Source: Chloroflexota bacterium | Lineage (GTDB): Bacteria > Chloroflexota > UBA11872 > VXOZ01 | Direction: 5' to 3' | Assembly: GCA_963663275.1 (NCBI GenBank) | Contig: OY760183.1 | Coordinates: forward strand, 3,008,001-3,072,000 | DNA length: 64,000 nt | Translations under genes and position numbers: made by a program | The notes under the pieces: model-generated | Databases searched by the model: none | What the model was told of the DNA's origin: nothing | The model's input: only the letters and a program-made list of their open reading frames with translations | Shown: positions 1 to 64,000 of the stretch, piece by piece | Layout of the letters: each line of letters begins with the position of its first letter | Position numbering within the stretch: the first letter of the stretch is position 1

Positions 1-1
1 G

Positions 2-340
2 CACTTCCGGCCCTCCCTGGGCCCCGAGGTGCTGCCTACCGTTGCCATCGAAGACGTGAAAGAGGGCGAGCGCATCCACGTAGCCGGTTGGCCGGTGGCG
101 CGGCAGCATCCACGCGGCCGGGACGGCACGGTGTTCGTGACCATCGAGGACGAGGTGGGCAGCGTGCAACTCATCCTCTGGCCCCGGGTCTTTGCCCGCC
201 ACCGCCGGGCGCTCGCCAGCCAGGTGATCCTGGCGACCGGCGAGGTATCGCGCTGGGACGGCGCCACCAACGTCATCGTCTCCGCGGTGCGGGCGCTCGA
301 CGCCGCCGTGCCCATGCCCGCTTCCCACGACTGGCGCTGA
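2..340 (+). CDS. dnaE2: Error-prone DNA polymerase DnaE2, C-terminal OB-fold (5'-truncated by window edge)
   Basis: Frame open from base 2; RQHPRGRDGTVFVTIEDEVG OB-fold motif; ends SHDWR, like the SRDF[H/R] tail of DnaE2; followed by SRAP. Confidence 0.8.
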   Translation, partial: HFRPSLGPEVLPTVAIEDVKEGERIHVAGWPVARQHPRGRDGTVFVTIEDEVGSVQLILWPRVFARHRRALASQVILATGEVSRWDGATNVIVSAVRALDAAVPMPASHDWR

Positions 341-436
341 CGTGAGCCAATCCCTGCGGCGCGCGGCGCGCGGCGCGATTATGGGATAATGCAACGACAC
401 GAAGGCGCTCGCTGCCATACCAAGACGGAGGGGAGC

Positions 437-1102
437 ATGTGCGGCAGATACAGCCTGAAAGCGGACATTGCCCAACTCGCCATGCGGTTCGAATTCGCCG
501 TCGATGACCTCGAGCACGAACCCGCCTACAACATCGCGCCCACCCAGCAGGTGCTCACCGTCACGAGCCAGAGCGAACGGCGCGCCCAGTACATGCGCTG
601 GGGCTTGATCCCATTCTGGGCCAAGGATAAGAAGATCGGCTACCGCATGATCAACGCCCGGGGCGAGACCGTGGCGGAAAAGCCCAGCTTTCGCACCGCG
701 CTGCGCAAGCGGCGCTGCCTGATCCTGGCCGACGGCTTCTACGAGTGGCAGAAACTCGGCGGCAAGCAAAAACGGCCCATGCGGATTACCCTCACGTCGG
801 GCGAGCCGTTCGCCTTTGCCGGCCTCTGGGAGACGTGGCAAGACCCGGAAGGCGAGGTGGTCACGTCCTGCACCATCATCACGACCTCCGCCAATGACGC
901 GCTGCGGCCCATACACGACCGAATGCCGGTCATCCTGCCCCAGGAAGCGGAAGCGTTCTGGTTGGACAAAACGGTTGAAGACCCTCTGGCGCTTGCCAGT
1001 GTGATCGCGTCCTACCCGGATGACGAACTGGAAGCGTTCGAGGTCTCTACCCTGGTAAACAATACGCGCAACAAGGGCCCTGAGGTGATGACCCCGGTGT
1101 GA
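437..1102 (+). CDS. SOS response-associated peptidase (SRAP/HMCES family)
   Basis: N-terminal MCGRY after GGAG RBS; YNIAP, RWGLIP, INARGET, GFYEW and IHDRMPVIL motifs. Confidence 0.95.
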   Translation: MCGRYSLKADIAQLAMRFEFAVDDLEHEPAYNIAPTQQVLTVTSQSERRAQYMRWGLIPFWAKDKKIGYRMINARGETVAEKPSFRTALRKRRCLILADGFYEWQKLGGKQKRPMRITLTSGEPFAFAGLWETWQDPEGEVVTSCTIITTSANDALRPIHDRMPVILPQEAEAFWLDKTVEDPLALASVIASYPDDELEAFEVSTLVNNTRNKGPEVMTPV

Positions 1103-1127
1103 ACAACCGGCCCAAGGAGACACGCCC

Positions 1128-1817
1128 ATGCTCATCGACACCGACTCATTCGCCACGCAGCGCATCGCCCCGGACGAAGTCCTCGAACCGGAGAAGACCG
1201 CCCTCATCATCATCGACATGATGAACCGGTTCTGCAATCCGGTGTGGCTGGCCCAAGGCGACCACCAACGGGCCGAGTGGTTCGCGCGCGAACTCGACTG
1301 CGTGATTCCCAACGTCACCGCCGCCCTCCACGGGTTTCGCGCGGCCGGCGCGCTTATCGTGCACGCCGTCTGCGCCAGGTGGACGCTGGACAAGCGCGAC
1401 GCCCCGCTCCACATGCGCGCTAGAGACTACGATCTCTTCGATACCCCGGCTATGTCGGTGATCGAGCCGCTTGCCCCCCTGCCCGGAGAGATGCTCATCC
1501 GCAAGACGACCGGCTCCGTCTTTACCGGCACGGGCCTGGAATACCTGCTGCGCCAGGCCGGCGTCGAAAACGTCGTGTTGTGCGGGCAGTACGGCAGCGC
1601 CTGCGTCTTCTACTCCCTGATACAAAGCCGGGAATACGGCTTCGCCAAGCGGATCTGGCTGGAGGACTGCATCCTGTACAGCAGTGAGGTCAACAAGCAC
1701 CTCTTCCCCGCCCTCGTCGGCCAGCATTGGGCCGTGCTGGCAACCAAGGAAGAGGCCGCCCGCGCGCTCTCGCCCGCCCCCGCGGCCGCAGCCCAGGCGC
1801 GCCCACAATCGTCGTGA
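1128..1817 (+). CDS. Isochorismatase-family cysteine hydrolase
   Basis: TALIIIDM, IRK and CGQYGSACV give the D-K-C triad; AAGGAG RBS. Confidence 0.85.
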   Translation: MLIDTDSFATQRIAPDEVLEPEKTALIIIDMMNRFCNPVWLAQGDHQRAEWFARELDCVIPNVTAALHGFRAAGALIVHAVCARWTLDKRDAPLHMRARDYDLFDTPAMSVIEPLAPLPGEMLIRKTTGSVFTGTGLEYLLRQAGVENVVLCGQYGSACVFYSLIQSREYGFAKRIWLEDCILYSSEVNKHLFPALVGQHWAVLATKEEAARALSPAPAAAAQARPQSS

Positions 1818-1889
1818 GACCTCTCCGCCTGCCCCGTGAGACCTTTCTGCCTGCCGCTCGTTTGCCTTACACTGTCAGTAAGGGATTAT

Positions 1890-1995
1890 CCTCACCTATC
1901 CCCTCTCCCCGTGGAAGAGGGCCAGGGTGAGGGCCAAAATCAATGCCCGGCCTGCCTTGTCCCCTCTCCCCGTGGGAGAGGGTTAGGGTGAGGGC
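1890..1995. repeat. REP-like palindrome family A (CCTCTCCC-n-GGGAGAGGG..GGGTGAGGG), 2 copies
   Basis: Same hairpin recurs at ~11250-11391, ~18370-18430 and ~52320-52352. Confidence 0.8.
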
Positions 1996-2033
1996 AAAAC
2001 CGAAGTTCTGCGCAGCGGAGAGAGGCAAGAGCT

Positions 2034-2255
2034 ATGGATCAACTGGGAATCATCATTATCGTCGCCGTTCTGGTCATAAGCGCCTGGTTCATCATCCCCC
2101 GGGTCTTCCCGCATCCGCAGATGATCTGCACCCGCTGCGAGGGCACCGGCGCGGTGGACGAAAAGTGGCCGAACCCCGACGAACCGAGCGGCTGGCACGA
2201 ACTCAAGGGCGCCTGCCCCAAGTGCGACGGCAAGGGCAAGGTGCGGGCGGCCTAG
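2034..2255 (+). CDS. Small membrane-anchored zinc-finger protein (two DnaJ-type CxxCxGxG motifs)
   Basis: N-terminal hydrophobic helix; CTRCEGTG and CPKCDGKG; GAGG RBS. Confidence 0.7.
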   Translation: MDQLGIIIIVAVLVISAWFIIPRVFPHPQMICTRCEGTGAVDEKWPNPDEPSGWHELKGACPKCDGKGKVRAA

Positions 2256-2296
2256 CGAAGCGTCCAGGCAGGAATGCGTTTGAGCAAGGCCGCGTC

Positions 2297-3250
2297 ATGC
2301 TCCTGATACCGATCGACGCCGAGCCGGAAGCGGGGCAGCGGCGGCGGCCGTTCGTCACCCTCGCCTTGGTCGCGCTCAACGTCGCCATGTTCGCGGCGGC
2401 GCATAGCCTGGGCTGGAGCGCCCGCGAGTACGGCCTGCAACCCGCCGGGCTCTGGGCCGGCGAAATCGACCAGTTGCGCAACCTGCTGCTCGCCGCCTTC
2501 CTCCACTTCGGCCCGCTGCACCTGGCCGGCAACATGCTCTTCCTCTGGGTCTTCGGCGGCAACGTGGAAGACGAAATGGGGCATGGGGGCTTTGCCGCCT
2601 TCTACCTGGCGTGCGGCATTGGCGCGGGCATCATAGAGTCCGCCATCTTTGCCGGCGACACCATCCCGCGCATTGGCGCCAGCGGCGCGATCGCCGGTGT
2701 GCTCGGCGCGTTCCTCGTCCTCTTTCCGCTCGCGCCCATCGGCATCATGCCGGTGCACGCAATCCCCTTCTGGGCGCTGGGTCTCCTAGACGGGCAGGGC
2801 GAGCGGCGTCCGCCCACGTTCGACGTATCGGCCCTGATCGTGATTGGGGTCTGGCTGGCGCTGCAAATCGTCGGCTCGCTGGGTTCGGCGGTAGGCCAGG
2901 GCGGCGGCATTGCCTACACGGCGCACTTGGGCGGGTTCGCCGTCGGCTTCGGGATCGTCCAGGCGCTGCGCCGCGGCTTCGGCTTCGCCCCCGACGCGGA
3001 CGATAGCGAGCCCGAGATCATCAGAGAGACGGGCAGCCAGGTGCTGGTTGCCAGACGCCCGCTGCCCGCCGGACACAGGCTATCGGCGGAGGATATGGAG
3101 CCGTACACGTGGCACCACGCCCTGCCCGCCGGGCACTTCAAACCGGAAGAGGCGCCGAGCCTCTACGGCAAGCGCCTCAGGCGCACGCGCTATCGCTACC
3201 AGGCCATCCTTGACGAAGACCTGGCGGCGGAAGAGTCTTCTTCAGCGTAG
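2297..3250 (+). CDS. Rhomboid intramembrane serine protease with C-terminal SAF-like domain
   Basis: FLHFGPLHLAGNMLFLWVFG, GASG and AHLGGF motifs; tail VLVARRPLPAGHRLSAEDM..GKRL..I.DEDL resembles SAF; start chosen at ATG 2297. Confidence 0.85.
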   Translation: MLLIPIDAEPEAGQRRRPFVTLALVALNVAMFAAAHSLGWSAREYGLQPAGLWAGEIDQLRNLLLAAFLHFGPLHLAGNMLFLWVFGGNVEDEMGHGGFAAFYLACGIGAGIIESAIFAGDTIPRIGASGAIAGVLGAFLVLFPLAPIGIMPVHAIPFWALGLLDGQGERRPPTFDVSALIVIGVWLALQIVGSLGSAVGQGGGIAYTAHLGGFAVGFGIVQALRRGFGFAPDADDSEPEIIRETGSQVLVARRPLPAGHRLSAEDMEPYTWHHALPAGHFKPEEAPSLYGKRLRRTRYRYQAILDEDLAAEESSSA

Positions 3251-3307
3251 GCGCGCGTTGCGGCGCGCCGTTTGCCGGGCGGGGTTGTACGCGGCCGCGG
3301 AGCGCGT

Positions 3308-3754
3308 CTACTTTGGCGGCAGCTTGACGATCGCGAACCAGAAGTCTTCCAGCGACTGCACCACCGTGGAAAACTGTTCCAAGCCGACCGGCTTGGTGAT
3401 GTAGCAGTTCGCGTGCAGTTCGTAGCTCTTCAGGATGTCCTCATCCTGCGACGACGTGGTGAGCACGGCCACCGGGATCGTCTTCAGCGCCGGATCCTCT
3501 TTGATTTCCGCCAGCACCTCGCGCCCGTCCTTGCGGGGCATGTTGAGGTCCAGCAAGATGAGGTCCGGGCGGGGCACGGACTGGTACGCGCCCTCTTTCC
3601 GCAAGAACGCCAGCGCCTCCACTCCGTCGCCGACCACGTGCAGGTTCGTGCGAATCTTGCTGCCCAGCAGCGTTTCCTGGGTGAGCAGCACGTCGCCCGG
3701 ATCATCCTCGACCAGCAACACGTCAACCGGCTTCGCCGTGGGGTGTACCTGCAT
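3308..3754 (-). CDS. Single-domain response regulator (Rcp1-like)
   Basis: [40 protein letters not shown] motifs. Confidence 0.9.
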
Positions 3755-3760
3755 GTGCCT

Positions 3761-5056
3761 CTACTCCGGCGTGTGGGGCAGGCTGAAGCGGAAGGTCGCG
3801 CCGCTGCCCGCCGTGGATTCTACCCAGATGCGGCCGCCGTGCCGCTCCACGATCTTCTTGCACACCGCCAGGCCGATGCCCGTGCCGCCGTATTCCTCGC
3901 GGGTGTGCAGCCGCTGGAAGATGACGAAGATGCGCTCGGCGTACTCCGGCGCGATGCCGATGCCGTTGTCCCGCACCGAAAACACCCACTCGCCGCTCTC
4001 CTCAGCCGCGCCGACGTGGATGCGCGGCGGCGCTTCACCGCGATACTTGATGGCGTTGCCGACCAGATTCTGGAACACCCGCGCCAGTTGCGCCGCGTCC
4101 CCCACCACCCGGGGCAACGGGTCGTAGGTGACCAGCGCGCCGCTCTCCGCCGCGGCCAGTTCGAGATTGGCCAAGGCTTCCTCCAAGACCTCGTCCATAG
4201 CGGCCGGCGCAAACTCCGCTCCCCGGGTCGTTACTCGCGAGTAGAGCAGCAGGTCGTTGACCAGCGCCTGCATCCGCGTCGCCCCGTCCACGATGTAGTG
4301 CAGGTAGACGCCCCCTCGTTCGTCCAGTTTCTCGCCGTACCGCGTCTCCAGCAGATTGCAGAAACTGGCGATCTTGCGCAGCGGCTCTTGCAGGTCGTGG
4401 GACGCCACGTAGGCGAACTGCTCAAGCTCTTGATTGGAGCGGCGCAACTCGGCAACGGCCTTTTCCAGCGAAAGCTGCGCCGCTTCCAGTTTCTCGTACG
4501 CGAAAGCGTTGGCGATCGTGCCGGCAATCTGCGCGCCAATCCGTTCCGCCTGCGCCAGTTGATCCTCATCGTAGGCGTAGGGCCGCAGCGAGCGAATGTT
4601 CAGGGTGCCCACGAACACGCTGCGCGCGACGAGGGGCACGGCAATGCGGGTCTGAAAGTCGCCGCCAAGCTCCCGCGCCGGCTGGTGCCCGGCCTCTTCT
4701 TCTTCGGCCGGCGTCCTGAACAGGATTCCCCGGCGATCACGCTCCAGAATGTCGCTGATGCCGCCCGGCACGATGTCGTGCACCACGTTCCGTTCCCAGC
4801 CCGGAATGTCGCCGCCAACCGCGTACACGGCCTGCACGGTATGCGCTTCCATATCCACGGACGAAATCGAGAGACGGTCGAAGGGAATGAGCAGCGAGAC
4901 CTGGGAGGCAAACTGCTCGTAGATTTCGTCGATATTGAGGGTTGAACTGATGATGCGGCCGATCTCCGCCAGCACCTCGTACTCGGTGGCCTGGCGTTGC
5001 GGCCGCTCGCGGACGCGCGGCCCGGCCTCGTCTTCCCGCCGTTCTTCACCCCTCAC
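3761..5056 (-). CDS. GAF-domain sensor histidine kinase (Cph1-type kinase core)
   Basis: N-terminal GAF; AYVASHDLQEPLR H-box, NAIKY, DNGIG and GTGIGL boxes; GTG start after GGAGG. Confidence 0.9.
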   Translation of the reverse strand: MRGEERREDEAGPRVRERPQRQATEYEVLAEIGRIISSTLNIDEIYEQFASQVSLLIPFDRLSISSVDMEAHTVQAVYAVGGDIPGWERNVVHDIVPGGISDILERDRRGILFRTPAEEEEAGHQPARELGGDFQTRIAVPLVARSVFVGTLNIRSLRPYAYDEDQLAQAERIGAQIAGTIANAFAYEKLEAAQLSLEKAVAELRRSNQELEQFAYVASHDLQEPLRKIASFCNLLETRYGEKLDERGGVYLHYIVDGATRMQALVNDLLLYSRVTTRGAEFAPAAMDEVLEEALANLELAAAESGALVTYDPLPRVVGDAAQLARVFQNLVGNAIKYRGEAPPRIHVGAAEESGEWVFSVRDNGIGIAPEYAERIFVIFQRLHTREEYGGTGIGLAVCKKIVERHGGRIWVESTAGSGATFRFSLPHTPE

Positions 5057-5224
5057 GTGTCCGCTCCTCCCTGCGACCGGTCGCATCCATGGCCCGTGCG
5101 AAACCGGGGAGCCTACCCCAAACGCGCCTTCCCCGGCACACACGCGGCGCGAGTATGCTAGAGTGATACGTACATCCTTGTGAGAAGTCTACCACACCAA
5201 TCGATCAAGGGAGCCGACGCCGGT

Positions 5225-5626
5225 ATGGACACGAATATCTTCGAAATCCTCCTCGTGGAAGACGATAGCGGCGACGCTGAACTGCTCTACGAGTTGCTGG
5301 AACAGGTGCCCAACATGCAGTTCGACGTGACGCACGTGACGCGACTTGCTGAGGCCAGCGAGCAGACGAAGGTAGAACCCTATGACGTCATCCTGCTGGA
5401 CCTGGCGCTGCCCGACAGCCAGGGCATAGACACCATACGCGCCATGGTGGCGGCCGCTCCCGCGACTCCCATCGTCGTGCTCACGGGCCTCGACGATGAA
5501 GAGACCGGCCTCGCGGCGCTCAGGAACGGCGCGCAGGACTACCTGGTGAAGGGTATGGTGGATAGCGGCGCGGTGACCCGCGCCATGCGGTTCGCCATGC
5601 AGCGGCACAGGGAACCGCAGTCTTGA
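5225..5626 (+). CDS. Response regulator receiver protein
   Basis: ILLVEDD, DVILLDLALPDSQG, GAQDYLVK. Confidence 0.9.
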   Translation: MDTNIFEILLVEDDSGDAELLYELLEQVPNMQFDVTHVTRLAEASEQTKVEPYDVILLDLALPDSQGIDTIRAMVAAAPATPIVVLTGLDDEETGLAALRNGAQDYLVKGMVDSGAVTRAMRFAMQRHREPQS

Positions 5627-5665
5627 CGCGAACGGCGCTGGGAACGCCGCCGCGGCCCCGCCCGG

Positions 5666-6292
5666 CTAGAGTTGCTTCTCTGCCATGATCTTGCCGACGA
5701 TCCTCACCGCCGTGTCGCTATCGGTGCGCGCCATGTTGATGACGATGTCGTAGAGGGTCGGCTCGTCCCAATCCACGTTGAACATGCGGCGGATGTAGGC
5801 GCGGCGCTCGCTGTCGGTGCGCTGCACTTCTTCATCGGCCTCGCCGAGGTTCATGCCAACCGTCCGCGCGTGATTGCGGGCGCGAAACTCCTGCGGGGCG
5901 ACCAGGCGCAGTTTGAGCACGCCCCGCAAGTCGCTGAGGATGATGCCGGCGCCGCGGCCGACGATGATGGCGTTGTCGCGCCGGGCAATCTCGCGCACCA
6001 CCGAGCGCAACGCCGTGCGGACGATTTCGGGCCGCACGCCGCCCTCTTCGCGGGTCGCCGCCGCCTGGCCACGCACCCGCCCGCCGGTGAGCCGCGCCAG
6101 CACGCTCTGAATCGCGCTGGGCGCCAGCCGCTCGTCCAGCGCCCGCACCACGCCGGTGTGCACTTCCAACTCCGCGGCCACTTGCTGGATGAGCCGGTCG
6201 TCGTACAGCGGATAGCCCAGGGCGTCGGTCAGCTTGTTCGTAAACTCGACCTCGCCGGAACCGCGCTGGCGTGAAATGGTAATGATTGCCAC
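5666..6292 (-). CDS. Cytidylate kinase-like family protein
   Basis: IITISRQRGSG, IIVGRG, D..R..Y..F..DW....YD..IN. Confidence 0.85.
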   Translation of the reverse strand: MAIITISRQRGSGEVEFTNKLTDALGYPLYDDRLIQQVAAELEVHTGVVRALDERLAPSAIQSVLARLTGGRVRGQAAATREEGGVRPEIVRTALRSVVREIARRDNAIIVGRGAGIILSDLRGVLKLRLVAPQEFRARNHARTVGMNLGEADEEVQRTDSERRAYIRRMFNVDWDEPTLYDIVINMARTDSDTAVRIVGKIMAEKQL

Positions 6293-6301
6293 GGGAGCCT
6301 C

Positions 6302-7102
6302 CTAGTCTACGGTGTAGCCTACGGCGGCGAAGGTGTTTTCCAGGAACGAGCGCGCGCGCGTGGCCTGGTGGTTGATGTCGTCCAGGGCCTCACCGCTCAA
6401 CGTCTCGACCGCGCACGGGCCGTTGAAGCCCGCCTCCTTGAGCGCGCCAAAGACCGCCGCAAAGTCCACCAAGCCGTCGCCGGCGGTCACCATCACGTCG
6501 CCTCGCTGGCCGCCAACCTCGTCCTTGATGCACATAGCGCCCACGATCGGCGCAATCTCGCGGATGTGCGCCAGCGGATCCTCACCGGCGTAGAAGAGCA
6601 GGTTGCCCGCGTCGTAGCAGATCTTGAAGTTCTGGTGATTCACCTTCTTCCACGATTCGATGGTGTCCCGCGTGGTGTTGCTCAGGCCGCCGTGCGGCTT
6701 GAGCGACAGCGAAATGCCCTTGTGCACCGCGTACTCGGCGGACTCGCGCATGATGGCGTAGTAGGTGTCGTACTGCTCCGGCTTGGACGCGCCGCCGGTC
6801 ATCACGTGACGCGCCCCGAGTTGCTCCGCGTAATCGAGTTGCCGGTTGAGCGCCGCCACGCCCTCCGCCACACTCGTCAACGGATAGGTGGCCATCATAA
6901 TCGAGAACGCGAGGCCGCCGTCCCGCACCGTCTGCTCGATTGCCGCCACCTCTGCCGGGGTGGAGTTGTAGTCGATGAGGCGCGTGGGCGCCATGCCCAT
7001 GGGGCCAAAGTACTTGAACCCGGCGGCGCGCATTCCCGCGACCGCGGCCTCGATGCCGTATTCCCGCCACGGGCGGGTGAAACATCCAAGCTTTATCTCC
7101 AT
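6302..7102 (-). CDS. Sugar-phosphate isomerase/epimerase (xylose isomerase-like TIM barrel)
   Basis: KPHGG, ICYDAGN, IKD, GDGLVDF, GFNGPCAVE. Confidence 0.8.
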   Translation of the reverse strand: MEIKLGCFTRPWREYGIEAAVAGMRAAGFKYFGPMGMAPTRLIDYNSTPAEVAAIEQTVRDGGLAFSIMMATYPLTSVAEGVAALNRQLDYAEQLGARHVMTGGASKPEQYDTYYAIMRESAEYAVHKGISLSLKPHGGLSNTTRDTIESWKKVNHQNFKICYDAGNLLFYAGEDPLAHIREIAPIVGAMCIKDEVGGQRGDVMVTAGDGLVDFAAVFGALKEAGFNGPCAVETLSGEALDDINHQATRARSFLENTFAAVGYTVD

Positions 7103-7225
7103 AGCTGGCAACTCTCCTGGTTCTTCTGGCTACTTGAACGGGTCGGCTCTGAGTTAACGTTCTCTCCGCAATATTGCTTTCAGCGCAGACTTCGCTTTCA
7201 GCGCAGACTTCGCTTCCTGCGACGG

Positions 7226-8401
7226 CTACGCTTCCTGCGGCTGCGCGCCGGCCGGCCGCGCGGCGCTGGGCCGGAAGTCCGGTACCGTCAGCAGTGTTGA
7301 ATTCTGTTCGATGGATTCAGCCGCCAGAATAGCCGGCGCGGCGGTATCCATCGCCTGGTACACGTCGAACTCCAGCGGCCGCGTGCCGAGAACGGCGTCC
7401 CGGAAGGCCGCGTGCACGTAGTAGTCGGCGTCGCCGTGGCCGCTGCCCCGCGCTTCTGCCGGCGCGTCCGTGCGCTGGAACTGCCAATCCACCTCCGCCA
7501 TGTCGTGCATCTGGGCGGTTGCCAGCCACATCTTCGGCTTCTCGCGGTTAGAACGCCGCCACTCCACGGAGCCGCGCGTGCCCATGATCTGGTACCAGTG
7601 GTAGTCGCGCGGCGGCTGCGGCTGCGCAAAACTGGCCGCCAGCCGCAGAATGGCGTCCTTCTCCGTCTTCATCAAACTTACCTGCATGTCCGGCTGGGGT
7701 ATTACCGGATGCGAGTAGCTGGGCGCTTCCGTGCTCATGCCGGTGACCGACACCACCCGGTCGTCCAGCACGTAGAGCAGGGGACTGAGTTCGTGGGGCA
7801 GGTAGTGGATGCTCGGCATCAAGGCGCTCCAGGTAGGCTCAGCCTCCGGATGGTCGGGAACTTCCGTGGGGCCGTAGAACGTGCCGGTCTCCTTCTCCCA
7901 GAAGAACTGGGAGACGTAGTAGTGGAAGTACTGGCCTTCCACGAACGTCACGCGCCCCAGTTGCCCGGCCTGCACCATGTCGCGCCAGGCCTGCATCACG
8001 CCCATGTAGCGGGTCTGTTCGGCCAACTGGTAGACCTTGCCGGACGTTTCGGCGGCCACGACGATGCGCCAGCAGTCCTCGATGGAGTGCGCCGCCGGTA
8101 CTTCCGCGTTGACGTGCTTGCCGGCCTCCAGCGCCTGCGCAGCCAGCGCGCCCTGGCGCGGGCTGCGCACCGTGAGCGCGACGGCCTCGACGTTTGAGTC
8201 CGCGAGAAAGTCCTCATAGTCGGCGTACGCGGCGACGCCGTCGCTGTGCTCCACCGTGGCGAGCGCGCGCTCGTGGATGGCGGTGATGGGGTCGCAAAGC
8301 GCGACGATGCGGTAGCCCGGGACGCGCTGCAACAAGCGCATCCAGCTCAGCCCGCGCCCCCCCAGTCCGGCAACGCCAATCCGAATTTCGTCCACGTCCA
8401 C
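7226..8401 (-). CDS. Gfo/Idh/MocA-family oxidoreductase
   Basis: IGVAGLGGRG Rossmann motif, ALEAGKHVNAEVP, GHG near C-terminus. Confidence 0.9.
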   Translation of the reverse strand: MDVDEIRIGVAGLGGRGLSWMRLLQRVPGYRIVALCDPITAIHERALATVEHSDGVAAYADYEDFLADSNVEAVALTVRSPRQGALAAQALEAGKHVNAEVPAAHSIEDCWRIVVAAETSGKVYQLAEQTRYMGVMQAWRDMVQAGQLGRVTFVEGQYFHYYVSQFFWEKETGTFYGPTEVPDHPEAEPTWSALMPSIHYLPHELSPLLYVLDDRVVSVTGMSTEAPSYSHPVIPQPDMQVSLMKTEKDAILRLAASFAQPQPPRDYHWYQIMGTRGSVEWRRSNREKPKMWLATAQMHDMAEVDWQFQRTDAPAEARGSGHGDADYYVHAAFRDAVLGTRPLEFDVYQAMDTAAPAILAAESIEQNSTLLTVPDFRPSAARPAGAQPQEA

Positions 8402-8486
8402 GTCCTTTTCTGCCTTTGATGACTATGCCGCTCTTGCCGCGCCGCCACCCTGCCCTCGGTTACCTCTTGCCCGGCGCGCTTCCGTC

Positions 8487-8711
8487 CTTCCCGTTCGTGC
8501 TGTCCGTTTTGGCCCCAAACGGCTCCGTCCTTCCCGTTCGTGCTGAGCCTGTCGAAGTATGAACGGGAAGGGCGGAAGCGCCGCAACCGGCACTCCGTTT
8601 CACCCCGCCGCTCACCCTTGGACACGCTCAGAGCCTGCCCCGTACCAAGTACGGAGGCGAGCGGCCCGGCGCTCACTTCCCACAGCCCTTCGACAGGCTC
8701 AGGGCGAACGG
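8487..8711. repeat. REP-like family B (CCGTTCGnnCTGAGCCTGTCGAAG / CTTCGACAGGCTCAGnnCGAACGG)
   Basis: Direct and inverted copies; also at 14229-14527, 34884-35210 and ~60798. Confidence 0.8.
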
Positions 8712-8763
8712 CTGTACGCCCGCGCTCCGTAGCCCTTGTCAACCGAAATTTCCATTCCCACCT

Positions 8764-9585
8764 TTACGTCGTCTCCGCGCCCACCGCCGCGCCCGTTCGC
8801 AACGGCTGCGCCGCGGCCAGAAACTCGTCAGACGTTATCGTGCCCGCGATGTCCCGCAACTCGTAGTCGTGGATCGCCATGTTCGTGCACAACAAACCTT
8901 CGATTGTTTCGCCCGTTTCGATGCCGGTGGTGCAGTCGCGCAGCAGGATGAGGCCGTAGCCGCGCTCGCGCATGGCCAACATGCCGTAGTCGCGGTGCGG
9001 CACGCAGAGATTGGTGGCAAAACCCACGTAGAAGAGATAGAGAATCTTGCGGTGCGCGCACAGCCGGTGAAGTTGATGGCCGTTGGCGATGATGAAGTCG
9101 TCCGGCTGGGGAAAGACCGAACGGTCGATGTACCGGTCCTCATTTATTTGATCGATTTCCTCCGCCCAGGTCCCGGTGCGGTCCGCGCGCAACCGCGCCC
9201 ACTCTCCCCGGCGCTTGGCAAAGTCCTCCGGCGGCCAGGCGGGCGCGGCCTGCGGCTGCGGCGCCAGTTCGCTATCGCCGGCGTAGCGCAGCCACTGGGG
9301 AAACTTCTGCGCCACGCTGGGCGAGGGCGCGTGAATCACCGTTATGCCAATCTCGCGGCAGGCGTCCAGCACCGGCCGGATGCGCTCGCGGCAGATCTGC
9401 CCCGTCCGCTCCACGTGGCTCGCCGTGATGTGTATGTCCCAGCAATCGACCAGGACGATGCCGGCCTGCTCCGGCGGAACCTGGAACGCCGTGTGGCGGT
9501 AGCCAAAGTGCTCTTCGCGAAACGGGAGGTCCGGCGCGCTCGGTTCGTGGACGATGTGCCGCGTGGAAATTGCCAATGCCGCCAT
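8764..9585 (-). CDS. Isochorismatase-like cysteine hydrolase
   Basis: VLVDCWD, VIHAPS, GFATNLCV, LLRDCT. Confidence 0.75.
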   Translation of the reverse strand: MAALAISTRHIVHEPSAPDLPFREEHFGYRHTAFQVPPEQAGIVLVDCWDIHITASHVERTGQICRERIRPVLDACREIGITVIHAPSPSVAQKFPQWLRYAGDSELAPQPQAAPAWPPEDFAKRRGEWARLRADRTGTWAEEIDQINEDRYIDRSVFPQPDDFIIANGHQLHRLCAHRKILYLFYVGFATNLCVPHRDYGMLAMRERGYGLILLRDCTTGIETGETIEGLLCTNMAIHDYELRDIAGTITSDEFLAAAQPLRTGAAVGAETT

Positions 9586-9767
9586 GCCGCTTTCTCCCGG
9601 AGTGCTGCGCCGCTGCCGCCAACCGCGCGGCGAGAAGCGCCCGCGCTTACCAAGACTATGGTGCAGCAGACACTACGTTGTCAAGCAATGCCCGCCGCCG
9701 CGCGCCTTCTCCTCACCCAAATGGCGCCGCACTTAACGCGATAAGCATGAAAACTACGCCCGTTTCT

Positions 9768-9957
9768 CCGGTAGCGCAGGTTTGCAACCTGCTTCTTTAT
9801 TCTTACACCGGGTCAATCTCGTTCCTCCGGTAGCGCAGGTTTGCAACCTGCGTCCTCCGCAGGGTCTACCTCGTTCCTCCGGTAGCGCAGGTCTGTAACC
9901 TGCGTCCTCAATAGGGTCTGTTTCGTCTTTCCGGTAGCGCAGGTTTGTAGCCTGCGT
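9768..9957. repeat. GTAG-type REP family C tandem (GTAGCGCAGGTTTGCAACCTGCG) x4
   Basis: Palindromic units ~52-59 bp apart with related spacers. Confidence 0.85.
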
Positions 9958-10016
9958 CTTCCGCAGGGCCAGTCCGTTCCGCTAGCGTTCTGCTTGTTCC
10001 GGCGGGGGACAAGCCC

Positions 10017-11210
10017 CAATGCTGTCGCATTAACCGCTGAAGCGGAGTGCGCGGGGCAAGGAAGCGGCAAGCGTTCGCAGCCAGGAGACGCGAGTGCTGC
10101 TAGCTGGACGTAGTTCCTCCAAGAGCTGTGCGAGCACGGCCACGATGCTGGCGACCACCAAGGTGAGCCAGACGGCGGCACGGCTGTATCCAATGGGGCG
10201 GATTGCGCCCAACACATGCTTCAGCCAGCGAAAGAACAACTCGATCTGCCAGCGCTTGCGGTAGAGCCACACCACCTCTGGAGCGCTCAGGTCGTGACGG
10301 TCGGTGATGAAGTGGTGCGTTTTCCCCTGCGCCGTGCGGCTGACCACCAGGCGCATCTCTGCTAAGACCGCGCCGTTGCGGTTGTTGGCGCTGCCCAGCA
10401 CGATCACCGCGTCCCGCACCACCACGTCTCCTGCCGGCGTGCGCGCGCCGGTCACGGCACGCTCGCGCACCACGCAGTAGGCAGCCTGCGGGTGCAGGCG
10501 CGTCACGAAGTGCACACCTGCCTCCCGCATCTGCGCAAAGACCCGATGCGCGTAGTAGCCCAAGTCTAGCAAGAGCGTCCAGCCCTGCCACCGCGCCAGA
10601 TCCCAACGCTTGAACGCCGTCACGTCATTCGCGTCCGCCAACGTCACCTGTAACCGCGTCGGCACCTGTGTGTCCACGGCATATGCCATCTGCAGCCGTA
10701 CTCCCGCCTCATGCCCTTGGTGCACGCTCCACGGACTACACGCCGCGCTCAGCGCCAGAAAACTGCCGTCCACCGCCACCACCCGCCGTACGTGCGCCGG
10801 CCCACGTGCTTGCACCTGCCGCGCCAACACCTCCCACGCCGCCGTAAAACACGCCAACGGCCGCGTCTGGGATGAACGTGCCAACTGACTGTAACTTATG
10901 CCCGACGCTAAACCCAACCGCCGTCGCCACACCACATCACCCATCTGCAGCCCATGGCTTTGCCGCAGGCTCCCACTCCCACTCAGCACGTGACCAAGCA
11001 GCATCCCCACATGCGCTCGCACCGAAAAATGCTTGCGATAGCGATCCGCTCCCCTCACCCGTGCTGCCGCCGTCAGCGCCGGCTCCAACTCACGCCATAG
11101 CCGCCGTCCTACTCCTACCGTCTGTGCTACCATTAGCCAAGGCTCCTTTGTAAGATATATCGCTCATTACCTTACTAAAGTAGCCCCTTCACTTTAATGC
11201 GACAACATTG
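10017..11210 (-). mobile_element. IS4-family insertion sequence with 17-bp terminal IRs and 11-bp target duplication
   Basis: CAATGCTGTCGCATTAA (10017-10033) vs TTAATGCGACAACATTG (11194-11210), 1 mismatch; GGGACAAGCCC on both flanks (10006-10016, 11211-11221). Confidence 0.92.
10030..11133 (-). CDS. IS4-family DDE transposase
   Basis: VAVDGS, LLDLGYY and YRKRWQIELFFRWLK (YREK) motifs. Confidence 0.93.
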   Translation of the reverse strand: MVAQTVGVGRRLWRELEPALTAAARVRGADRYRKHFSVRAHVGMLLGHVLSGSGSLRQSHGLQMGDVVWRRRLGLASGISYSQLARSSQTRPLACFTAAWEVLARQVQARGPAHVRRVVAVDGSFLALSAACSPWSVHQGHEAGVRLQMAYAVDTQVPTRLQVTLADANDVTAFKRWDLARWQGWTLLLDLGYYAHRVFAQMREAGVHFVTRLHPQAAYCVVRERAVTGARTPAGDVVVRDAVIVLGSANNRNGAVLAEMRLVVSRTAQGKTHHFITDRHDLSAPEVVWLYRKRWQIELFFRWLKHVLGAIRPIGYSRAAVWLTLVVASIVAVLAQLLEELRPASSTRVSWLRTLAASLPRALRFSG

Positions 11211-11249
11211 GGGACAAGCCCCCGCGCTACGTTAACGCGACAGCATTGT

Positions 11250-11391
11250 CCCCCCTCACCCTAACCCTCTCCCCCAGGAGAGGGAACCGGAGGCGAACTT
11301 TGCTCACTCTCTCGTGGGGAGAGGGTACCGGAGGCGCTCTTTCTTGCCCCCTCTCCACAGTCTCCTGGGGAGAGGGCCGGGGTGAGGGGAG
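11250..11391. repeat. REP-like family A cluster
   Basis: CCCTCACCCTAACCCTCTCCCC..GGGAGAGGG..GGGGTGAGGGG copies. Confidence 0.75.
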
Positions 11392-11502
11392 GGACGCCTC
11401 TCAGCGGTCTGTTTCGTCTCTCATCTGGAGAGCGTTTCCTCGCGCTCCCGGCGACAATCTCAAAGGGCTGGCTGATGGATTTTGGGTTTGGGTCTAAACC
11501 CC

Positions 11503-14085
11503 TTACTCCCGCGCCTTTTGCTTCAGTTCGTACAGCGCGCTGATGGCCTCCAGGGGAGTCATAGCGTCCACGTCCAGGTCGCGCAGCGCCGCCAGGGCCG
11601 GATGGGGGCCGCTGAAGAGCGGCATTTGGCCGGCGCCGTCCTGGCGTGGGGCCGGCGCCGGTTCGCCGCGCAGTTGCCGTTCCTCCAGTTCGTGCAGCAC
11701 CTGTTCCGCCCGCCGCAGCACCGGGCGCGGCAGGCCGGCCAGCTTAGCCACGTTGACGCCGTACGACCGGTCCGCGCCGCCCGGCGCCACCTTGTGCAGA
11801 AAGACCACGTTTCCCCGCTCTTCCAGCACGTCCACCCGGGAGTTCTTCACCCGGGGCAGCGTGCCTTCCAGTTCGGCCAGTTCGTGGAAGTGAGTGGCAA
11901 AGAGCGTCTTGCAGCGCAGGCCCGCGTGGTTGTGCAGGTATTCCAGCACGGCGCGGGCGATGGCCAGGCCGTCGTAGGTGCTGGTGCCGCGCCCCACCTC
12001 GTCGAAGACCACCAGCGAGCGCGGCGTCGCGTGGGTGAGGATGTAGCTCGTCTCCGTCATCTCCACCATGAAGGTGCTCGCGCCGGCCGCGATTTCGTCC
12101 TGCGCCCCCACCCGCGTGAAGATGCGGTCCACGATGCCGACGCGCGCCGACCGCGCCGCGACAAAGCTGCCCACCTGCGCCATCAGCACGGTGAGCGCCA
12201 CCTGGCGCAAGTACGTAGACTTGCCGGCCATGTTCGGCCCGGTGAGCACCACGATCTGTTGCTCCGCGTCCAGCCGCGCGTCGTTGGGAATGAAGGGCGC
12301 GCCCTCCAACGCCGCTTCCACCACCGGATGGCGGCCCTCGCTGATCTCGATGCAATCCCCCTCGTCCACCACCGGCCGCGCGTAGTTGCGGCGGGCGGCC
12401 GCCCTAGCGAACGCGGCCAGCACGTCCAGCGCGGCGAGGCCCTGCGCCAGCGCGCGCAAGCGCCGCTCTTCCGCCGCCACGCTCTCCACGATGCCCTCGA
12501 AGATCCGCTGCTCCAGGGCGCTCAGTTCTTCTTCCGCGTTCAGTATCAGCGATTCGGCGTCCTGCAACTCCGTGGTGCTGTAACGCTCGCCCGTGGTCAG
12601 GGTCTGCTTGCGCATGTAGCGTTCCGGCACGCTGTCCAGCGCGCCTTTGCTGACCTCCAGGTAGTAGCCGTAGACCTTGTTGTGGCCCACCCGGAGATTC
12701 TTGATGCCGGTGGCGTGCCGCTCCTTGGCCTCGAGATTCGCGATGAACGCCCGCGCTTCTTGCGCGCGCCGCGCCAGTTCGTCCAGTTCCGCGCTGTATC
12801 CCGGCTTGATTGGCGCTTCTCCCGGTTCCGCGCCAATGGCAGCGTCGAGCAGCGCCGCCACTTCCGGGGCCGGATCGAGCCGGTCGGCGCGCTCGTGGAT
12901 AGGCGGAGCCGTCGATGCGCGCAGCAGTTCTTCAATTGTTGCCGCCGCCTCCAGCGACCGGCCCAAGCGCGCCAGGTCCTGCGGCGTGGCCAGACGCTGC
13001 GCGGCGCGGTGGGCCAGCCGCTCCACGTCGGCCAACTTCCCCAGTTGCTCGCGCAGCCGCTCCAGCACAACCCGGTCCTGCGTCAAGGCTTCGACCGTCT
13101 CCAGGCGCGCCTCGATGGCGGCCACGTCCACCAGGGGCTGCGTCAGCCACTGGCGCAGCAGGCGGCCGCCCATCGCGCTGCGCGTCTCATCCAACACGCC
13201 CAGCAGCGAACCCTCTTCCTGTTGCGTGCGGCTGTTGCGCACGATTTCCAGGTTGCGCAGCGTGGCGGGATCCAGGCCCATGAAGGAGTCGAGGGAGTAG
13301 GTGCGCAGACCGTCCAAACTGCCGAGGAACGACTTCTGGGTCTCTTCCAGATAGGCCAGCAGCCCGCCGGCGGCGCGGGTCGCCAGCGGCAGATCGGCGC
13401 AGCCAAAGCCGTCCAGCGTGGCGACGCCGAGCACCCGCAGCAGCGTGCTCGTCGCTTCCTGCAAATCGAAGTGCCACGCGGCATAGGACATCTGCGAAAC
13501 AGCCGTCGTCTGAGGCTGGGCAGGCAGTTCCAGCGTCGCGCCTTCGGGGAGAACGCACTCCGCCGGTTGCAGACGCCCCAATTCAGCGGCCAGGACGGCC
13601 TCGGCATCCTCCCGGATCTCGGTCGCGGCGAACTCGCCCGTGCTCACGTCCGCATACGCCAGTCCGACGCGCTTCTTGGCCCGCACGACTGCCGCGACGT
13701 AGGTGTGCTCTTTGGCCGCCAGCAGATCGGGGTCGACGATCGTGCCCGGCGTAGCCACGCGCACCACCGCGCGCTCCACCAGTCCGTGCCCCGGCTCCGA
13801 GACCTGTTCGCAGATCGCGACGCGGTGCCCCGCCGCCAGCAATTGTCCCAGATACCGTTCTGCGGCGTGGGCGGGCACGCCGCACATGGGCATCTTCTCG
13901 CGCTTGCCGAATTCCCGGGCCGTGAGGACGATCTGCAAGGTCTCGGCAGCCACCTTGGCGTCATCCCCGAACAGTTCGTAGAAGTCGCCGAGGCGAAAGA
14001 ACAGCAAGGCATCCGGGTAATTGCCCTTGATGCGGTAGTACTGCTCTTGAATCGGCGTCAGGCCGCGGGCAGAGGACTTTGGCAT
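11503..14085 (-). CDS. mutS: DNA mismatch repair protein MutS
   Basis: LFFRLGDFYELF, TGPNMAGKSTYLRQ, STFMVEM, DEVGRGTST, SYGVNVAKLAG. Confidence 0.97.
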   Translation of the reverse strand: MPKSSARGLTPIQEQYYRIKGNYPDALLFFRLGDFYELFGDDAKVAAETLQIVLTAREFGKREKMPMCGVPAHAAERYLGQLLAAGHRVAICEQVSEPGHGLVERAVVRVATPGTIVDPDLLAAKEHTYVAAVVRAKKRVGLAYADVSTGEFAATEIREDAEAVLAAELGRLQPAECVLPEGATLELPAQPQTTAVSQMSYAAWHFDLQEATSTLLRVLGVATLDGFGCADLPLATRAAGGLLAYLEETQKSFLGSLDGLRTYSLDSFMGLDPATLRNLEIVRNSRTQQEEGSLLGVLDETRSAMGGRLLRQWLTQPLVDVAAIEARLETVEALTQDRVVLERLREQLGKLADVERLAHRAAQRLATPQDLARLGRSLEAAATIEELLRASTAPPIHERADRLDPAPEVAALLDAAIGAEPGEAPIKPGYSAELDELARRAQEARAFIANLEAKERHATGIKNLRVGHNKVYGYYLEVSKGALDSVPERYMRKQTLTTGERYSTTELQDAESLILNAEEELSALEQRIFEGIVESVAAEERRLRALAQGLAALDVLAAFARAAARRNYARPVVDEGDCIEISEGRHPVVEAALEGAPFIPNDARLDAEQQIVVLTGPNMAGKSTYLRQVALTVLMAQVGSFVAARSARVGIVDRIFTRVGAQDEIAAGASTFMVEMTETSYILTHATPRSLVVFDEVGRGTSTYDGLAIARAVLEYLHNHAGLRCKTLFATHFHELAELEGTLPRVKNSRVDVLEERGNVVFLHKVAPGGADRSYGVNVAKLAGLPRPVLRRAEQVLHELEERQLRGEPAPAPRQDGAGQMPLFSGPHPALAALRDLDVDAMTPLEAISALYELKQKARE

Positions 14086-14228
14086 CGAGACGCTGCTCTC
14101 CGGCGCGGGACGTTCGTCAACCCCGGCATTGGGAAATGGGATGGCCTTGCCACCATTCTAGGGAGGGCGATAGGCGCGTTCAAGCAGCGCCGGGTTTTCT
14201 GCTCCGGAGGGCGTCCAAGAGAGAGTAA

Positions 14229-14527
14229 CCGTCCATCCTTCGACAGGCTCAGGACGAACGGTTACTCTCTCTTGGACTTCCACAGTCTCAGGGTAAGTGG
14301 ATACTTTGTCTGGGACTTCCACGGGGCGACGTTTGGGTGAGAGTAAATGCCGTTCGCGCTGAGCCTGTCGAAGCGGAAGTGTCGGCAGGAAACAACCACC
14401 GTTCGCGCTGAGCCTGTCGAAGCGGGAATGTCGGCAGGAAGCAGCAACCGTTCGCGCTGAGCCCGTCGAAGCGGGAACGTCGGCAGGAAGCAGCAACCGT
14501 TCGCGCCGAGCCTGTCGAAGCGGGAAT
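14229..14527. repeat. REP-like family B, four direct copies at 49-bp period plus one inverted copy
   Basis: CCGTTCGCGCTGAGCCTGTCGAAGCGG at ~14350, 14399, 14448 and 14497, with near-identical spacers. Confidence 0.85.
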
Positions 14528-14548
14528 GGTTACTTGGTAAGGCGGGTG

Positions 14549-15601
14549 CTATGCGTCTTCGAGTATCCCCGGCCAGCGGTTGACGAACGCGAGCATCAGC
14601 GCGCTCAGGTTCGTCAACGAGTCGAGGTGGACCATCTCGAAGCCGTGGGTGTTCTCGCAGGGGAAGGCGAGCGCCGCGATGCGGCCGATGGCGGCTACCT
14701 TGCGGGCAATGGAGGCGTTCGTGCCGTAGGATTCGAAAGCGCCGTGCTGAATATCGAGACCGAGTTCTCCGGCGAGAGCGGCAAAGCGCCGCAAGAGCCT
14801 CTCGTCGTAGACGTTGTAGGCGTCCTTATAGACCAGCACCGGCGCGCCGCCGGCCTGTATGCCGTACTCTTTCGCCACCGGCGCAATCTCCAGCGCGATG
14901 TACGTATCGCCGGGCAGCGTGCGCGCCGCGTACGGCCCGCCGCCGCCGGCGTTTTCTTCCGTGCTGGAAAACACCAGGTACACGTCCTGCGGCGGCGGGC
15001 TCTCGGCCAGCGAGGAAGCCAGAGAAAGGAGAATCGCCACCGCGCCCTTGTCGTCCAGCGCATACGTGCCTACGTAGCCGCCGAGGCGCACTGGCCGCTT
15101 GCGCTCCCGCGCGACGACCGCCTTGCAGCCGGGGTGGACGCCCCGCGCCAGCAGCGCATGTTTGCCGAGTTTGGCGTCGAGGTAGCAGTCGGACCACTTC
15201 AGCGAGCGGCCGCCCTCGGCGCGGACGGCGTGGATGGGGCTTTCTTCCGTCACGTGCATCGCGCCAAAGCAGAGCACGGCGGGCACCGTGCCCTCGTCCC
15301 CCAGAATGTCCATGGGGCCTTCGCCGTACTTCCACGGGTACGTGCCGCCCAGGGTCGCCACGCGAATCTTGCCGTCGTCCTCGATGCGCTTGATGACGAG
15401 GCCGAGCTCGTCTTTGTGGGCGTCCAGGATCAACGGGCAGTCGCTGGCCGCGCCCGCGACCTTGGCGATGACGTTGCCGGCCGGGTCGTGCCACACGTCC
15501 CACGGCAGCGGCTCGAGGCGCTTGCGGAGCACCTCGTCGATCTCCCGCTCGTTGCCGACGGGAGAATGGGCCGCTGTCAATTCCGCGATGAGGTCGAACA
15601 T
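14549..15601 (-). CDS. M42-family (aminopeptidase/glucanase-like) metallopeptidase
   Basis: DAHKDELG, ALDDKG, STEE and THGFE ligands; the longer ORF extension upstream is translated REP repeat. Confidence 0.88.
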   Translation of the reverse strand: MFDLIAELTAAHSPVGNEREIDEVLRKRLEPLPWDVWHDPAGNVIAKVAGAASDCPLILDAHKDELGLVIKRIEDDGKIRVATLGGTYPWKYGEGPMDILGDEGTVPAVLCFGAMHVTEESPIHAVRAEGGRSLKWSDCYLDAKLGKHALLARGVHPGCKAVVARERKRPVRLGGYVGTYALDDKGAVAILLSLASSLAESPPPQDVYLVFSSTEENAGGGGPYAARTLPGDTYIALEIAPVAKEYGIQAGGAPVLVYKDAYNVYDERLLRRFAALAGELGLDIQHGAFESYGTNASIARKVAAIGRIAALAFPCENTHGFEMVHLDSLTNLSALMLAFVNRWPGILEDA

Positions 15602-15680
15602 TGGGCGTCTCGTGCGCTCTGCGCTACCATCCCATGACCGGGGCTTCTTCCCCTCCACCCTCCTGGCGCGCCACCACCCC

Positions 15681-15885
15681 CGTAGCGCGGGGGCTTGTCC
15701 CCCGCCTCCCGCGCGCCTCCATCCCCGTAGCGCGGGGGCTTGTCCCCCGCCGCCTGCGCGCCACCACCCCCGTAGCGCGGGGGCTTGTCCCCCGCCGCCC
15801 ACGCGTCTCCGTCCCCGTAGCGCGGGGGCTTGTCCCCCGCCGCCTGCGCGCCTCCGTCCCCGTAGCGCGGGGGCTTGTCCCCCGC
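15681..15885. repeat. GTAG-type REP family D tandem (CGTAGCGCGGGGGCTTGTCCCCCGC) x5, 45-bp period
   Basis: Five palindromic units; same unit at ~18333, ~63717 and split by the IS at 10001/11211. Confidence 0.9.
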
Positions 15886-15927
15886 CTCTTGGCGCAAATG
15901 GAAAACGCAATCCTGAACCGGGCCGCG

Positions 15928-16551
15928 CTAGAACAACGGCAACTTCACCGTGATGAACCGCCGGTGAATGCTGCCCAGCGCGTGCGCCGGGATGCGGTTC
16001 TCCGCCCGGTCGTTCGTCAACGCGCCGGCCACTTTCAAACTCAGGAGTTTATGCGTGAACGGGTCCACGCGCATCTCGTCCCAGTGCCCCACCTTGCCGT
16101 AGACGTCCCTTACGAACGTATTGCCGTCCAGTTCGGCGTCGGGCACGAAAGTATCCGGCAGAGCGGCGGCCGCCGCGTCCAAGCCGCCGTCGGCGCGGGC
16201 GCGCAGCGCCAGCGGCACCCCCGCGATCGAGTCCGCATCGGGAAAAGCCGCCAGCGTCTCGCGCAAGGCCGAGCGGCCGAGCGCCAGCGTCATCGCCTTG
16301 CCGGAAACGCCGCGCACCAGCGTCAGCGGGACCTGCACGCGCACGATGCCCGCCGCGGCCGTGGAGGGCATGGTCGCCCGCCCCTCACGCACCGCGGCCA
16401 CCTCGATCGGCGCGGCAACGACCAGATCCGGCTCGAGGAACAACACTATCGCCTTGACGCTCCGCGAGAGCGGATCGACGACGATGCCGCCAAGCGCGCC
16501 CAGCGCCTCCCCGTCTTCAGCCGAAATTGGCGCGCCCAGCGCTAGATCCAT
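15928..16551 (-). CDS. PRC-barrel-like domain protein
   Basis: Two PRC-like segments (GAPISAEDGEALGALGGIVVDP; VRDVYGKVGHWDEMRVDP). Confidence 0.6.
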   Translation of the reverse strand: MDLALGAPISAEDGEALGALGGIVVDPLSRSVKAIVLFLEPDLVVAAPIEVAAVREGRATMPSTAAAGIVRVQVPLTLVRGVSGKAMTLALGRSALRETLAAFPDADSIAGVPLALRARADGGLDAAAAALPDTFVPDAELDGNTFVRDVYGKVGHWDEMRVDPFTHKLLSLKVAGALTNDRAENRIPAHALGSIHRRFITVKLPLF

Positions 16552-16901
16552 CGGTTTTCTCCCATCACTCCCGTCATGCCGGCGGAAAGCCTGCCCCGCA
16601 GGTGACACGGGACCAGAGTTCATCTTCTCATCAAACCACGCCTCGCGCCGTGGATTGAGGCCATTGTAGCGAAAATGCTTTGCGCTGGCTAGCGGCCGCC
16701 GGCGCCTCGCCCGGACCGGGTTATCAATCACGCTCACGGCTGTCAGATCATTGCCGTGTGCGGCCATGACGCCCGTGGCGTAGCGAACGAAATCTCTTCA
16801 TCCAAGCAGCGGCAACCGGAACTGGCCCCGCGAGTCGTGCCCATCGCGCGGCGCAGCCCTGCCGACGAAGTCCCTTCTCCACCAATACACCGTACCGGTT
16901 G

Positions 16902-17195
16902 TCAGGTTTGTTTCGGCGCGACAGTGAGTTGAATGCCAAATGCCGCCAGCACTTTCATCACGGTGCCGATCCTGGGGTCGCGCTCACCGGAAAGCGCCTT
17001 GTACAGGCTGGGACGCCCCAGTTGCGTCTCCTGGGCGATGGCGGTCATGCCCCTGGCGCGCGCCACGTTGCCAACCGCCTTCATGAAGAACGCCGGGTCG
17101 TTCTCTTCCAGCGCGGCCTTCAAGTACTCGATGACTACCTCGTCATCGGTGAGATACGCGGCGCTGTCCCACGTGGTGTAGTGTTCTTTGTCCAT
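16902..17195 (-). CDS. Addiction-module antidote protein (HTH antitoxin)
   Basis: WDSAAYL..YL.AA.E..ARARGMT.IA...LYKALSG..DP. Confidence 0.9.
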   Translation of the reverse strand: MDKEHYTTWDSAAYLTDDEVVIEYLKAALEENDPAFFMKAVGNVARARGMTAIAQETQLGRPSLYKALSGERDPRIGTVMKVLAAFGIQLTVAPKQT

Positions 17196-17204
17196 GTCAT
17201 CACC

Positions 17205-17498
17205 TCAGACCTCATTCGCCATCTGTTGGGCGTGCCGTATGTCTCGCTCCTGGCTCGGCTTGTCGCCGCCGCAGAGCAGGATTACGACCCTCTGCCGGCG
17301 GATGGTGTAGTAGATGCGATAGCCTTGACCGACATTGACGCGGATTTCGCTAACGCCGCCTCCCACAGACTTGTGGTCTCCGAAATTGCCATCTTTAGCG
17401 CGGTCGATGCGAACCAGGATTTTCGCCTGCGCTCGTTTGTCGCGCAACCGAGTCAGCCAGCGCTCGAATCTCCCACTCTTGACTACCGCATATCCCAT
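17205..17498 (-). CDS. Addiction-module killer protein (RelE/HigB-type toxin)
   Basis: F..WL..LRD..GNFGD.KSVGGGVSE.R...G.GYRIY..LLCGGDK..Q..DI. Confidence 0.92.
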   Translation of the reverse strand: MGYAVVKSGRFERWLTRLRDKRAQAKILVRIDRAKDGNFGDHKSVGGGVSEIRVNVGQGYRIYYTIRRQRVVILLCGGDKPSQERDIRHAQQMANEV

Positions 17499-17504
17499 AC
17501 AGGC

Positions 17505-17533
17505 ATTGTATCCAAATGGATACGATTAGTCAA
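17505..17533 (-). promoter_or_regulatory. Sigma70 promoter with palindromic operator; leaderless TA transcript
   Basis: TTGACT-17-TACAAT, 6 nt before ATG; GTATCCAnnTGGATAC palindrome at 17508-17523. Confidence 0.75.
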
Positions 17534-17632
17534 GGGCTGTTGAGGCTTCCGCCAGTCGAGGTGTGGGCCAAAACCCGCAAGAGCACTTACGCCCGCCCAT
17601 GCCGGAAGAGGTGGCAAGACACCGCTGTTGGG

Positions 17633-18037
17633 CTACCGGCCCGGCACGGTCAGCGCCATGCTCACGACGAAGACCGCCAGCAATCCCCACCAGCGCCAGT
17701 CCGGAGGGCGCCAGCGTCCCTCGCTGCGGGTCTCAGTCCAGGCGAACGCGGCGAAGTGCGTCAGGCCCATCAGCAGCAGCGCGCCCCAGGCCCACCAGTG
17801 GCCGTCGCGGATGCCCCAGAACGCCAGCCCCCACCACGCCACGCCCATGATGAGGACGTGCATGGCAATGTGGCGCGAGAACGCCCGCAGTTCCGGCGCC
17901 GCGCCGGCCGCTAGACGCGAGGTGAGGATCTTGCCATACGGACCGTAGCCAAGCAGCGTGGCCACCGTGAGGGCAAAGTGGATGAGGGCTCCTCCAAGGA
18001 GCAGCAGCCAACCGAGGGTGAAGAGCGTTAATGGCAT
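17633..18037 (-). CDS. Hypothetical membrane protein (about 4 TM)
   Basis: Hydrophobic Trp-rich helices. Confidence 0.6.
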   Translation of the reverse strand: MPLTLFTLGWLLLLGGALIHFALTVATLLGYGPYGKILTSRLAAGAAPELRAFSRHIAMHVLIMGVAWWGLAFWGIRDGHWWAWGALLLMGLTHFAAFAWTETRSEGRWRPPDWRWWGLLAVFVVSMALTVPGR

Positions 18038-18226
18038 TGACAATCCCTGTCGCCTTTCCCGCCAACAGGACGCCTCACGGCCCGCCACGCCAGCCGCGCA
18101 ACCCAGGAGTTTTTCAATCCCTAGAATACCAGCTAACCCACGGCACGAGGGCGCGTCCCTCGTCTTGTCGCATTCAAATGCGGAGCGGCACTGCCAACGC
18201 GCCTCTCATCCGTTTGCCACGCGCCG

Positions 18227-18430
18227 GTAGGGGCACGACATGTCGTGCCCCTACCAGCGCACGCCGCGCCTCGTAGCGCGGGGGCCTTTCCGTCGCAGGT
18301 TACAAACCTGCGCTACCGGAGAACGCCGTACCGTAGCGCGGGGGCTTGTCCCCCGCCTCCCGGCGCAACTCCCTCTCCCTGGGACGGGCCTGGTTTCCCT
18401 CTCCCTGGGGAGAGGGTTAGGGTGAGGGGA
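18227..18430. repeat. Mosaic of REP families (GTAGGGGCACGACATGTCGTGCCCCTAC, then D, C, D, A)
   Basis: Different palindromes in series between 18037 and the MFS gene 3' end. Confidence 0.8.
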
Positions 18431-18436
18431 ATCCGC

Positions 18437-19636
18437 TCAGGACAACGCCCGCCGTTCGCGCAGGCGGCGCGTCTCCGGCACGAACCACGCCAGGTTGCCG
18501 GCGGCCAGCGCGCCGACGCCGGCCAGCACAATCGCGGCGAGGCCGAGACCCGTGAGGTCCGCCACCGCGCCCACCACTAGCGGCCCGCCGGTATTGCCGC
18601 CGTCGCCGATCAGCCGCCACAAGCCGAGAAACTCGCCCATGGCGTCTCGCGGCGCAAGATCGCTGCCGAGGGTCATCATCGTACCGGAGCCGAGACCGTT
18701 GCCAAGGCCCATGATCGCCGCCGCCGCCATCAGCGAAAGGTATCCGCCGGTCAGCGGCACCAGGCCCATGCCGATTCCGAGGATGATCATCGAGGGCACC
18801 GACGCCCACTTGCGCCCCATGCGGTCTTGCAGCAAGCCGGCGATGCCGAACAGCGACATGTCGATTGCCGCCGAAACCGTGAGAATCACCCCCACCGCCG
18901 CCACGTCCAAGCCCAGCACGGTGCCGCCGTAGAGCGGCACGATGATTTCGCGTCCCGCGCGGATCATCTGCGCCAGCACCTGGGCGCTGCCGGCGGCGAA
19001 GAGGTCGCGCCGGTAGGCGCCCACGATCTGCGCCATGGTGCGCCAGTGGGGGCGGGGACGCGCAACTCTGGCCGGCGCGCGCGATTCCGGCACGTACCGC
19101 AGCGTTATGAGCAGGGCCACGACCGCCAGCGCCGCCGCCAGCAGGAAGGGCGTGCGCAGCCCGAAATTCGCGCCCACGAACCCGCCGATGGCCGGGCTGG
19201 CGAACACGCCGATGCGGCTCACCCCGCCAAAGGCCGACAAGGCCCGGCCGCGCACTTCCAGCGGGATGACGTCCGAGATGAAGGCCATGCGCGAGAGCAT
19301 CCACATGGCCGTGCCGCCGCCTGAAATCAAGCGCAGCAGCACGAGCACGTAGAAATTCTCGATCAGGCCCATCAGAGCCAGGGAGACGCACGCCACACCC
19401 ACGCCCAGCAGCATCACCTTGCGGCTGCCAAAACGCGCCAGCATGACGCCGGACGGGAGGTCCATGGCCAGTGTGCCGATGCCCTTCGCGGCAACGGCCA
19501 GGCTCACCAGGCTGAACGAAACGCCGAAGGTCGTCGCGTAGATCGGCAGCGTGGGGATCAACAGGCCCAGGGTAAATGCCATCAGAAAGCTGGGCACGTA
19601 CACCGGCAGCAGGAGCGCAAAGATGCGGCGGCTCAT
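18437..19636 (-). CDS. MFS transporter
   Basis: About 12 TM; G.LARFGSR and DRMGRK loop motifs. Confidence 0.9.
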   Translation of the reverse strand: MSRRIFALLLPVYVPSFLMAFTLGLLIPTLPIYATTFGVSFSLVSLAVAAKGIGTLAMDLPSGVMLARFGSRKVMLLGVGVACVSLALMGLIENFYVLVLLRLISGGGTAMWMLSRMAFISDVIPLEVRGRALSAFGGVSRIGVFASPAIGGFVGANFGLRTPFLLAAALAVVALLITLRYVPESRAPARVARPRPHWRTMAQIVGAYRRDLFAAGSAQVLAQMIRAGREIIVPLYGGTVLGLDVAAVGVILTVSAAIDMSLFGIAGLLQDRMGRKWASVPSMIILGIGMGLVPLTGGYLSLMAAAAIMGLGNGLGSGTMMTLGSDLAPRDAMGEFLGLWRLIGDGGNTGGPLVVGAVADLTGLGLAAIVLAGVGALAAGNLAWFVPETRRLRERRALS

Positions 19637-19885
19637 GGCTCAGGCGGGCAAGCGTCGGGAACGGCGGCGGGCCGTACTCGATTGGGGGGATGAGATAGGT
19701 AGCGGGGCCGCCGGGCCGGAGACGGACGCGCCGGGCCTCACGCCCATCTGGCGCGCCGACCGAGAATTTGTCATGGGAATGGTCGCCATCCGGCCTCAGG
19801 GAGAACAGGCGCTCGCATGGTATCCGGCGCGGGGTGCGCGCCGCGTCTTAATATAGCACAAGCGGTTGGCGCCGCTCGGCCGCGG

Positions 19886-20120
19886 GCGCGGGTTCCAAAC
19901 CTGCGCTACGGGAGATGCGGTCTGCTGGAGATAGAGCACGCAGGTTGCAAACCTGCGCTACCCGATGGACGGCTGCCGGGGTCGCCCTGCGCAGGTTGCA
20001 AACCTGCCCTACCGGAGATGCGGGCTGTTGGAGACAGGACACGCAGGTTCCAAACCTGCGCTACCGGAGATGAAGGCTGCCGAGCGTGCGCCCCGCAGGT
20101 TCCAAACCTGCGCTGCCGGA
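19886..20120. repeat. GTAG-type REP family C tandem x5 (~52-bp period)
   Basis: CGCAGGTTnCAAACCTGCGCTACCGG units, reverse orientation of 9768-9957. Confidence 0.85.
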
Positions 20121-20340
20121 GGTGCGGATTGCCGGAGGCGCGGCGCGCCGCCAGTCCTAAACGGCTTGCATAGATGCCAAAAGTCCAGTATACTTGGGCA
20201 ATCGTCTCCCATTGGGCGCGGCGCGCGTGGACGAGAGCGGACGCGAACGGGGCGCCGTCGCTCGCGGCTTCGCCGGTTTCTTGCCCGCCGCCCGATGCGA
20301 TGCGTGCAGCGGTGAGACCCAGCGCAAGGAGAGTTTCGCA

Positions 20341-20619
20341 GTGTCACCCGAGGATCGCACGATTATCTGCCAGGAGTGCAGCGAACCGTTCGTGTTTACG
20401 AGCGGCGAGCAGACTTTCTACCAGGAGAAAGGCCTCATGCACGAGCCGCGCCGCTGTCCGGATTGCCGCACCGCGCGCCGGCGCGAACGCTACGGCGAAC
20501 GGCAGATGCACGAAGGCGTCTGCGCGGACTGCGGCAGCGTGGCGCGCGTGCCGTTCGTGCCCCGCGACGATCGTCCCATCTACTGCAGCGACTGCTTCAC
20601 CAAGCGCCGCGCCAGCTAG
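20341..20619 (+). CDS. Zinc-ribbon / CxxC-x17-CxxC domain protein
   Basis: DRTIICQEC..FVFT.GEQ.FY..KG...P.RCPDCR; CADCG..VPF.P...RP.YCSDCF; AAGGAG RBS, GTG start. Confidence 0.88.
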   Translation: MSPEDRTIICQECSEPFVFTSGEQTFYQEKGLMHEPRRCPDCRTARRRERYGERQMHEGVCADCGSVARVPFVPRDDRPIYCSDCFTKRRAS

Positions 20620-20775
20620 CCCCACGCGCTTGCTCCCGCCCGGTCCCGGTTGGCGGGACCGCTGCCGGACGCGCCGCGCACGCCGACCATTCGGTCGCGG
20701 CGCGCGCAGGTCCTCCCCCGCACGGCGCGCGGCAAACGCGCTCACCGGCGCGGCATCCACCCAAAGTTGGGCTAT

Positions 20776-20832
20776 TTGACAAGGTTTTCGCCGTTTGGTA
20801 GGCTTGACTAAGGGAGACAGGCCTTTTATAAT
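20776..20832 (+). promoter_or_regulatory. Two tandem sigma70 promoters upstream of rho
   Basis: TTGACA-17-TAGGCT (20776-20804) and TTGACT-17-TATAAT (20804-20832). Confidence 0.7.
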
Positions 20833-21293
20833 CCTCTCATCCGCCGGCGCTGCCGTCCGCTTGCATTGCCAGTAACACGTATCCGCCCCGGCATCGCTCT
20901 GCTATCCACAGATTCTATCCGGTTACCCCTTACCTATTATCGACGCCTCGGCTATTTTCATATCGGCTACACGCTGCAACGCTCAGGTTTCACAATTCGC
21001 AGGTAATGGCGTACCGCACGTAAACAAGACGCGGCAGGGTTGGCCTAGCGGGAACCCGGCCGCATTTCACCCGCCGCATCGGCCCTGCAGTGCTTTGCCA
21101 AACCCCGGTCCGGCGCGCGCCTTGCGCGCAACCGCACACGTTAAGGAGGGCGCACCTGTCAGCAGTACTACCCATTCGCAAACGTGGCCGACAAAAGTCG
21201 CATCGTCGCCGCAATCGTTCTACCAAATCGTGGATGCAACGCAACGGAACGCACCACGCATCCAAGCCACGCAGCAAAAGGAGTGACCCCGGA

Positions 21294-22550
21294 GTGCAAT
21301 ATGCTGATCTAGACGCCAAGCCTCTGGCTGAATTGCGAGAACGCGCAAGAGAACTGGGTATCAGCGGTTACTCAGTGCTCAAGAAGCACGAACTCGTCAA
21401 CCGGCTATTGCAGGCGCAATCCGAAGAACAGGGCAACCTCTACCGCACCGGGCTCCTGGAGACGATCGACGACGGCTACGGCTTCCTGCGCCTGCATCGC
21501 TACTGGAACACCGGCTGGGCGGAAGACGTCTACGTCGCGCCCACCCAGATTCGCCGCCTGAGCCTGCGCACCGGCGACATGATCGCCGGCCAGGTGCGCC
21601 CGCCGAAAGAGGGCGAAAAGTACTACGGCCTCCTGCGGGTGGAAACCGTCAATAATCTGGACCCAGAAGAGGCGAAGCGCCGCCCGCACTTCGAGACCCT
21701 GACGGCGGTCTTCCCCGACGACCGCCTCAACCTGGAGACGGCTTCCCGCGGCATTACGGGACGACTCATCAATCTCGTCTCGCCAATCGGCCGGGGCCAG
21801 CGCGGCCTCGTGGTCGCGCCGCCCAAGACCGGCAAGACGATGCTCCTGCAGAGCATTGCCAACGCCGTGATGACCAACTATCCCGAAGTGCACGTGATGG
21901 TGGTGCTCATCGGCGAACGCCCGGAGGAAGTGACGGACTGGGAGCGGAGCGTCGGCGCTGAGGTCGTCGCTTCCACCTTCGACGAGATGCCGGAAAACCA
22001 GACGCGCATCGCCGAACTGGCCCTGGAACGCGCCAAGCGCATGGTGGAGGGCGGGCAGGACGTGATGGTGCTCCTCGACTCCATCACCCGCCTCACCCGC
22101 GCCTTCAACCAGGCCATCCCGCCCAGCGGCCGCACCCTCTCCGGCGGTATCGATCCGGCCGCCATCTACCCGCCGAAACGCTTCTTCGGCGCGGGCCGCA
22201 ACGTGGACAACGGCGGCAGCCTGACCATGATCGCCACCTGCCTGGTGGAGACGGAAAGCCGCATGGACGACGTCATCTACGAGGAGTTCAAGGGCACCGG
22301 CAACATGGAACTGCGGCTGGACCGCAAGTTTGCCGAGCGCAGGATCTTCCCGGCAATCGACGTGGCCCGTTCCGGCACCCGCCGCGAAGAACTGCTGCTG
22401 GAGTCGGTTACGCTCCAAAAGGTGATTACGCTCCGGCGAATGTTGGCCGCCCTCGGCAATACCGAAGGCTACGAGGCCATGCTCAACCGGCTGGAACGCA
22501 CTAAGTCGAACGCCGACTTCCTGGCGCGGCTGAGCAAAGACGCGGTATAG
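21294..22550 (+). CDS. rho: Transcription termination factor Rho
   Basis: [47 protein letters not shown]; GTG start after AAGGAG (start uncertain). Confidence 0.95.
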
Positions 22551-22584
22551 GCGCGCCGCGCCAGGCGGCCGCCGTCTCGCAAAG

Positions 22585-23778
22585 ATGAACGCTTCCGCTC
22601 CGCACAGGCGTCCGTCATGCCCGAGGCCGCTCTGGCTTGCGCTCGTTTCTTGGCTCTTCCTGGCCTTAACCGCGTGCGCGGCGCTCGGTACTCCCCGCGC
22701 GCCGCTGGCACTCGACGTGCATCCGGCGACGCTGCGCGCGGACGGCGACGGCGCGGTAACCATCCGGTATTACGTCGCGCATGAGTCGATTGTCTCGCTG
22801 GCGTTGCGTGGCACCGACGGCGAGTCGTTCATCCTGCGCGACCGCGTGCCCCGCGCGCCGGGGACGTACACTTTCCGCTTCCAGGGGGCGGTTGCGGGCC
22901 GCGTCCTGCCAAACGGCCAGTATGAGGTCGTCGCCACCCGTAGCGATCCGGCCGGCGGCGAACCCATCGAGCGGCGCCGGCCGCTCACCATCATCGACGC
23001 CGATACCGCGCCCCCGGCCCTGGACGACCTCAGCGTAGCGCCGGCCGTGCTCACACCCAACCAGGACGGCGTGGACGACCGCTTGGAAGTCGCGTTCACC
23101 GCAACCGAACCCGTGACCGTGGATGCGCACCTGCTTGCGGGCAATGAAGTCCGCTGGTTGGCGCGTGAGTACGCCGCCGGCCCGGGCGCGGTGCGAGTGT
23201 CCTGGCCCCCGCCGCTGCGCCACGCGCCGCTGCTCAATCGAGCGGTGGACCGCCTGCCCGCCGGCCCGGCCCAGGTGGAGGTCGCGATCCAGGACAAAGC
23301 CGGCAATCGCACCGTCGCGCGCCGTGAAATCGCCCTCGGCGAGAGCGGCACGCCCCGGGCGCGGCTCACCGGCGTGACGATCGCGCCCGCGGCCCCACGC
23401 GCCGGCGGCACGCTGACGATTACCGCCACGCTCACCAACACCGGCGCGGTCACCCTGCGCGCGGCGCCGGCAGGCCCGGCCGGCTACGCCTGGCGCGAGA
23501 ACGCCCACACGCTGGGCTACCCCGCCGCCCCGGGAACCGTGCGCTGGGGCGTGGACTACTCGCTCAACCGCAGCGGGGTCGCCTATCCGTTTCGCTGGAG
23601 CCTGGGCCGCGACCTCGCGCCGGGTGAAAGCGCGGCGGTGAGCGGCACAATCCGGCTGGACGACACCTTCCCCGCTGAACCGGTCAATCTCTGGGCCGGC
23701 GTCATCCACGAGCACAACCGCATCCTCGCCGACAAGCGCGGCGTTACCCGCGTCCAACGCGCCAGCGCGGCTGAATAG
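22585..23778 (+). CDS. Exported lipoprotein with FlgD-like Ig domains
   Basis: LTAC lipobox; TPNQDGVDD motif; beta-rich Ig-like segments. Confidence 0.6.
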   Translation: MNASAPHRRPSCPRPLWLALVSWLFLALTACAALGTPRAPLALDVHPATLRADGDGAVTIRYYVAHESIVSLALRGTDGESFILRDRVPRAPGTYTFRFQGAVAGRVLPNGQYEVVATRSDPAGGEPIERRRPLTIIDADTAPPALDDLSVAPAVLTPNQDGVDDRLEVAFTATEPVTVDAHLLAGNEVRWLAREYAAGPGAVRVSWPPPLRHAPLLNRAVDRLPAGPAQVEVAIQDKAGNRTVARREIALGESGTPRARLTGVTIAPAAPRAGGTLTITATLTNTGAVTLRAAPAGPAGYAWRENAHTLGYPAAPGTVRWGVDYSLNRSGVAYPFRWSLGRDLAPGESAAVSGTIRLDDTFPAEPVNLWAGVIHEHNRILADKRGVTRVQRASAAE

Positions 23779-23869
23779 GGAGGAAAACCCCCGACGCCCT
23801 GCTAAGCTCGTCGATACGGCGGAACTGAGGTGTCTTCCCGCCGAGGTCTTTGCAAACCTCTTACCCATC

Positions 23870-24137
23870 GAGGGTTGACAGGGTAGGCAATCTTGAATCG
23901 GCTTAACGTGTCATTCCGAACGGAGCGGAGCGCAGTGAGGAATCTAAGGCTAGGACCCGCAAATCCAGCAGTTCTAGATTCCTCGCTCCGCTCGGAATGA
24001 CACGTGTAGTGGGATGTAGCATGCATACTCCTGTCAGCCCATTGAGGGGAAAGGTTGGGATGGGGGTGAAAGGGATTGACTTCATCCCATCTTCAGTTGT
24101 AACGGCGCCCTAGATTCCGGCTTCCGCCGGAATGACG
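23870..24137. repeat. REP/MITE-like composite (TGTCATTCCGAACGGAGC..GAGGAATCT..AGATTCCTC..GGAATGACA; GATTCCGGC..GCCGGAATGAC)
   Basis: Long inverted repeat 23909-24002 inside a shorter GGGTTGACAGG/CCTGTCAGCCC pair. Confidence 0.7.
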
Positions 24138-24198
24138 GAGCTATGCACTAATCTCACCAGGGACAGCGGCTGCCGCACGCGCGCCAAGCGAGACGCCT

Positions 24199-25176
24199 AT
24201 GCCTGTTGACTGCGCCTTCTACCAACGCATCATCGAAACGTGCTTCCCGGACGTGCGCGTGACGGGCATCCGCTTCCTGGGCGGCGGCACCTGCCGGGTA
24301 TTCGCCGTCAACCGCAGCCTCATCTTCCGCTTTCCCCACGGCGGCGGCTCCGTTTACGAAGACGGCCCAATCGAGGACGACGGCGCGTTCCTCTTCCACG
24401 AGCGGCGCGTCTACGACAGCGTAGCCCCGCTGCTGCCGCTGCCGGTTCCGCGCTTTCGCTACTTTAGCGCGGGCTGCCGGCAGTTTCCCTATCCGGTGGC
24501 CGGCTATGAGCGGCTGCCCGGCCGCAGCCTGTCCGCCTGCGCCCTCGCGCCGCCGGAACAGGAGCGCGCCGCCGGGCAGATCGGCGCGTTTCTCTCCGCG
24601 CTCCACGCCATACCGCTGCGCGCGCTGCCCGCCGCACTCAGGCCCCCGCCGCCGGCTGAACGCGGACGCGCCAACGCCCGCGGCCTCTTTCGCCAGGTAG
24701 AAGCGCGGGCGTTCCCGCTGCTGAGTGCGGCGGAGCGGGACTGGACGCGCCGCCTCTTCCAGGAAGTGATTGACAATCACACCCTCTGGGAGCTCGCGCC
24801 CGTCTTCACTCACGGAGACTTCGACGGCTCGAACATCCTCTATGACGAGGCTCGCGGCGCGGTCAGCGGCGTGATCGACTTCGAGGAAGCCGGGCAGAAC
24901 GGCGATCCGGCGGTAGACTTCTGCGCGCTGCTGGCGGGTTTCGGCCAAGCCTTCCTGGATGCCGCGCTCGCCGCCTACACCCGCGAGGTGTCCGCCGCCA
25001 TGCGCCGCCGCATCGACCTCTGCGCCAAGCGCATCCTCTTCATCGAGTTGCTCTACGGCATCCAGGCCGATGACCACCGCTTCATCGACAACGCCCGGCA
25101 GCGCCTCCACCGGGCCAGGCACAATATCGACCCCATCGGCGACTGGCTGGACGTCTCCACCAGCGAGACCCGATAA
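24199..25176 (+). CDS. APH-family phosphotransferase
   Basis: FRFP, HGDFDGSNIL (Brenner motif), GVIDF, GDPAVD. Confidence 0.85.
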   Translation: MPVDCAFYQRIIETCFPDVRVTGIRFLGGGTCRVFAVNRSLIFRFPHGGGSVYEDGPIEDDGAFLFHERRVYDSVAPLLPLPVPRFRYFSAGCRQFPYPVAGYERLPGRSLSACALAPPEQERAAGQIGAFLSALHAIPLRALPAALRPPPPAERGRANARGLFRQVEARAFPLLSAAERDWTRRLFQEVIDNHTLWELAPVFTHGDFDGSNILYDEARGAVSGVIDFEEAGQNGDPAVDFCALLAGFGQAFLDAALAAYTREVSAAMRRRIDLCAKRILFIELLYGIQADDHRFIDNARQRLHRARHNIDPIGDWLDVSTSETR

Positions 25177-25360
25177 GGTCATTCACCGCCTATCCCGGGC
25201 CCAGCGGCGGCGCGGCGGTGCGCCAACTGCTCGGCAGGCCCGGCGAGGTCTGGGGAGCGGAATCCGGCGTGGACGCGCCGGTCGTGGCCCGCACCGGCTA
25301 GCTAATTGCATAGTGCCCGGGAAGGCGTGGCCGTTTGCGGTCGCGCGCTTATGTCAACTT

Positions 25361-25834
25361 CTACCGGCCGGCGTTCTCAAACCCCTCGTCAACCGGCAGG
25401 TTCTTGCCCCGAGCGGCCGTGTTGGCCAGCGTATCGCAGCGCTCGTTCTCCGTGATTCCCACGTGGGCGGGCACCCACTTGAACGTCACGCGGTGGGTGG
25501 CGGTCAGGTCGAGCAGCCGTTTCCAGAGGTCCGGATTGGCGGCTTCCCCGCGCTTGCCGCGCTGCCACCCGTCCGCCCGCCAGCGCCGCGCCCAGCCCTT
25601 GGACATCGCGTCCACAAGGTATTTGGAGTCGCTGTGCAGAGTCACCGCGCACGGCTCGGACAGGCATTCCAACGCGAGGATGGCGGCCAGCAACTCCATC
25701 CGGTTGTTGGTGGTCTTGCGAAAACCGCCGGAAATCTCCTTGCGAAACCGGTTGAAGATAACCACCGCGCCATAGCCGCCCGGCCCCGGATTCCCAATGC
25801 ACGCGCCGTCGGTGTAGATGGTGACACGCTTCAT
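25361..25834 (-). CDS. rnhA: Ribonuclease HI
   Basis: [37 protein letters not shown]. Confidence 0.97.
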
Positions 25835-25879
25835 AGACAGGTATCGTCGCTAGCGCGGGAGGAAGGCCGGTCGGCGCGC

Positions 25880-26344
25880 CTAGATTTGCTCCAGCAGGTT
25901 CGCCATTTCCAGCGCGGCCAAGGCGGCGTCGAAGCCCTTGTTGCCGAGTTTCGTGCCGGCGCGTTCCATGGCTTGTTCCAGGGACTCCGCCGCGATCAGG
26001 CCGTTGATGACGGGCACGTCGTGGGCCAGCGCGACGTGGGCGATGCCGCTGGCGGCGCCGTCAGCCACGTGCTCGAAGTGCACGGTAGCCCCCCGGATCA
26101 CCACGCCCAGGCAGATGACGGCGCTGTACCTGCCGGTGGCCGCCAGACGTTGGGCCGCAAGCGGGATTTCCAGCGAGCCGGGCACGCGCGCGACGTCGAT
26201 CGCGTCGTCCCCTACGCCGTGGCGGGTCAGGCCGTCAACCGCGCCTTGGATGAGACGGTCGACGAACAGTTCGTTGAAGCGCGCCGCCACGATGCCGAAG
26301 CGGTGGTCTCCGGCTGCCAGCGTGCCTTCGATGGTGCGTGCCAC
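25880..26344 (-). CDS. ribH: 6,7-dimethyl-8-ribityllumazine synthase
   Basis: ARFN, VPGSLEIP, LGVVIRGAT.HF, GNKG. Confidence 0.97.
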   Translation of the reverse strand: MARTIEGTLAAGDHRFGIVAARFNELFVDRLIQGAVDGLTRHGVGDDAIDVARVPGSLEIPLAAQRLAATGRYSAVICLGVVIRGATVHFEHVADGAASGIAHVALAHDVPVINGLIAAESLEQAMERAGTKLGNKGFDAALAALEMANLLEQI

Positions 26345-26352
26345 GGGCGCAT

Positions 26353-27570
26353 CTACTCCGTGTCTTGCGCGGCCAGGGAAAGATCGTGTCCCAGTCTATC
26401 ACGTTTCGTCTGCAGATAGCGCAGGTTCTCGCTGTTTGGTTCCACGTTCAGGGGCACGCGCTCGGTCATTTCCAGGCCGTAGACGCTCAAGGCCGCCGCC
26501 TTGATGGGACTGTTGGTAAGCAGCCGCACTTTGTACGCGCCCAGGTCCTTGAGCACCTGGCAGCCGAAACCGTAGTGGCGCTGGTCCGCGCCCAAGCCCA
26601 GGCGGTGGTTGGCCTCTACCGTATCCATCCCGTCGTCCTGCAATTCGTAGGCGCGCATCTTGTTCATCAGCCCGATGCCGCGCCCTTCCTGGTTCAGGTA
26701 GAGGATTATGCCCGCGCCTTCTTCCTGCACCATGCGCATGGCAAGGCGCAGTTGCATGCCGCAATCGCAGCGCAGCGAGCCGAGGGCGTCGCCGGTGGCG
26801 CACTGGGAGTGGACGCGCACCAGCACGGGCTCGTCCGGCGTAATCTCGCCGACGATGAGGGCAATGCCCTCCTGCCGGTCGGCGGTGCTCTCGTACGCAA
26901 GCGCCGTAAACTCCCCCACCTCCGTGGGAATGCGGCTGCGGGCCACGCGCCGGGCAATCGACTCCGTGCGGTAGCGGTACTCGATCAGGTCGGCAATGCT
27001 GATGATCGAGATGCCGTGCCTGGCGGCGAACTCCTCCAGTTGCGGCAAGCGCATCATCTGGCCGTCTTCGTCCATGATCTCGCAGACCACCGCGCCCGGG
27101 TAGAGGCCGGCCAGTTTGGCCAGGTCGATGCTGGCCTCCGTGTGGCCGGCGCGCACGAGCACGCCGCCGTCGCACGCGCGCAAGGGAAAGGTGTGCCCCG
27201 GCATGATCAGGTCGCTGGGCGTGGTAGCCGGGTCAACCAGCGCCTTGATGGTGGTCGCCCGGTCGAACGCCGATATGCCGCTGGCGACGCCGTGGCGCGA
27301 CTCCACCGAGACGGTAAAAGCCGTGCCGTACATGGTGTTGTTGTTCGACACCATCAGCGGGATGCGCAGTTCGTCCAACCGTTGGCCGGTGAGGGGCGCG
27401 CAGATCAGGCCGCGCCCGTGCTTGGCCATGAAGTTGATCTGCTCCGGCGTGATCTTCTCCGCGGCAATGCAAAGATCGCCTTCGTTCTCCCGGTCTTTGT
27501 CATCGATGATGATGACGAAGTTCCCTTGGCGGTATTCTCTGATTGCTTCTTCGACCGTTGCCAGTGGCAT
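26353..27570 (-). CDS. ribBA: Bifunctional DHBP synthase / GTP cyclohydrolase II
   Basis: DRENEGD, RAGHTEA, RVHSQC..CDCG, QEGRGIGL. Confidence 0.96.
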   Translation of the reverse strand: MPLATVEEAIREYRQGNFVIIIDDKDRENEGDLCIAAEKITPEQINFMAKHGRGLICAPLTGQRLDELRIPLMVSNNNTMYGTAFTVSVESRHGVASGISAFDRATTIKALVDPATTPSDLIMPGHTFPLRACDGGVLVRAGHTEASIDLAKLAGLYPGAVVCEIMDEDGQMMRLPQLEEFAARHGISIISIADLIEYRYRTESIARRVARSRIPTEVGEFTALAYESTADRQEGIALIVGEITPDEPVLVRVHSQCATGDALGSLRCDCGMQLRLAMRMVQEEGAGIILYLNQEGRGIGLMNKMRAYELQDDGMDTVEANHRLGLGADQRHYGFGCQVLKDLGAYKVRLLTNSPIKAAALSVYGLEMTERVPLNVEPNSENLRYLQTKRDRLGHDLSLAAQDTE

Positions 27571-27667
27571 TCGTGTCGCTTCCTTGCGTGTATCGCCCGC
27601 GCCCACTTACCCGGTGTCGAGTCTTGGACAGACTGTGCCAGTTGCCTTGCCCATCCCAGCGTGACCC

Positions 27668-27997
27668 CTACGGCAGCAGCTTTATCGCCGCCACGATCAG
27701 CCCGCCAACCGCAATCAGCAGAAAGGCGAGCTGGAGTATCAGGTTGTTCATGCGGCGCTCGAGTGTCGCCGCCATGCGCAACTCCAATTCCCGCAAATCG
27801 GCCTTGGTGGCCACGTCGGCCACGTCGCTTCTGGTGGCCATGTCCGCTATGTCGGCCTTGGTTGCCAACGCGCCGTAGCCCTCGCTGCCCACGTCTATCA
27901 AGGCTCGCGCCTGGTGCACAGAGAAGCCGGCGGCCGTTAGCGCTTCAAACGCCTTATGGGTATCGAAAACTGCGATCGAGCGTACTCCCTCGTCCAA
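27668..27997 (-). CDS. CCDC90/DUF1640-like coiled-coil membrane-anchored protein
   Basis: FDTH...L..AGF...QA head, ATKAD repeats, C-terminal TM; start uncertain (TTG 27997 or ATC 27976). Confidence 0.75.
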   Translation of the reverse strand: MDEGVRSIAVFDTHKAFEALTAAGFSVHQARALIDVGSEGYGALATKADIADMATRSDVADVATKADLRELELRMAATLERRMNNLILQLAFLLIAVGGLIVAAIKLLP

Positions 27998-28006
27998 CAG
28001 TGACTC

Positions 28007-28609
28007 TCATAGCTGGTTCTCATGCGGCGTCAACAAGCGCTCAACGTATTTCGCGAACAGGTCTACTTCCAGATTAACACGAGCGCCCAGCGGCTTGCGC
28101 ATAAGGTTCGTGTGCTCCTGGGTATATTGTACCAGGGAAACGGCGAATGCCCGCGCTTCCACCCCAGATACGGTCAGGCTTACGCCGTCCACGGCAATCG
28201 AGCCCTTTTCAATCAGATAGCGGTGCACCGCCGGCGGCGCGGTAAAGCGCATCACCACCGAATCACCTACCGCCGCCCGTTCGAGAATTGTACCGGCGGC
28301 GTCTACGTGGCCTTGCACCACGTGGCCGCCCAAACGGTCGCTGAGACGCAGGGCGGGTTCCAGGTTCACGACGTCGCCGTCGGCAAGGTCGGGCAAACAC
28401 GTGCGGGAAAGCGTCTCCGGCGTGAGTTGGAAGACAAGCGAGGGCGGCGCAAGCGCGGCCACGGTGAGGCACGCGCCGTTCACGGACACGCTCTCGCCGG
28501 CGCTGACATCGGCGGCAAGTTCCGGCGCGTCAATCGCCAACTCCGCGCCCGCAGGCGTTGCCGCCATGCGCGCCACCGCGCCCAGCGTGGTGATGATGCC
28601 GGTAAACAT
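28007..28609 (-). CDS. ribE: Riboflavin synthase (alpha chain)
   Basis: MFTGI, VNGACLTV, GGHVVQGHVD, KGSIAVDGVSLT, VNLE. Confidence 0.96.
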   Translation of the reverse strand: MFTGIITTLGAVARMAATPAGAELAIDAPELAADVSAGESVSVNGACLTVAALAPPSLVFQLTPETLSRTCLPDLADGDVVNLEPALRLSDRLGGHVVQGHVDAAGTILERAAVGDSVVMRFTAPPAVHRYLIEKGSIAVDGVSLTVSGVEARAFAVSLVQYTQEHTNLMRKPLGARVNLEVDLFAKYVERLLTPHENQL

Positions 28610-28673
28610 GCCGCTCCCTTCCGCCTTTCTCTTGATTATACCGGCTTGCAACTTCGGTGCGCGCAAGACGCCG

Positions 28674-29777
28674 TTAGCGCGCCGCATCTTCGAAGTAAGC
28701 GGTCAGGAGCACGTCCGGGCCGATGCGTTTGACGGAAGAAAAGTGGAACCGACGGCTGGCGGCGAGCGCCGTGGGACCTGGGTCGGCGAGCAGCGAGGGC
28801 GCGTCATCTCCGCCGACCAAAAGCGGCGCGACGAAGAGCAGGAACTTTTGCACGCAGTTTTCATTCAGGAAAGCCGCGGCCACAGTCGGGCCGCCCTCCA
28901 GCAGCGCCGAACGAACGCCCGCCGCGTGGAGCTTTCCCAAGAATTCCGCCAGGTCTACACGGCCCCCGCGGGACGGCAGCGGCCAAACGGTCGCGCCGCG
29001 GGCGCGATACTGCCGCAGTTGCTCCGCCGGGGCCGCGTCCGTGGTGACGATCGTGGTCTCTCCGGGGAGATCCGGGTCAAGCGCACGCGCGTGCGGCGGC
29101 GTCCTGCCCCGGCTGTCCAGCACGTAGCGCCGGGGATGGCGGACGTCGGGCCGCGCCAGGCGCGTCGTCAAGCGCGGGTCGTCGGCAAGCACCGTGCCCA
29201 CGCCGACGACAATCGCGTCGCTGCGTTCCCGCAGTTCGTGGACGTAGGTAAGCGCCGCTTCACTCGTCAGGTATCTCGGTTCGCCGTCCCGCGCCGCTGC
29301 CTTGCCGTCGGCGCTCATCGCCATCTTCAGCGTGACGAACGGCAGGCCGGTGCGCGCGCTGTAGAGATACGCCTCGTGGCAGCGCCGCGCCCGCGCTTCC
29401 GCCACGCCAACGCTCACCTCGATACCGGCCGCGCGCAGACGCGCCGCGCCCTGCCCATTGACCTGAGGATGCGGATCGAGCACGCCGATGCGTACGCGCC
29501 GCACGCCGGCCGCGATGATGGCGTCCGCGCAGGGCGGCGTGCGTCCATGAAACGCGCAGGGTTCCAGCGTCACGTAGAGGTCGGCGCCGCGAGCGGCCTC
29601 ACCGGCCTGTGCCAGCGCCACCACTTCGGCGTGAGCCTGTCCGGGCGGCTGCGTTGACCCTTCCCCCACAACCTGACCGTCCCGCGCCACCACCGCGCCG
29701 ACGGCGGGATTGGGCGACGTGCGCCCTTGCGCCCGATTTGCAAGTTCGAGAGCGCGAGTCATGTAGTCCATGGGCAC
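28674..29777 (-). CDS. ribD: Riboflavin biosynthesis deaminase/reductase
   Basis: PNPAVGA, HAE, TLEPC..RTPPC, EGG. Confidence 0.96.
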   Translation of the reverse strand: MPMDYMTRALELANRAQGRTSPNPAVGAVVARDGQVVGEGSTQPPGQAHAEVVALAQAGEAARGADLYVTLEPCAFHGRTPPCADAIIAAGVRRVRIGVLDPHPQVNGQGAARLRAAGIEVSVGVAEARARRCHEAYLYSARTGLPFVTLKMAMSADGKAAARDGEPRYLTSEAALTYVHELRERSDAIVVGVGTVLADDPRLTTRLARPDVRHPRRYVLDSRGRTPPHARALDPDLPGETTIVTTDAAPAEQLRQYRARGATVWPLPSRGGRVDLAEFLGKLHAAGVRSALLEGGPTVAAAFLNENCVQKFLLFVAPLLVGGDDAPSLLADPGPTALAASRRFHFSSVKRIGPDVLLTAYFEDAAR

Positions 29778-29854
29778 CTACAGGGCGCTTGCGTCGGATA
29801 GGGCGAAAAGGAAGATTGCGCTGCGGCAGCGGCCATGAGGCGCATAGACCGCGT

Positions 29855-31012
29855 TCACACCACGGCCAGCGCGCGCAATTGGCTCACGATGCCGGGCAGC
29901 AATTCCAGCACGTGTTCGATCTCGTCCGGCGTATTGCGGTGGCCGACGCTCAGGCGCAGCGCGCCCCGCGCCCGGTGCACGGGCACACCCATCGCTTGCA
30001 GCACGTGCGAAGGCTCCAACGAGGTAGCGGAGCAGGCGGAACCGGCGGAGGCGCAGACGCCGTGCAGGTCGAGATTCAGGAGCACGCTCTCGCCCTCGAC
30101 GTTGGCGAACGTAAAGCTGGCAATGTGCGGCAGGCGCGCGGTGGGATGCCCGGTAGACTCCGCGATCTCGATGCGCTCACAGACGCCCTCCAGCAAGCGG
30201 TCGCGCAGCGCCTGGCAGTGGGCGTTGCGTTCCTCCCGGTGGGCCTGCGCCAGCGTGAGCGCCTTTGCCATGCCAATGGCGTAGGGCACGTTCTCGGTGC
30301 CGGAGCGCCGGTTGCGTTCCTGTCCGCCGCCCTGCACCAGGGGAATGAGCGGCGTGCCCCGCCGGGCGAACAGCGCGCCTACGCCCTTGGGCCCGTAGAA
30401 CTTGTGCGCGGCGATGGACATCAGGTCAATGTCGAGATCTTCCACGTCCAACTCCATGCAGCCGGTCGCTTGCACGGCGTCGGTGTGCGTGACGATGTCC
30501 TCATTCCGTTCCCGCGCCAACGCAATGGCTTCCCGCAGCGGCTCGATCGTGCCGACCTCGTTGTTGGCGATCATCATGCTGAGCAGGATCGTGTCGGGGC
30601 GCACCGCCGCGCGCAGGGCGTCCAAGTCTGCCATGCCGTAGTTGTCCACCGGCAGGTAGGTGACCTCGAATCCTTCCTGCTCCAACCGCTGGCAGGTGTG
30701 CAGCACGGCGTGGTGTTCGATCTGGGTCGTAATAACGTGCCGACCCTCGTCGCGCCGGGCGTACGCCACGCCTTTCAAGGCCAGATTCGCGCCCTCGCTG
30801 CCGCTGCCGGTGAAGACGATCTCGTTGGGGCTGCACAGGAAGACGTCCGCGATGTCCTCCCGCGCCTCTTCCAGCGCCTGCTTGGCCCGCCGCGCGATGC
30901 CGTAGATGCCGGAAGGATTGCCCCACTGCTCCGTGAGAGAGGGGAGCATGGCGTCGAGCACGGCCGGATCCACCGGCGTGGTCGCGGCGTGGTCGAGGAA
31001 GGTTATGTCCAT
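29855..31012 (-). CDS. iscS: Cysteine desulfurase (IscS/NifS group I)
   Basis: LDHAATT, GNPS, NNEVGT, HTDAVQ, AHKFYGPKG, SAGSAC. Confidence 0.93.
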   Translation of the reverse strand: MDITFLDHAATTPVDPAVLDAMLPSLTEQWGNPSGIYGIARRAKQALEEAREDIADVFLCSPNEIVFTGSGSEGANLALKGVAYARRDEGRHVITTQIEHHAVLHTCQRLEQEGFEVTYLPVDNYGMADLDALRAAVRPDTILLSMMIANNEVGTIEPLREAIALARERNEDIVTHTDAVQATGCMELDVEDLDIDLMSIAAHKFYGPKGVGALFARRGTPLIPLVQGGGQERNRRSGTENVPYAIGMAKALTLAQAHREERNAHCQALRDRLLEGVCERIEIAESTGHPTARLPHIASFTFANVEGESVLLNLDLHGVCASAGSACSATSLEPSHVLQAMGVPVHRARGALRLSVGHRNTPDEIEHVLELLPGIVSQLRALAVV

Positions 31013-31094
31013 CTTTAAGCAGGCTTTCAGTTGCGGCAACGGCGCGACCGCACCGAATTTCCCATCGTGCAGAATGCCCGTCTAGACACTGCGC

Positions 31095-31595
31095 CTAGCC
31101 AAAGGCGCCCTGCAGATAAGCCAGCAGGAGTCCTTGAATTGCCACTATCAGCGTGGCCGCGACTACCACGATACCGCCCAAGCGTATCGTCATGCGGTAT
31201 TCCGATTCGCGCACTTCTGCTTTGGTGGCCATTTCCGCGCGCACAGAGGCTATGTCTTCTTTCGTCGCCATGACTTGGTACACGGCAGCTATGTCATCTT
31301 TGGTTGCCATCTCCGCGCGCATGGCTGTCATCTCCGCGCGCACGGCGGCCAGATCGGCTTTAGTCGCCATCTCCGCGCGCACGGCGGCCAAGTCATCTTT
31401 GGTCACCATCTCCGCGCGCACGGCGGCCAGGTCGGCTTTGGTTGCCATGACTTCGCGAATGGCGGCGAGGTCTGACTTGGTTGCCAAGTCCTCATGCTCT
31501 TCGCCGACCACGTCAACCAGGGCTTCCGCCTGATCTTCCGGAAAACCCGCGCCCTTAAGCGTCTTTACCGCCTTGTAAGTATCCATTCGCGGCAT
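31095..31595 (-). CDS. CCDC90/DUF1640-like protein with 11-aa tandem repeats
   Basis: DTYKAVKTL..AGFPEDQAEAL head; about 7 ATK.D.A.VRAEM units; C-terminal TM. Confidence 0.8.
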   Translation of the reverse strand: MPRMDTYKAVKTLKGAGFPEDQAEALVDVVGEEHEDLATKSDLAAIREVMATKADLAAVRAEMVTKDDLAAVRAEMATKADLAAVRAEMTAMRAEMATKDDIAAVYQVMATKEDIASVRAEMATKAEVRESEYRMTIRLGGIVVVAATLIVAIQGLLLAYLQGAFG

Positions 31596-31840
31596 CGTTC
31601 GTTGCCATCCCTCCATTCGCGCCACACCGCCCCGCCAGCGGTTAGCCATGCCCCGCACGTGCGGCCACGTGTGTACGATGCGCAACTAGGACAATGCGTA
31701 CTTCGATTATAGTATCCGCCTATGCCGTTGCCAACCCAGAGAGTAGAATCCGAAATTGTCGCAGCGAGCCGTGGGGTCTCTGCCCCCGGATAAGTTGCCA
31801 GCGATTGCCGCCGAACCGGCCGCAGGCAAATCAGGAGGCG

Positions 31841-32650
31841 CTAGATGCCGGCGATGTCCCGCCGCCGGAAGATGAGCACGGCGGCCGCCAGAAAGACGAG
31901 GCTCGCGCCAAGCAGCACGCCGGAATCCTGAAAAGCAAGATCTTCTTTCAGGGTTGCCAGCGGATCGAAGTAGTTGAACGGCCCAACATAGCGGTAATCG
32001 TAGAGGCCTTCCACAATGCCGGTCATGGCGTCGAAGAAATAGGCCCCAACCGCGAACACGGCCCCGATGACGCCGGCCAGGCGGCGCGACGGCAGCAAGG
32101 CGGAGAGGAAGAGCGAAAAGCAATAGAAGAGCGCGCCCATGCCAAACGTGTTGAGCATGACAACGGCCAGCCGGTCGAACGCCAACGCGGCGCCCTCCAC
32201 GAACCCGGCGCTCACCCAGAGCACGACTCCGATGATTACCAGCACAAGCGCCAGGCTCACAAGCGTCGCGATCGCCTTTTGCAGAACTACCTGGCTGCGC
32301 GCTATGGGCAGGGAGAGGAGTGTGTCCATGGTGCCGCGTTCTTCCTCGCCGCGCAGCGCGCCGGTGCCCTCGATGATGGCGAAAATCGCCAGAATCAGCG
32401 GCAGGATGATCAGGTACTGCGACACCAGATAGCCCTCGAATTCGGTGAGGGAAAGCACGCCGCCCGTGAACGCCTTGTATGCGTCCGGCAGGTTTTCCAT
32501 CGCCTCTTCGAGATCGGCGCCGGCCTCCGCGAACGTGGGATAGATCGCCATCATCAGCAGCGCCAGCGCGCCCAGTCCCAGGCCGTAGGCCAGCACGGGA
32601 ATGCGCTGATCGCGCAGCGTCTTAAGCAGAAGGTTCCGCAGCATGGCCAT
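31841..32650 (-). CDS. ABC-2 type transporter permease
   Basis: EEERGTMDTLLSLPIAR; about 6 TM. Confidence 0.88.
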   Translation of the reverse strand: MAMLRNLLLKTLRDQRIPVLAYGLGLGALALLMMAIYPTFAEAGADLEEAMENLPDAYKAFTGGVLSLTEFEGYLVSQYLIILPLILAIFAIIEGTGALRGEEERGTMDTLLSLPIARSQVVLQKAIATLVSLALVLVIIGVVLWVSAGFVEGAALAFDRLAVVMLNTFGMGALFYCFSLFLSALLPSRRLAGVIGAVFAVGAYFFDAMTGIVEGLYDYRYVGPFNYFDPLATLKEDLAFQDSGVLLGASLVFLAAAVLIFRRRDIAGI

Positions 32651-33578
32651 CCTCGCGGGTGTCGTAGTACTGGAGGAAGATGTCCTCCAGGCGTCGTTCC
32701 TGGTACTCGATGTCCACCACCGTGTAGCGCGCCGCTTCCTTGAGCGCCCCGGCAAGATTGCTCTGCACCAGCGCCACCACCGTAGCGCCCTCCTGGGATT
32801 CCTTCTGCACGCCGGGCACCGCCGTGAGGAAGTCCGCGGGCGGCGGTTCGCCGAATTCCAGCCGCAGCCTGCGCACCTGCTTCTCCTGAATCGCTTCCAG
32901 GGTGTCGCTCAAGATGAGTGAGCCGTCGCGGATGACGCCCACCCGGTCGCAGATGCGTTCCACCTCGTCCAGGTAGTGGCTGGAGAAGAAAACCGTGCCG
33001 CCCTGCTGGCGGTACTCCTCCAAAATGCCGTAGAGTTCCTGCTGCATGAGGGGGTCGAGGCCGCTGGTGGCCTCGTCGAAGAGCACCAAGTCGGGCCGGT
33101 GCATCAGCGCCTGGAGCACGCCGATCTTCTGCTTGTTGCCCCGCGAAAGCGTGCCGATGCGCCGGTCGAGTGCCGCGTTCAGACGTTCGGCCAACTCGTG
33201 CGCGTAGGTCAGGTCCGCCACGCCGCGCACGGACCCGAAGAAGCGCAGCAGTTGCCTGCCGGTCAGATTGTCGTACATGCGCAGTTCGCCGGGCAGAAAG
33301 CCGACGCGGGCGCGGATGGCCTTCGACTGGCCCCGCGAGTCCATGCCAAGAATTGTCGCCGAGCCACGCGAGGCGCGGATGAAGTCGAGGAGCAGGCGTA
33401 CCGTGGTCGTCTTGCCCGCGCCGTTGGGGCCCACGAAACCGTAGATTTCGCCGCGCCGCACCTCGAGATCAAGGTCGACCACACCGCGGCTCTTGCCATA
33501 GTACTTCGTTAGCTGCCGCGTTTCAATCGCCAGTTCCGATGCCACGGGCGGCGTCCTCTCCGCGTTCACTCTTGCCAC
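32622..33578 (-). CDS. ABC transporter ATP-binding protein
   Basis: GPNGAGKTT, LSRGNKQK, DEATSGLDP, SSH. Confidence 0.93.
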   Translation of the reverse strand: MARVNAERTPPVASELAIETRQLTKYYGKSRGVVDLDLEVRRGEIYGFVGPNGAGKTTTVRLLLDFIRASRGSATILGMDSRGQSKAIRARVGFLPGELRMYDNLTGRQLLRFFGSVRGVADLTYAHELAERLNAALDRRIGTLSRGNKQKIGVLQALMHRPDLVLFDEATSGLDPLMQQELYGILEEYRQQGGTVFFSSHYLDEVERICDRVGVIRDGSLILSDTLEAIQEKQVRRLRLEFGEPPPADFLTAVPGVQKESQEGATVVALVQSNLAGALKEAARYTVVDIEYQERRLEDIFLQYYDTREDGHAAEPSA

Positions 33579-33929
33579 GGGCAGCTGGGCGGAAACACGT
33601 CCCGGTTAACCCGCTTACGCCCTGGCGTTGAGGCTCGATTCGTGGGTACTATAACATACGATGAGTGCGCGGGCTAGTATACTGTAAAGGGAGCGCGGCG
33701 CGGCCGGTTGCGAAAAGCCGGCGCGCCGCCGGGCCGGCCCTCCCGGCACGCTGGGAGCGCACTGGCTCTTGACTGCGCTTGCGAGCGCGAAACGCACACC
33801 GCTTAAGGCACTTCTCAGGTTGCGCGTATAGAATGGAGCGCGGCCAGACCGGTGAAACCGCCGCTCGACGCGGGCGGCAGGCACGGGCAAGAGTGGGTTC
33901 CAAGACGCGCGGCAACGGAGGTTTGCGCA

Positions 33930-34778
33930 ATGACTAATCTGGATAGACGAGCCTGGATCGGCATCTCCGCCCTAGCGGTGGGCGTGGTCATTCTGCTCAT
34001 CGTGATCTTTGCTTCCGTCCGCAACGCGGGCCAGCAGTTCCTCAACCTCTTCCGCGTCGAACAGGCGCAGACGATACAACTCACGCAAGAGTTCCTGGAT
34101 TCCCTGCCGGAGCCGGACAGCGAGATTATCCAGTGGGTGCAGGAGCCGTCCGATGAGTTCGAACCGCGTGAAGTTTCGCTTGAAGATGCCGAAGAGGAAC
34201 TCGGCTTCCGCTTGGCGCGGCTGACCGAGCCGCCGGACGTTCTCCAGACGGAGCCGGAAGTCTGGCTTACCGAAGCGGATGAAGCCACCTTTACGCTGGA
34301 CCTGCCCGGCGTGCGCAACTACATCTGGGCATTGGGCGGCGACGGCGCTATGCTCCCCGATAGCCTGGAAGGCGCGGTCTTCCGCGTCACCATGCCCCAG
34401 GTAGGGATGCTCTACTACGCAGCGAAAGACAACCCCGACCAGGGCGTGCGTCTCTTCCAGACCACCAGCCCCACGCTCGCGGTCCCTGACGGCATCGACA
34501 TGGACGCCATTCGCGACGAACTCCTGGAACTGGACATCCTGCCCCCGGAACTGGCCGCGCAACTGCGAGCGATAGAGGATTGGGAGAGCACCCTGCCGCT
34601 GCCGCTGGTGGAAGGCATGTCCGAGGAAGTAAGCGTTGGCTCCGCGACCGCGGTGCGGTTCTTCAACGTGGACGACGAAGACCGTATGCTCGTCTGGGTC
34701 GCTCAAAACCGTATCCACGTGCTGAGCACGAATGTGCCCGACCTGGACCTGGCCGCGCTGGCGGAGAGCGTCGAGTAG
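33930..34778 (+). CDS. Membrane-anchored exported hypothetical protein
   Basis: N-terminal TM, acidic extracellular domain, GGAGG RBS; resembles anti-sigma extracytoplasmic domains. Confidence 0.65.
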   Translation: MTNLDRRAWIGISALAVGVVILLIVIFASVRNAGQQFLNLFRVEQAQTIQLTQEFLDSLPEPDSEIIQWVQEPSDEFEPREVSLEDAEEELGFRLARLTEPPDVLQTEPEVWLTEADEATFTLDLPGVRNYIWALGGDGAMLPDSLEGAVFRVTMPQVGMLYYAAKDNPDQGVRLFQTTSPTLAVPDGIDMDAIRDELLELDILPPELAAQLRAIEDWESTLPLPLVEGMSEEVSVGSATAVRFFNVDDEDRMLVWVAQNRIHVLSTNVPDLDLAALAESVE

Positions 34779-34817
34779 GACTCTAGTGGGGTTGGATAGG
34801 GAGATCCCCTAGGTCCT

Positions 34818-35360
34818 AATCCACGATTTCGAGCGAACCACATCGTGATACTGTGCAAACCATACCGTGAAGTCGAACGACCCGTACCGTTCGCCCTGAG
34901 CATCGTCGAAGGGTGAACGGTAGGGGAAAACGGGCAAAAGTTTCCAAAGCGCCGCCCTCTCCGTTCATGCTTCGACAGGCTCAGCACGAACGGAGAGAGG
35001 CGCCCTGACCCTTATCCACGATAACGTGCGAACCATTCCGCGTAGATGAACGAAGCATTTCCCGTAGACGAGCGACCCCTACCGTGACGACGAACGACCC
35101 ATCCCGTTCGCCCTGAGCATCGTCGAAGGGTGAACGGTACGGGTAATCAGTAAGAGTTCCCAAGACGCCGCTCTTTCCGTTCGTGCTGAGCCTGTCGAAG
35201 CATGAACGGAAAGAGCGGCGTACATTACACTGGGAATAAACAGGACAAGACTCCGTCGTTGCCTCACCCAGTCCGTCATTCCCGCTCACTCAGTCCGTCA
35301 CTCCGGCGCAAGCCGGAATCCAGCTTCCGCTCGCGTCACGGATTCCCTCCCGCGCGGGAT
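34818..35360. repeat. Diverged ~200-bp tandem duplication built from family-B palindromes, followed by GTCATTCC-type palindromes
   Basis: ATCCACGAT..GCGAACCA and TACCGTGA..CGAACGACCC..CCGTTCGCCCTGAGCATCGTCGAAGGGTGAACGGTA each occur twice. Confidence 0.75.
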
Positions 35361-35433
35361 GCGCCGACCGCCTGCATTAAGGTACCCTGATGCCGGTAGA
35401 TTATGTCCGCTCATCTTGGAAGAGGAGACCTCA

Positions 35434-36108
35434 ATGAATTACGAGATTCTGCACCGGCCGTCGTACGCGCTGTTGAAGGTTGACCTAGCCGCCGGTGAGA
35501 GCGTGAGCGCCGAATCCGGCGCGATGGTCAGCATGTCCGACGGCATTGAGATCGAAACCAGTATGCGCGGCGGCCTCTTGGGCGGATTGAAGCGCAAGGT
35601 CCTGGGCGGCGAGTCGTTCTTCGTGAACACATTCAACGCTTCGCAAGACGGCGAGGTGAACTTCGCCCCCAGCCTGCCCGGCGACGTCTACGCGGTGGAA
35701 CTGCGCGGCGAGACCATCTACGCGCAATCCGGGGCCTACATCGCCTCCACCGCCGGCATCGACGTGGACACCTCCTGGGGCGGCGCCAAGACCTTCTTCT
35801 CCGGCGAAGGCTTCTTCATGCTCAAGATCAGTGGCAGCGGCACGGTCTTCCTCTCCAGTTATGGCGCGATTCACGAAGTCGAACTGGCGGCCGGCCAGAC
35901 CTACACCGTGGATACCGGTCACATGGTCTCTTTCGCCGAAGGCGTGGGCTACAACGTGCGGCGCGTGGGCGGAATGAAGTCCACCTTCTTCAGCGGCGAA
36001 GGCCTGGTGGTGGAACTCACCGGCCCCGGCACGATCACCATCCAATCCCGCAGCACCGACGCCCTGCTGGCATGGCTCATACCCCACCTGCCAGACAAGT
36101 CGGGATAA
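35434..36108 (+). CDS. AIM24 (TIGR00266) family protein
   Basis: AESGAMV, GGESFF.N.F, FSGEGFF, VDTGHMV, SGEGLV..LTGPG. Confidence 0.92.
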   Translation: MNYEILHRPSYALLKVDLAAGESVSAESGAMVSMSDGIEIETSMRGGLLGGLKRKVLGGESFFVNTFNASQDGEVNFAPSLPGDVYAVELRGETIYAQSGAYIASTAGIDVDTSWGGAKTFFSGEGFFMLKISGSGTVFLSSYGAIHEVELAAGQTYTVDTGHMVSFAEGVGYNVRRVGGMKSTFFSGEGLVVELTGPGTITIQSRSTDALLAWLIPHLPDKSG

Positions 36109-37375
36109 CGGCAGACTCTTCAAAACTGTCCTCCAGACAAGCTGGGTTCCGTTCAACGGATCCGTCGAGTACGCGGCTAAGCGCCAAAGAGATAGGGAAG
36201 ACTTCCTACTAACGTAGGGACTCTTGATGTTGTTGATAGAGTGCGCAGGCCATGTGTGCCCAGAAGATTGGCAAAGGCTCAGGCCGACGAACATTGAGAT
36301 TGTGCCCAAGGCTGGCATGTCAGACGCTCCCGCGCTACTTCAACGCTGAGACTAGAAGACCCATGCCCTTCGCCAGGCAGCAAAGGCCTGCCTCTCGGGT
36401 TTCCGTATGTCAGTATTTGCGCTTCAGGCGCCCCTGGTTACGGATACTCACTTAGAGTCATTGCAAGCCGCGGTAGATCGTGGCACGAGATTGCCCTGAC
36501 CGATGGTCGCAAGAGCGTGCAGTCTGATACAATGCACATTAGGGACATTGGAGCGGCAGTAAAGAAAGGAGTGGCTACTAGCGCATAACATCAATAGCTG
36601 CTGGTGTCTCTGCATCCTTATTGACACCCCTTGCATGCGAAGTCCAATTCATAAAACCGTGGGAGATTCTTCCCTCCGTTTTAGCGAAAGGACGCGCGAT
36701 GCCCAGCGGAAATGTAACTGACCGCAAGCCCATATATAGAATTATAGATTTGTGGCGAAAGATCGTGCCGGGTAATGCTGTGGGCACTTCGAAGTGTAAC
36801 CCAGAGCCGCTTCTGAAGAGAGTGCGCAATAACAATATAATGACGTTCATTTGGGAGCACAAGATGGGCTGCATATGTTTTCTGGAATTTGTTCTCCTAA
36901 TGTTGGATGTATTTGACAGGTTCAAGTAAGAATCGGTGGTAGAGCCCGTTAATCCGGGAGCCATTGAGTACGCCTTGAACCAATTTTGGACGCGCTTCAA
37001 CCGCGGGCGCTGATGGAAAGTGCTTCGCAAAGCAAGGGTACGATAGGTCGAGGGCCGCCGAGCTTGGAGCATTCAATGTCCCAGGCAAGGCGGCTCTTGG
37101 CGTCGGTAGGCGCGCCGGCTGTCTGCTCTCTGTTTTGGGGGCAAGCCCCTAACTCTCAACGTAAAGGCAAGTCGTGTAGAGTGCTGCGGAGGACACTCCC
37201 GGTTCTCAGGGAAGGCAATGACCTCGGCCGCGCTCGTGCCGACATCCTAGCTGTCCACCGTGGGTAGCTACGTTGTCTTCGCGCACCTGTAGACTGACGT
37301 TCTCTGTGAGTACCTCAGATCGTATCCTGCGCGCGGTCAATTATGCCCTTTTGCCAATGAACTGGCTAAAGACGC

Positions 37376-37404
37376 TTGCGCATGGGGCAACACTGTGCTA
37401 AAAT
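37376..37404 (+). promoter_or_regulatory. Sigma70 promoter with extended -10
   Basis: TTGCGC-17-(TG)cTAAAAT. Confidence 0.55.
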
Positions 37405-37407
37405 CCC

Positions 37408-37567
37408 TACGGATAAGCAAAGTCCAGAAGGAGGTGTGCTATGGTTTAGCAAACGGCATTGGAATTTTTGAAGTGTGAAGAAACATTTAAATTCCAATCT
37501 TTCTGAACAGCGGAATCAAGCAAAGCACTAGCACCTGTCGGTGCTTTTTTTAATTTTGCTTACCGTA
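37408..37567 (+). ncRNA. Candidate structured RNA / leader upstream of HEPN gene
   Basis: 5' arm TACGGATAAGCAAAG pairs with TTTGCTTACCGTA; internal ATTGGAATTT/AAATTCCAAT stem; strong SD followed by ATG-GTT-TAG; terminator. Confidence 0.45.
37530..37551 (+). terminator. Intrinsic terminator between promoter and HEPN gene
   Basis: AGCACC-TGTC-GGTGCT followed by T-tract. Confidence 0.75.
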
Positions 37568-37587
37568 TGGCAAGGAGTGTATTTGCC

Positions 37588-38076
37588 ATGGCCACAATTC
37601 GAAACCGTTCTACGCTGAGTTCTGACCTTCTCTTGGACGAGGCGCTAAGGGCGTGCCAACGGGGCCTCGCGAAGTACTGCTCACGCAAGTTGGTGCCGCC
37701 TTACTTTCGGCCCGATGAACTTGGCGATTTCGTGTTCGCTGTCGTCGGTCATCGATTGAATTTCCGGGGCTCCGATCCGGACCGCCTTTTCGAGCGCATG
37801 GATGAGGACTCCCTCCTCATGTTCATTGATAAGGCAGACTGGAGGATGGCCGATTTCTTCAGTGAGTTGACCCATTACGAGAGAGGGTTTGTCAAGAGCC
37901 TGCTCGTCCAGACCCGCTACTTTCGCGGCCTCTATGCTCACCGGCAGGAGATTCCGATAGACGACCAAGAATACTTCCTTGCAGGGCTCATTCGCCTACT
38001 GAGGATGGTTGAGGCGCACGAGGAAGCGGTTGAGGTCGAAGGCATTCGGATGAGGGCTAGGAGCGCGTCTCACTGA
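37588..38076 (+). CDS. Stand-alone Swt1-like HEPN domain protein (putative RNase)
   Basis: D..LL.FI...W...F..L...ER..V..L...R..RGLYAH..I..DD....L....RLL pattern with RxxxxH motif; AAGGAG RBS. Confidence 0.7.
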   Translation: MATIRNRSTLSSDLLLDEALRACQRGLAKYCSRKLVPPYFRPDELGDFVFAVVGHRLNFRGSDPDRLFERMDEDSLLMFIDKADWRMADFFSELTHYERGFVKSLLVQTRYFRGLYAHRQEIPIDDQEYFLAGLIRLLRMVEAHEEAVEVEGIRMRARSASH

Positions 38077-38369
38077 GAAGCTAGCCGTTGGCGCCGGTTG
38101 AGAGGGCACTAACGACTGCCGGTTTCCTCGTAGGCTAGAGGCCAACGGGCAAAAGGCCGTCGCGATTGGATCAATTGGTGATCCGGGCGCGGCGGCCATT
38201 TGCGTCTGTAGCGGGCGCGTCGGCTGCCCGCCCTTTGTTCATGGGCAAGCCAGATCAGCTTAAGGCTTGAGTAACCGGTGTTTGGCGCCCCAGAGAACGT
38301 CCCATTGCTTGAGGAGAGTGCTCCAAGTCGGTGTCGCGTTCAGTGCAAATTCTGAGTAGCGGCGTTCGG

Positions 38370-38615
38370 CTACAGTTCCGTTTCTAAGGTTCTGGCATGC
38401 GTGAGGTCTGCACCGGTTACGGGACGCGCCTGTGAGGGCAGAACCGTTGCAATGGCCACGGTCTCGCCGTCCAAGAACATGAACTCCACCACGAAGGCCT
38501 CGCTGCCGGGGTGCACGTGGACGATCGTGCCAACGTCGCCTGGCTGCAATTCCTCTCCGGCATCGCCAGAAACGGCAGAGAGGAGTACGATTTGTTCGTG
38601 CTCCTTGACTACTAT
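38370..38615 (-). pseudogene. DUF4926-like protein with ATA in place of a start codon (not in ORF track)
   Basis: IVVKEHEQIVLL..ELQPGDVGTIVHVHPGSEAFVVEFMFLDGETVAIATVLPSQARP..; GGAGG 8 nt upstream of ATA. Confidence 0.7.
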
Positions 38616-38740
38616 TTCATGTTCCTCCTGGGCTTTGCCGCATTAAGTCTTGAGTATTCGCTGTCCTGTTCAATCCGCCAGCCGGTCACGACGCGCTGGC
38701 CTCGTCCTTCCAGCGTCCTATTCTCACCCTCGTCGTAGTG
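38612..38740 (-). pseudogene. 3' remnant of DUF6883-like partner gene
   Basis: GENRTLEGRGQRVVTGWRIEQDSEYSRLNAAKP resembles the DUF6883 C-terminus; stop overlaps the DUF4926 start. Confidence 0.45.
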
Positions 38741-39047
38741 TCAAGAACTATGGACGGCATGAGAGCAGCATTCGCAACCTCGTGGACTGCGTGATGTACT
38801 GCTATGACATCTGAAGAGTCTGCCAAGGCGCAGCAAGCATCCGATTCGACAGTCTTGGCCACTTGGTTCGACCGCTTGTGCCGTCGTAAAGTGCAAGTGG
38901 CCCATCTTTGGAAGCAAGAAGTGGCAATAGGAGATGTGCGACTGGATACAGCCCCTGAGCGTCAACGACTGAAAGCCTCCATGGATTTTTATCTAAAACC
39001 AAACGGGACTGGCGATACAGCACCAGTCCCGTTCATCTTGTAACGAA

Positions 39048-39287
39048 TCAATCAGTCTGCTGACGCTTCTCCTGTTCCTCTTTCCGCATCGGGTCCAACC
39101 CTGAACGGATTGCAGATAGGCTCCGAGCAAAGCAGTAGGGAATCACGGCTACGCACAAGGCGATAGCGGCAGCGGCGGCCTCCTGCGGGGAACTTTCGGC
39201 AGCAGATACACCGATTGCGAATACCCCACAGCCCGCCAGAGAAGCCAGCAGAGCGAATAGCCAAGCCAGTGAGTTAAGGATACGCAT
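39048..39287 (-). CDS. Small two-TM membrane protein
   Basis: SPQEAAAAAIALCVAVIPYCFAR motif, seen in small phage/island membrane proteins. Confidence 0.65.
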   Translation of the reverse strand: MRILNSLAWLFALLASLAGCGVFAIGVSAAESSPQEAAAAAIALCVAVIPYCFARSLSAIRSGLDPMRKEEQEKRQQTD

Positions 39288-39298
39288 TGAAGCACCGC

Positions 39299-39940
39299 CT
39301 AGTTGCCAGCCGGAACTGGAACGAATCCCCGATCCATAGCGCGGAATTCAATGCGGGTGAGAGTAACCTGCTCGTTTACGTCGAAGATGGCAAGGCACGA
39401 CAGCGACCCAAGAGGCGATATCTGCTCGTCACAACCGATGATATCGACTGGCTCGAACTGTCGCCCGACTGCGTCAAAGCCTATCAGCCCTTCGTCATGA
39501 GAGAATGTGTCCAGATCGCCAACGTGAAACTTGCTCGGGCCAATGCCAACATTGGTGAGACGGAGTCCGACAAGGAGTAACTTGTGGTTATCCGCACTTG
39601 GGGTATATGTCTTGCCCCAAAAGCCGCTTGTCTCGAAGGATTCCCGTCTCTGAACTCCTAGCACCTCAAAAGCAAAGTTGCCAATGCGCGTGCCGGAATC
39701 GAAGGACAGGGAACTATCTGACAGCGGCAGTTTTGAATCTATCTCAATGGTGACGGGTACCTCGATCTGGTACTCGACTCCGTCGTAAGTGAACGTCAGC
39801 AGGGCCGTACTGCTGACTGAGGCTTCAATAGTTACTTTGCCGCCCTCGACCGTGACGCTTCCCTCGTTGGCAAATAGCGTCGGCACAAACAAGAACAGCA
39901 GTATACTCAGGGCAAGAGAACGAACGATCAGCCTACGCAT
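39299..39940 (-). CDS. Secreted protein with DUF4352-like Ig domain
   Basis: Signal peptide MRRLIVRSLAL..LFA; L.V.LRLTN.G..D..GRQFE..I.P....LAIFDV. Confidence 0.6.
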   Translation of the reverse strand: MRRLIVRSLALSILLFLFVPTLFANEGSVTVEGGKVTIEASVSSTALLTFTYDGVEYQIEVPVTIEIDSKLPLSDSSLSFDSGTRIGNFAFEVLGVQRRESFETSGFWGKTYTPSADNHKLLLVGLRLTNVGIGPSKFHVGDLDTFSHDEGLIGFDAVGRQFEPVDIIGCDEQISPLGSLSCLAIFDVNEQVTLTRIEFRAMDRGFVPVPAGN

Positions 39941-40075
39941 AGCGGTGCCTCCTCGCGACACAAACTTGAACTTTGGTCGCGACACCTAAGCACCTGAGCG
40001 AGCCGCGAGGAGACAAGTGTCCCTCGGCTCAAGCTTGTGCCTCGAAGCTCGCTCCAAATACCGTATAGGTGTCGC
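39941..40075 (-). ncRNA. Candidate cis-regulatory leader RNA, copy A
   Basis: Diverged copy of 40183-40319; GCGACACCT/AGGTGTCGC stem, GCGAGC/GCTCGC stem, anti-SD CTCCTCGCG. Confidence 0.6.
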
Positions 40076-40082
40076 AAGCAGC

Positions 40083-40174
40083 ATCGTATCAGGAGGCGAA
40101 ATTCACGTCAATTCTATGTCTACTTATTTCGCATGAGCCCATCATTGACGCAATTCTTCCCACTATGCTAATGT
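40083..40174. promoter_or_regulatory. Back-to-back divergent sigma70 promoters
   Basis: Minus strand: TTGACG(40111-40106)-17-TACGAT; plus strand: TTGACG(40145)-18-TAATGT; each -10 lies 7-8 nt before a leader copy. Confidence 0.6.
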
Positions 40175-40182
40175 AACGCCAC

Positions 40183-40319
40183 GCGACACCTTAAGAGGCC
40201 CTGGCGAGCTTCGGGCACACACCTTGAGCTATTGGTTTAATTTGTCTCCTGGCGGCTCGCACGTGCGCTTGAGGTGTCGCGACCAAGAGCTCATCGTAGT
40301 GTCGCGAGGAGGCGTCATT
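40183..40319 (+). ncRNA. Candidate cis-regulatory leader RNA, copy B
   Basis: Same stems and order as copy A; ends in GTGTCGCGAGGAGG before the GTG start. Confidence 0.6.
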
Positions 40320-40562
40320 GTGGGTACTACTGAGATTCTCATTCTCTCTCTCGTCGTAGTCGCCGGCTACTTCATCCCGCTCATTGTTGCACTGGTCCGG
40401 CGCAAGACCGGGCGCATGCAGGTCTTCATCGTCAACCTCTTCTTCGGTTGGACGTTCATCGGTTGGGTTATCGCATTGGTCATGGCATTCGGCTCAGACA
40501 GCGTCACTGTGGTGCACACAGTAGACCAGGGTACAAGGTCTGAAACGAAGGACGGTGAGTAA
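40320..40562 (+). CDS. Superinfection immunity (Imm)-family membrane protein
   Basis: YFIP.IVA..R......IF.VNLFFGWTFIGWVIALVMA signature. Confidence 0.85.
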   Translation: MGTTEILILSLVVVAGYFIPLIVALVRRKTGRMQVFIVNLFFGWTFIGWVIALVMAFGSDSVTVVHTVDQGTRSETKDGE

Positions 40563-41185
40563 TGCGGGATACCAACGAGCAAATCGCCATTGAGCGCATT
40601 GACCCCGGCCAGGATAAGGAACTGTTGGCGCACATAGCCAACGAAGTTAGCGCGATTCTCACCGAGAACGAGCAATTCCAATACATCGCGCATCAGAATT
40701 GGACGGCTTTCGGTCAACGCAAGGATGCCCTCGTTGCCACCAACAACCGCTTGATCATCTATCAACGCCATTGGTTCGGGCAGTTAACGTTCCACGACTT
40801 TCTTTGGGAGGATGTCAAGAACGTCACGATCCGCGAGGGATTCATAGCCGCCCACATTTCATGCGAACTGACCGATGGCTGGACACACTTTGCCGGCGGC
40901 CTGGTGAAGACTCAGGCCCGCGCGCTCTATGCTATCTGCCAGCAGAAAGAACAAGAGTGGCGCGAGCGTCGCCGCGTGCGCAAAATGGAAGAAGAACGCG
41001 CCCGCGCGGGCGGCACTCAGATTACGGTGCCCGGCAGTCAAATGACGGCACCGAGTAGCGAGGCACCTAACGAAGGTGGATCCTCCCTAGACAAACTGAC
41101 GCAAGCGAAGCAAATGTTCGACCAAGAGTTAATCTCTGAATCGGAGTACGAGACGTTGAAGGCGAACATCCTTAGCAAGATGTGA
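40562..41185 (+). CDS. Bacterial PH-domain protein with C-terminal SHOCT
   Basis: L..NE..QYIA.Q..ALVATNNRLI..; LDKL.QAKQM.DQELISE.EYE.LK..IL; TAATG coupling to imm. Confidence 0.8.
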   Translation: MRDTNEQIAIERIDPGQDKELLAHIANEVSAILTENEQFQYIAHQNWTAFGQRKDALVATNNRLIIYQRHWFGQLTFHDFLWEDVKNVTIREGFIAAHISCELTDGWTHFAGGLVKTQARALYAICQQKEQEWRERRRVRKMEEERARAGGTQITVPGSQMTAPSSEAPNEGGSSLDKLTQAKQMFDQELISESEYETLKANILSKM

Positions 41186-41424
41186 CCATTAAAACATCAT
41201 GCCGCTGCCTGAACTTCAAGACGTGCAAGAGTAAAACCACACTCGCTGGATGTGCGACTGACAAGATTGGTATTCTTGTGCACTTCCCATATGGGTCTCG
41301 CTCAGCGTGGTTTACGCGAAGGCGCATTGCCCAAGCGAGCACTCCCCTGCTACCCCCGCTCTTGAGCGTGTCTACTAAGTGTTGCGAGCGTGCCGTGGAT
41401 GTCGCTGGTCAGCCCTTAACTCAA

Positions 41425-42126
41425 TTAGGACGTTTCGCCGTTTTCGCTGTTCCAGGCGCGGCTGCCTTTGACGCGCAGATAGGCTGCGCCGGCTTCGATC
41501 CAGGCTTCGCGGTAGGCGTAGAGGGTTTTCTCGTTCGCGCCGGCCACGCTGCGCACCTCTTCCGCGGTCTGATGCAGCCAGGGCACGTTGTCCGCTACCT
41601 CGTCGGGGCGCTCCAGCAGGAAGCGGCGCATCTCCGCCAGCTTGGTCAGGCCGCCGGGCACGTCCGGTCCGGTGATCTCCCGCATCTCCTCCGCCGCGGC
41701 CAGCAGCGCGTCGGCGGCTTCCTTGTAGACCTCCCAGCGGCGCTGCATGCGTTCCATCATGTGCTGGATGTCGTCCAGCAGCGCCTCCACGTGCGCCGCG
41801 TCTGTGCCCACCCGCGCCGGTTCTTCCTCCTCGATGCGCTTCAGTTCGTCGATGCTGCCGCAGACGTCGGTATAGTGAGTCTGGCGCGCGGCGCCTTCCG
41901 CCGTCATGTCCGGCACGAACTGGTTGGCCCCGGCCCAGCGCACCCGGGGCAACTCCATCATGCCGCCGTCCTCGAAATACACCAGCGGCGGTTGGTTGTG
42001 GCCGGCCTCTTCCACGTGGGCCCGGCCCAGGGCGATTTTTTCCAGTATCTTCTCGCGGTGCGGCGACGGCGGCAGCCACCGCTCGTCAATACCAGCAACG
42101 GCAACTCTCTCTTCTACCTGGCTCAT
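41425..42126 (-). CDS. Hypothetical helical protein
   Basis: Host-like codon usage, GAGGAG RBS; no family recognised. Confidence 0.7.
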   Translation of the reverse strand: MSQVEERVAVAGIDERWLPPSPHREKILEKIALGRAHVEEAGHNQPPLVYFEDGGMMELPRVRWAGANQFVPDMTAEGAARQTHYTDVCGSIDELKRIEEEEPARVGTDAAHVEALLDDIQHMMERMQRRWEVYKEAADALLAAAEEMREITGPDVPGGLTKLAEMRRFLLERPDEVADNVPWLHQTAEEVRSVAGANEKTLYAYREAWIEAGAAYLRVKGSRAWNSENGETS

Positions 42127-42221
42127 CCTGAATGCTCCTCTTCCTGAATTACGTTCTACTGCGGCGCGCAAGGACTGGCGCTCTCCCTGCACTTCCGCAT
42201 TTTCCTTAGTATACTACGCTC

Positions 42222-42866
42222 ATGAATGACGTAATCCCGGAACTGCGCTTCGATAGCAGCCGTCGGATCGCGGCCCTGCGGAGCCATGGCGTCACCCTGC
42301 GCGGCGGCGCGGTGACCCTGCGGCCCATGACGGAAGGCGATTGGGACGTGCTGCTCACGTGGAACAACGATCCCGTCGTGATGGCGCTTGCCGACCACAG
42401 CCCCTTTGAAGAAACCGCGTTGGCCGAGTTGCAGACCATCTACCGCTGGATTTCCACTCACGCCCACTGCTTCATCATGGAAGTGGCGGGCGCGCCCATC
42501 GGCGAGTGCTGGCTGCAACGCATGAACCTGCAGCGGCTCGTAGACCAATTTCCCGACCAAGACCTGCGCCGCATCGACCTGATGATCGGCGAAAAAGAGC
42601 TTTGGGGACGCGGCTACGGCACGGAAACCATCGGGCTGCTGGTGGACTTTGGCTTCCGCGTGGAGCAGGCGGACGCCATCTGCGCCCTGGTTGCGGAAGA
42701 TAACCGCCGCAGCCAACGCGCCTTCCACAAGAACGGCTTCACCCGCCACGCCACCCTCCAAGAGCCGGATGGAACGGTAATCACCGATCTGGTCCTGCGG
42801 CGGACGGCATACGAGGCCGCGAGAGCAGGAGAGTCATCGCGGCAAAGTGGCGGGGATGGCGCGTGA
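42222..42866 (+). CDS. GNAT-family N-acetyltransferase (RimJ/RimL-like)
   Basis: LRPMTE.D, IGEKELWGRGYGTE, N.RS.RAF.KNGF; TATACT 6 nt upstream (leaderless). Confidence 0.88.
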   Translation: MNDVIPELRFDSSRRIAALRSHGVTLRGGAVTLRPMTEGDWDVLLTWNNDPVVMALADHSPFEETALAELQTIYRWISTHAHCFIMEVAGAPIGECWLQRMNLQRLVDQFPDQDLRRIDLMIGEKELWGRGYGTETIGLLVDFGFRVEQADAICALVAEDNRRSQRAFHKNGFTRHATLQEPDGTVITDLVLRRTAYEAARAGESSRQSGGDGA

Positions 42867-42910
42867 ATTTGCCCCCAAGAGTAGACGTGGGCTCCTTGCC
42901 GCGTGCCGGG

Positions 42911-44008
42911 CTATGCCGGCGTTACGGAGATCCCGCTGCCCTCGCTCACGCTGCCGATGATCCAGCAGGGCTCGTTGGCGGCGCGGAAGGCTGCTTCCAG
43001 TTGGGCCTGCCGTTGGGGCGGTACGGCTGCCAGGAGGCCGCCGCTGGTCTGGGGATCGAAGAGCAGCGCGGCAAGCGCAGGCGGGATTGCCGCGTCCAGC
43101 GTCAGCAGTCCTTCGTCCAGCAGGTGCGCGCGGTTGCGGTCCAGGCCGCCGGGAACCACGCCGTCGCGAGCGTAGTCCAGCGCGCCGGACAGCAGCGGGA
43201 CGGCTTGGGCGTCGATGATGAACCGGACGTTGCCGTGGCGCGCCATCTCCATGGCGTGGCCGAGCAGGCCGTAGCCAGTGACGTCGGTGCAGGCGTGGAT
43301 TCCGTTCGCCACTCCCACACCGTCCGTCTCTCCCGCGCAAGCGGTAGTCCCGGCGCCCAACCTCTGAAACAGCCGCGCGGCGCCGGCGTTCAGGCGGCAC
43401 ATGCTCGCGATGGCCTCCTCCAAGTGCGCCGGCGCCACGCAATCGCGCTTGTGGGCCGTGGTTATTACGCCGGTGCCGATCGGTTTCGTCAGCGCCAGCA
43501 GATCGCCTGGTTGCGCGCCGGACTTCGTGAAGATGCGGTCGGGATGCACCTGGCCGGTCACCGCCAGGCCGTACTTCGGCTCCTCGTCGGTCACCGTATG
43601 CCCGCCGGCGATCACCGCGCCGGCTTCCAGTACCTTGTCCGCGCCGCCCAGGAAGATGCGGCCCAGGATGTCCAGGTCCAGGTCGTCCGGAAAGCCCGCC
43701 AGGTTCAGGGCAAAGAGCGGCTCGCCGCCCATGGCGTAGACGTCGCTCAGGGCATTGGCGGCGGCAATTTGGCCGTAGGCGTAGGGGTCGTCCACCACGG
43801 GAGGAAAGAAGTCCGCCGTGCCGATGATGGCCCGCTCGTCGCTGATCCGATAGACGGCGGCGTCATCGGGCGCGGTGAGACCGACCAGCAGGTTGCTATT
43901 GGCTTGGGAGGGAAAGGCGCGCAGCACCTGCGCGAGCTCGGCGGGGCCGAGTTTGCCCGCTCACCCGGCGCAGTCGGCCAAGGCGGTCAATCGTACCGGT
44001 GTTGTCAT
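42911..44008 (-). CDS. selD: Selenide, water dikinase SelD, selenocysteine-containing
   Basis: MTTPVRLTALADCAG-TGA-AGKLGP continues in frame into DDAAVY, DFFPPVVDDP, ANALSDVYAMGG, DVTGYGLLGH, DPQTSGGLL. Confidence 0.95.
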
Positions 44009-44093
44009 GCGGTCGTTCCTCGCAGGCCGCAAGAGGCCTTCATGGCAGGAAATGCCCAGCGGCGGCGTGTCCAATCCGTGGCGCGCGCGGCGG

Positions 44094-44609
44094 CTACACG
44101 TCGTCACCGTTCCCCATGCGCGCGAACAAGCCTTGGAACAGCCCCTCGATGCGCGACACGCGCTCGCTCAAGTCGGCAACGCGCTCACCCAAAGCGGCAA
44201 CGTGGGATTCCAGTGTGGAGACGCGTGTTTCCAGTGCAGAAAAGCGCGTTTCCAGCGCAGTAACACTCGATTCTACTTCAGAGAAGCGCTTTTCTAGTCC
44301 AGAGAAGCGCTGCTCCAGCCCAGAAAAGCGCGCTTCTAGCTCAGAATAGCGCTGCTCCAGCCCAGAAAAGCGCGCTTCTAACTCAGAATAGCGTTGCTCC
44401 AGCCCAGAAAAGCGCTGGTCAAGTTTGGTGAGGCGATCTTCCAGCCCAGAAAAGCGCTGCTCAAGTTTGGTGAAGCGATCTTCCAGCCCAGAAAAGCGTT
44501 GCTCATTGTGACGTTCGAGCGCGCGAATCTGCGCGATGATGATCCCACCAATTGCCGACATCGCAATGAGGATAGTCGCCAACAAGCCAATGAACTGTAC
44601 GTTATCCAT
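44094..44609 (-). CDS. N-terminal TM protein with heptad tandem repeats (coiled coil)
   Basis: TM helix, then RFSGLEQ/RYSELEA 21-bp units, ending ERVSRIEG. Confidence 0.75.
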   Translation of the reverse strand: MDNVQFIGLLATILIAMSAIGGIIIAQIRALERHNEQRFSGLEDRFTKLEQRFSGLEDRLTKLDQRFSGLEQRYSELEARFSGLEQRYSELEARFSGLEQRFSGLEKRFSEVESSVTALETRFSALETRVSTLESHVAALGERVADLSERVSRIEGLFQGLFARMGNGDDV

Positions 44610-44794
44610 TGTGCCCTCGCTCTCCCACGCTCTTTCAGCTAGCGCCATTAGTATACTACACACTCACAGGAGAGCGTTGCAGCCAGTCGCAAAACCCGCC
44701 GCACCGCAGTACCGTATAACCGGCGCGGCGTCAACGTTCCTGCCAGGAATCGAGCCGCTACGCGGCAATTGCGCCACCCGCATCAAGGGCCAAA

Positions 44795-45643
44795 CTAAGC
44801 AAAGTCCCGCCATGAGTACTGCGCCGCAAAGCCCAGTTCGCGTTTCGCTTTGGCGTTGCTGATGCCGGACTCTGCGCCGGTAAGATGAGCGGCCATGTCG
44901 CCGATGCCGGGGAACGCCAGCGGCGCGGCTTCGGCCACGGGCACGGAGCAGAAGGCGTCGTCGGCCACGATGTAGTACGCGCCCTGCACGGCGGATTCCG
45001 TCTCCAACGCCAGGCGAAAGCCCACGGCCAGGTCGCGCACGTCCGCATAGCCCCAAATGCCGCCGTAGTAAGCGTTGAAGTCTGCCTCCAGCGCCGCCAG
45101 ACGATCCGGCCAGGTTTCCGGCATTACCACGTGCGACGGACGGATGGACACCGCGGGTATGCCCGTGCGCCGGTGGGCCATGTCCACGGTGTCCTCACCC
45201 ACCACCTTGGAGAGGGCGTAGGGATCTTGCGGCAGATCGGGATGGTTTTCGTCCAACGGCAGATAGTGCGGGGCAAAGTCCCGGTAGCGAAAGCTCATGC
45301 CGAGCACGTTGATGCTGCTGGTGGCCACGATCTTGCGCAGGCCCAGGGTGGCGGCGGCCTCGCACACGTTGTACGTGCCCATCACGTTCGTGCGGAAGAC
45401 GTACGCGTTGGCGTGGGTTCCCGGCGAGGGAATGGCCGAAAGGTGCACCACCGCCTCGGCCGGGGCCAGCAGTTCGAAGATCGTGCCCTCATCCTCATGG
45501 TCGCCCAGGCGATAGCGCACGCCGGGCTCCGGTTCCGGCGGGGCTACCCGATCGAACGAGACGACTTCGTGCCCGTGCCGCACAAGTTCGCGCACCACGT
45601 AGCGTCCGATATTGCCGCTGCCGCCGGTCACAACCACTTTCAT
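44795..45643 (-). CDS. NAD-dependent epimerase/dehydratase
   Basis: VTGGSGNIG, VVHLSA, YALSK. Confidence 0.9.
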   Translation of the reverse strand: MKVVVTGGSGNIGRYVVRELVRHGHEVVSFDRVAPPEPEPGVRYRLGDHEDEGTIFELLAPAEAVVHLSAIPSPGTHANAYVFRTNVMGTYNVCEAAATLGLRKIVATSSINVLGMSFRYRDFAPHYLPLDENHPDLPQDPYALSKVVGEDTVDMAHRRTGIPAVSIRPSHVVMPETWPDRLAALEADFNAYYGGIWGYADVRDLAVGFRLALETESAVQGAYYIVADDAFCSVPVAEAAPLAFPGIGDMAAHLTGAESGISNAKAKRELGFAAQYSWRDFA

Positions 45644-45910
45644 GCCGTTTTCCTCCTCTTGGGCTGAATACTCGTGCTACGCTATGGTAACAGGCGCGCC
45701 CGTAGACCCGCCTGCTTGCGCATAGTTGACTGCCGCGTGCACGTTAGTATAGCGTGGGACACAACACTGGGCTGACCTCGCGCCTCGCGGAGCAATTGCA
45801 GGGGCGGCAAAAAGCAATTGACTTCGCGCCTCGCGCAGGCTGCGGCCGGTAGGGGCAGTTTCGCGACCTGCCTGGTAAAGTCACGAAGAAGAACTAAAGA
45901 GGAAGCGACA

Positions 45911-46768
45911 ATGAGTACGATTGCCATCGTTACCGACAGCACGAGCGATCTCGATCCCGCGGTTGCGGCGGAGCAGCACATTACCCTGGTGCCGGCGCAC
46001 GTGCGTTTCGGCGACGTCGACTACAAGGACGGCGTGGACATCACCGGCGAGCAGTTCTACGCCATGCTTACCGAGGCGCGGGACTTGCCCCAGACCTCGC
46101 AGCCTTCCGTGGGGGAATTTGCCGAGGTCTACGAACGGCTCGCCCAAGACCATGAGCACATCGTCTCGCTCCACGTCTCCGGCAAGCTGAGCGGCACCAT
46201 GCAGTCGGCGCTCACCGCCGCGCAGCAGTTCGAGGGAGAGTCGTCCTGCCAGATTCACGTGGTTGACACCCAATCGGCCTCGATTGGCTTGGCCTACATG
46301 GCGCGGGAAGCGGCGCGGCTGGTAGGGAAAGGCAGCGAAGCCGACCAGATCGTGAATCACATCAAGTACGTGGCGGGCCTCATGCATCTGGCCTTTACCC
46401 CGGATACGCTGGAGTACCTGCGGCGCGGCGGACGGCTGGGCGCGGCGTCCCACTTGCTGGGTTCGCTGCTCCGCATCAAGCCGGTGCTCATCCTCGAAGA
46501 CGGCGCGATCGAAGCGCTTGATAAGGTGCGCACGCGCTCACGCGTAGTGGAGCGCATGGTGCGCTACGTGGAATCCGTGGCCGGCGCCGACGCTACCCTC
46601 ACCCACCTGGGCGTGATGCACGCGAACGATCCGGATTTCGCGGCGGAGTTGCAGGAGGCAATCTTGGGCCGCGTCTCCGCCCAGAGCGTCTTGAACGGCT
46701 CGATCGGCCCGGCCATCGGCACCCATGCCGGCCCCGGCGCCGTTGGCATTTCATTTCATAAGGAGTAG
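45911..46768 (+). CDS. DegV-family fatty acid-binding protein
   Basis: IVTDSTSDL, TSQPS, LSGT, L.YL.RGGR, IKP, IGTHAGPG. Confidence 0.93.
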   Translation: MSTIAIVTDSTSDLDPAVAAEQHITLVPAHVRFGDVDYKDGVDITGEQFYAMLTEARDLPQTSQPSVGEFAEVYERLAQDHEHIVSLHVSGKLSGTMQSALTAAQQFEGESSCQIHVVDTQSASIGLAYMAREAARLVGKGSEADQIVNHIKYVAGLMHLAFTPDTLEYLRRGGRLGAASHLLGSLLRIKPVLILEDGAIEALDKVRTRSRVVERMVRYVESVAGADATLTHLGVMHANDPDFAAELQEAILGRVSAQSVLNGSIGPAIGTHAGPGAVGISFHKE

Positions 46769-46777
46769 GTCACGTCT

Positions 46778-48136
46778 ATGCGCGAACGCATCGAAGACGC
46801 GCTCAAGCAACATACGGCGGATTTCGTGGAAGTCCGCATCGCGGAAACGGCGACTACCAGCATTACCTACCGCGGCCAGGAACTCGAAGAAGTGGGCACC
46901 ACCACGGAACTGGGCGGCTGCGTGCGCGCGGCGGTGAACGGCGGCTGGGGCTTCGTCTCCTTCAATCGCATCGCCAACCTGCGCGACAAGGTGAACCAAG
47001 CCGTTAGCCAGGCCCGGCTGGTAGGCGCGGAGAAGACGGAATTGGCGGACGTGCCGACAGTGCAGGACGCGGCGGCCCTCTCCATGCGGCGCGACCCCCG
47101 CGAGGTCCCGCTGGCGGAAAAGAAGCGCCTCATGGACTCCTACGTGGAGGAAATCTGGCGCGCCCCCAAAATCCAGACCTCCACCGTCCGCTATGGCGAC
47201 GGCTACCGCAAGCAGTACTACGGCAACTCGACCGGAACCTACGTCGAGCAGGAGCGCGGCCGGGTGACGGCGCACTTTGGCGTGGTGGCGCGGGATAACG
47301 GCAACGTGCAGCAGTCCCGGGCGGGCTTTGCCAGCGGCGACGACTACGGCGTGGTGGAAGGCCACCATGACGAGGTGCGCGAGACTGCCCAGAAAGCCGT
47401 GGCCATGCTCGACGCCACGCCGCCCAAAGGCGGCGAGTTCATGGTGATACTGGATTCCACCCTGGCCGGTGTCTTTGCCCACGAGGCGTTTGGGCACCTG
47501 TCGGAAGCCGACCACGTCTACGAAAACGACAAGCTCAAGGAGATGATGGTCCTGGGCCGCACCTTTGGCGGCAAGTATCTCAACATCACCGACAGCGGCA
47601 AGGTGCCCGGCCTTACCGGCTCCTTCGCTTACGACGACGAGGGCGTACCGACCGGCAAGCAGTACCTCATCCGCGAGGGCGAACTGGTGGGGCGGCTGCA
47701 CTCGCGGGAAACGGCGGGCAAGATGAACGAAGCCCCCACCGGCAACGCCCGCGCCCAGAGCTACCGCGTGCCGCCGCTGGTGCGCATGCGCAATACCGCC
47801 ATCGAGCCGGGCGAAACGCCGCTGGAGGACATGCTGGCCGAGGTGAAAGACGGCGTCTACTGCAAGAATTGGTACGGCGGCCAGACCAGCATGGAGATGT
47901 TCACCTTCTCCTGCATGGAAGCCTACGCCATCCGCGACGGCAAACTGGCGGAGCCGCTGCGCGGGGTAAACCTCTCCGGCAACGTCTTTACCACGCTGGA
48001 AAACATCGTCGCCGTCGGCAACGACTTCGCCTGGGACCCGGCCGGCGGGACGTGCGGCAAGGGCGGCCAGTCGGCGCCGGTGGGCGACGGCAGCCCCCAC
48101 GTGCTCATTAGCAAGTGCCTGGTGGGAGGACAGTAA
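46778..48136 (+). CDS. tldD: TldD metalloprotease
   Basis: HEAFGHLSEAD, YDDEG, RMRNT, CGKGGQ. Confidence 0.92.
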   Translation: MRERIEDALKQHTADFVEVRIAETATTSITYRGQELEEVGTTTELGGCVRAAVNGGWGFVSFNRIANLRDKVNQAVSQARLVGAEKTELADVPTVQDAAALSMRRDPREVPLAEKKRLMDSYVEEIWRAPKIQTSTVRYGDGYRKQYYGNSTGTYVEQERGRVTAHFGVVARDNGNVQQSRAGFASGDDYGVVEGHHDEVRETAQKAVAMLDATPPKGGEFMVILDSTLAGVFAHEAFGHLSEADHVYENDKLKEMMVLGRTFGGKYLNITDSGKVPGLTGSFAYDDEGVPTGKQYLIREGELVGRLHSRETAGKMNEAPTGNARAQSYRVPPLVRMRNTAIEPGETPLEDMLAEVKDGVYCKNWYGGQTSMEMFTFSCMEAYAIRDGKLAEPLRGVNLSGNVFTTLENIVAVGNDFAWDPAGGTCGKGGQSAPVGDGSPHVLISKCLVGGQ

Positions 48137-48140
48137 GCGT

Positions 48141-49463
48141 ATGCTTGAAGAGCTATTGGCCAAAGCCGCGAAGACGGCTGACGTGGCGGAAGCGTTCCAC
48201 TATGAGTCCGCGGAACTGCCGATCTCCTTCGAGGCCAACCGCATCAAGTCCATCAACGCCCGCGAGTCCAGCGGCATGGCGTTGCGCATCGTCAAAGACG
48301 GGCGCATCGGGCTGGGCTACTCCTCCAAGCTGGGCGCGCCGGGCGATCTGGACGCGCTGGTGGCGAGCGCGGTGGAGTCCGCGCAATTCGGCGCGCAGGC
48401 GCGGTTCACGCTGCCCAGCGCCTACACCACTAACGGAGTCACCATCTTCGACCCGGACGTGGACGCGCTGACGCTGGATAATCTGGTGGCCCTTGGCGCC
48501 GAAGCGCTCGACCTGCTGCGCAATCACGATAAGGAATTCCTGTGCGACGTGGGCGCAAGCAAGCGCGTTTCCCGCATCCGCCTGCTCAATTCCCACGGCG
48601 GCGGCACCGATTACCGCAAGTCGGTGGTCTCTCTGGGCGGCAGCGTCAACCTGACCCGGGATGACGACATCCTGGACGTGTGGCACTACGCGGTCTCCTG
48701 CCGGACGGACGTGGATCCCCAGGCGGTAGCGCAACGCATCATCCAGCGGGTGGAAGACGCGCGGCAGCAAGGGAACGTGCAAACCAAGCACATGCCGGTG
48801 CTCTTCACGCCCCAAGGACTTGGCTCTACGCTGATGCTGCCGCTGCGGCAGGCGTTCAGCGGTAAGACCGTGCTGGAAGGCGCGTCGCCCTTGAGCGAGC
48901 GATTGGGCGAACAGGTGTTCGACGAGAAGCTGAGCGTCTACGACGACGGCACGCTCGCTTACGCCGTCGGTTCCTCACCCACCGACGACGAGGGCATTCC
49001 GCTGCGGCGCACGCCGCTGGTGGAGAACGGCCACGTGCGCACCTTCGTCTACGACCTGCAAACGGCGGGCCTGGCCGGCGCGGAGCCGACCGGGAACGGC
49101 GAACGCTCGGCGGACTCCTTGCCGTCCCCCGGCTATCACAACGTGGTCGTAACGCCCGGCGACGGCGGCAGCCTGGAAAACCTGATCGGCGGCATTGACG
49201 AAGGCATCTTGGTCGAGTACACCCTGGGCGCATCGATGGGCAATCTCTTCTCCGGCGACTTCTCCGGCAACGTGCACCTGGGCTACAAGATCGAGCACGG
49301 CAAACTGGCCGGCCGGGTGAAAGACACCATGGTGGCCGGCAATACTTATGACGCGCTCAAGAATATCGCGGCCCTCGGCAGCGAACCGGAATGGGTCGGC
49401 GGCAGTTTCTACGCGCCGCCAATCCTGGTGGCGGACCTGAGCGTAAGCACGCGGGAAGGCTGA
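48141..49463 (+). CDS. pmbA: TldE/PmbA protein
   Basis: Follows tldD; DDEG, TGNG, GDFS; lacks HExxH. Confidence 0.88.
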   Translation: MLEELLAKAAKTADVAEAFHYESAELPISFEANRIKSINARESSGMALRIVKDGRIGLGYSSKLGAPGDLDALVASAVESAQFGAQARFTLPSAYTTNGVTIFDPDVDALTLDNLVALGAEALDLLRNHDKEFLCDVGASKRVSRIRLLNSHGGGTDYRKSVVSLGGSVNLTRDDDILDVWHYAVSCRTDVDPQAVAQRIIQRVEDARQQGNVQTKHMPVLFTPQGLGSTLMLPLRQAFSGKTVLEGASPLSERLGEQVFDEKLSVYDDGTLAYAVGSSPTDDEGIPLRRTPLVENGHVRTFVYDLQTAGLAGAEPTGNGERSADSLPSPGYHNVVVTPGDGGSLENLIGGIDEGILVEYTLGASMGNLFSGDFSGNVHLGYKIEHGKLAGRVKDTMVAGNTYDALKNIAALGSEPEWVGGSFYAPPILVADLSVSTREG

Positions 49464-49582
49464 AGAGAGACAACACGTGGGAGCAAACGACGCAGGAGCT
49501 TTATCGCACCGTATTGGTTCTCATGGGTACTCTTTAATGGAGTAGCGCCTTCCGGATCTGGAATCGGCAATGTATAGTTTGG

Positions 49583-49612
49583 GTGACAAGTCATATCATG
49601 ATGTGATATACT
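49583..49612 (+). promoter_or_regulatory. hicAB promoter with inverted-repeat operator; leaderless
   Basis: GTGACA-18-TATACT, 6 nt before GTG; ATATCA-n5-TGATAT overlaps it. Confidence 0.6.
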
Positions 49613-49618
49613 TTCCTT

Positions 49619-49873
49619 GTGAGACGGAAGCATCGTAGAACACTGGCGGCGCTATTCCGCCGCCCTACGCAGTCAGGTATCCGCTGGGATGACATTGAGT
49701 CGCTGCTATTGGCCTGCGGAGCCTACGTGGAGGAGCGGAGCGGCTCCAGGGTGTATATCGAGTTGAACGACATTGTTGCGCACTTTCACCGACCGCATCC
49801 TGAAAAAGAGGTGAGAAAAGGCGCGGTAGAGGCCATGAGGAAATATCTGAGCAAGGCGGGGGTCGAGCCATGA
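49619..49873 (+). CDS. hicA: HicA-family toxin
   Basis: I.W.DIESL...G....GSRV...HRPHP.KE. Confidence 0.9.
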   Translation: MRRKHRRTLAALFRRPTQSGIRWDDIESLLLACGAYVEERSGSRVYIELNDIVAHFHRPHPEKEVRKGAVEAMRKYLSKAGVEP

Positions 49874-50199
49874 TGAAGTACAAGGGATACAACGCGGCCG
49901 TGAGTTTCGACTATGCGGCGGGTGTCTTCCACGGCGAGGTGGTAGATACACGCGACGTCATCGTCTTTGAGGGAGACTCCGTGGCGCAACTGGAAAGAGA
50001 GTTTCGGTTCTCGATTGACGATTACTTGGCGGTCTGCGCCGAAAGAGGCAGGACGCCGGACCGGCCTTTCTCGGGGCGAGTTCCGCTGCGCTTGTCGCCG
50101 GATGTTCATCGCGCCGCCACGTCCGCGGCAAAGTCGGAAGGCAAGAGCCTGAACGCATGGCTGTCCGAAACGATCAAGAGAGCGGCAATAGGCTCATAG
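49870..50199 (+). CDS. hicB: HicB-family antitoxin
   Basis: MKYKGY..F.G..DV..F.G..DDYL..C..FSG...LR....H..SLN.W; ATGA overlap with hicA. Confidence 0.92.
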   Translation: MMKYKGYNAAVSFDYAAGVFHGEVVDTRDVIVFEGDSVAQLEREFRFSIDDYLAVCAERGRTPDRPFSGRVPLRLSPDVHRAATSAAKSEGKSLNAWLSETIKRAAIGS

Positions 50200-50260
50200 C
50201 GCATCTCTTTCCGCGCACCTTGAGCAGTTACTTTGCAAGGCGTATACAGGAGACCGACCA

Positions 50261-51106
50261 ATGGCGGCAGGCGGCACGGGTGAACACCAACGCGGCGCAT
50301 TCCTCGACGGGCTATTCGGCCTGGACGGAGAAGTGGCGGTGGTTGGCGGCGGCACGGGCATTCTGGGCGGCGTGATCGCCGAGTATCTCGGCGCGGCCGG
50401 CGCAAAGGTGGCGGTGCTGGGGCGCAACCAGGAGCAGGGCCAGCGCCGGGTGGAGACCATCACGGCTGGCGGCGGCGAGGCAATTTTCGTGCCCTACGTC
50501 GCTACCGACGCCGCCTCGGTCGCGGAGGCCCATGCGCGTGTGCGGGAAGCGTTCGGCGCGGTGACGGTGACGGTGAACGCCGTGGGCGGCAACCAGCCGT
50601 CGGCGGTCGTCAGCCCGGATCAGGCTTTCGAGGAGATTACGCTGGACGCCGTGCGCGACAATCTCGACCTCAATCTCACGTCGGCCTGGCTCGCCTGCCG
50701 GGAATTCGGGCCGGCGATGCTCGCCAACGGGCGCGGCAGCGTGATCAACATCGGCTCCATGGCCGGCGGCGAACGGCCTCTCTCGCGGGTGCCGGTCTAC
50801 GCTATCGGCAAGTCGGGCGTGGCCACCCTGACGTACTTCCTGGCGCGGGAGTGGCAAGGCACGGTGCGGGTCAACATGATCGTGCCCGGCTTCTTCGAAA
50901 CCACCCAGAACCGCGCCCTGCTGCGCAACCCGGACGGCAGCCTGAGCGAACGCGGCGCGCAAATCGTCGAACACACCCCCATGGGCCGCTTTGGCGAACC
51001 GGAGGAAGTCGGCGGCGCGGCGGTCTACCTCGCGTCCCAGGCCAGCGCCTTCACCACCGGGCTGGCCTTCGTCATCGACGGCGGCTTCTCGGTGCAGTCG
51101 ATCTGA
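50261..51106 (+). CDS. Short-chain dehydrogenase/reductase
   Basis: VVGGGTGILG, NAVGG, YAIGK, RVN.I.PG, TPMGRFG, IDGG. Confidence 0.92.
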   Translation: MAAGGTGEHQRGAFLDGLFGLDGEVAVVGGGTGILGGVIAEYLGAAGAKVAVLGRNQEQGQRRVETITAGGGEAIFVPYVATDAASVAEAHARVREAFGAVTVTVNAVGGNQPSAVVSPDQAFEEITLDAVRDNLDLNLTSAWLACREFGPAMLANGRGSVINIGSMAGGERPLSRVPVYAIGKSGVATLTYFLAREWQGTVRVNMIVPGFFETTQNRALLRNPDGSLSERGAQIVEHTPMGRFGEPEEVGGAAVYLASQASAFTTGLAFVIDGGFSVQSI

Positions 51107-51264
51107 GGTACTGCGGCACCACCATGCTTCCAAGAGTTCCCGCTTTAGTTGGTCCACTCAGTTGCTAGTGTATAGTCCAATTTGGCCAGAAACTTATCTT
51201 GGACCATTCCGCTCTTTCTGACTAGACTCTTTTTGTCTTGGGTCTGATGCTGAGAAGAAACCCA

Positions 51265-51918
51265 CTAATGCGAACGCCACTCACGCCCAATAAATCCATA
51301 CACCTTTTCCCAAAAGAACTGCCTAGCATGCCGACCATCGGGAACCTCATCAGGGTTGAAGCGAGGTTTTGCTCTCTCGTAACTTGCTGGTGACCAAATC
51401 CCCGTTGAGTTTGTGCTAGGCCGCGGTATCGAAGAAGGATTCCTTCGCCTTCCGCTGGTCATTTTCGGAGATGAGTTTGACAATACCGATGAACTTACGC
51501 TAGGCTCCGGTATCGAAGAAGGATTCCTCTGCGTGCTGCTGGTCTTCTTCAGAGATGAGTTTGACAATACTGATTTCTCATGTTGTTGATCCTTGGCATG
51601 CTCCGAGCGCTGGCGGTCGCTTCTGGATTTCGTGACTTCAGTTTTGTCCTCACTCTTGGTGGCGGGCACTAAAGACCGCAGCAACAACCAAGGTATCGGT
51701 ATGGCGAGCATGGCCCACGGGTTGAAGATCGCCGCGAGCGCTAGTGTCCCGACTGCAAATAGCAAGATGGGAACCCATCGGTCAGACCCTTTAGCTGCAA
51801 CTGCCCATTTCCCCAACGCAAACAGAGCTATCACGTTGACCACAGACCATGGGCCGAAAGACTGCCAGAGGATGTATGAACCGATAGCAGAAGTCGCAAA
51901 CAGAGTGAGCCTTATCAT
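51265..51918 (-). CDS. Hypothetical membrane protein with Ser-rich 28-aa duplication
   Basis: N-terminal TMs; 84-bp direct repeat; GAGGGAG RBS; lower GC. Confidence 0.6.
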   Translation of the reverse strand: MIRLTLFATSAIGSYILWQSFGPWSVVNVIALFALGKWAVAAKGSDRWVPILLFAVGTLALAAIFNPWAMLAIPIPWLLLRSLVPATKSEDKTEVTKSRSDRQRSEHAKDQQHEKSVLSNSSLKKTSSTQRNPSSIPEPSVSSSVLSNSSPKMTSGRRRNPSSIPRPSTNSTGIWSPASYERAKPRFNPDEVPDGRHARQFFWEKVYGFIGREWRSH

Positions 51919-52173
51919 ATCTGCTCCCTCTATTCAGGTGCTCCGCACACAATCACAGTTTCTGCGTGAAGTATGCCACTATCAATGCAGCGGGGTCAAT
52001 ACCAGCCGGCCGACTCGGAGGCTGAGAATGCTCTCCAAATGGGGCTGCCTTTCATGTACTAATCTGCTTTTCAGTAGGTAGAGTGCGCCTTTTAGATTTA
52101 CTAATGGGAGGCTGGTGTCTCATTGACGGATGTTTTCTTGGTTGCCTATAATCATAGTGTGGCGTTACCACAA

Positions 52174-52261
52174 GCCGAAGTGGCGGAATTGGAAGACGCG
52201 CTAGCTTGAGGGGCTAGTGGGCATTACGCTCGTAAGGGTTCGAGTCCCTTCTTCGGCACCA
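52174..52261 (+). tRNA. tRNA-Leu (anticodon GAG)
   Basis: GCCGAAG acceptor stem, CTAGC-TTGAGGG-GCTAG anticodon arm, long variable arm, GGTTCGAGTCC, encoded CCA; TTGACG-18-TATAAT upstream. Confidence 0.96.
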
Positions 52262-52426
52262 CAGCATTACCGGCAGAAAAACCCCCACCCGCGAATCCTC
52301 GCTAGCAGGAGAATAAACTCCCTCTCCCTGGGGAGAGGGCCGGGGTGAGGGGGAATCAGAGAGACTCCTGCATCTCTACGCCCTGAAGCGCCGCGTGCAC
52401 CGCACCGGCCTGAGAGCGCCCGCCCC

Positions 52427-53140
52427 TTAGCGCGCCGTGAAGAGCAGCCGGCCGCAGTTATCGCAGTAGACGAGTTCCTGGCTCTGCTGTGCACGGCGCA
52501 GTTGCGTATCCGGCAGCGCGATATGGCAGAAGGTGCAGCGGCCCTGCGAAACGGCTACCAGCACCTGACCGCCCAGGCGCGCCCGCAGCGACTCGTACGT
52601 CGCCACCAGGGCGCGGTCGTTCTGTTCCCGCAAACCGGCCCGGTCCGCTTCCCGCGCCGGGACTTCCCCCGCCAATTCTCGCAGCCGCGCGCCCCACTCC
52701 TTCCGCTTGGCGGCGAACGCGGTTTCGAGCGATTCGAGCCGCTCGTGCTGCGCGGCGCGAGCCTCTTCGGCCTCCTCCGCGGCCACCATGGCCTGCAAGG
52801 CGCGGTCTTCCCGCACGGAACGCTGTTGCATCAGTTGATCGATGTCGGCCTGCAGGGCTTCCAACTCTCGCGAGCTTACCACGCTGCCGCTGTAGAGGCG
52901 CTGCGACTTCCGCTCTACCTCGGCGGTAAGGGTTGCCAGGGCGAGTTCGGCATCGCGCAAGACGACGCTCGTTTGCTCCTGGGTCCTGGTCAACGACGCC
53001 AGCAACCGCCGCGCCGTTTCGATTTCGCCCTGATCGGCCAGAGCGGCCTCCAGGCGCGCCGACTCCGCGCGGAGAGCGTCTAACTGTAGATCTACCGCCT
53101 GCAATTGTTGCAGGCTGCCAAACGCGAGTGGAGGCATCAC
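52427..53140 (-). CDS. Coiled-coil protein with C4 zinc ribbon (DUF164/zf-RING_7 type)
   Basis: LQQLQAVD start, long coiled coil, CTFCH..CDNCGRLL. Confidence 0.85.
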   Translation of the reverse strand: MMPPLAFGSLQQLQAVDLQLDALRAESARLEAALADQGEIETARRLLASLTRTQEQTSVVLRDAELALATLTAEVERKSQRLYSGSVVSSRELEALQADIDQLMQQRSVREDRALQAMVAAEEAEEARAAQHERLESLETAFAAKRKEWGARLRELAGEVPAREADRAGLREQNDRALVATYESLRARLGGQVLVAVSQGRCTFCHIALPDTQLRRAQQSQELVYCDNCGRLLFTAR

Positions 53141-53565
53141 GCCGATCCTCTGCCAAGACTTCCGGTTCCCCTGCCATTATACAGTTCTCATCACCGTTGG
53201 AGTGTGCTATGCTCTCTGGGAGCGGATAGCGCGCCGGCCCGCGCCGTCGTGCCGTCCCGCGCCGGGCAGCCTGGGCAGGGCGGAACTACCCCCTGCGAGG
53301 GAGGCTGAGCGCCCCGCACGTTGGCGCGCGGCCGCAGCGGACCGGGCAAGAGCGGAGAGCGGCCACGTGGGCCGAGCGAAACGGCGGGCGATACTCGGCG
53401 CGTCGAGGCGCAAGCGGCATCGTGCCGCGCGACTGGACGGGCCGCTTGTGATTCTCGTATTGTTGGCATACCATTGGTAGACGACACTCGAAAACTGGGA
53501 GATCGACCACACGCGACAAAGCGCGCCATAGTCGGCGGCGCCGGCTGGAGCATACAGGAGGAACC

Positions 53566-54489
53566 ATGAGACGGCTGCAGATTCCATATATCTACCGGAT
53601 TGCGATCCTGAGTCTTGCCCTGCTCATCGCGGGCGCGGCCTGTGGTGTGCAAGAGCAAGAGGCAAGAGAAACGGACTACAGAGCCGATCCCGGCTTGGTA
53701 GCCACGGCGCAAGCCCGCGCCATCGCCGAGGCGGAAGAGAGTAGACGCGACTTGCCGTTGCGCATGGAAGTGAGCGGCGCGGCGGAAGACTCCGAGGTGA
53801 GCTTGGCGCTGAACTCCCACAAGGGATCCGTGTTCGTAAACGGTCGCCGCATGGCTCCGCCCTCGGCCTTCGGCGGCAATACCTTCGTCGTCTGGATCGG
53901 CAACGACGACGGCGGTACGCTCAGATTCGAGAACGGCGGCGCGCTCATCGCCGACATCTCGCGCATCGCCACCCTCTGGACCTATACCACGTTCGATACG
54001 GTGAAAGCGGTCTACGTGACCGCCGAAGAGCACGCCATGGTGGAAACGCCGTCAATCTCCATCGAGGACTCGCCCATGAAACTTATCCTGTCGCGGCCGA
54101 TGCTCATGCGACCGGGCAGGACGTTCCAATTGCAGCCCGCCGAGATTAGCGGCGACGTGAGTACGATTGTGCGCGTCGGCGTCAACGGCGGCCTATCCAT
54201 CACTTTCTCCGGCCTCAAGCAGCCCCGCGAGTACGGCGATAAGTTCCTGCTGCTGTGGGTGCTGGATACGCTGAGCGAAGAACCCACAACCTACAATGGC
54301 TCGTGGCTGACGGTAACGCCAAACGGCGATTCCCAGATCGTCATGCCGACGCCGCCTGAAACCAAGGGCATGAGGCAGTATAACCGCTTGCTCATTACCG
54401 CCGAGAACCTTACGGACGTGAGGGGCCCCAACGACCAGTTGGTCATCTTCACGCTGGATAGCGCAACCCCGTTCTGGGAGACGATCTAG
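53566..54489 (+). CDS. Hypothetical lipoprotein
   Basis: GAAC lipobox, AGGAGG RBS; two internally similar halves ending V.AVYVTAE / RLLITAE. Confidence 0.65.
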   Translation: MRRLQIPYIYRIAILSLALLIAGAACGVQEQEARETDYRADPGLVATAQARAIAEAEESRRDLPLRMEVSGAAEDSEVSLALNSHKGSVFVNGRRMAPPSAFGGNTFVVWIGNDDGGTLRFENGGALIADISRIATLWTYTTFDTVKAVYVTAEEHAMVETPSISIEDSPMKLILSRPMLMRPGRTFQLQPAEISGDVSTIVRVGVNGGLSITFSGLKQPREYGDKFLLLWVLDTLSEEPTTYNGSWLTVTPNGDSQIVMPTPPETKGMRQYNRLLITAENLTDVRGPNDQLVIFTLDSATPFWETI

Positions 54490-54517
54490 GCGCGCAGGCG
54501 CACCGAGGTACGCACCG

Positions 54518-55780
54518 ATGGCAACACTTCCCCGCATGGTTCACGTGCGGCAGCGCTTCCCTACGGATCAGATCGACGACCTGCCCGGCACAATTCGCGC
54601 CGAACTGGGGCGGGTAGGGTTGGAAAACGTCATCCGGCCCGGCATGGAGGTGGCCATTACGGCCGGCAGCCGGGGCATTACCCGCATTCCGGAGATCATC
54701 CGCACGGTGGCGGATGCGGTTAAGGCCGCCGGCGCGACGCCCTTCATCGTGCCCACCATGGGCAGCCACGGCGGCGCGATTGCCGAAGGCCAGGCCGCCG
54801 TGCTGCGCGACTACGGCATCACCGAGGAAGCCACCGGCGCGCCAATCCGCGCCACGATGGACGTGGTGGACGTGGGCAAGACCGCCAACGGGGCCACAGT
54901 CTACTTCGACCGCAACGCCTACCACGCCGACGCCGTAATCGTGGCGGCGCGGGTGAAGCCTCACACCAGCTTTCGCGGCCCGGTGGAGAGCGGCCTCTGC
55001 AAGATGATTACCGTGGGCCTGGGCAAGCAGAAGGGCGCGGAGCAGATGCACGCCCACGGCCTGGCGGAGACCATCCCCCAAGCCGCCGCCATCGCGATCG
55101 AGAATTCGAATATCGTGCTCGGGTTGGGCGTCGTCGAAAACGGCTACGACCAGCCGCACACGATCAAAGCGGCGCTGGCGCAGGACATCTACGCGGTTGA
55201 TGCAGAGCTACAAACGCTCTCCAAGACCCTGCTGCCCCGGGTGCCGTTCGACGAACTCGACCTGCTCATCGTGGACGTGATGGGGAAAAACATCTCCGGC
55301 GCGGGGATGGACCCGAACGTCATCGGGCTGAACCGGGGCATGACCATGGACCGGCATCCCAACTACCAGCGGGTGCTGGTGCGCGACCTGACGCCGGAAT
55401 CACACGGCAACTCGGTGGGCATCGGCCACGCCGACTTCGTGACGAAACGCCTGGCCGACAAGATCAACTACTACGACCTCTACATGAACGCCCTCACCGC
55501 CAACAACCCGGCGGTCGCGAAAATTCCCATCACCCTGGAGAACGACAAGGTTGCCGTCGAGACGGCCTTCAAGTCCGCCTGCGCCGGCGCGGCGGAACCG
55601 CGCGTCGTCCGCATCTACAGCACGCTCCACCTGGAATACCTCCTCTTCTCCGAGGCGCTCATCCCGGCGGCGCGGGAGAACCCCAACCTGGAAATCCTCG
55701 ACGCGCCGTATGACTGGAATTTCGACGCCAGAGGCAACCTGGTCGACGAGGGACTGCTCCACCAACCGCAGAGCGCCTAG
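54518..55780 (+). CDS. LarA N-terminal (lactate racemase-like / DUF362) domain protein
   Basis: VAITAGSRGI, MGSHGG, RVKPHT.F.G..ESGL.KM, GKNISG.GMD.NV. Confidence 0.82.
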   Translation: MATLPRMVHVRQRFPTDQIDDLPGTIRAELGRVGLENVIRPGMEVAITAGSRGITRIPEIIRTVADAVKAAGATPFIVPTMGSHGGAIAEGQAAVLRDYGITEEATGAPIRATMDVVDVGKTANGATVYFDRNAYHADAVIVAARVKPHTSFRGPVESGLCKMITVGLGKQKGAEQMHAHGLAETIPQAAAIAIENSNIVLGLGVVENGYDQPHTIKAALAQDIYAVDAELQTLSKTLLPRVPFDELDLLIVDVMGKNISGAGMDPNVIGLNRGMTMDRHPNYQRVLVRDLTPESHGNSVGIGHADFVTKRLADKINYYDLYMNALTANNPAVAKIPITLENDKVAVETAFKSACAGAAEPRVVRIYSTLHLEYLLFSEALIPAARENPNLEILDAPYDWNFDARGNLVDEGLLHQPQSA

Positions 55781-56091
55781 GCTGCCGTATCGGGACGCTC
55801 ACCTTTTGCGTGAAGTGAAGCGGTATTGGGCATCACTCTCAGCCCCGTCTTCAATCTGCTGTGACCGCACTTCGACTTTGCCGTTCTAAGTGGCCTGGCG
55901 TCTACTCTTGAACTACACAGTATGATGGGACCCTCGCACATTGCATGATTCCAGATCGCATTGAATTGCACAGAGAGGATAGCCAAGCGGGTACCTTGCT
56001 TCATACAGCAGGTACTCATGGGTAGCTTGCCGGTGTACAATGGAGAGTGTGCGCCTACGCATTCGTGTGTACTCAAGAGGGGACGAGGGCC

Positions 56092-56349
56092 ATGCAACCA
56101 GCGACTCTCGAGTCTAACATCGCTGCCTTCGAGGCTCAGCGAGGGCAGTTAGAGTGTGAGCACTTAGGTAAGTGGGTAGTTTTCTACAACGAAGAGTTGA
56201 TTGGCATCTACGAAGACCTTGAAGATGCAGCGCAAGCAGCACTGGATAGGTTCGGAAGAGGCCCTTATCTCATACGGCAGATCACAAATACGCCAACGCG
56301 GCTCCCAATCTCTTTGACGATCGGCGGGGGCCAGAATGCCGCCCACTAA
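56092..56349 (+). CDS. DUF5678-like small protein
   Basis: N.AAF......L...H.GKWVV....LIG....EDA......FG..P.LIRQI. Confidence 0.7.
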   Translation: MQPATLESNIAAFEAQRGQLECEHLGKWVVFYNEELIGIYEDLEDAAQAALDRFGRGPYLIRQITNTPTRLPISLTIGGGQNAAH

Positions 56350-56788
56350 CGCGGGCTTTATCAACAAGAGCCTGCTCATGCAACATGGTCCCACGCTGTG
56401 GGTTCAGGTCGGATTTGACGTCAACTACAGGGCTGGAGGTGTGCCTGAACTGCCGGGTGACGAATTGCCGGCGCTCATTGATTCGGGCGCTCTGCAAAGC
56501 TGCATTGATCTTGATCTTGCAGTTCGTTTAGGGCTTCTCAGGGTGGATGTCCTTCCAATCATTGGCGTACATGGCGCACAAGACACACCATTCTACATAG
56601 CGCACATTCGCGTGCCGGCATTGCGGCTAACTCGGCGTGGCAAGTTAGCGGGTCTGCCGTTGCAGCGGAGTGGCTTTTCCCACTCAGTCTTGCTGGGGCG
56701 GGATTTCTTAGCCAACGTCAACATGCTGTATCTCGGCGACGTAGGCTCGGTAGAAGTCACTCTGGCAGGCGAGCAGCCTTCTCGCTGA
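56336..56788 (+). CDS. Retropepsin-like (clan AA) aspartyl protease
   Basis: ALIDSGA catalytic motif and LLGRDFL. Confidence 0.85.
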   Translation: MPPTNAGFINKSLLMQHGPTLWVQVGFDVNYRAGGVPELPGDELPALIDSGALQSCIDLDLAVRLGLLRVDVLPIIGVHGAQDTPFYIAHIRVPALRLTRRGKLAGLPLQRSGFSHSVLLGRDFLANVNMLYLGDVGSVEVTLAGEQPSR

Positions 56789-56904
56789 GTGCCCCCCATC
56801 TATTCCAAGTGGGAAATTTCCCGTGTCAAGCCAGGATTGCACGCCACTATTCGACCTGTACCGCGAGAATCGGGTACGCGGCATGATATACTGGACATGT
56901 ACAC

Positions 56905-57264
56905 GGGGATGAGTGGATTCGACAGGGTTGGGAGGCCTGAAACTGCGAGCCGAGGCGCTATCACCCTCGTTAATCAGATAGCAACTTTCTTAAGTGCCAA
57001 CAAGCACGATTTTGCTCTCGCGGCTTAACTAAAGCTGTGACGTCCACCCCCGCTTCCTCCGGCGAGCGCGGCTTGGGCGACCTATCAGCCGGGGCGCCGC
57101 GGTTAGCCAGCCTTCGGCGACCGCGAAAGACAAACGGAGGCTAGTCGTCAGGGTTTTTCGTCCGCTCGTGCCCTGAAGGCGAAACCCAAAAGCGGTCTAC
57201 GCTCGTAGAGGTTACAGGAAGAACATCTCTGGACGGGGAGTTCGACTCTCCCCCATCTCCACCA
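56905..57264 (+). ncRNA. ssrA: tmRNA; tag peptide ANKHDFALAA
   Basis: GGGGATGA..GGATTCGAC 5' end; GTTCGACTC..ATCTCCACCA 3' end; tag ORF 56996-57028. Confidence 0.96.
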
Positions 57265-57309
57265 AAGACAACACTACTCATCTGTAAATTGTAGAAAGAG
57301 AGCGCTAAC

Positions 57310-57606
57310 GTGATTACGGTTTCGGATATGGCGGCGGCGGAGTTGCTGCGGCTGATGGCGGATAACGACCTGGCGGACGCCAAGCTGCGCATCTTCGTGC
57401 AGAGCGAGTGCGGCTGCGGCAAGGTGAACTTCGGCATGGGCTTCGACCAGGAAGTCGAAGACAACGACCAAGTGGTGGATTCCGCCGGCGTCGGCGTGGT
57501 GATGGACCCGCAGGCGTTCGCGGCGCTGGACGGCGCCGCGGTGGAGTACGTGAACGAGGGCGCCCGCCGGGGCTTCAAGATAAGCGGGGTGGATGCCGCT
57601 GGCTGA
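57310..57606 (+). CDS. HesB/IscA-like Fe-S cluster assembly accessory protein (may extend to 57621 via Sec)
   Basis: ITVSD.AA..L, LRIFV..CGCG, F.MGFD, VVMDP, L.GA.VEY, GFKI. Confidence 0.85.
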   Translation: MITVSDMAAAELLRLMADNDLADAKLRIFVQSECGCGKVNFGMGFDQEVEDNDQVVDSAGVGVVMDPQAFAALDGAAVEYVNEGARRGFKISGVDAAG

Positions 57607-57882
57607 GGCGGCGGATCCTAGAGAGCCCGTGCCGGCTCTCACCATCGTAATAGTGGACGATGCGGGGCGTTCCGCGCTTCCTGGTTAGCCAGGGAGGCGG
57701 AGCGCCCCTCTTGTTTTGCCTGGAGTCAGCGAGTCTGTGCCGCGCGGCGATCCGCGCGCAGGTGTGCGCTGTACCCTCACGGGGCGCTCGCGCGGGCTGC
57801 TCCCGCGGGATTGCCAAACTCTCATCCCCGATTTGCGGTACAGTGGAGGGGGAACCATCCGGTAGTTGGGGGCAGAGAGCCA

Positions 57883-59031
57883 ATGGTCCAAGGGGCGTTA
57901 CCGCTCTTTCGTCTGGCGGGCATCGCGGTGCGCCTCCATTACACGTGGTTCCTGGCATTCTTCCTGATCGCCTGGTCGCTGCCGCGCGCGGTCTTTCCCC
58001 TTGGCTATCCGGGTTGGTCCGAGGCCAACTATTGGGTCGCGGGCAGCGCGGCGGCGCTGCTACTCTTCGCGTCGGTGCTGTTTCACGAGTTCGCGCACTC
58101 GTTCATGGCGCTCGCGCGCGGTTTGAAGGTAGATAGCATCACGCTCTTCGTGTTTGGCGGCGCCGCCGCGCTCACGTCCGAGCCGCGGCGGCCAAGCGAC
58201 GAATTTCTCATCGCCGTGGTCGGACCCGCCAGCAGCCTGCTCCTGGCCGTCGTCTTCTTCATACTCAGCGGCCTCATTCCCCTGGACGTGCCGGCGCGCG
58301 CGCTCGCCATCTACCTAGCGCTGGCGAACGGCGGCCTTGCCGTTTTCAACTTGCTGCCCGGCTTTCCGCTGGACGGCGGCCGGTTGTTCCGCTCCATCGT
58401 CTGGGCGGTTACCGGCAGCATGAAGAAGGGGACAACCATTGCCACCATTGTGGGGCAGGTCTTCGCCTTCGGCCTCATCGCTCTAGGCATCTACCTGGTC
58501 TTCAACGGCGGCCTCCTGTTCGGTATCTGGAATATCTTCATCGGCTGGTTCCTGAATGGCGCCGCCGCCGCCAATCGCCGCCAGATGACGCAGGACGAGG
58601 CGCTGCGCGGCATCGACGCCGCCAGCCTCATGCGCGCCAATCCACCTGTGGCGCATCCCGACGAGACGATGGACAGTGTGGTGCTGACCATGCTCGCCGA
58701 TGAAGGCGTCCGCGCCCTGCCGGTGGTGCGGGAGGGCCAGGTGGCGGGCATCATCACCATCAGCGACGTGCGCGGCGTGCGCCAAACCGACTGGTACCGC
58801 ACACCCGCGGCCCGCGTCATGACGCCCGCGCCGCTCGTCACCGTGGCGCCAAACGAACCTATCCTGCGCGTCTTCGAACTGCTGGAAGAACATCACATCC
58901 ACCACGTGCTCGTAATGGACGGCAGCGCCCTGGCGGGCGTGCTGAGCCGGAGCGACATGGTACGCTGGCTCGAACTTTCCGGTTCGCCGGCGGCCAACAG
59001 CCCACACGCCCGGCGGGAGAGAGAGCGCTAG
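57883..59031 (+). CDS. Site-2 protease (M50) with tandem CBS domains
   Basis: HEFAH, FNLLPGFPLDGG, two CBS repeats. Confidence 0.93.
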   Translation: MVQGALPLFRLAGIAVRLHYTWFLAFFLIAWSLPRAVFPLGYPGWSEANYWVAGSAAALLLFASVLFHEFAHSFMALARGLKVDSITLFVFGGAAALTSEPRRPSDEFLIAVVGPASSLLLAVVFFILSGLIPLDVPARALAIYLALANGGLAVFNLLPGFPLDGGRLFRSIVWAVTGSMKKGTTIATIVGQVFAFGLIALGIYLVFNGGLLFGIWNIFIGWFLNGAAAANRRQMTQDEALRGIDAASLMRANPPVAHPDETMDSVVLTMLADEGVRALPVVREGQVAGIITISDVRGVRQTDWYRTPAARVMTPAPLVTVAPNEPILRVFELLEEHHIHHVLVMDGSALAGVLSRSDMVRWLELSGSPAANSPHARRERER

Positions 59032-59166
59032 CCCGCGCGCCGGTCGCTACGGCAGAAAAGAGAGTTCCGCCACCGTCCGGCGGCGCGCGCGTCAGCCGGG
59101 CGTACCGCCGGCCGGGCCAGGCGCAGGCTAGGCAATGTCAACCACGCACCAACGGGAGTACATCAC

Positions 59167-60765
59167 ATGAGCAGCGAAACCGGCCTTCTGGCGCACTGGA
59201 AGTTCAATGGCGACTGCCGGGACTCATCCGGCAACGGCAACCACGCCACCAACCGGGGCGCGGATCTCGCCGCCCTGGGACGCGACGGCAATGCCTACGG
59301 CGCAGCGCGCTTCGACGGCCGCGCCGCTTATGTGGAAGCGCCACACAGCGACTCGCTGGCCCTCGGCGGCGGCGATTTCACGCTCTCCGCCTGGGTGCAA
59401 CTGCCGCCCGACGGCGCGAACCTGCACGGCGACATCATCAGCAAGTACGATCCCGCCACCCGCAGCGGCCTGAACTTCGGCACGCTAAACTACGCCGGGG
59501 TCACCGCCGCCCAGGCCCATCACCGCAACCTGCACTTCGGCATCGACGACGGCGCGCAAACGCCGCCATGGGCAGACTGCGGCCGGCCGGGCAACAACCT
59601 GCGCGTCTACTCCCTGGCCGTCTACAACGGCGAACTCTACACCGGCACCTTCGAGTGGGGCGCGGACGAGGCCGGGCACGTGTACCGCTACGCGGGCGGC
59701 GAGACCTGGGAAGATTGCGGCAGTCCGGACACGTGCAATACCGTGGCGTCGCTGGCCGTGTTCAGGGGCGAACTCTACGCCGGCACGTCCCGCTATAAAG
59801 CCGGCGGCTCCGCGCTGGAAGACTCGCCGAACAAGCACCCCGGCGGCGCAATCTACCGCTACCGGGGGGACGCGGCCTGGGAGTACTGCGGGCGCTTGGA
59901 AGGCGCGGATTCCATCGCCGGCATGGCCGTGTACAACGGCGAACTCTACGCCATACCGCTCTACAGCCAGGGTGTCTTCCGCTACCTGGGCGGGCAGGAC
60001 TGGGCATACTGCGGCACGCCCGGCCGCCGCATGATGGCAATCACCGTCTTCAAAGGGCATCTCTACGGCGCGGGCAACGAAGGCGGCGGCGTCTTCCGCT
60101 ACGACGGCGGCGCCGACTGGACGCCCTGCGGCTTTCAGGAAGGCGTCACCCAGGTGTACTCCTTTGCCGCCTACCGGGGCGACCTCTACGTGGGCACGTG
60201 GCCCAACGGCACGGTCTTTCGCTGGGACGGCCGGGAAACGTGGGAGAGCGTGGGCCGCCTGGATGACGAGAAGGAAGTGATGGCCATGGCGGTGTACAAC
60301 GGCAAGCTCTACGCAGGCACGCTGCCGCTGGCGAACGTCTATCGCTACGAGGGCGGGACAACCTGGACGAACACCGGACAACTGGACACCACGCCGGACG
60401 TAAAATACCGGCGGGTTTGGTCGATGGCAATCTATCGGGGCAAACTCTTCGGGGGCACGCTGCCGTCGGGCCGGGTCTACGCCCTGCAAGCCGGCGCGAA
60501 CGTAACCTACGAACACGCCCTGGCGCCGGGCTGGCGGCACCTGGCCGCAGTGAGGGAGTCCGACCGGCTGCGGCTCTACGTAGACGGCGCGCCGGTGGCC
60601 ATTTCTGACGAATCGGCCCGCGTTCCTCCCGACATCGCGAACTCCCAACCGCTGCGCATCGGCTTCGGCCAGCACACCCACTTCAACGGCAGCATGGCCG
60701 ACGTGCGCGTGCATGGCCGCGCCCTCAGTACGGAGGATATCGCCGCGCTTCAGCAAGCGCCTTAG
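59167..60765 (+). CDS. LamG-like jelly-roll interrupted by a 7-bladed beta-propeller
   Basis: LAHWKF..DSSGNGNH..FTLSAWV; seven LAVY.G.LY.GT..VYRY.G...W..CG repeats; WRHLAAV..LYVDG..F.G..ADVRV. Confidence 0.75.
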   Translation: MSSETGLLAHWKFNGDCRDSSGNGNHATNRGADLAALGRDGNAYGAARFDGRAAYVEAPHSDSLALGGGDFTLSAWVQLPPDGANLHGDIISKYDPATRSGLNFGTLNYAGVTAAQAHHRNLHFGIDDGAQTPPWADCGRPGNNLRVYSLAVYNGELYTGTFEWGADEAGHVYRYAGGETWEDCGSPDTCNTVASLAVFRGELYAGTSRYKAGGSALEDSPNKHPGGAIYRYRGDAAWEYCGRLEGADSIAGMAVYNGELYAIPLYSQGVFRYLGGQDWAYCGTPGRRMMAITVFKGHLYGAGNEGGGVFRYDGGADWTPCGFQEGVTQVYSFAAYRGDLYVGTWPNGTVFRWDGRETWESVGRLDDEKEVMAMAVYNGKLYAGTLPLANVYRYEGGTTWTNTGQLDTTPDVKYRRVWSMAIYRGKLFGGTLPSGRVYALQAGANVTYEHALAPGWRHLAAVRESDRLRLYVDGAPVAISDESARVPPDIANSQPLRIGFGQHTHFNGSMADVRVHGRALSTEDIAALQQAP

Positions 60766-60797
60766 ACCCTGCTAACGATCGTTTGTCCGCACGAGGG

Positions 60798-60873
60798 TCG
60801 TTCGCCCTGAGCCTGTCGAAGGGTGAGTGGAGCCGCCGCTAAATCCCCGGTAGCGCAGGTTTGCAACCTGCGC
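60798..60873. repeat. Single family-B and family-C palindromes between convergent genes
   Basis: CGTTCGCCCTGAGCCTGTCGAAG and GTAGCGCAGGTTTGCAACCTGCG. Confidence 0.75.
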
Positions 60874-60923
60874 AAACCCGTTTGCGGTTCTTTCCCCGGC
60901 GCCATTACCCTGAACGGCGCACG

Positions 60924-61649
60924 TCAGATGCGCAGCGTCTCCCCCGGCCGCAGCGCGCAGATTTCCAGATTGCTAATATCCCGCGCCGCGGCCTGGAACG
61001 CTTCCGGCGTCCCCGTGAGCAGGGGAAAGGTGCCGTAGTGGCACGGAATCACCCGCTTCACGCCAAGCAGCCGGCAGGCTTCCGCCGCGTCGTCCGGCCC
61101 CATGGTGAAGTGGTCGCCGATGGGCAGGAGCGCCGCGTCGGGCCGGTAGCGGCGGCCGATCAAGGCCATGTCGCCAAAGAGCGCCGTATCCCCGGCGACA
61201 TAGAGCCGCAGTCCGGTGGAAAACGTCACCACGTAGCCGACGCTCTCGCCCGCCGGGATGAGCGTGTCGCCGTCCATGATGGTGCTGGTGTGTTCGGCGT
61301 GCACCATCATCACGGCAAGGCCCGCCGCGTGAATCGTGCCGCCCTTGTTCATCCCCACAATGTTCGCGACTCCTTGCTCTGCCAGCCAGTGGGAGATGTC
61401 GGCCGTCGTCACCACGGCCTCCGGCCGGGCGCGCCGCGCGATGGGCACGGCATCCCCCAGGTGGTCGCCGTGGCCGTGCGTGATGAGAATGACGTCCACA
61501 GTCTCAGGGTCCTTTAGGTCGTCGGGGCACGCCGGATTGCCCGTCAGGAACGGGTCGATGAGCACGACCTTGTTCTCCGGCGTTACGATGCTGAACGCGG
61601 CGTGTCCCAGCCAGGTAATCGCAGTACTGTTCTGGCCCACAATCTCCAC
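60924..61649 (-). CDS. Metal-dependent hydrolase, metallo-beta-lactamase fold (UPF0173-like)
   Basis: WLGHA, IDPFL, THGHGDH, AGDT, LPIG..TM, PCHYGTFP. Confidence 0.92.
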   Translation of the reverse strand: MEIVGQNSTAITWLGHAAFSIVTPENKVVLIDPFLTGNPACPDDLKDPETVDVILITHGHGDHLGDAVPIARRARPEAVVTTADISHWLAEQGVANIVGMNKGGTIHAAGLAVMMVHAEHTSTIMDGDTLIPAGESVGYVVTFSTGLRLYVAGDTALFGDMALIGRRYRPDAALLPIGDHFTMGPDDAAEACRLLGVKRVIPCHYGTFPLLTGTPEAFQAAARDISNLEICALRPGETLRI

Positions 61650-61761
61650 CTCTCTTTCATCTCATACTTGAACGTGCTCTCTTCTCAACCGCAGGCGCCA
61701 GCTTCATCCATCGCATCACGCTGTTGCTACCATTCTAGTGTAGGAGGCAATCGCCAATTGT

Positions 61762-62769
61762 CTACCACACGTCGCCAAAGCGACGCCCGATCCAGCGGAA
61801 GAGGAAGAGAGCGACGAACGTGGCGAGCACGAGCAGCGTTGCCAGGACGATGGCGGTCTGCAGGTCGGATTCCAACGCCGTCATGATCGCCAGCGGCATG
61901 GTCTGGGTGCGGCCGGTGAAGTTTCCGGCAAACATGATGGTAGCGCCGAACTCGCCCAGCGCCCGTGCCCAACTCAGCACGGCGCCGCCCACCAGCGCCG
62001 GCCACGCCAGCGGTACGGTGACGTAGCGCAGCGTCTGCCAGGTCGATGCGCCCAGCGTGACGGCAATTTCCTCCAGTTCCGGGTCGACGCGCGTAAAGCC
62101 GATCTTGGCCGAGCGCACGTAGAAAGGCGCGGCGACGAAGACCTGCGCCAGCACCACCGCCAGCGTCGTAAACGCGATTTCGACGCCCAGCGGATGCAGC
62201 CACTGTCCGACCACGCCCAGACGGCCAAAGACCAGCAGCAGCGCCACACCGACCACCACCGGCGGCAGCGCCAGCGGCACGTCGATGAAGGTATCCAGTA
62301 CCCGCTTGCCGGGAAACGCGCTCCGCGCCAGCAGGTAGGCCGCGGGCGTGCCGACCAGCACGATAATGAGCAGCGACGCCGCGCTGGTGAGGGCGCTGAG
62401 CCGGAGGGCGCTCAGGACAAGCGGCTGCGTGAGTTGGTGGAGCAAGTCTCCCGTCATGACGGCGCGCGCGACCAAGGCGAGCAGCGGCAGGGCCACGAAG
62501 ACCGCCAGGATGAGCGCGGGGACGAGGAAGAGCGTCCGCAGGCCGGTTTCGCGCGCCGCTGGGGAAGCGCGGCTGGATTCCCGCCTGCGCGGGAATGACG
62601 GCGGCTCGGAAGGCTTCTCCGTGGATGATGGCAGCTTGGCAGGATTGTCCTTGGGTGACGGCGCCCTGGCAGGTTTGCCCTTGGGTGACGACGCCTCGGC
62701 TGGCTTCTCCCCGGATGACTGCGGAGACTGCTCGCGGGAGGATTGCGGCGGGGTGGACGCGCGGTTCAT
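61762..62769 (-). CDS. modB: Molybdate ABC transporter permease with repeat-derived N-terminal extension
   Basis: DVPLALPPVVVG.ALL, WARALGEFGAT..FAGN..G.TQTMPLAI; ATGA overlap with modA. Confidence 0.92.
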   Translation of the reverse strand: MNRASTPPQSSREQSPQSSGEKPAEASSPKGKPARAPSPKDNPAKLPSSTEKPSEPPSFPRRRESSRASPAARETGLRTLFLVPALILAVFVALPLLALVARAVMTGDLLHQLTQPLVLSALRLSALTSAASLLIIVLVGTPAAYLLARSAFPGKRVLDTFIDVPLALPPVVVGVALLLVFGRLGVVGQWLHPLGVEIAFTTLAVVLAQVFVAAPFYVRSAKIGFTRVDPELEEIAVTLGASTWQTLRYVTVPLAWPALVGGAVLSWARALGEFGATIMFAGNFTGRTQTMPLAIMTALESDLQTAIVLATLLVLATFVALFLFRWIGRRFGDVW

Positions 62770-63578
62770 GGCGTTCCCGCCGCTTGCAGGCCGGTCTGCC
62801 GCACGATTGCTTGCGCCGCCGGAGACTGCACGAAAGCGATGAAACGGCGCGCGAGCGCCTCCTGTTTAGAGGCCGCAAGCAGGGCGATCGGATACTCCGC
62901 CTTGACGTTGGCGTGCGCCGGAATCTCCAGCGTTGCGATTTCAGCCGTTCCCGCGGCCGCGTCGCTCACGTAGACGATTCCCGCGTCGGCTTCACCCAGC
63001 GCCACCTTGGCGAGCACCTGGCGCACGTTGAGTTCCTCCGACCGCACGTTGGCGCGCACGGCCGCGCCAAACGCGCTGCCGTACGCGGCCTCCGCGCTCA
63101 GATTGGCAAGCATCCGGCGGGTGTAGCGGCCCACGGGCACGTTCTCCTGGCCGATGACGATGCGCACGCCCGGACGCGCCAGGTCGCGCAGCGTGCGCAC
63201 GTCCGCCGGGTTCGCCGCCGGCAGCGCCACGATCAGGCGGTTCTCGGCAAAGATTACGGGGTCATCCGCCAGCAGGTTCATCTCCCGCAGGCGATCCACG
63301 TGTATAGTATCGGCGGCGGCAAAGAGGTCGGCCGCCGCGCCGTGTTCGATCTGCGTGCTGAGCGCCTGCGAGCCGGCGAAGTTGAAAACGACCCGCACAC
63401 CGGCGTGGCGCTCCTCGAACGCCGCGCCGATAGCCGTAAACGCCTCCGTGAGCGATGACGCGGCGTAGACCACGAGGGTCGTCGCCTGCGAGGAACCGCA
63501 ACCCACCGCCAGCACGGGCGTACCGCACAGCAAGCCGATCAAGAGGCACGCCTCCCACAACCGAAACCGGCAAGGCAT
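62766..63578 (-). CDS. modA: Molybdate ABC transporter substrate-binding lipoprotein
   Basis: AVGC lipobox, YAASSL, FAGS..L..QI..GA.ADLF, VPVGRY, GEADAGIVY.SD; start 63578 or 63620. Confidence 0.92.
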   Translation of the reverse strand: MPCRFRLWEACLLIGLLCGTPVLAVGCGSSQATTLVVYAASSLTEAFTAIGAAFEERHAGVRVVFNFAGSQALSTQIEHGAAADLFAAADTIHVDRLREMNLLADDPVIFAENRLIVALPAANPADVRTLRDLARPGVRIVIGQENVPVGRYTRRMLANLSAEAAYGSAFGAAVRANVRSEELNVRQVLAKVALGEADAGIVYVSDAAAGTAEIATLEIPAHANVKAEYPIALLAASKQEALARRFIAFVQSPAAQAIVRQTGLQAAGTP

Positions 63579-63839
63579 GTCTCCGCCTCCGCTGGAACCT
63601 GTGGCTTGTCGGACTCGCATAGTGTCTTCCTGAGCCGGCGCTCGCAGCACGGGAAATCCTTCAGAACGTTGCCCACCGGCGGTACCGGCCAGCGTTCTCT
63701 TGTCCCACGGTGACCCGTAGCGCGGGGGCTCGTCCCCCGCAGCATGGCACAACGACCCAGCATCGTTTCGGACGCGACGCTTAGTAGTATAATAGTGCCA
63801 AATGCAGCGGGCTGCGCATACCGCAAAGGAGAATGCCGC

Positions 63840-64000
63840 GTGGCGATTGTGCTGGACGCAATGGGCGGCGATAAAGCGCCTGAGGCCATCGTCGCCGGAG
63901 CGGTGCAGGCCGCGCGTTCCTCCCCGTTTCCCATCATCCTGGTCGGTCAACAGGACGCGCTGGAGGCGGAACTGGGCGCGCACGACACCGCCGGCCTGCC
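63840..64000 (+). CDS. plsX: Phosphate acyltransferase PlsX, N-terminus (runs off window)
   Basis: GTG after AAAGGAG: [29 protein letters not shown]. Confidence 0.85.

Follow-up and report, generated by a model that had tools for sequence, protein, structure and literature searches.

The preQ1-II, SAM-II and SAM-V riboswitches are H-type pseudoknots that sequester the SD, and each is a family in Rfam. The bacterial leader described here is similar to these riboswitches in that its SD can pair inside an upstream hairpin, giving an H-type pseudoknot predicted to block initiation. Unlike them, the leader is larger, has an additional crossing helix of 12-17 bp and lacks a conserved unpaired pocket; it matches no Rfam model, and its gene context is not metabolic.

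Comparable logic has been described for toxin mRNAs. According to the available part of one report, the 5' UTR of the timP mRNA, from the enterobacterial timPR type I toxin-antitoxin system, uses a pseudoknot and long-range pairings to open or lock an SD-sequestering stem (PMC13000454). As far as that part goes, timP shares with the model proposed for the present leader a purely RNA-structural switch of translation initiation in which an alternative pairing locks the inactive state, but its pseudoknot promotes the open state, whereas the loop-to-linker helix found here appears to promote the closed one (PMC13000454). The Chloroflexota leader further differs in having no Rfam match, in that no antitoxin RNA is seen, and in heading dozens of unrelated, mostly large secreted proteins. 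In aapA3/IsoA3 of Helicobacter pylori, metastable anti-SD hairpins hide the SD during transcription, and an internal anti-SD and the co-transcriptional order of folding decide SD availability, as would be the case here (PMC6733600, in the portion available). In contrast to aapA3, the early structure of the Chloroflexota leader would hide the anti-SD and leave the SD open, no antisense RNA is seen, and most of the headed genes are not small toxins.

Two further precedents concern distribution and taxonomy. Like the reused or “mobile” promoters, at least as the accessible text presents them (PMC3575422), the leader is a homologous promoter-plus-leader unit found before many non-homologous genes, within and between genomes; unlike them, what is conserved is mainly an RNA fold with compensatory changes and not near-identical DNA. 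The Chloroflexi-1 RNA motif (RF01698) is likewise a candidate structured RNA from Chloroflexi, described, in the excerpt available, only from Chloroflexus aggregans (PMC2864571). The RF01698 model has no match in the region studied here or at ten other loci of the new family (E up to 1-10). A literature search, confined to partial texts, found no description of such a leader in Chloroflexota. As judged from sequence, the leader family is uncatalogued, has no match in Rfam 15 and belongs to one class of Chloroflexota.

Two leader copies between divergent operons

The stretch of DNA analyzed here, referred to as the window, spans 64,000 nucleotides of a Chloroflexota genome. It harbors two inverted, diverged versions of one element of about 140 nt, copies A and B, located between two divergent operons. 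The initial annotation proposed that the two divergent 5' UTRs are diverged copies of a single element, and this is borne out by an alignment with 81% mean column identity, in which the sequence blocks that had been quoted are found where they were placed. Both copies have a promoter-like site upstream, and both end at their 3' side in a strong SD and a start codon. Two covariance models were used to score them and to search for relatives: R1, built from four copies (A, B and two relatives found by blastn), and R2, built from 22 distinct copies. The helices named in the list are P1 (the 5'-end stem), P2, the loop-to-linker helix (PK) and the anti-SD:SD helix.

40083..40111 (-): promoter-like site of copy A, TTGACG-17 nt-TACGAT with TG before the -10; sigma-70-like, 9/12 (motif scan)
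39938..40077 (-): leader copy A, whole element through the ATG start codon (39940-39938); R1 146.9 bits, R2 110.6 bits, alignments
40066..40077 (-): copy A, P1 5' arm (inverted repeat, covariation)
40037..40060 (-): copy A, P2 5' arm with the purine-rich SD mimic (CGAGG) (fold, covariation)
40027..40041 (-): copy A, 5' strand of PK, sharing nucleotides with the upper end of the P2 5' arm (-24.9 kcal/mol when paired with the 3' strand)
40002..40014 (-): copy A, anti-SD (GUCUCCUCGCGGC), whose partner is either the SD mimic inside P2 or the SD region (-27.3 kcal/mol for the latter pairing)
39977..39988 (-): copy A, P1 3' arm (inverted repeat, covariation)
39957..39971 (-): copy A, 3' strand of PK (duplex with the P2 apex)
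39947..39959 (-): copy A, SD strand of the anti-SD:SD helix, SD core GGAGG at 39948-39952 (complementarity, covariation)
40145..40174 (+): weaker promoter-like site of copy B, TTGACG-18 nt-TAATGT, 8/12, not among the sites of the first scan (motif scoring)
40181..40322 (+): leader copy B, whole element through the GTG at 40320-40322; R1 124.6 bits, R2 102.8 bits
40182..40193 (+): copy B, P1 5' arm (inverted repeat, fold)
40198..40218 (+): copy B, P2 5' arm with the SD mimic (fold)
40214..40235 (+): copy B, 5' strand of PK (-21.0 kcal/mol)
40244..40256 (+): copy B, anti-SD, pairing with the SD strand except at one G-G mismatch (-23.9 kcal/mol)
40270..40281 (+): copy B, P1 3' arm (inverted repeat, fold)
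40283..40303 (+): copy B, 3' strand of PK (duplex with the P2 apex)
40301..40313 (+): copy B, SD strand, SD core GGAGG at 40308-40312 (complementarity)

Both copies are predicted to fold stably. The folding energy of copy A is -63.9 kcal/mol (z -3.7), which none of 200 shuffles equals, and that of copy B is -64.6 kcal/mol (z -2.8), equaled by 3 of 200. The exact nonamer GTGTCGCGA occurs four times in the window, each time within copy A or B. The pair is situated in a stretch of lower G+C content (about 0.51-0.57 over roughly 36000-41500, against roughly 0.60-0.70 outside), and no tRNA is found within 25000-50000 of the window.

The initial annotation assigned each copy a promoter of its own. 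For copy A this holds, as its site scores 9/12 and its -10 ends 5 nt upstream of the element; the proposed copy B promoter reaches only 8/12. The promoter scan found two sites, where 0.3 would be expected from shuffles. Across the family, a promoter-like match of at least 9/12 is present just upstream of 20 of 54 copies, compared with 2 of 1080 random positions. The -10 boxes of these promoter-like sites end 4-10 nt before P1, which places the predicted start at or just before P1. Transcription of the leaders thus most likely begins within a few bases of P1, as far as such promoter-like sites can tell.

Covarying helices and distribution of the family

R1 finds matches in 14 of the 17 genomes of the genus (E<=1), and R2 in 15 of the 17 (E<=0.01). 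In the class as a whole, R2 matches 32 of 98 genomes, many with several matches and one with as many as 14. By family of the class, the genomes with matches number 14 of 16 (f1), 8 of 9 (f5), 6 of 19 (f4), 3 of 38 (f6), 0 of 14 (f3) and 0 of 1 (f2). Under stricter filters, R2 finds nothing in 136 genomes sampled from other Chloroflexota classes. Beyond the window, its genome contains a third, weaker copy (34 bits) at C1:741481-741628 (-), heading a 560-aa secreted PD40 protein. When copy B is used as a blastn query, only its twin is recovered from this 3.53-Mb genome, and only two of 60 relatives give partial matches. The family is badly under-counted by sequence search alone. One of these two matches stands before an unrelated 85-aa gene; the second, placed before an imm homologue, has compensatory changes in P1 and G-U replacements in P2.

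Searches of other collections were negative. An Rfam 15 cmscan of window positions 39000-41500 (E<=10) places no family on the element and yields two unrelated matches of 14-16 bits outside it, and ten further family loci have no match at E<=1, consistent with the initial annotation, which had recognized no known motif in it. No match to copy A was found by blastn in phage and plasmid collections, and a strict anti-SD...SD pattern finds no locus in viral contigs. Applied to genome contigs, the same pattern returns nine loci, two of them real and seven taken as chance, being G+C-rich and without P1 or start-codon context; a wider pattern in JGI metagenome contigs returns a single locus (L045), judged to be chance. 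In one genome, the leader is carried on a five-copy IS1595 unit.

The family alignment (MAFFT) holds 54 distinct sense copies with 42% mean column identity. It excludes duplicates (L032, L035, L037, L076 and other repeats of genome G006), two weak atypical matches (L081, L048) and some 20 weaker class-wide R2 matches. Covariation was scored on MAFFT alignments that had not been fitted to any structure, and the four pairings that the initial annotation had read from two copies, including the pseudoknot-like loop-to-linker contact, all covary. In the 54 copies, P1 is 82-91% paired, with both sides changed in 11 of its 12 pairs, and the 13-bp anti-SD:SD helix is 93.7% paired, with both sides changed in 8 of 13. 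In control tests, none of 500 shuffles reaches any of the measures, and slid partners are 33-49% paired. Variants of the SD (GGAGG, GGGGG, GGGAG) are matched by changes in the anti-SD (CUCC, CCCC, UCCC); at the variable SD position the pairs are CG in 24 copies, UA in 21 and UG in 5. For P2, both sides have changed in 7 of 11 pairs among 22 genus copies.

The PK helix joins the P2 apex to the linker before the SD. Because its strand regions are too variable to align, it was tested without an alignment, by comparing in 45 non-redundant copies the duplex energy of each strand with its own partner and with the partners of other copies. The own partner pairs better for PK (-20.0 versus -13.2 kcal/mol, the own partner being in the top three for 30 of 45), as it does for P1 (-18.6 versus -8.6), P2 (-21.0 versus -14.6) and the anti-SD:SD helix (-21.4 versus -17.3). 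A third GTGTCGC beside the SD, previously put forward as a rival partner for P1, does not survive this comparison: it is present in only 5 of the 54 members and does not covary (own -6.3 versus other -5.8 kcal/mol).

Two properties of the anti-SD:SD helix bear on how its covariation is to be read. G-U pairs far exceed A-C mismatches (113 versus 15), indicating that the pairing is read on the sense RNA and not on DNA. In addition, nested folding predicts the helix for only 3 of the 54 copies, so that its covariation is no echo of the minimum free energy fold. In the 54 copies, every position that is invariant or at least 90% conserved falls within the anti-SD, SD, P1 3' arm, spacer or start codon. 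No conserved unpaired pocket is present in the junctions or loops of these copies; the linkers vary in both length and sequence, and the PK strands have no conserved sequence. An NUG triplet is found at the 5' edge of the anti-SD in 28 of the 54. A leader peptide or upstream ORF was considered and rejected, as stop-free frames and internal ATGs are common but neither frame nor length is conserved.

Genes behind the leader

The genes that follow the two window copies are these:

39299..39940 (-): first gene after copy A, a 213-aa signal-peptide protein with an N-terminal hydrophobic segment and no Pfam family (ORF, Pfam)
39048..39287 (-): second gene after copy A, a 79-aa membrane protein, DUF5325-like (below cut-off), phrog_12304 (Pfam, PHROGs)
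40320..40562 (+): first gene after copy B, an 80-aa Imm_superinfect family membrane protein (PF14373, E 8.9e-16; phrog_1039)
40562..41185 (+): second gene after copy B, a 207-aa bPH_3 + SHOCT protein (Pfam)

This gene order, Imm and PH-SHOCT on one side and a secreted and a small transmembrane protein on the other, had been predicted, and Pfam and the ORFs confirm it. The first protein after copy A had also been called Ig-like. Its signal peptide is upheld; the Ig-like assignment finds no Pfam match in the window protein and a weak Big_3_5 match (E 0.0074) in an orthologue. Orthologues of this protein are also found behind the leader at three other loci (L023, L044, L047), and a homologue of the bPH_3 + SHOCT protein is itself leader-headed in a different family of the class (L066).

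In 47 of the 54 copies, the 3' end of the model coincides with the start of an ORF of 40 aa or more, and the other seven head what look like decayed genes. Further copies are thus not located randomly with respect to start codons; random placement is what the initial annotation had named as speaking against it. A strong SD (AAGGAGG/AAGGGGG) is positioned 5-8 nt upstream of the start codon. Of the 47 headed ORFs, 40 encode a hydrophobic segment, N-terminal in 38. Most are signal-peptide proteins of 200-625 aa (LRR, PD40, DUF4352), and some are membrane proteins of only 50-92 aa (DUF4234, Imm and others). The headed families include Imm_superinfect (in three lineages), bPH_1, bPH_3+SHOCT, DUF4352, DUF4234, LRR and PD40, together with two recurrent secreted families that have no Pfam match. 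The headed genes belong to many unrelated families, whose common theme is export or membrane location.

The notion of a twin device private to a phage-exclusion cassette is not supported by this distribution, which is that of a class-wide, multi-copy leader before unrelated envelope-protein genes. Among seven window proteins near the leaders, none matches a PADLOC defense family, and PHROGs only repeats the Imm family name. The genus has 13 other loci of Imm homologues: 10 lack any leader match, one gives only a weak, partial one (11.9 bits), and at another imm comes second in an operon headed by the leader. The leader is modular.

A proposed switch and its alternatives

P1 and P2 are nested, PK runs across the two, and the anti-SD:SD helix in turn crosses P1 and PK. 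The anti-SD:SD helix has just 3 nt in common with the lower portion of P2 (P2a), which it abuts without a linker, as in an H-type pseudoknot. As these helices cross one another, the four cannot all be nested. The 5' strand of PK and the P2 5' arm have a median of 5 nt in common. The anti-SD has a second potential partner in an SD mimic of the AGGAG/AGGGG type, which in the best P2 duplex pairs at least four of the five positions of the anti-SD core in 43 of the 54 copies when chosen by an energy optimizer. In the 22-copy MAFFT alignment, the mimic columns are poorly paired, at 40% in the two-pair top helix, and the next three pairs have 5-8 of 22 cells unpaired.

The reading we prefer, to which we would assign a probability of roughly 0.42, is that the copies are the 5' untranslated leaders of a new cis-acting family of structured RNAs and act as a self-contained structural switch that gates translation initiation. 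According to this proposal, the first 100 nt or so would fold into a long hairpin of P1 plus P2, in whose upper part the SD mimic would hold the anti-SD, leaving the last-emerging SD free (the ON state). Since the SD is transcribed last, this open state should form first. The 3' tail would then invade: the linker before the SD would pair with the P2 apex to form PK, overlapping and displacing the SD mimic, and the freed anti-SD would pair with the real SD in a helix of 11-14 bp that abuts P2a in the manner of an H-type pseudoknot (the OFF state). The leader would thus exist in two states, one with the mimic and anti-SD paired and the tail free, so that the SD is open, and one with the tail paired twice and the SD closed. 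Such a device would need no dedicated small ligand. It could limit translation to a period after synthesis, or it could hold the mRNA shut until some unwinding or cleaving activity releases it.

How firmly the individual parts of this proposal can be held differs. The data establish the family, the four covarying pairings with their crossing topology, and the constant placement ahead of the start codons of envelope-protein genes. The leader can pair its own ribosome-binding site away and in this way probably gates translation. We infer that the two states alternate in the cell, and likewise which state is the default and what causes the change. Summed duplex energies are -44.0 kcal/mol for PK plus anti-SD:SD and -30.5 kcal/mol for P2, so that on paper the closed state would win, with pseudoknot and loop penalties omitted from the sums. 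A G+C-rich SD helix of 13 bp may be hard to open at all. As just 3 nt are shared, most of P2 could be compatible with the closed state, with only the mimic competing. It may not be sterically possible for three helices of 12-15 bp that all cross one another to coexist.

An unlikely alternative is that the leader does not switch, and that a hairpin at the 5' terminus shields the mRNA against 5'-end-dependent decay, in a fixed fold around a strong SD that gives steady high or low expression. The position of P1, some 0-4 nt from the predicted transcription start, is consistent with this idea, as are the strength and spacing of the SD and the dominance of the hairpin state in nested folding. A stabilizer, however, needs no anti-SD, and here the anti-SD may have two maintained partners; moreover, the anti-SD:SD and PK helices covary even though neither belongs to the hairpin.

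It is also quite unlikely, in our estimation, that the same two-state anti-SD switch is set by a trans-acting protein or small RNA that reads the conserved parts, either the base of P1 (UGCnACAG/CUGUnGCAAG) or the anti-SD, making the leaders an envelope-protein regulon. Several P1 bases are nearly invariant despite forming a helix, as is often the case in protein-binding stems, and a leader shared by unrelated genes with one theme, seen in the frequent hydrophobic segment, would fit such a regulon. Nevertheless, the conserved P1 bases could instead reflect the initial transcribed sequence, and the PK strands, the apparent drivers of the change, have no conserved sequence for a factor to read.

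The idea of a small-molecule riboswitch, in which a ligand would stabilize either the hairpin or the pseudoknotted state as in preQ1-II and SAM-II, has the general architecture in its favor: about 140 nt, four covarying helices, a pseudoknot topology and SD sequestration. It is improbable nonetheless, given that no junction or loop holds an invariant or near-invariant position, that junctions and loops vary freely in sequence and length, that no metabolic or transport pathway unites the genes downstream and that no Rfam family matches. Of the initial suggestion of a riboswitch-like translational switch, the structured anti-SD leader is retained, and the lack of a conserved unpaired pocket speaks against the ligand-responsive part. 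The confinement of the conserved positions to the parts named above, together with a PK that lacks conserved sequence, argues against both a ligand pocket and the sequence-specific recognition of the trigger helix, and for this reason the self-contained switch is favored.

Control of the type I toxin kind, in which the leaders would silence toxic small membrane proteins with an unseen antisense RNA as partner, is very improbable. Some headed genes do encode membrane proteins in the 50-92-aa range, and toxin mRNAs do employ anti-SD hairpins and structural switches, to judge from the sections of two reports at hand (PMC6733600, PMC13000454). The headed ORFs are nevertheless mostly far larger signal-peptide proteins. 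The promoter scan finds no antisense promoter within the intergenic region of the window, and antisense matches of the covariance model are only an echo of the hairpin. An RNA thermometer was considered and rejected. ROSE and fourU thermometers have a short, imperfect and weakly stable SD helix that melts near growth temperature. The anti-SD:SD duplex, which averages -21.4 kcal/mol over 11-14 pairs, is too stable by this weak-helix criterion.

A feature of the DNA itself, be it a set of operators with the GCGACAC heptamers as half-sites or a mobile repeat of the MITE type, is scarcely credible and is largely refuted by the strand-specific covariation: conspicuous inverted repeats, the spread before unrelated genes and the ride on an IS1595 unit would suit it, but the heptamer changes while its complementarity is kept (GCGACACC, GCCACAGU, GCUACAGC and others), G-U is tolerated far more than A-C, the copies are diverged and yet fixed in place and orientation before start codons, and the nonamer GTGTCGCGA at one mismatch is not enriched in the window (23 matches, 32 expected).

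Beyond the self-contained switch, a broader reading, which we regard as doubtful, is that one RNA device constitutes a class-wide post-transcriptional regulon, gating translation for a large share of the accessory proteins that are secreted or membrane-bound (LRR, PD40, DUF4352, Imm and PH-domain proteins) in response to some signal, for instance an envelope or host cue, that acts through a ligand or factor. The fold of three crossing helices around the SD would then be a new riboswitch-like architecture.

Very few regulatory RNAs have so far come from Chloroflexota, a large and mostly uncultured phylum. The present leader family is abundant, has a fold that is well supported by compensatory changes and is tied to exported and membrane proteins. 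Its covariance model can be used to annotate the element, and since each leader points to a translation start, the start codons called in these genomes can be corrected with it as well. If the proposed switch is right, the leader would be a natural example of strand exchange, with access to the ribosome-binding site decided between a covarying “trigger” helix and an SD mimic. It offers a concrete, testable model of post-transcriptional control over surface and secreted proteins in these bacteria.

The low-G+C surroundings of the leader pair

Both leader operons of the window lie within a stretch (36000-41500) whose G+C content is 0.51-0.57, compared with roughly 0.60-0.70 outside it. A tRNA was sought in 25000-50000, and none was found there. 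The stretch may be an acquired island. Besides the two operons, the stretch and its immediate border contain the following features:

35359-36108 (+), gene for an AIM24-family protein (PF01987, E 6.5e-74), immediately preceding the low-G+C stretch
36578-37072, ORF without a Pfam family, within the stretch
37567-38076, ORF without a Pfam family, within the stretch
38370-38549 (-), DUF4926 gene, within the stretch

Sequences upstream of the leader and at the anti-SD edge

A box close to GGAATTAGTAGA is found just 5' of the -35 in 8/54 aligned copies of the leader, every one of them in the genus, against a control rate of 26/1080 random 50-nt windows. Candidate explanations for this box are an UP-like element, a factor site and a relic of the duplicated unit. 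It is located upstream of the -35 as follows:

40112-40131 in the window
roughly positions -47 to -54 relative to the start of the element at other loci

At loci L060, L065, L070, L073 and L088, which belong to families f4 and f6 of the class, inspection by eye suggested a common pattern in the 50 nt preceding the leader; it reads roughly GCTTTC, about 17 nt, and then TGCTACC(A/G)T. This pattern is unlike the TTGACA-type sites of the genus, and the sequence hints at another promoter class.

The 5' edge of the anti-SD, the leader segment complementary to the SD region, carries a start-like NUG triplet (ATG in 19, GTG in 7 and TTG in 2 of the 54 copies) that directly overlaps the first anti-SD base. 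It corresponds to columns 107-109 of the 54-copy alignment (A7) and in the window to:

40014-40016, copy A
40242-40244, copy B

The triplet is not followed by an upstream ORF conserved among the 54 copies. It mostly sits inside a self-complementary CRYG tetranucleotide and in some copies closes a small apical hairpin.

Genes behind the leader and their mobility

The window's own genome, G000, harbors a third, weaker family member (34 bits) outside the window:

G000:C1:741481-741628 (L077:2501-2648) (-), leader

It heads a gene whose secreted product, 560 aa long, contains PD40 repeats and, at its N-terminus, a recurrent CEFRLGF...GECLENE domain without a Pfam family. In genome G012 (contig C8, about 146822-148002; L024/L094), the leader heads a gene for a 260-aa secreted protein of the CEFRLGF family, and the second gene encodes an Imm_superinfect homologue. 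The same gene families thus recombine behind the leader in varying order.

Genome G006 contains five identical copies of a 1.96-kb repeat (L075:732-2692) encoding an IS1595-family transposase (DDE_Tnp_IS1595, E 6.9e-35), and on the strand opposite the transposase, a leader copy heads the gene for a 122-aa bPH_1 protein. As leader, gene and transposase share this repeat, the leader-plus-gene module moves as an insertion-sequence passenger in this genome.
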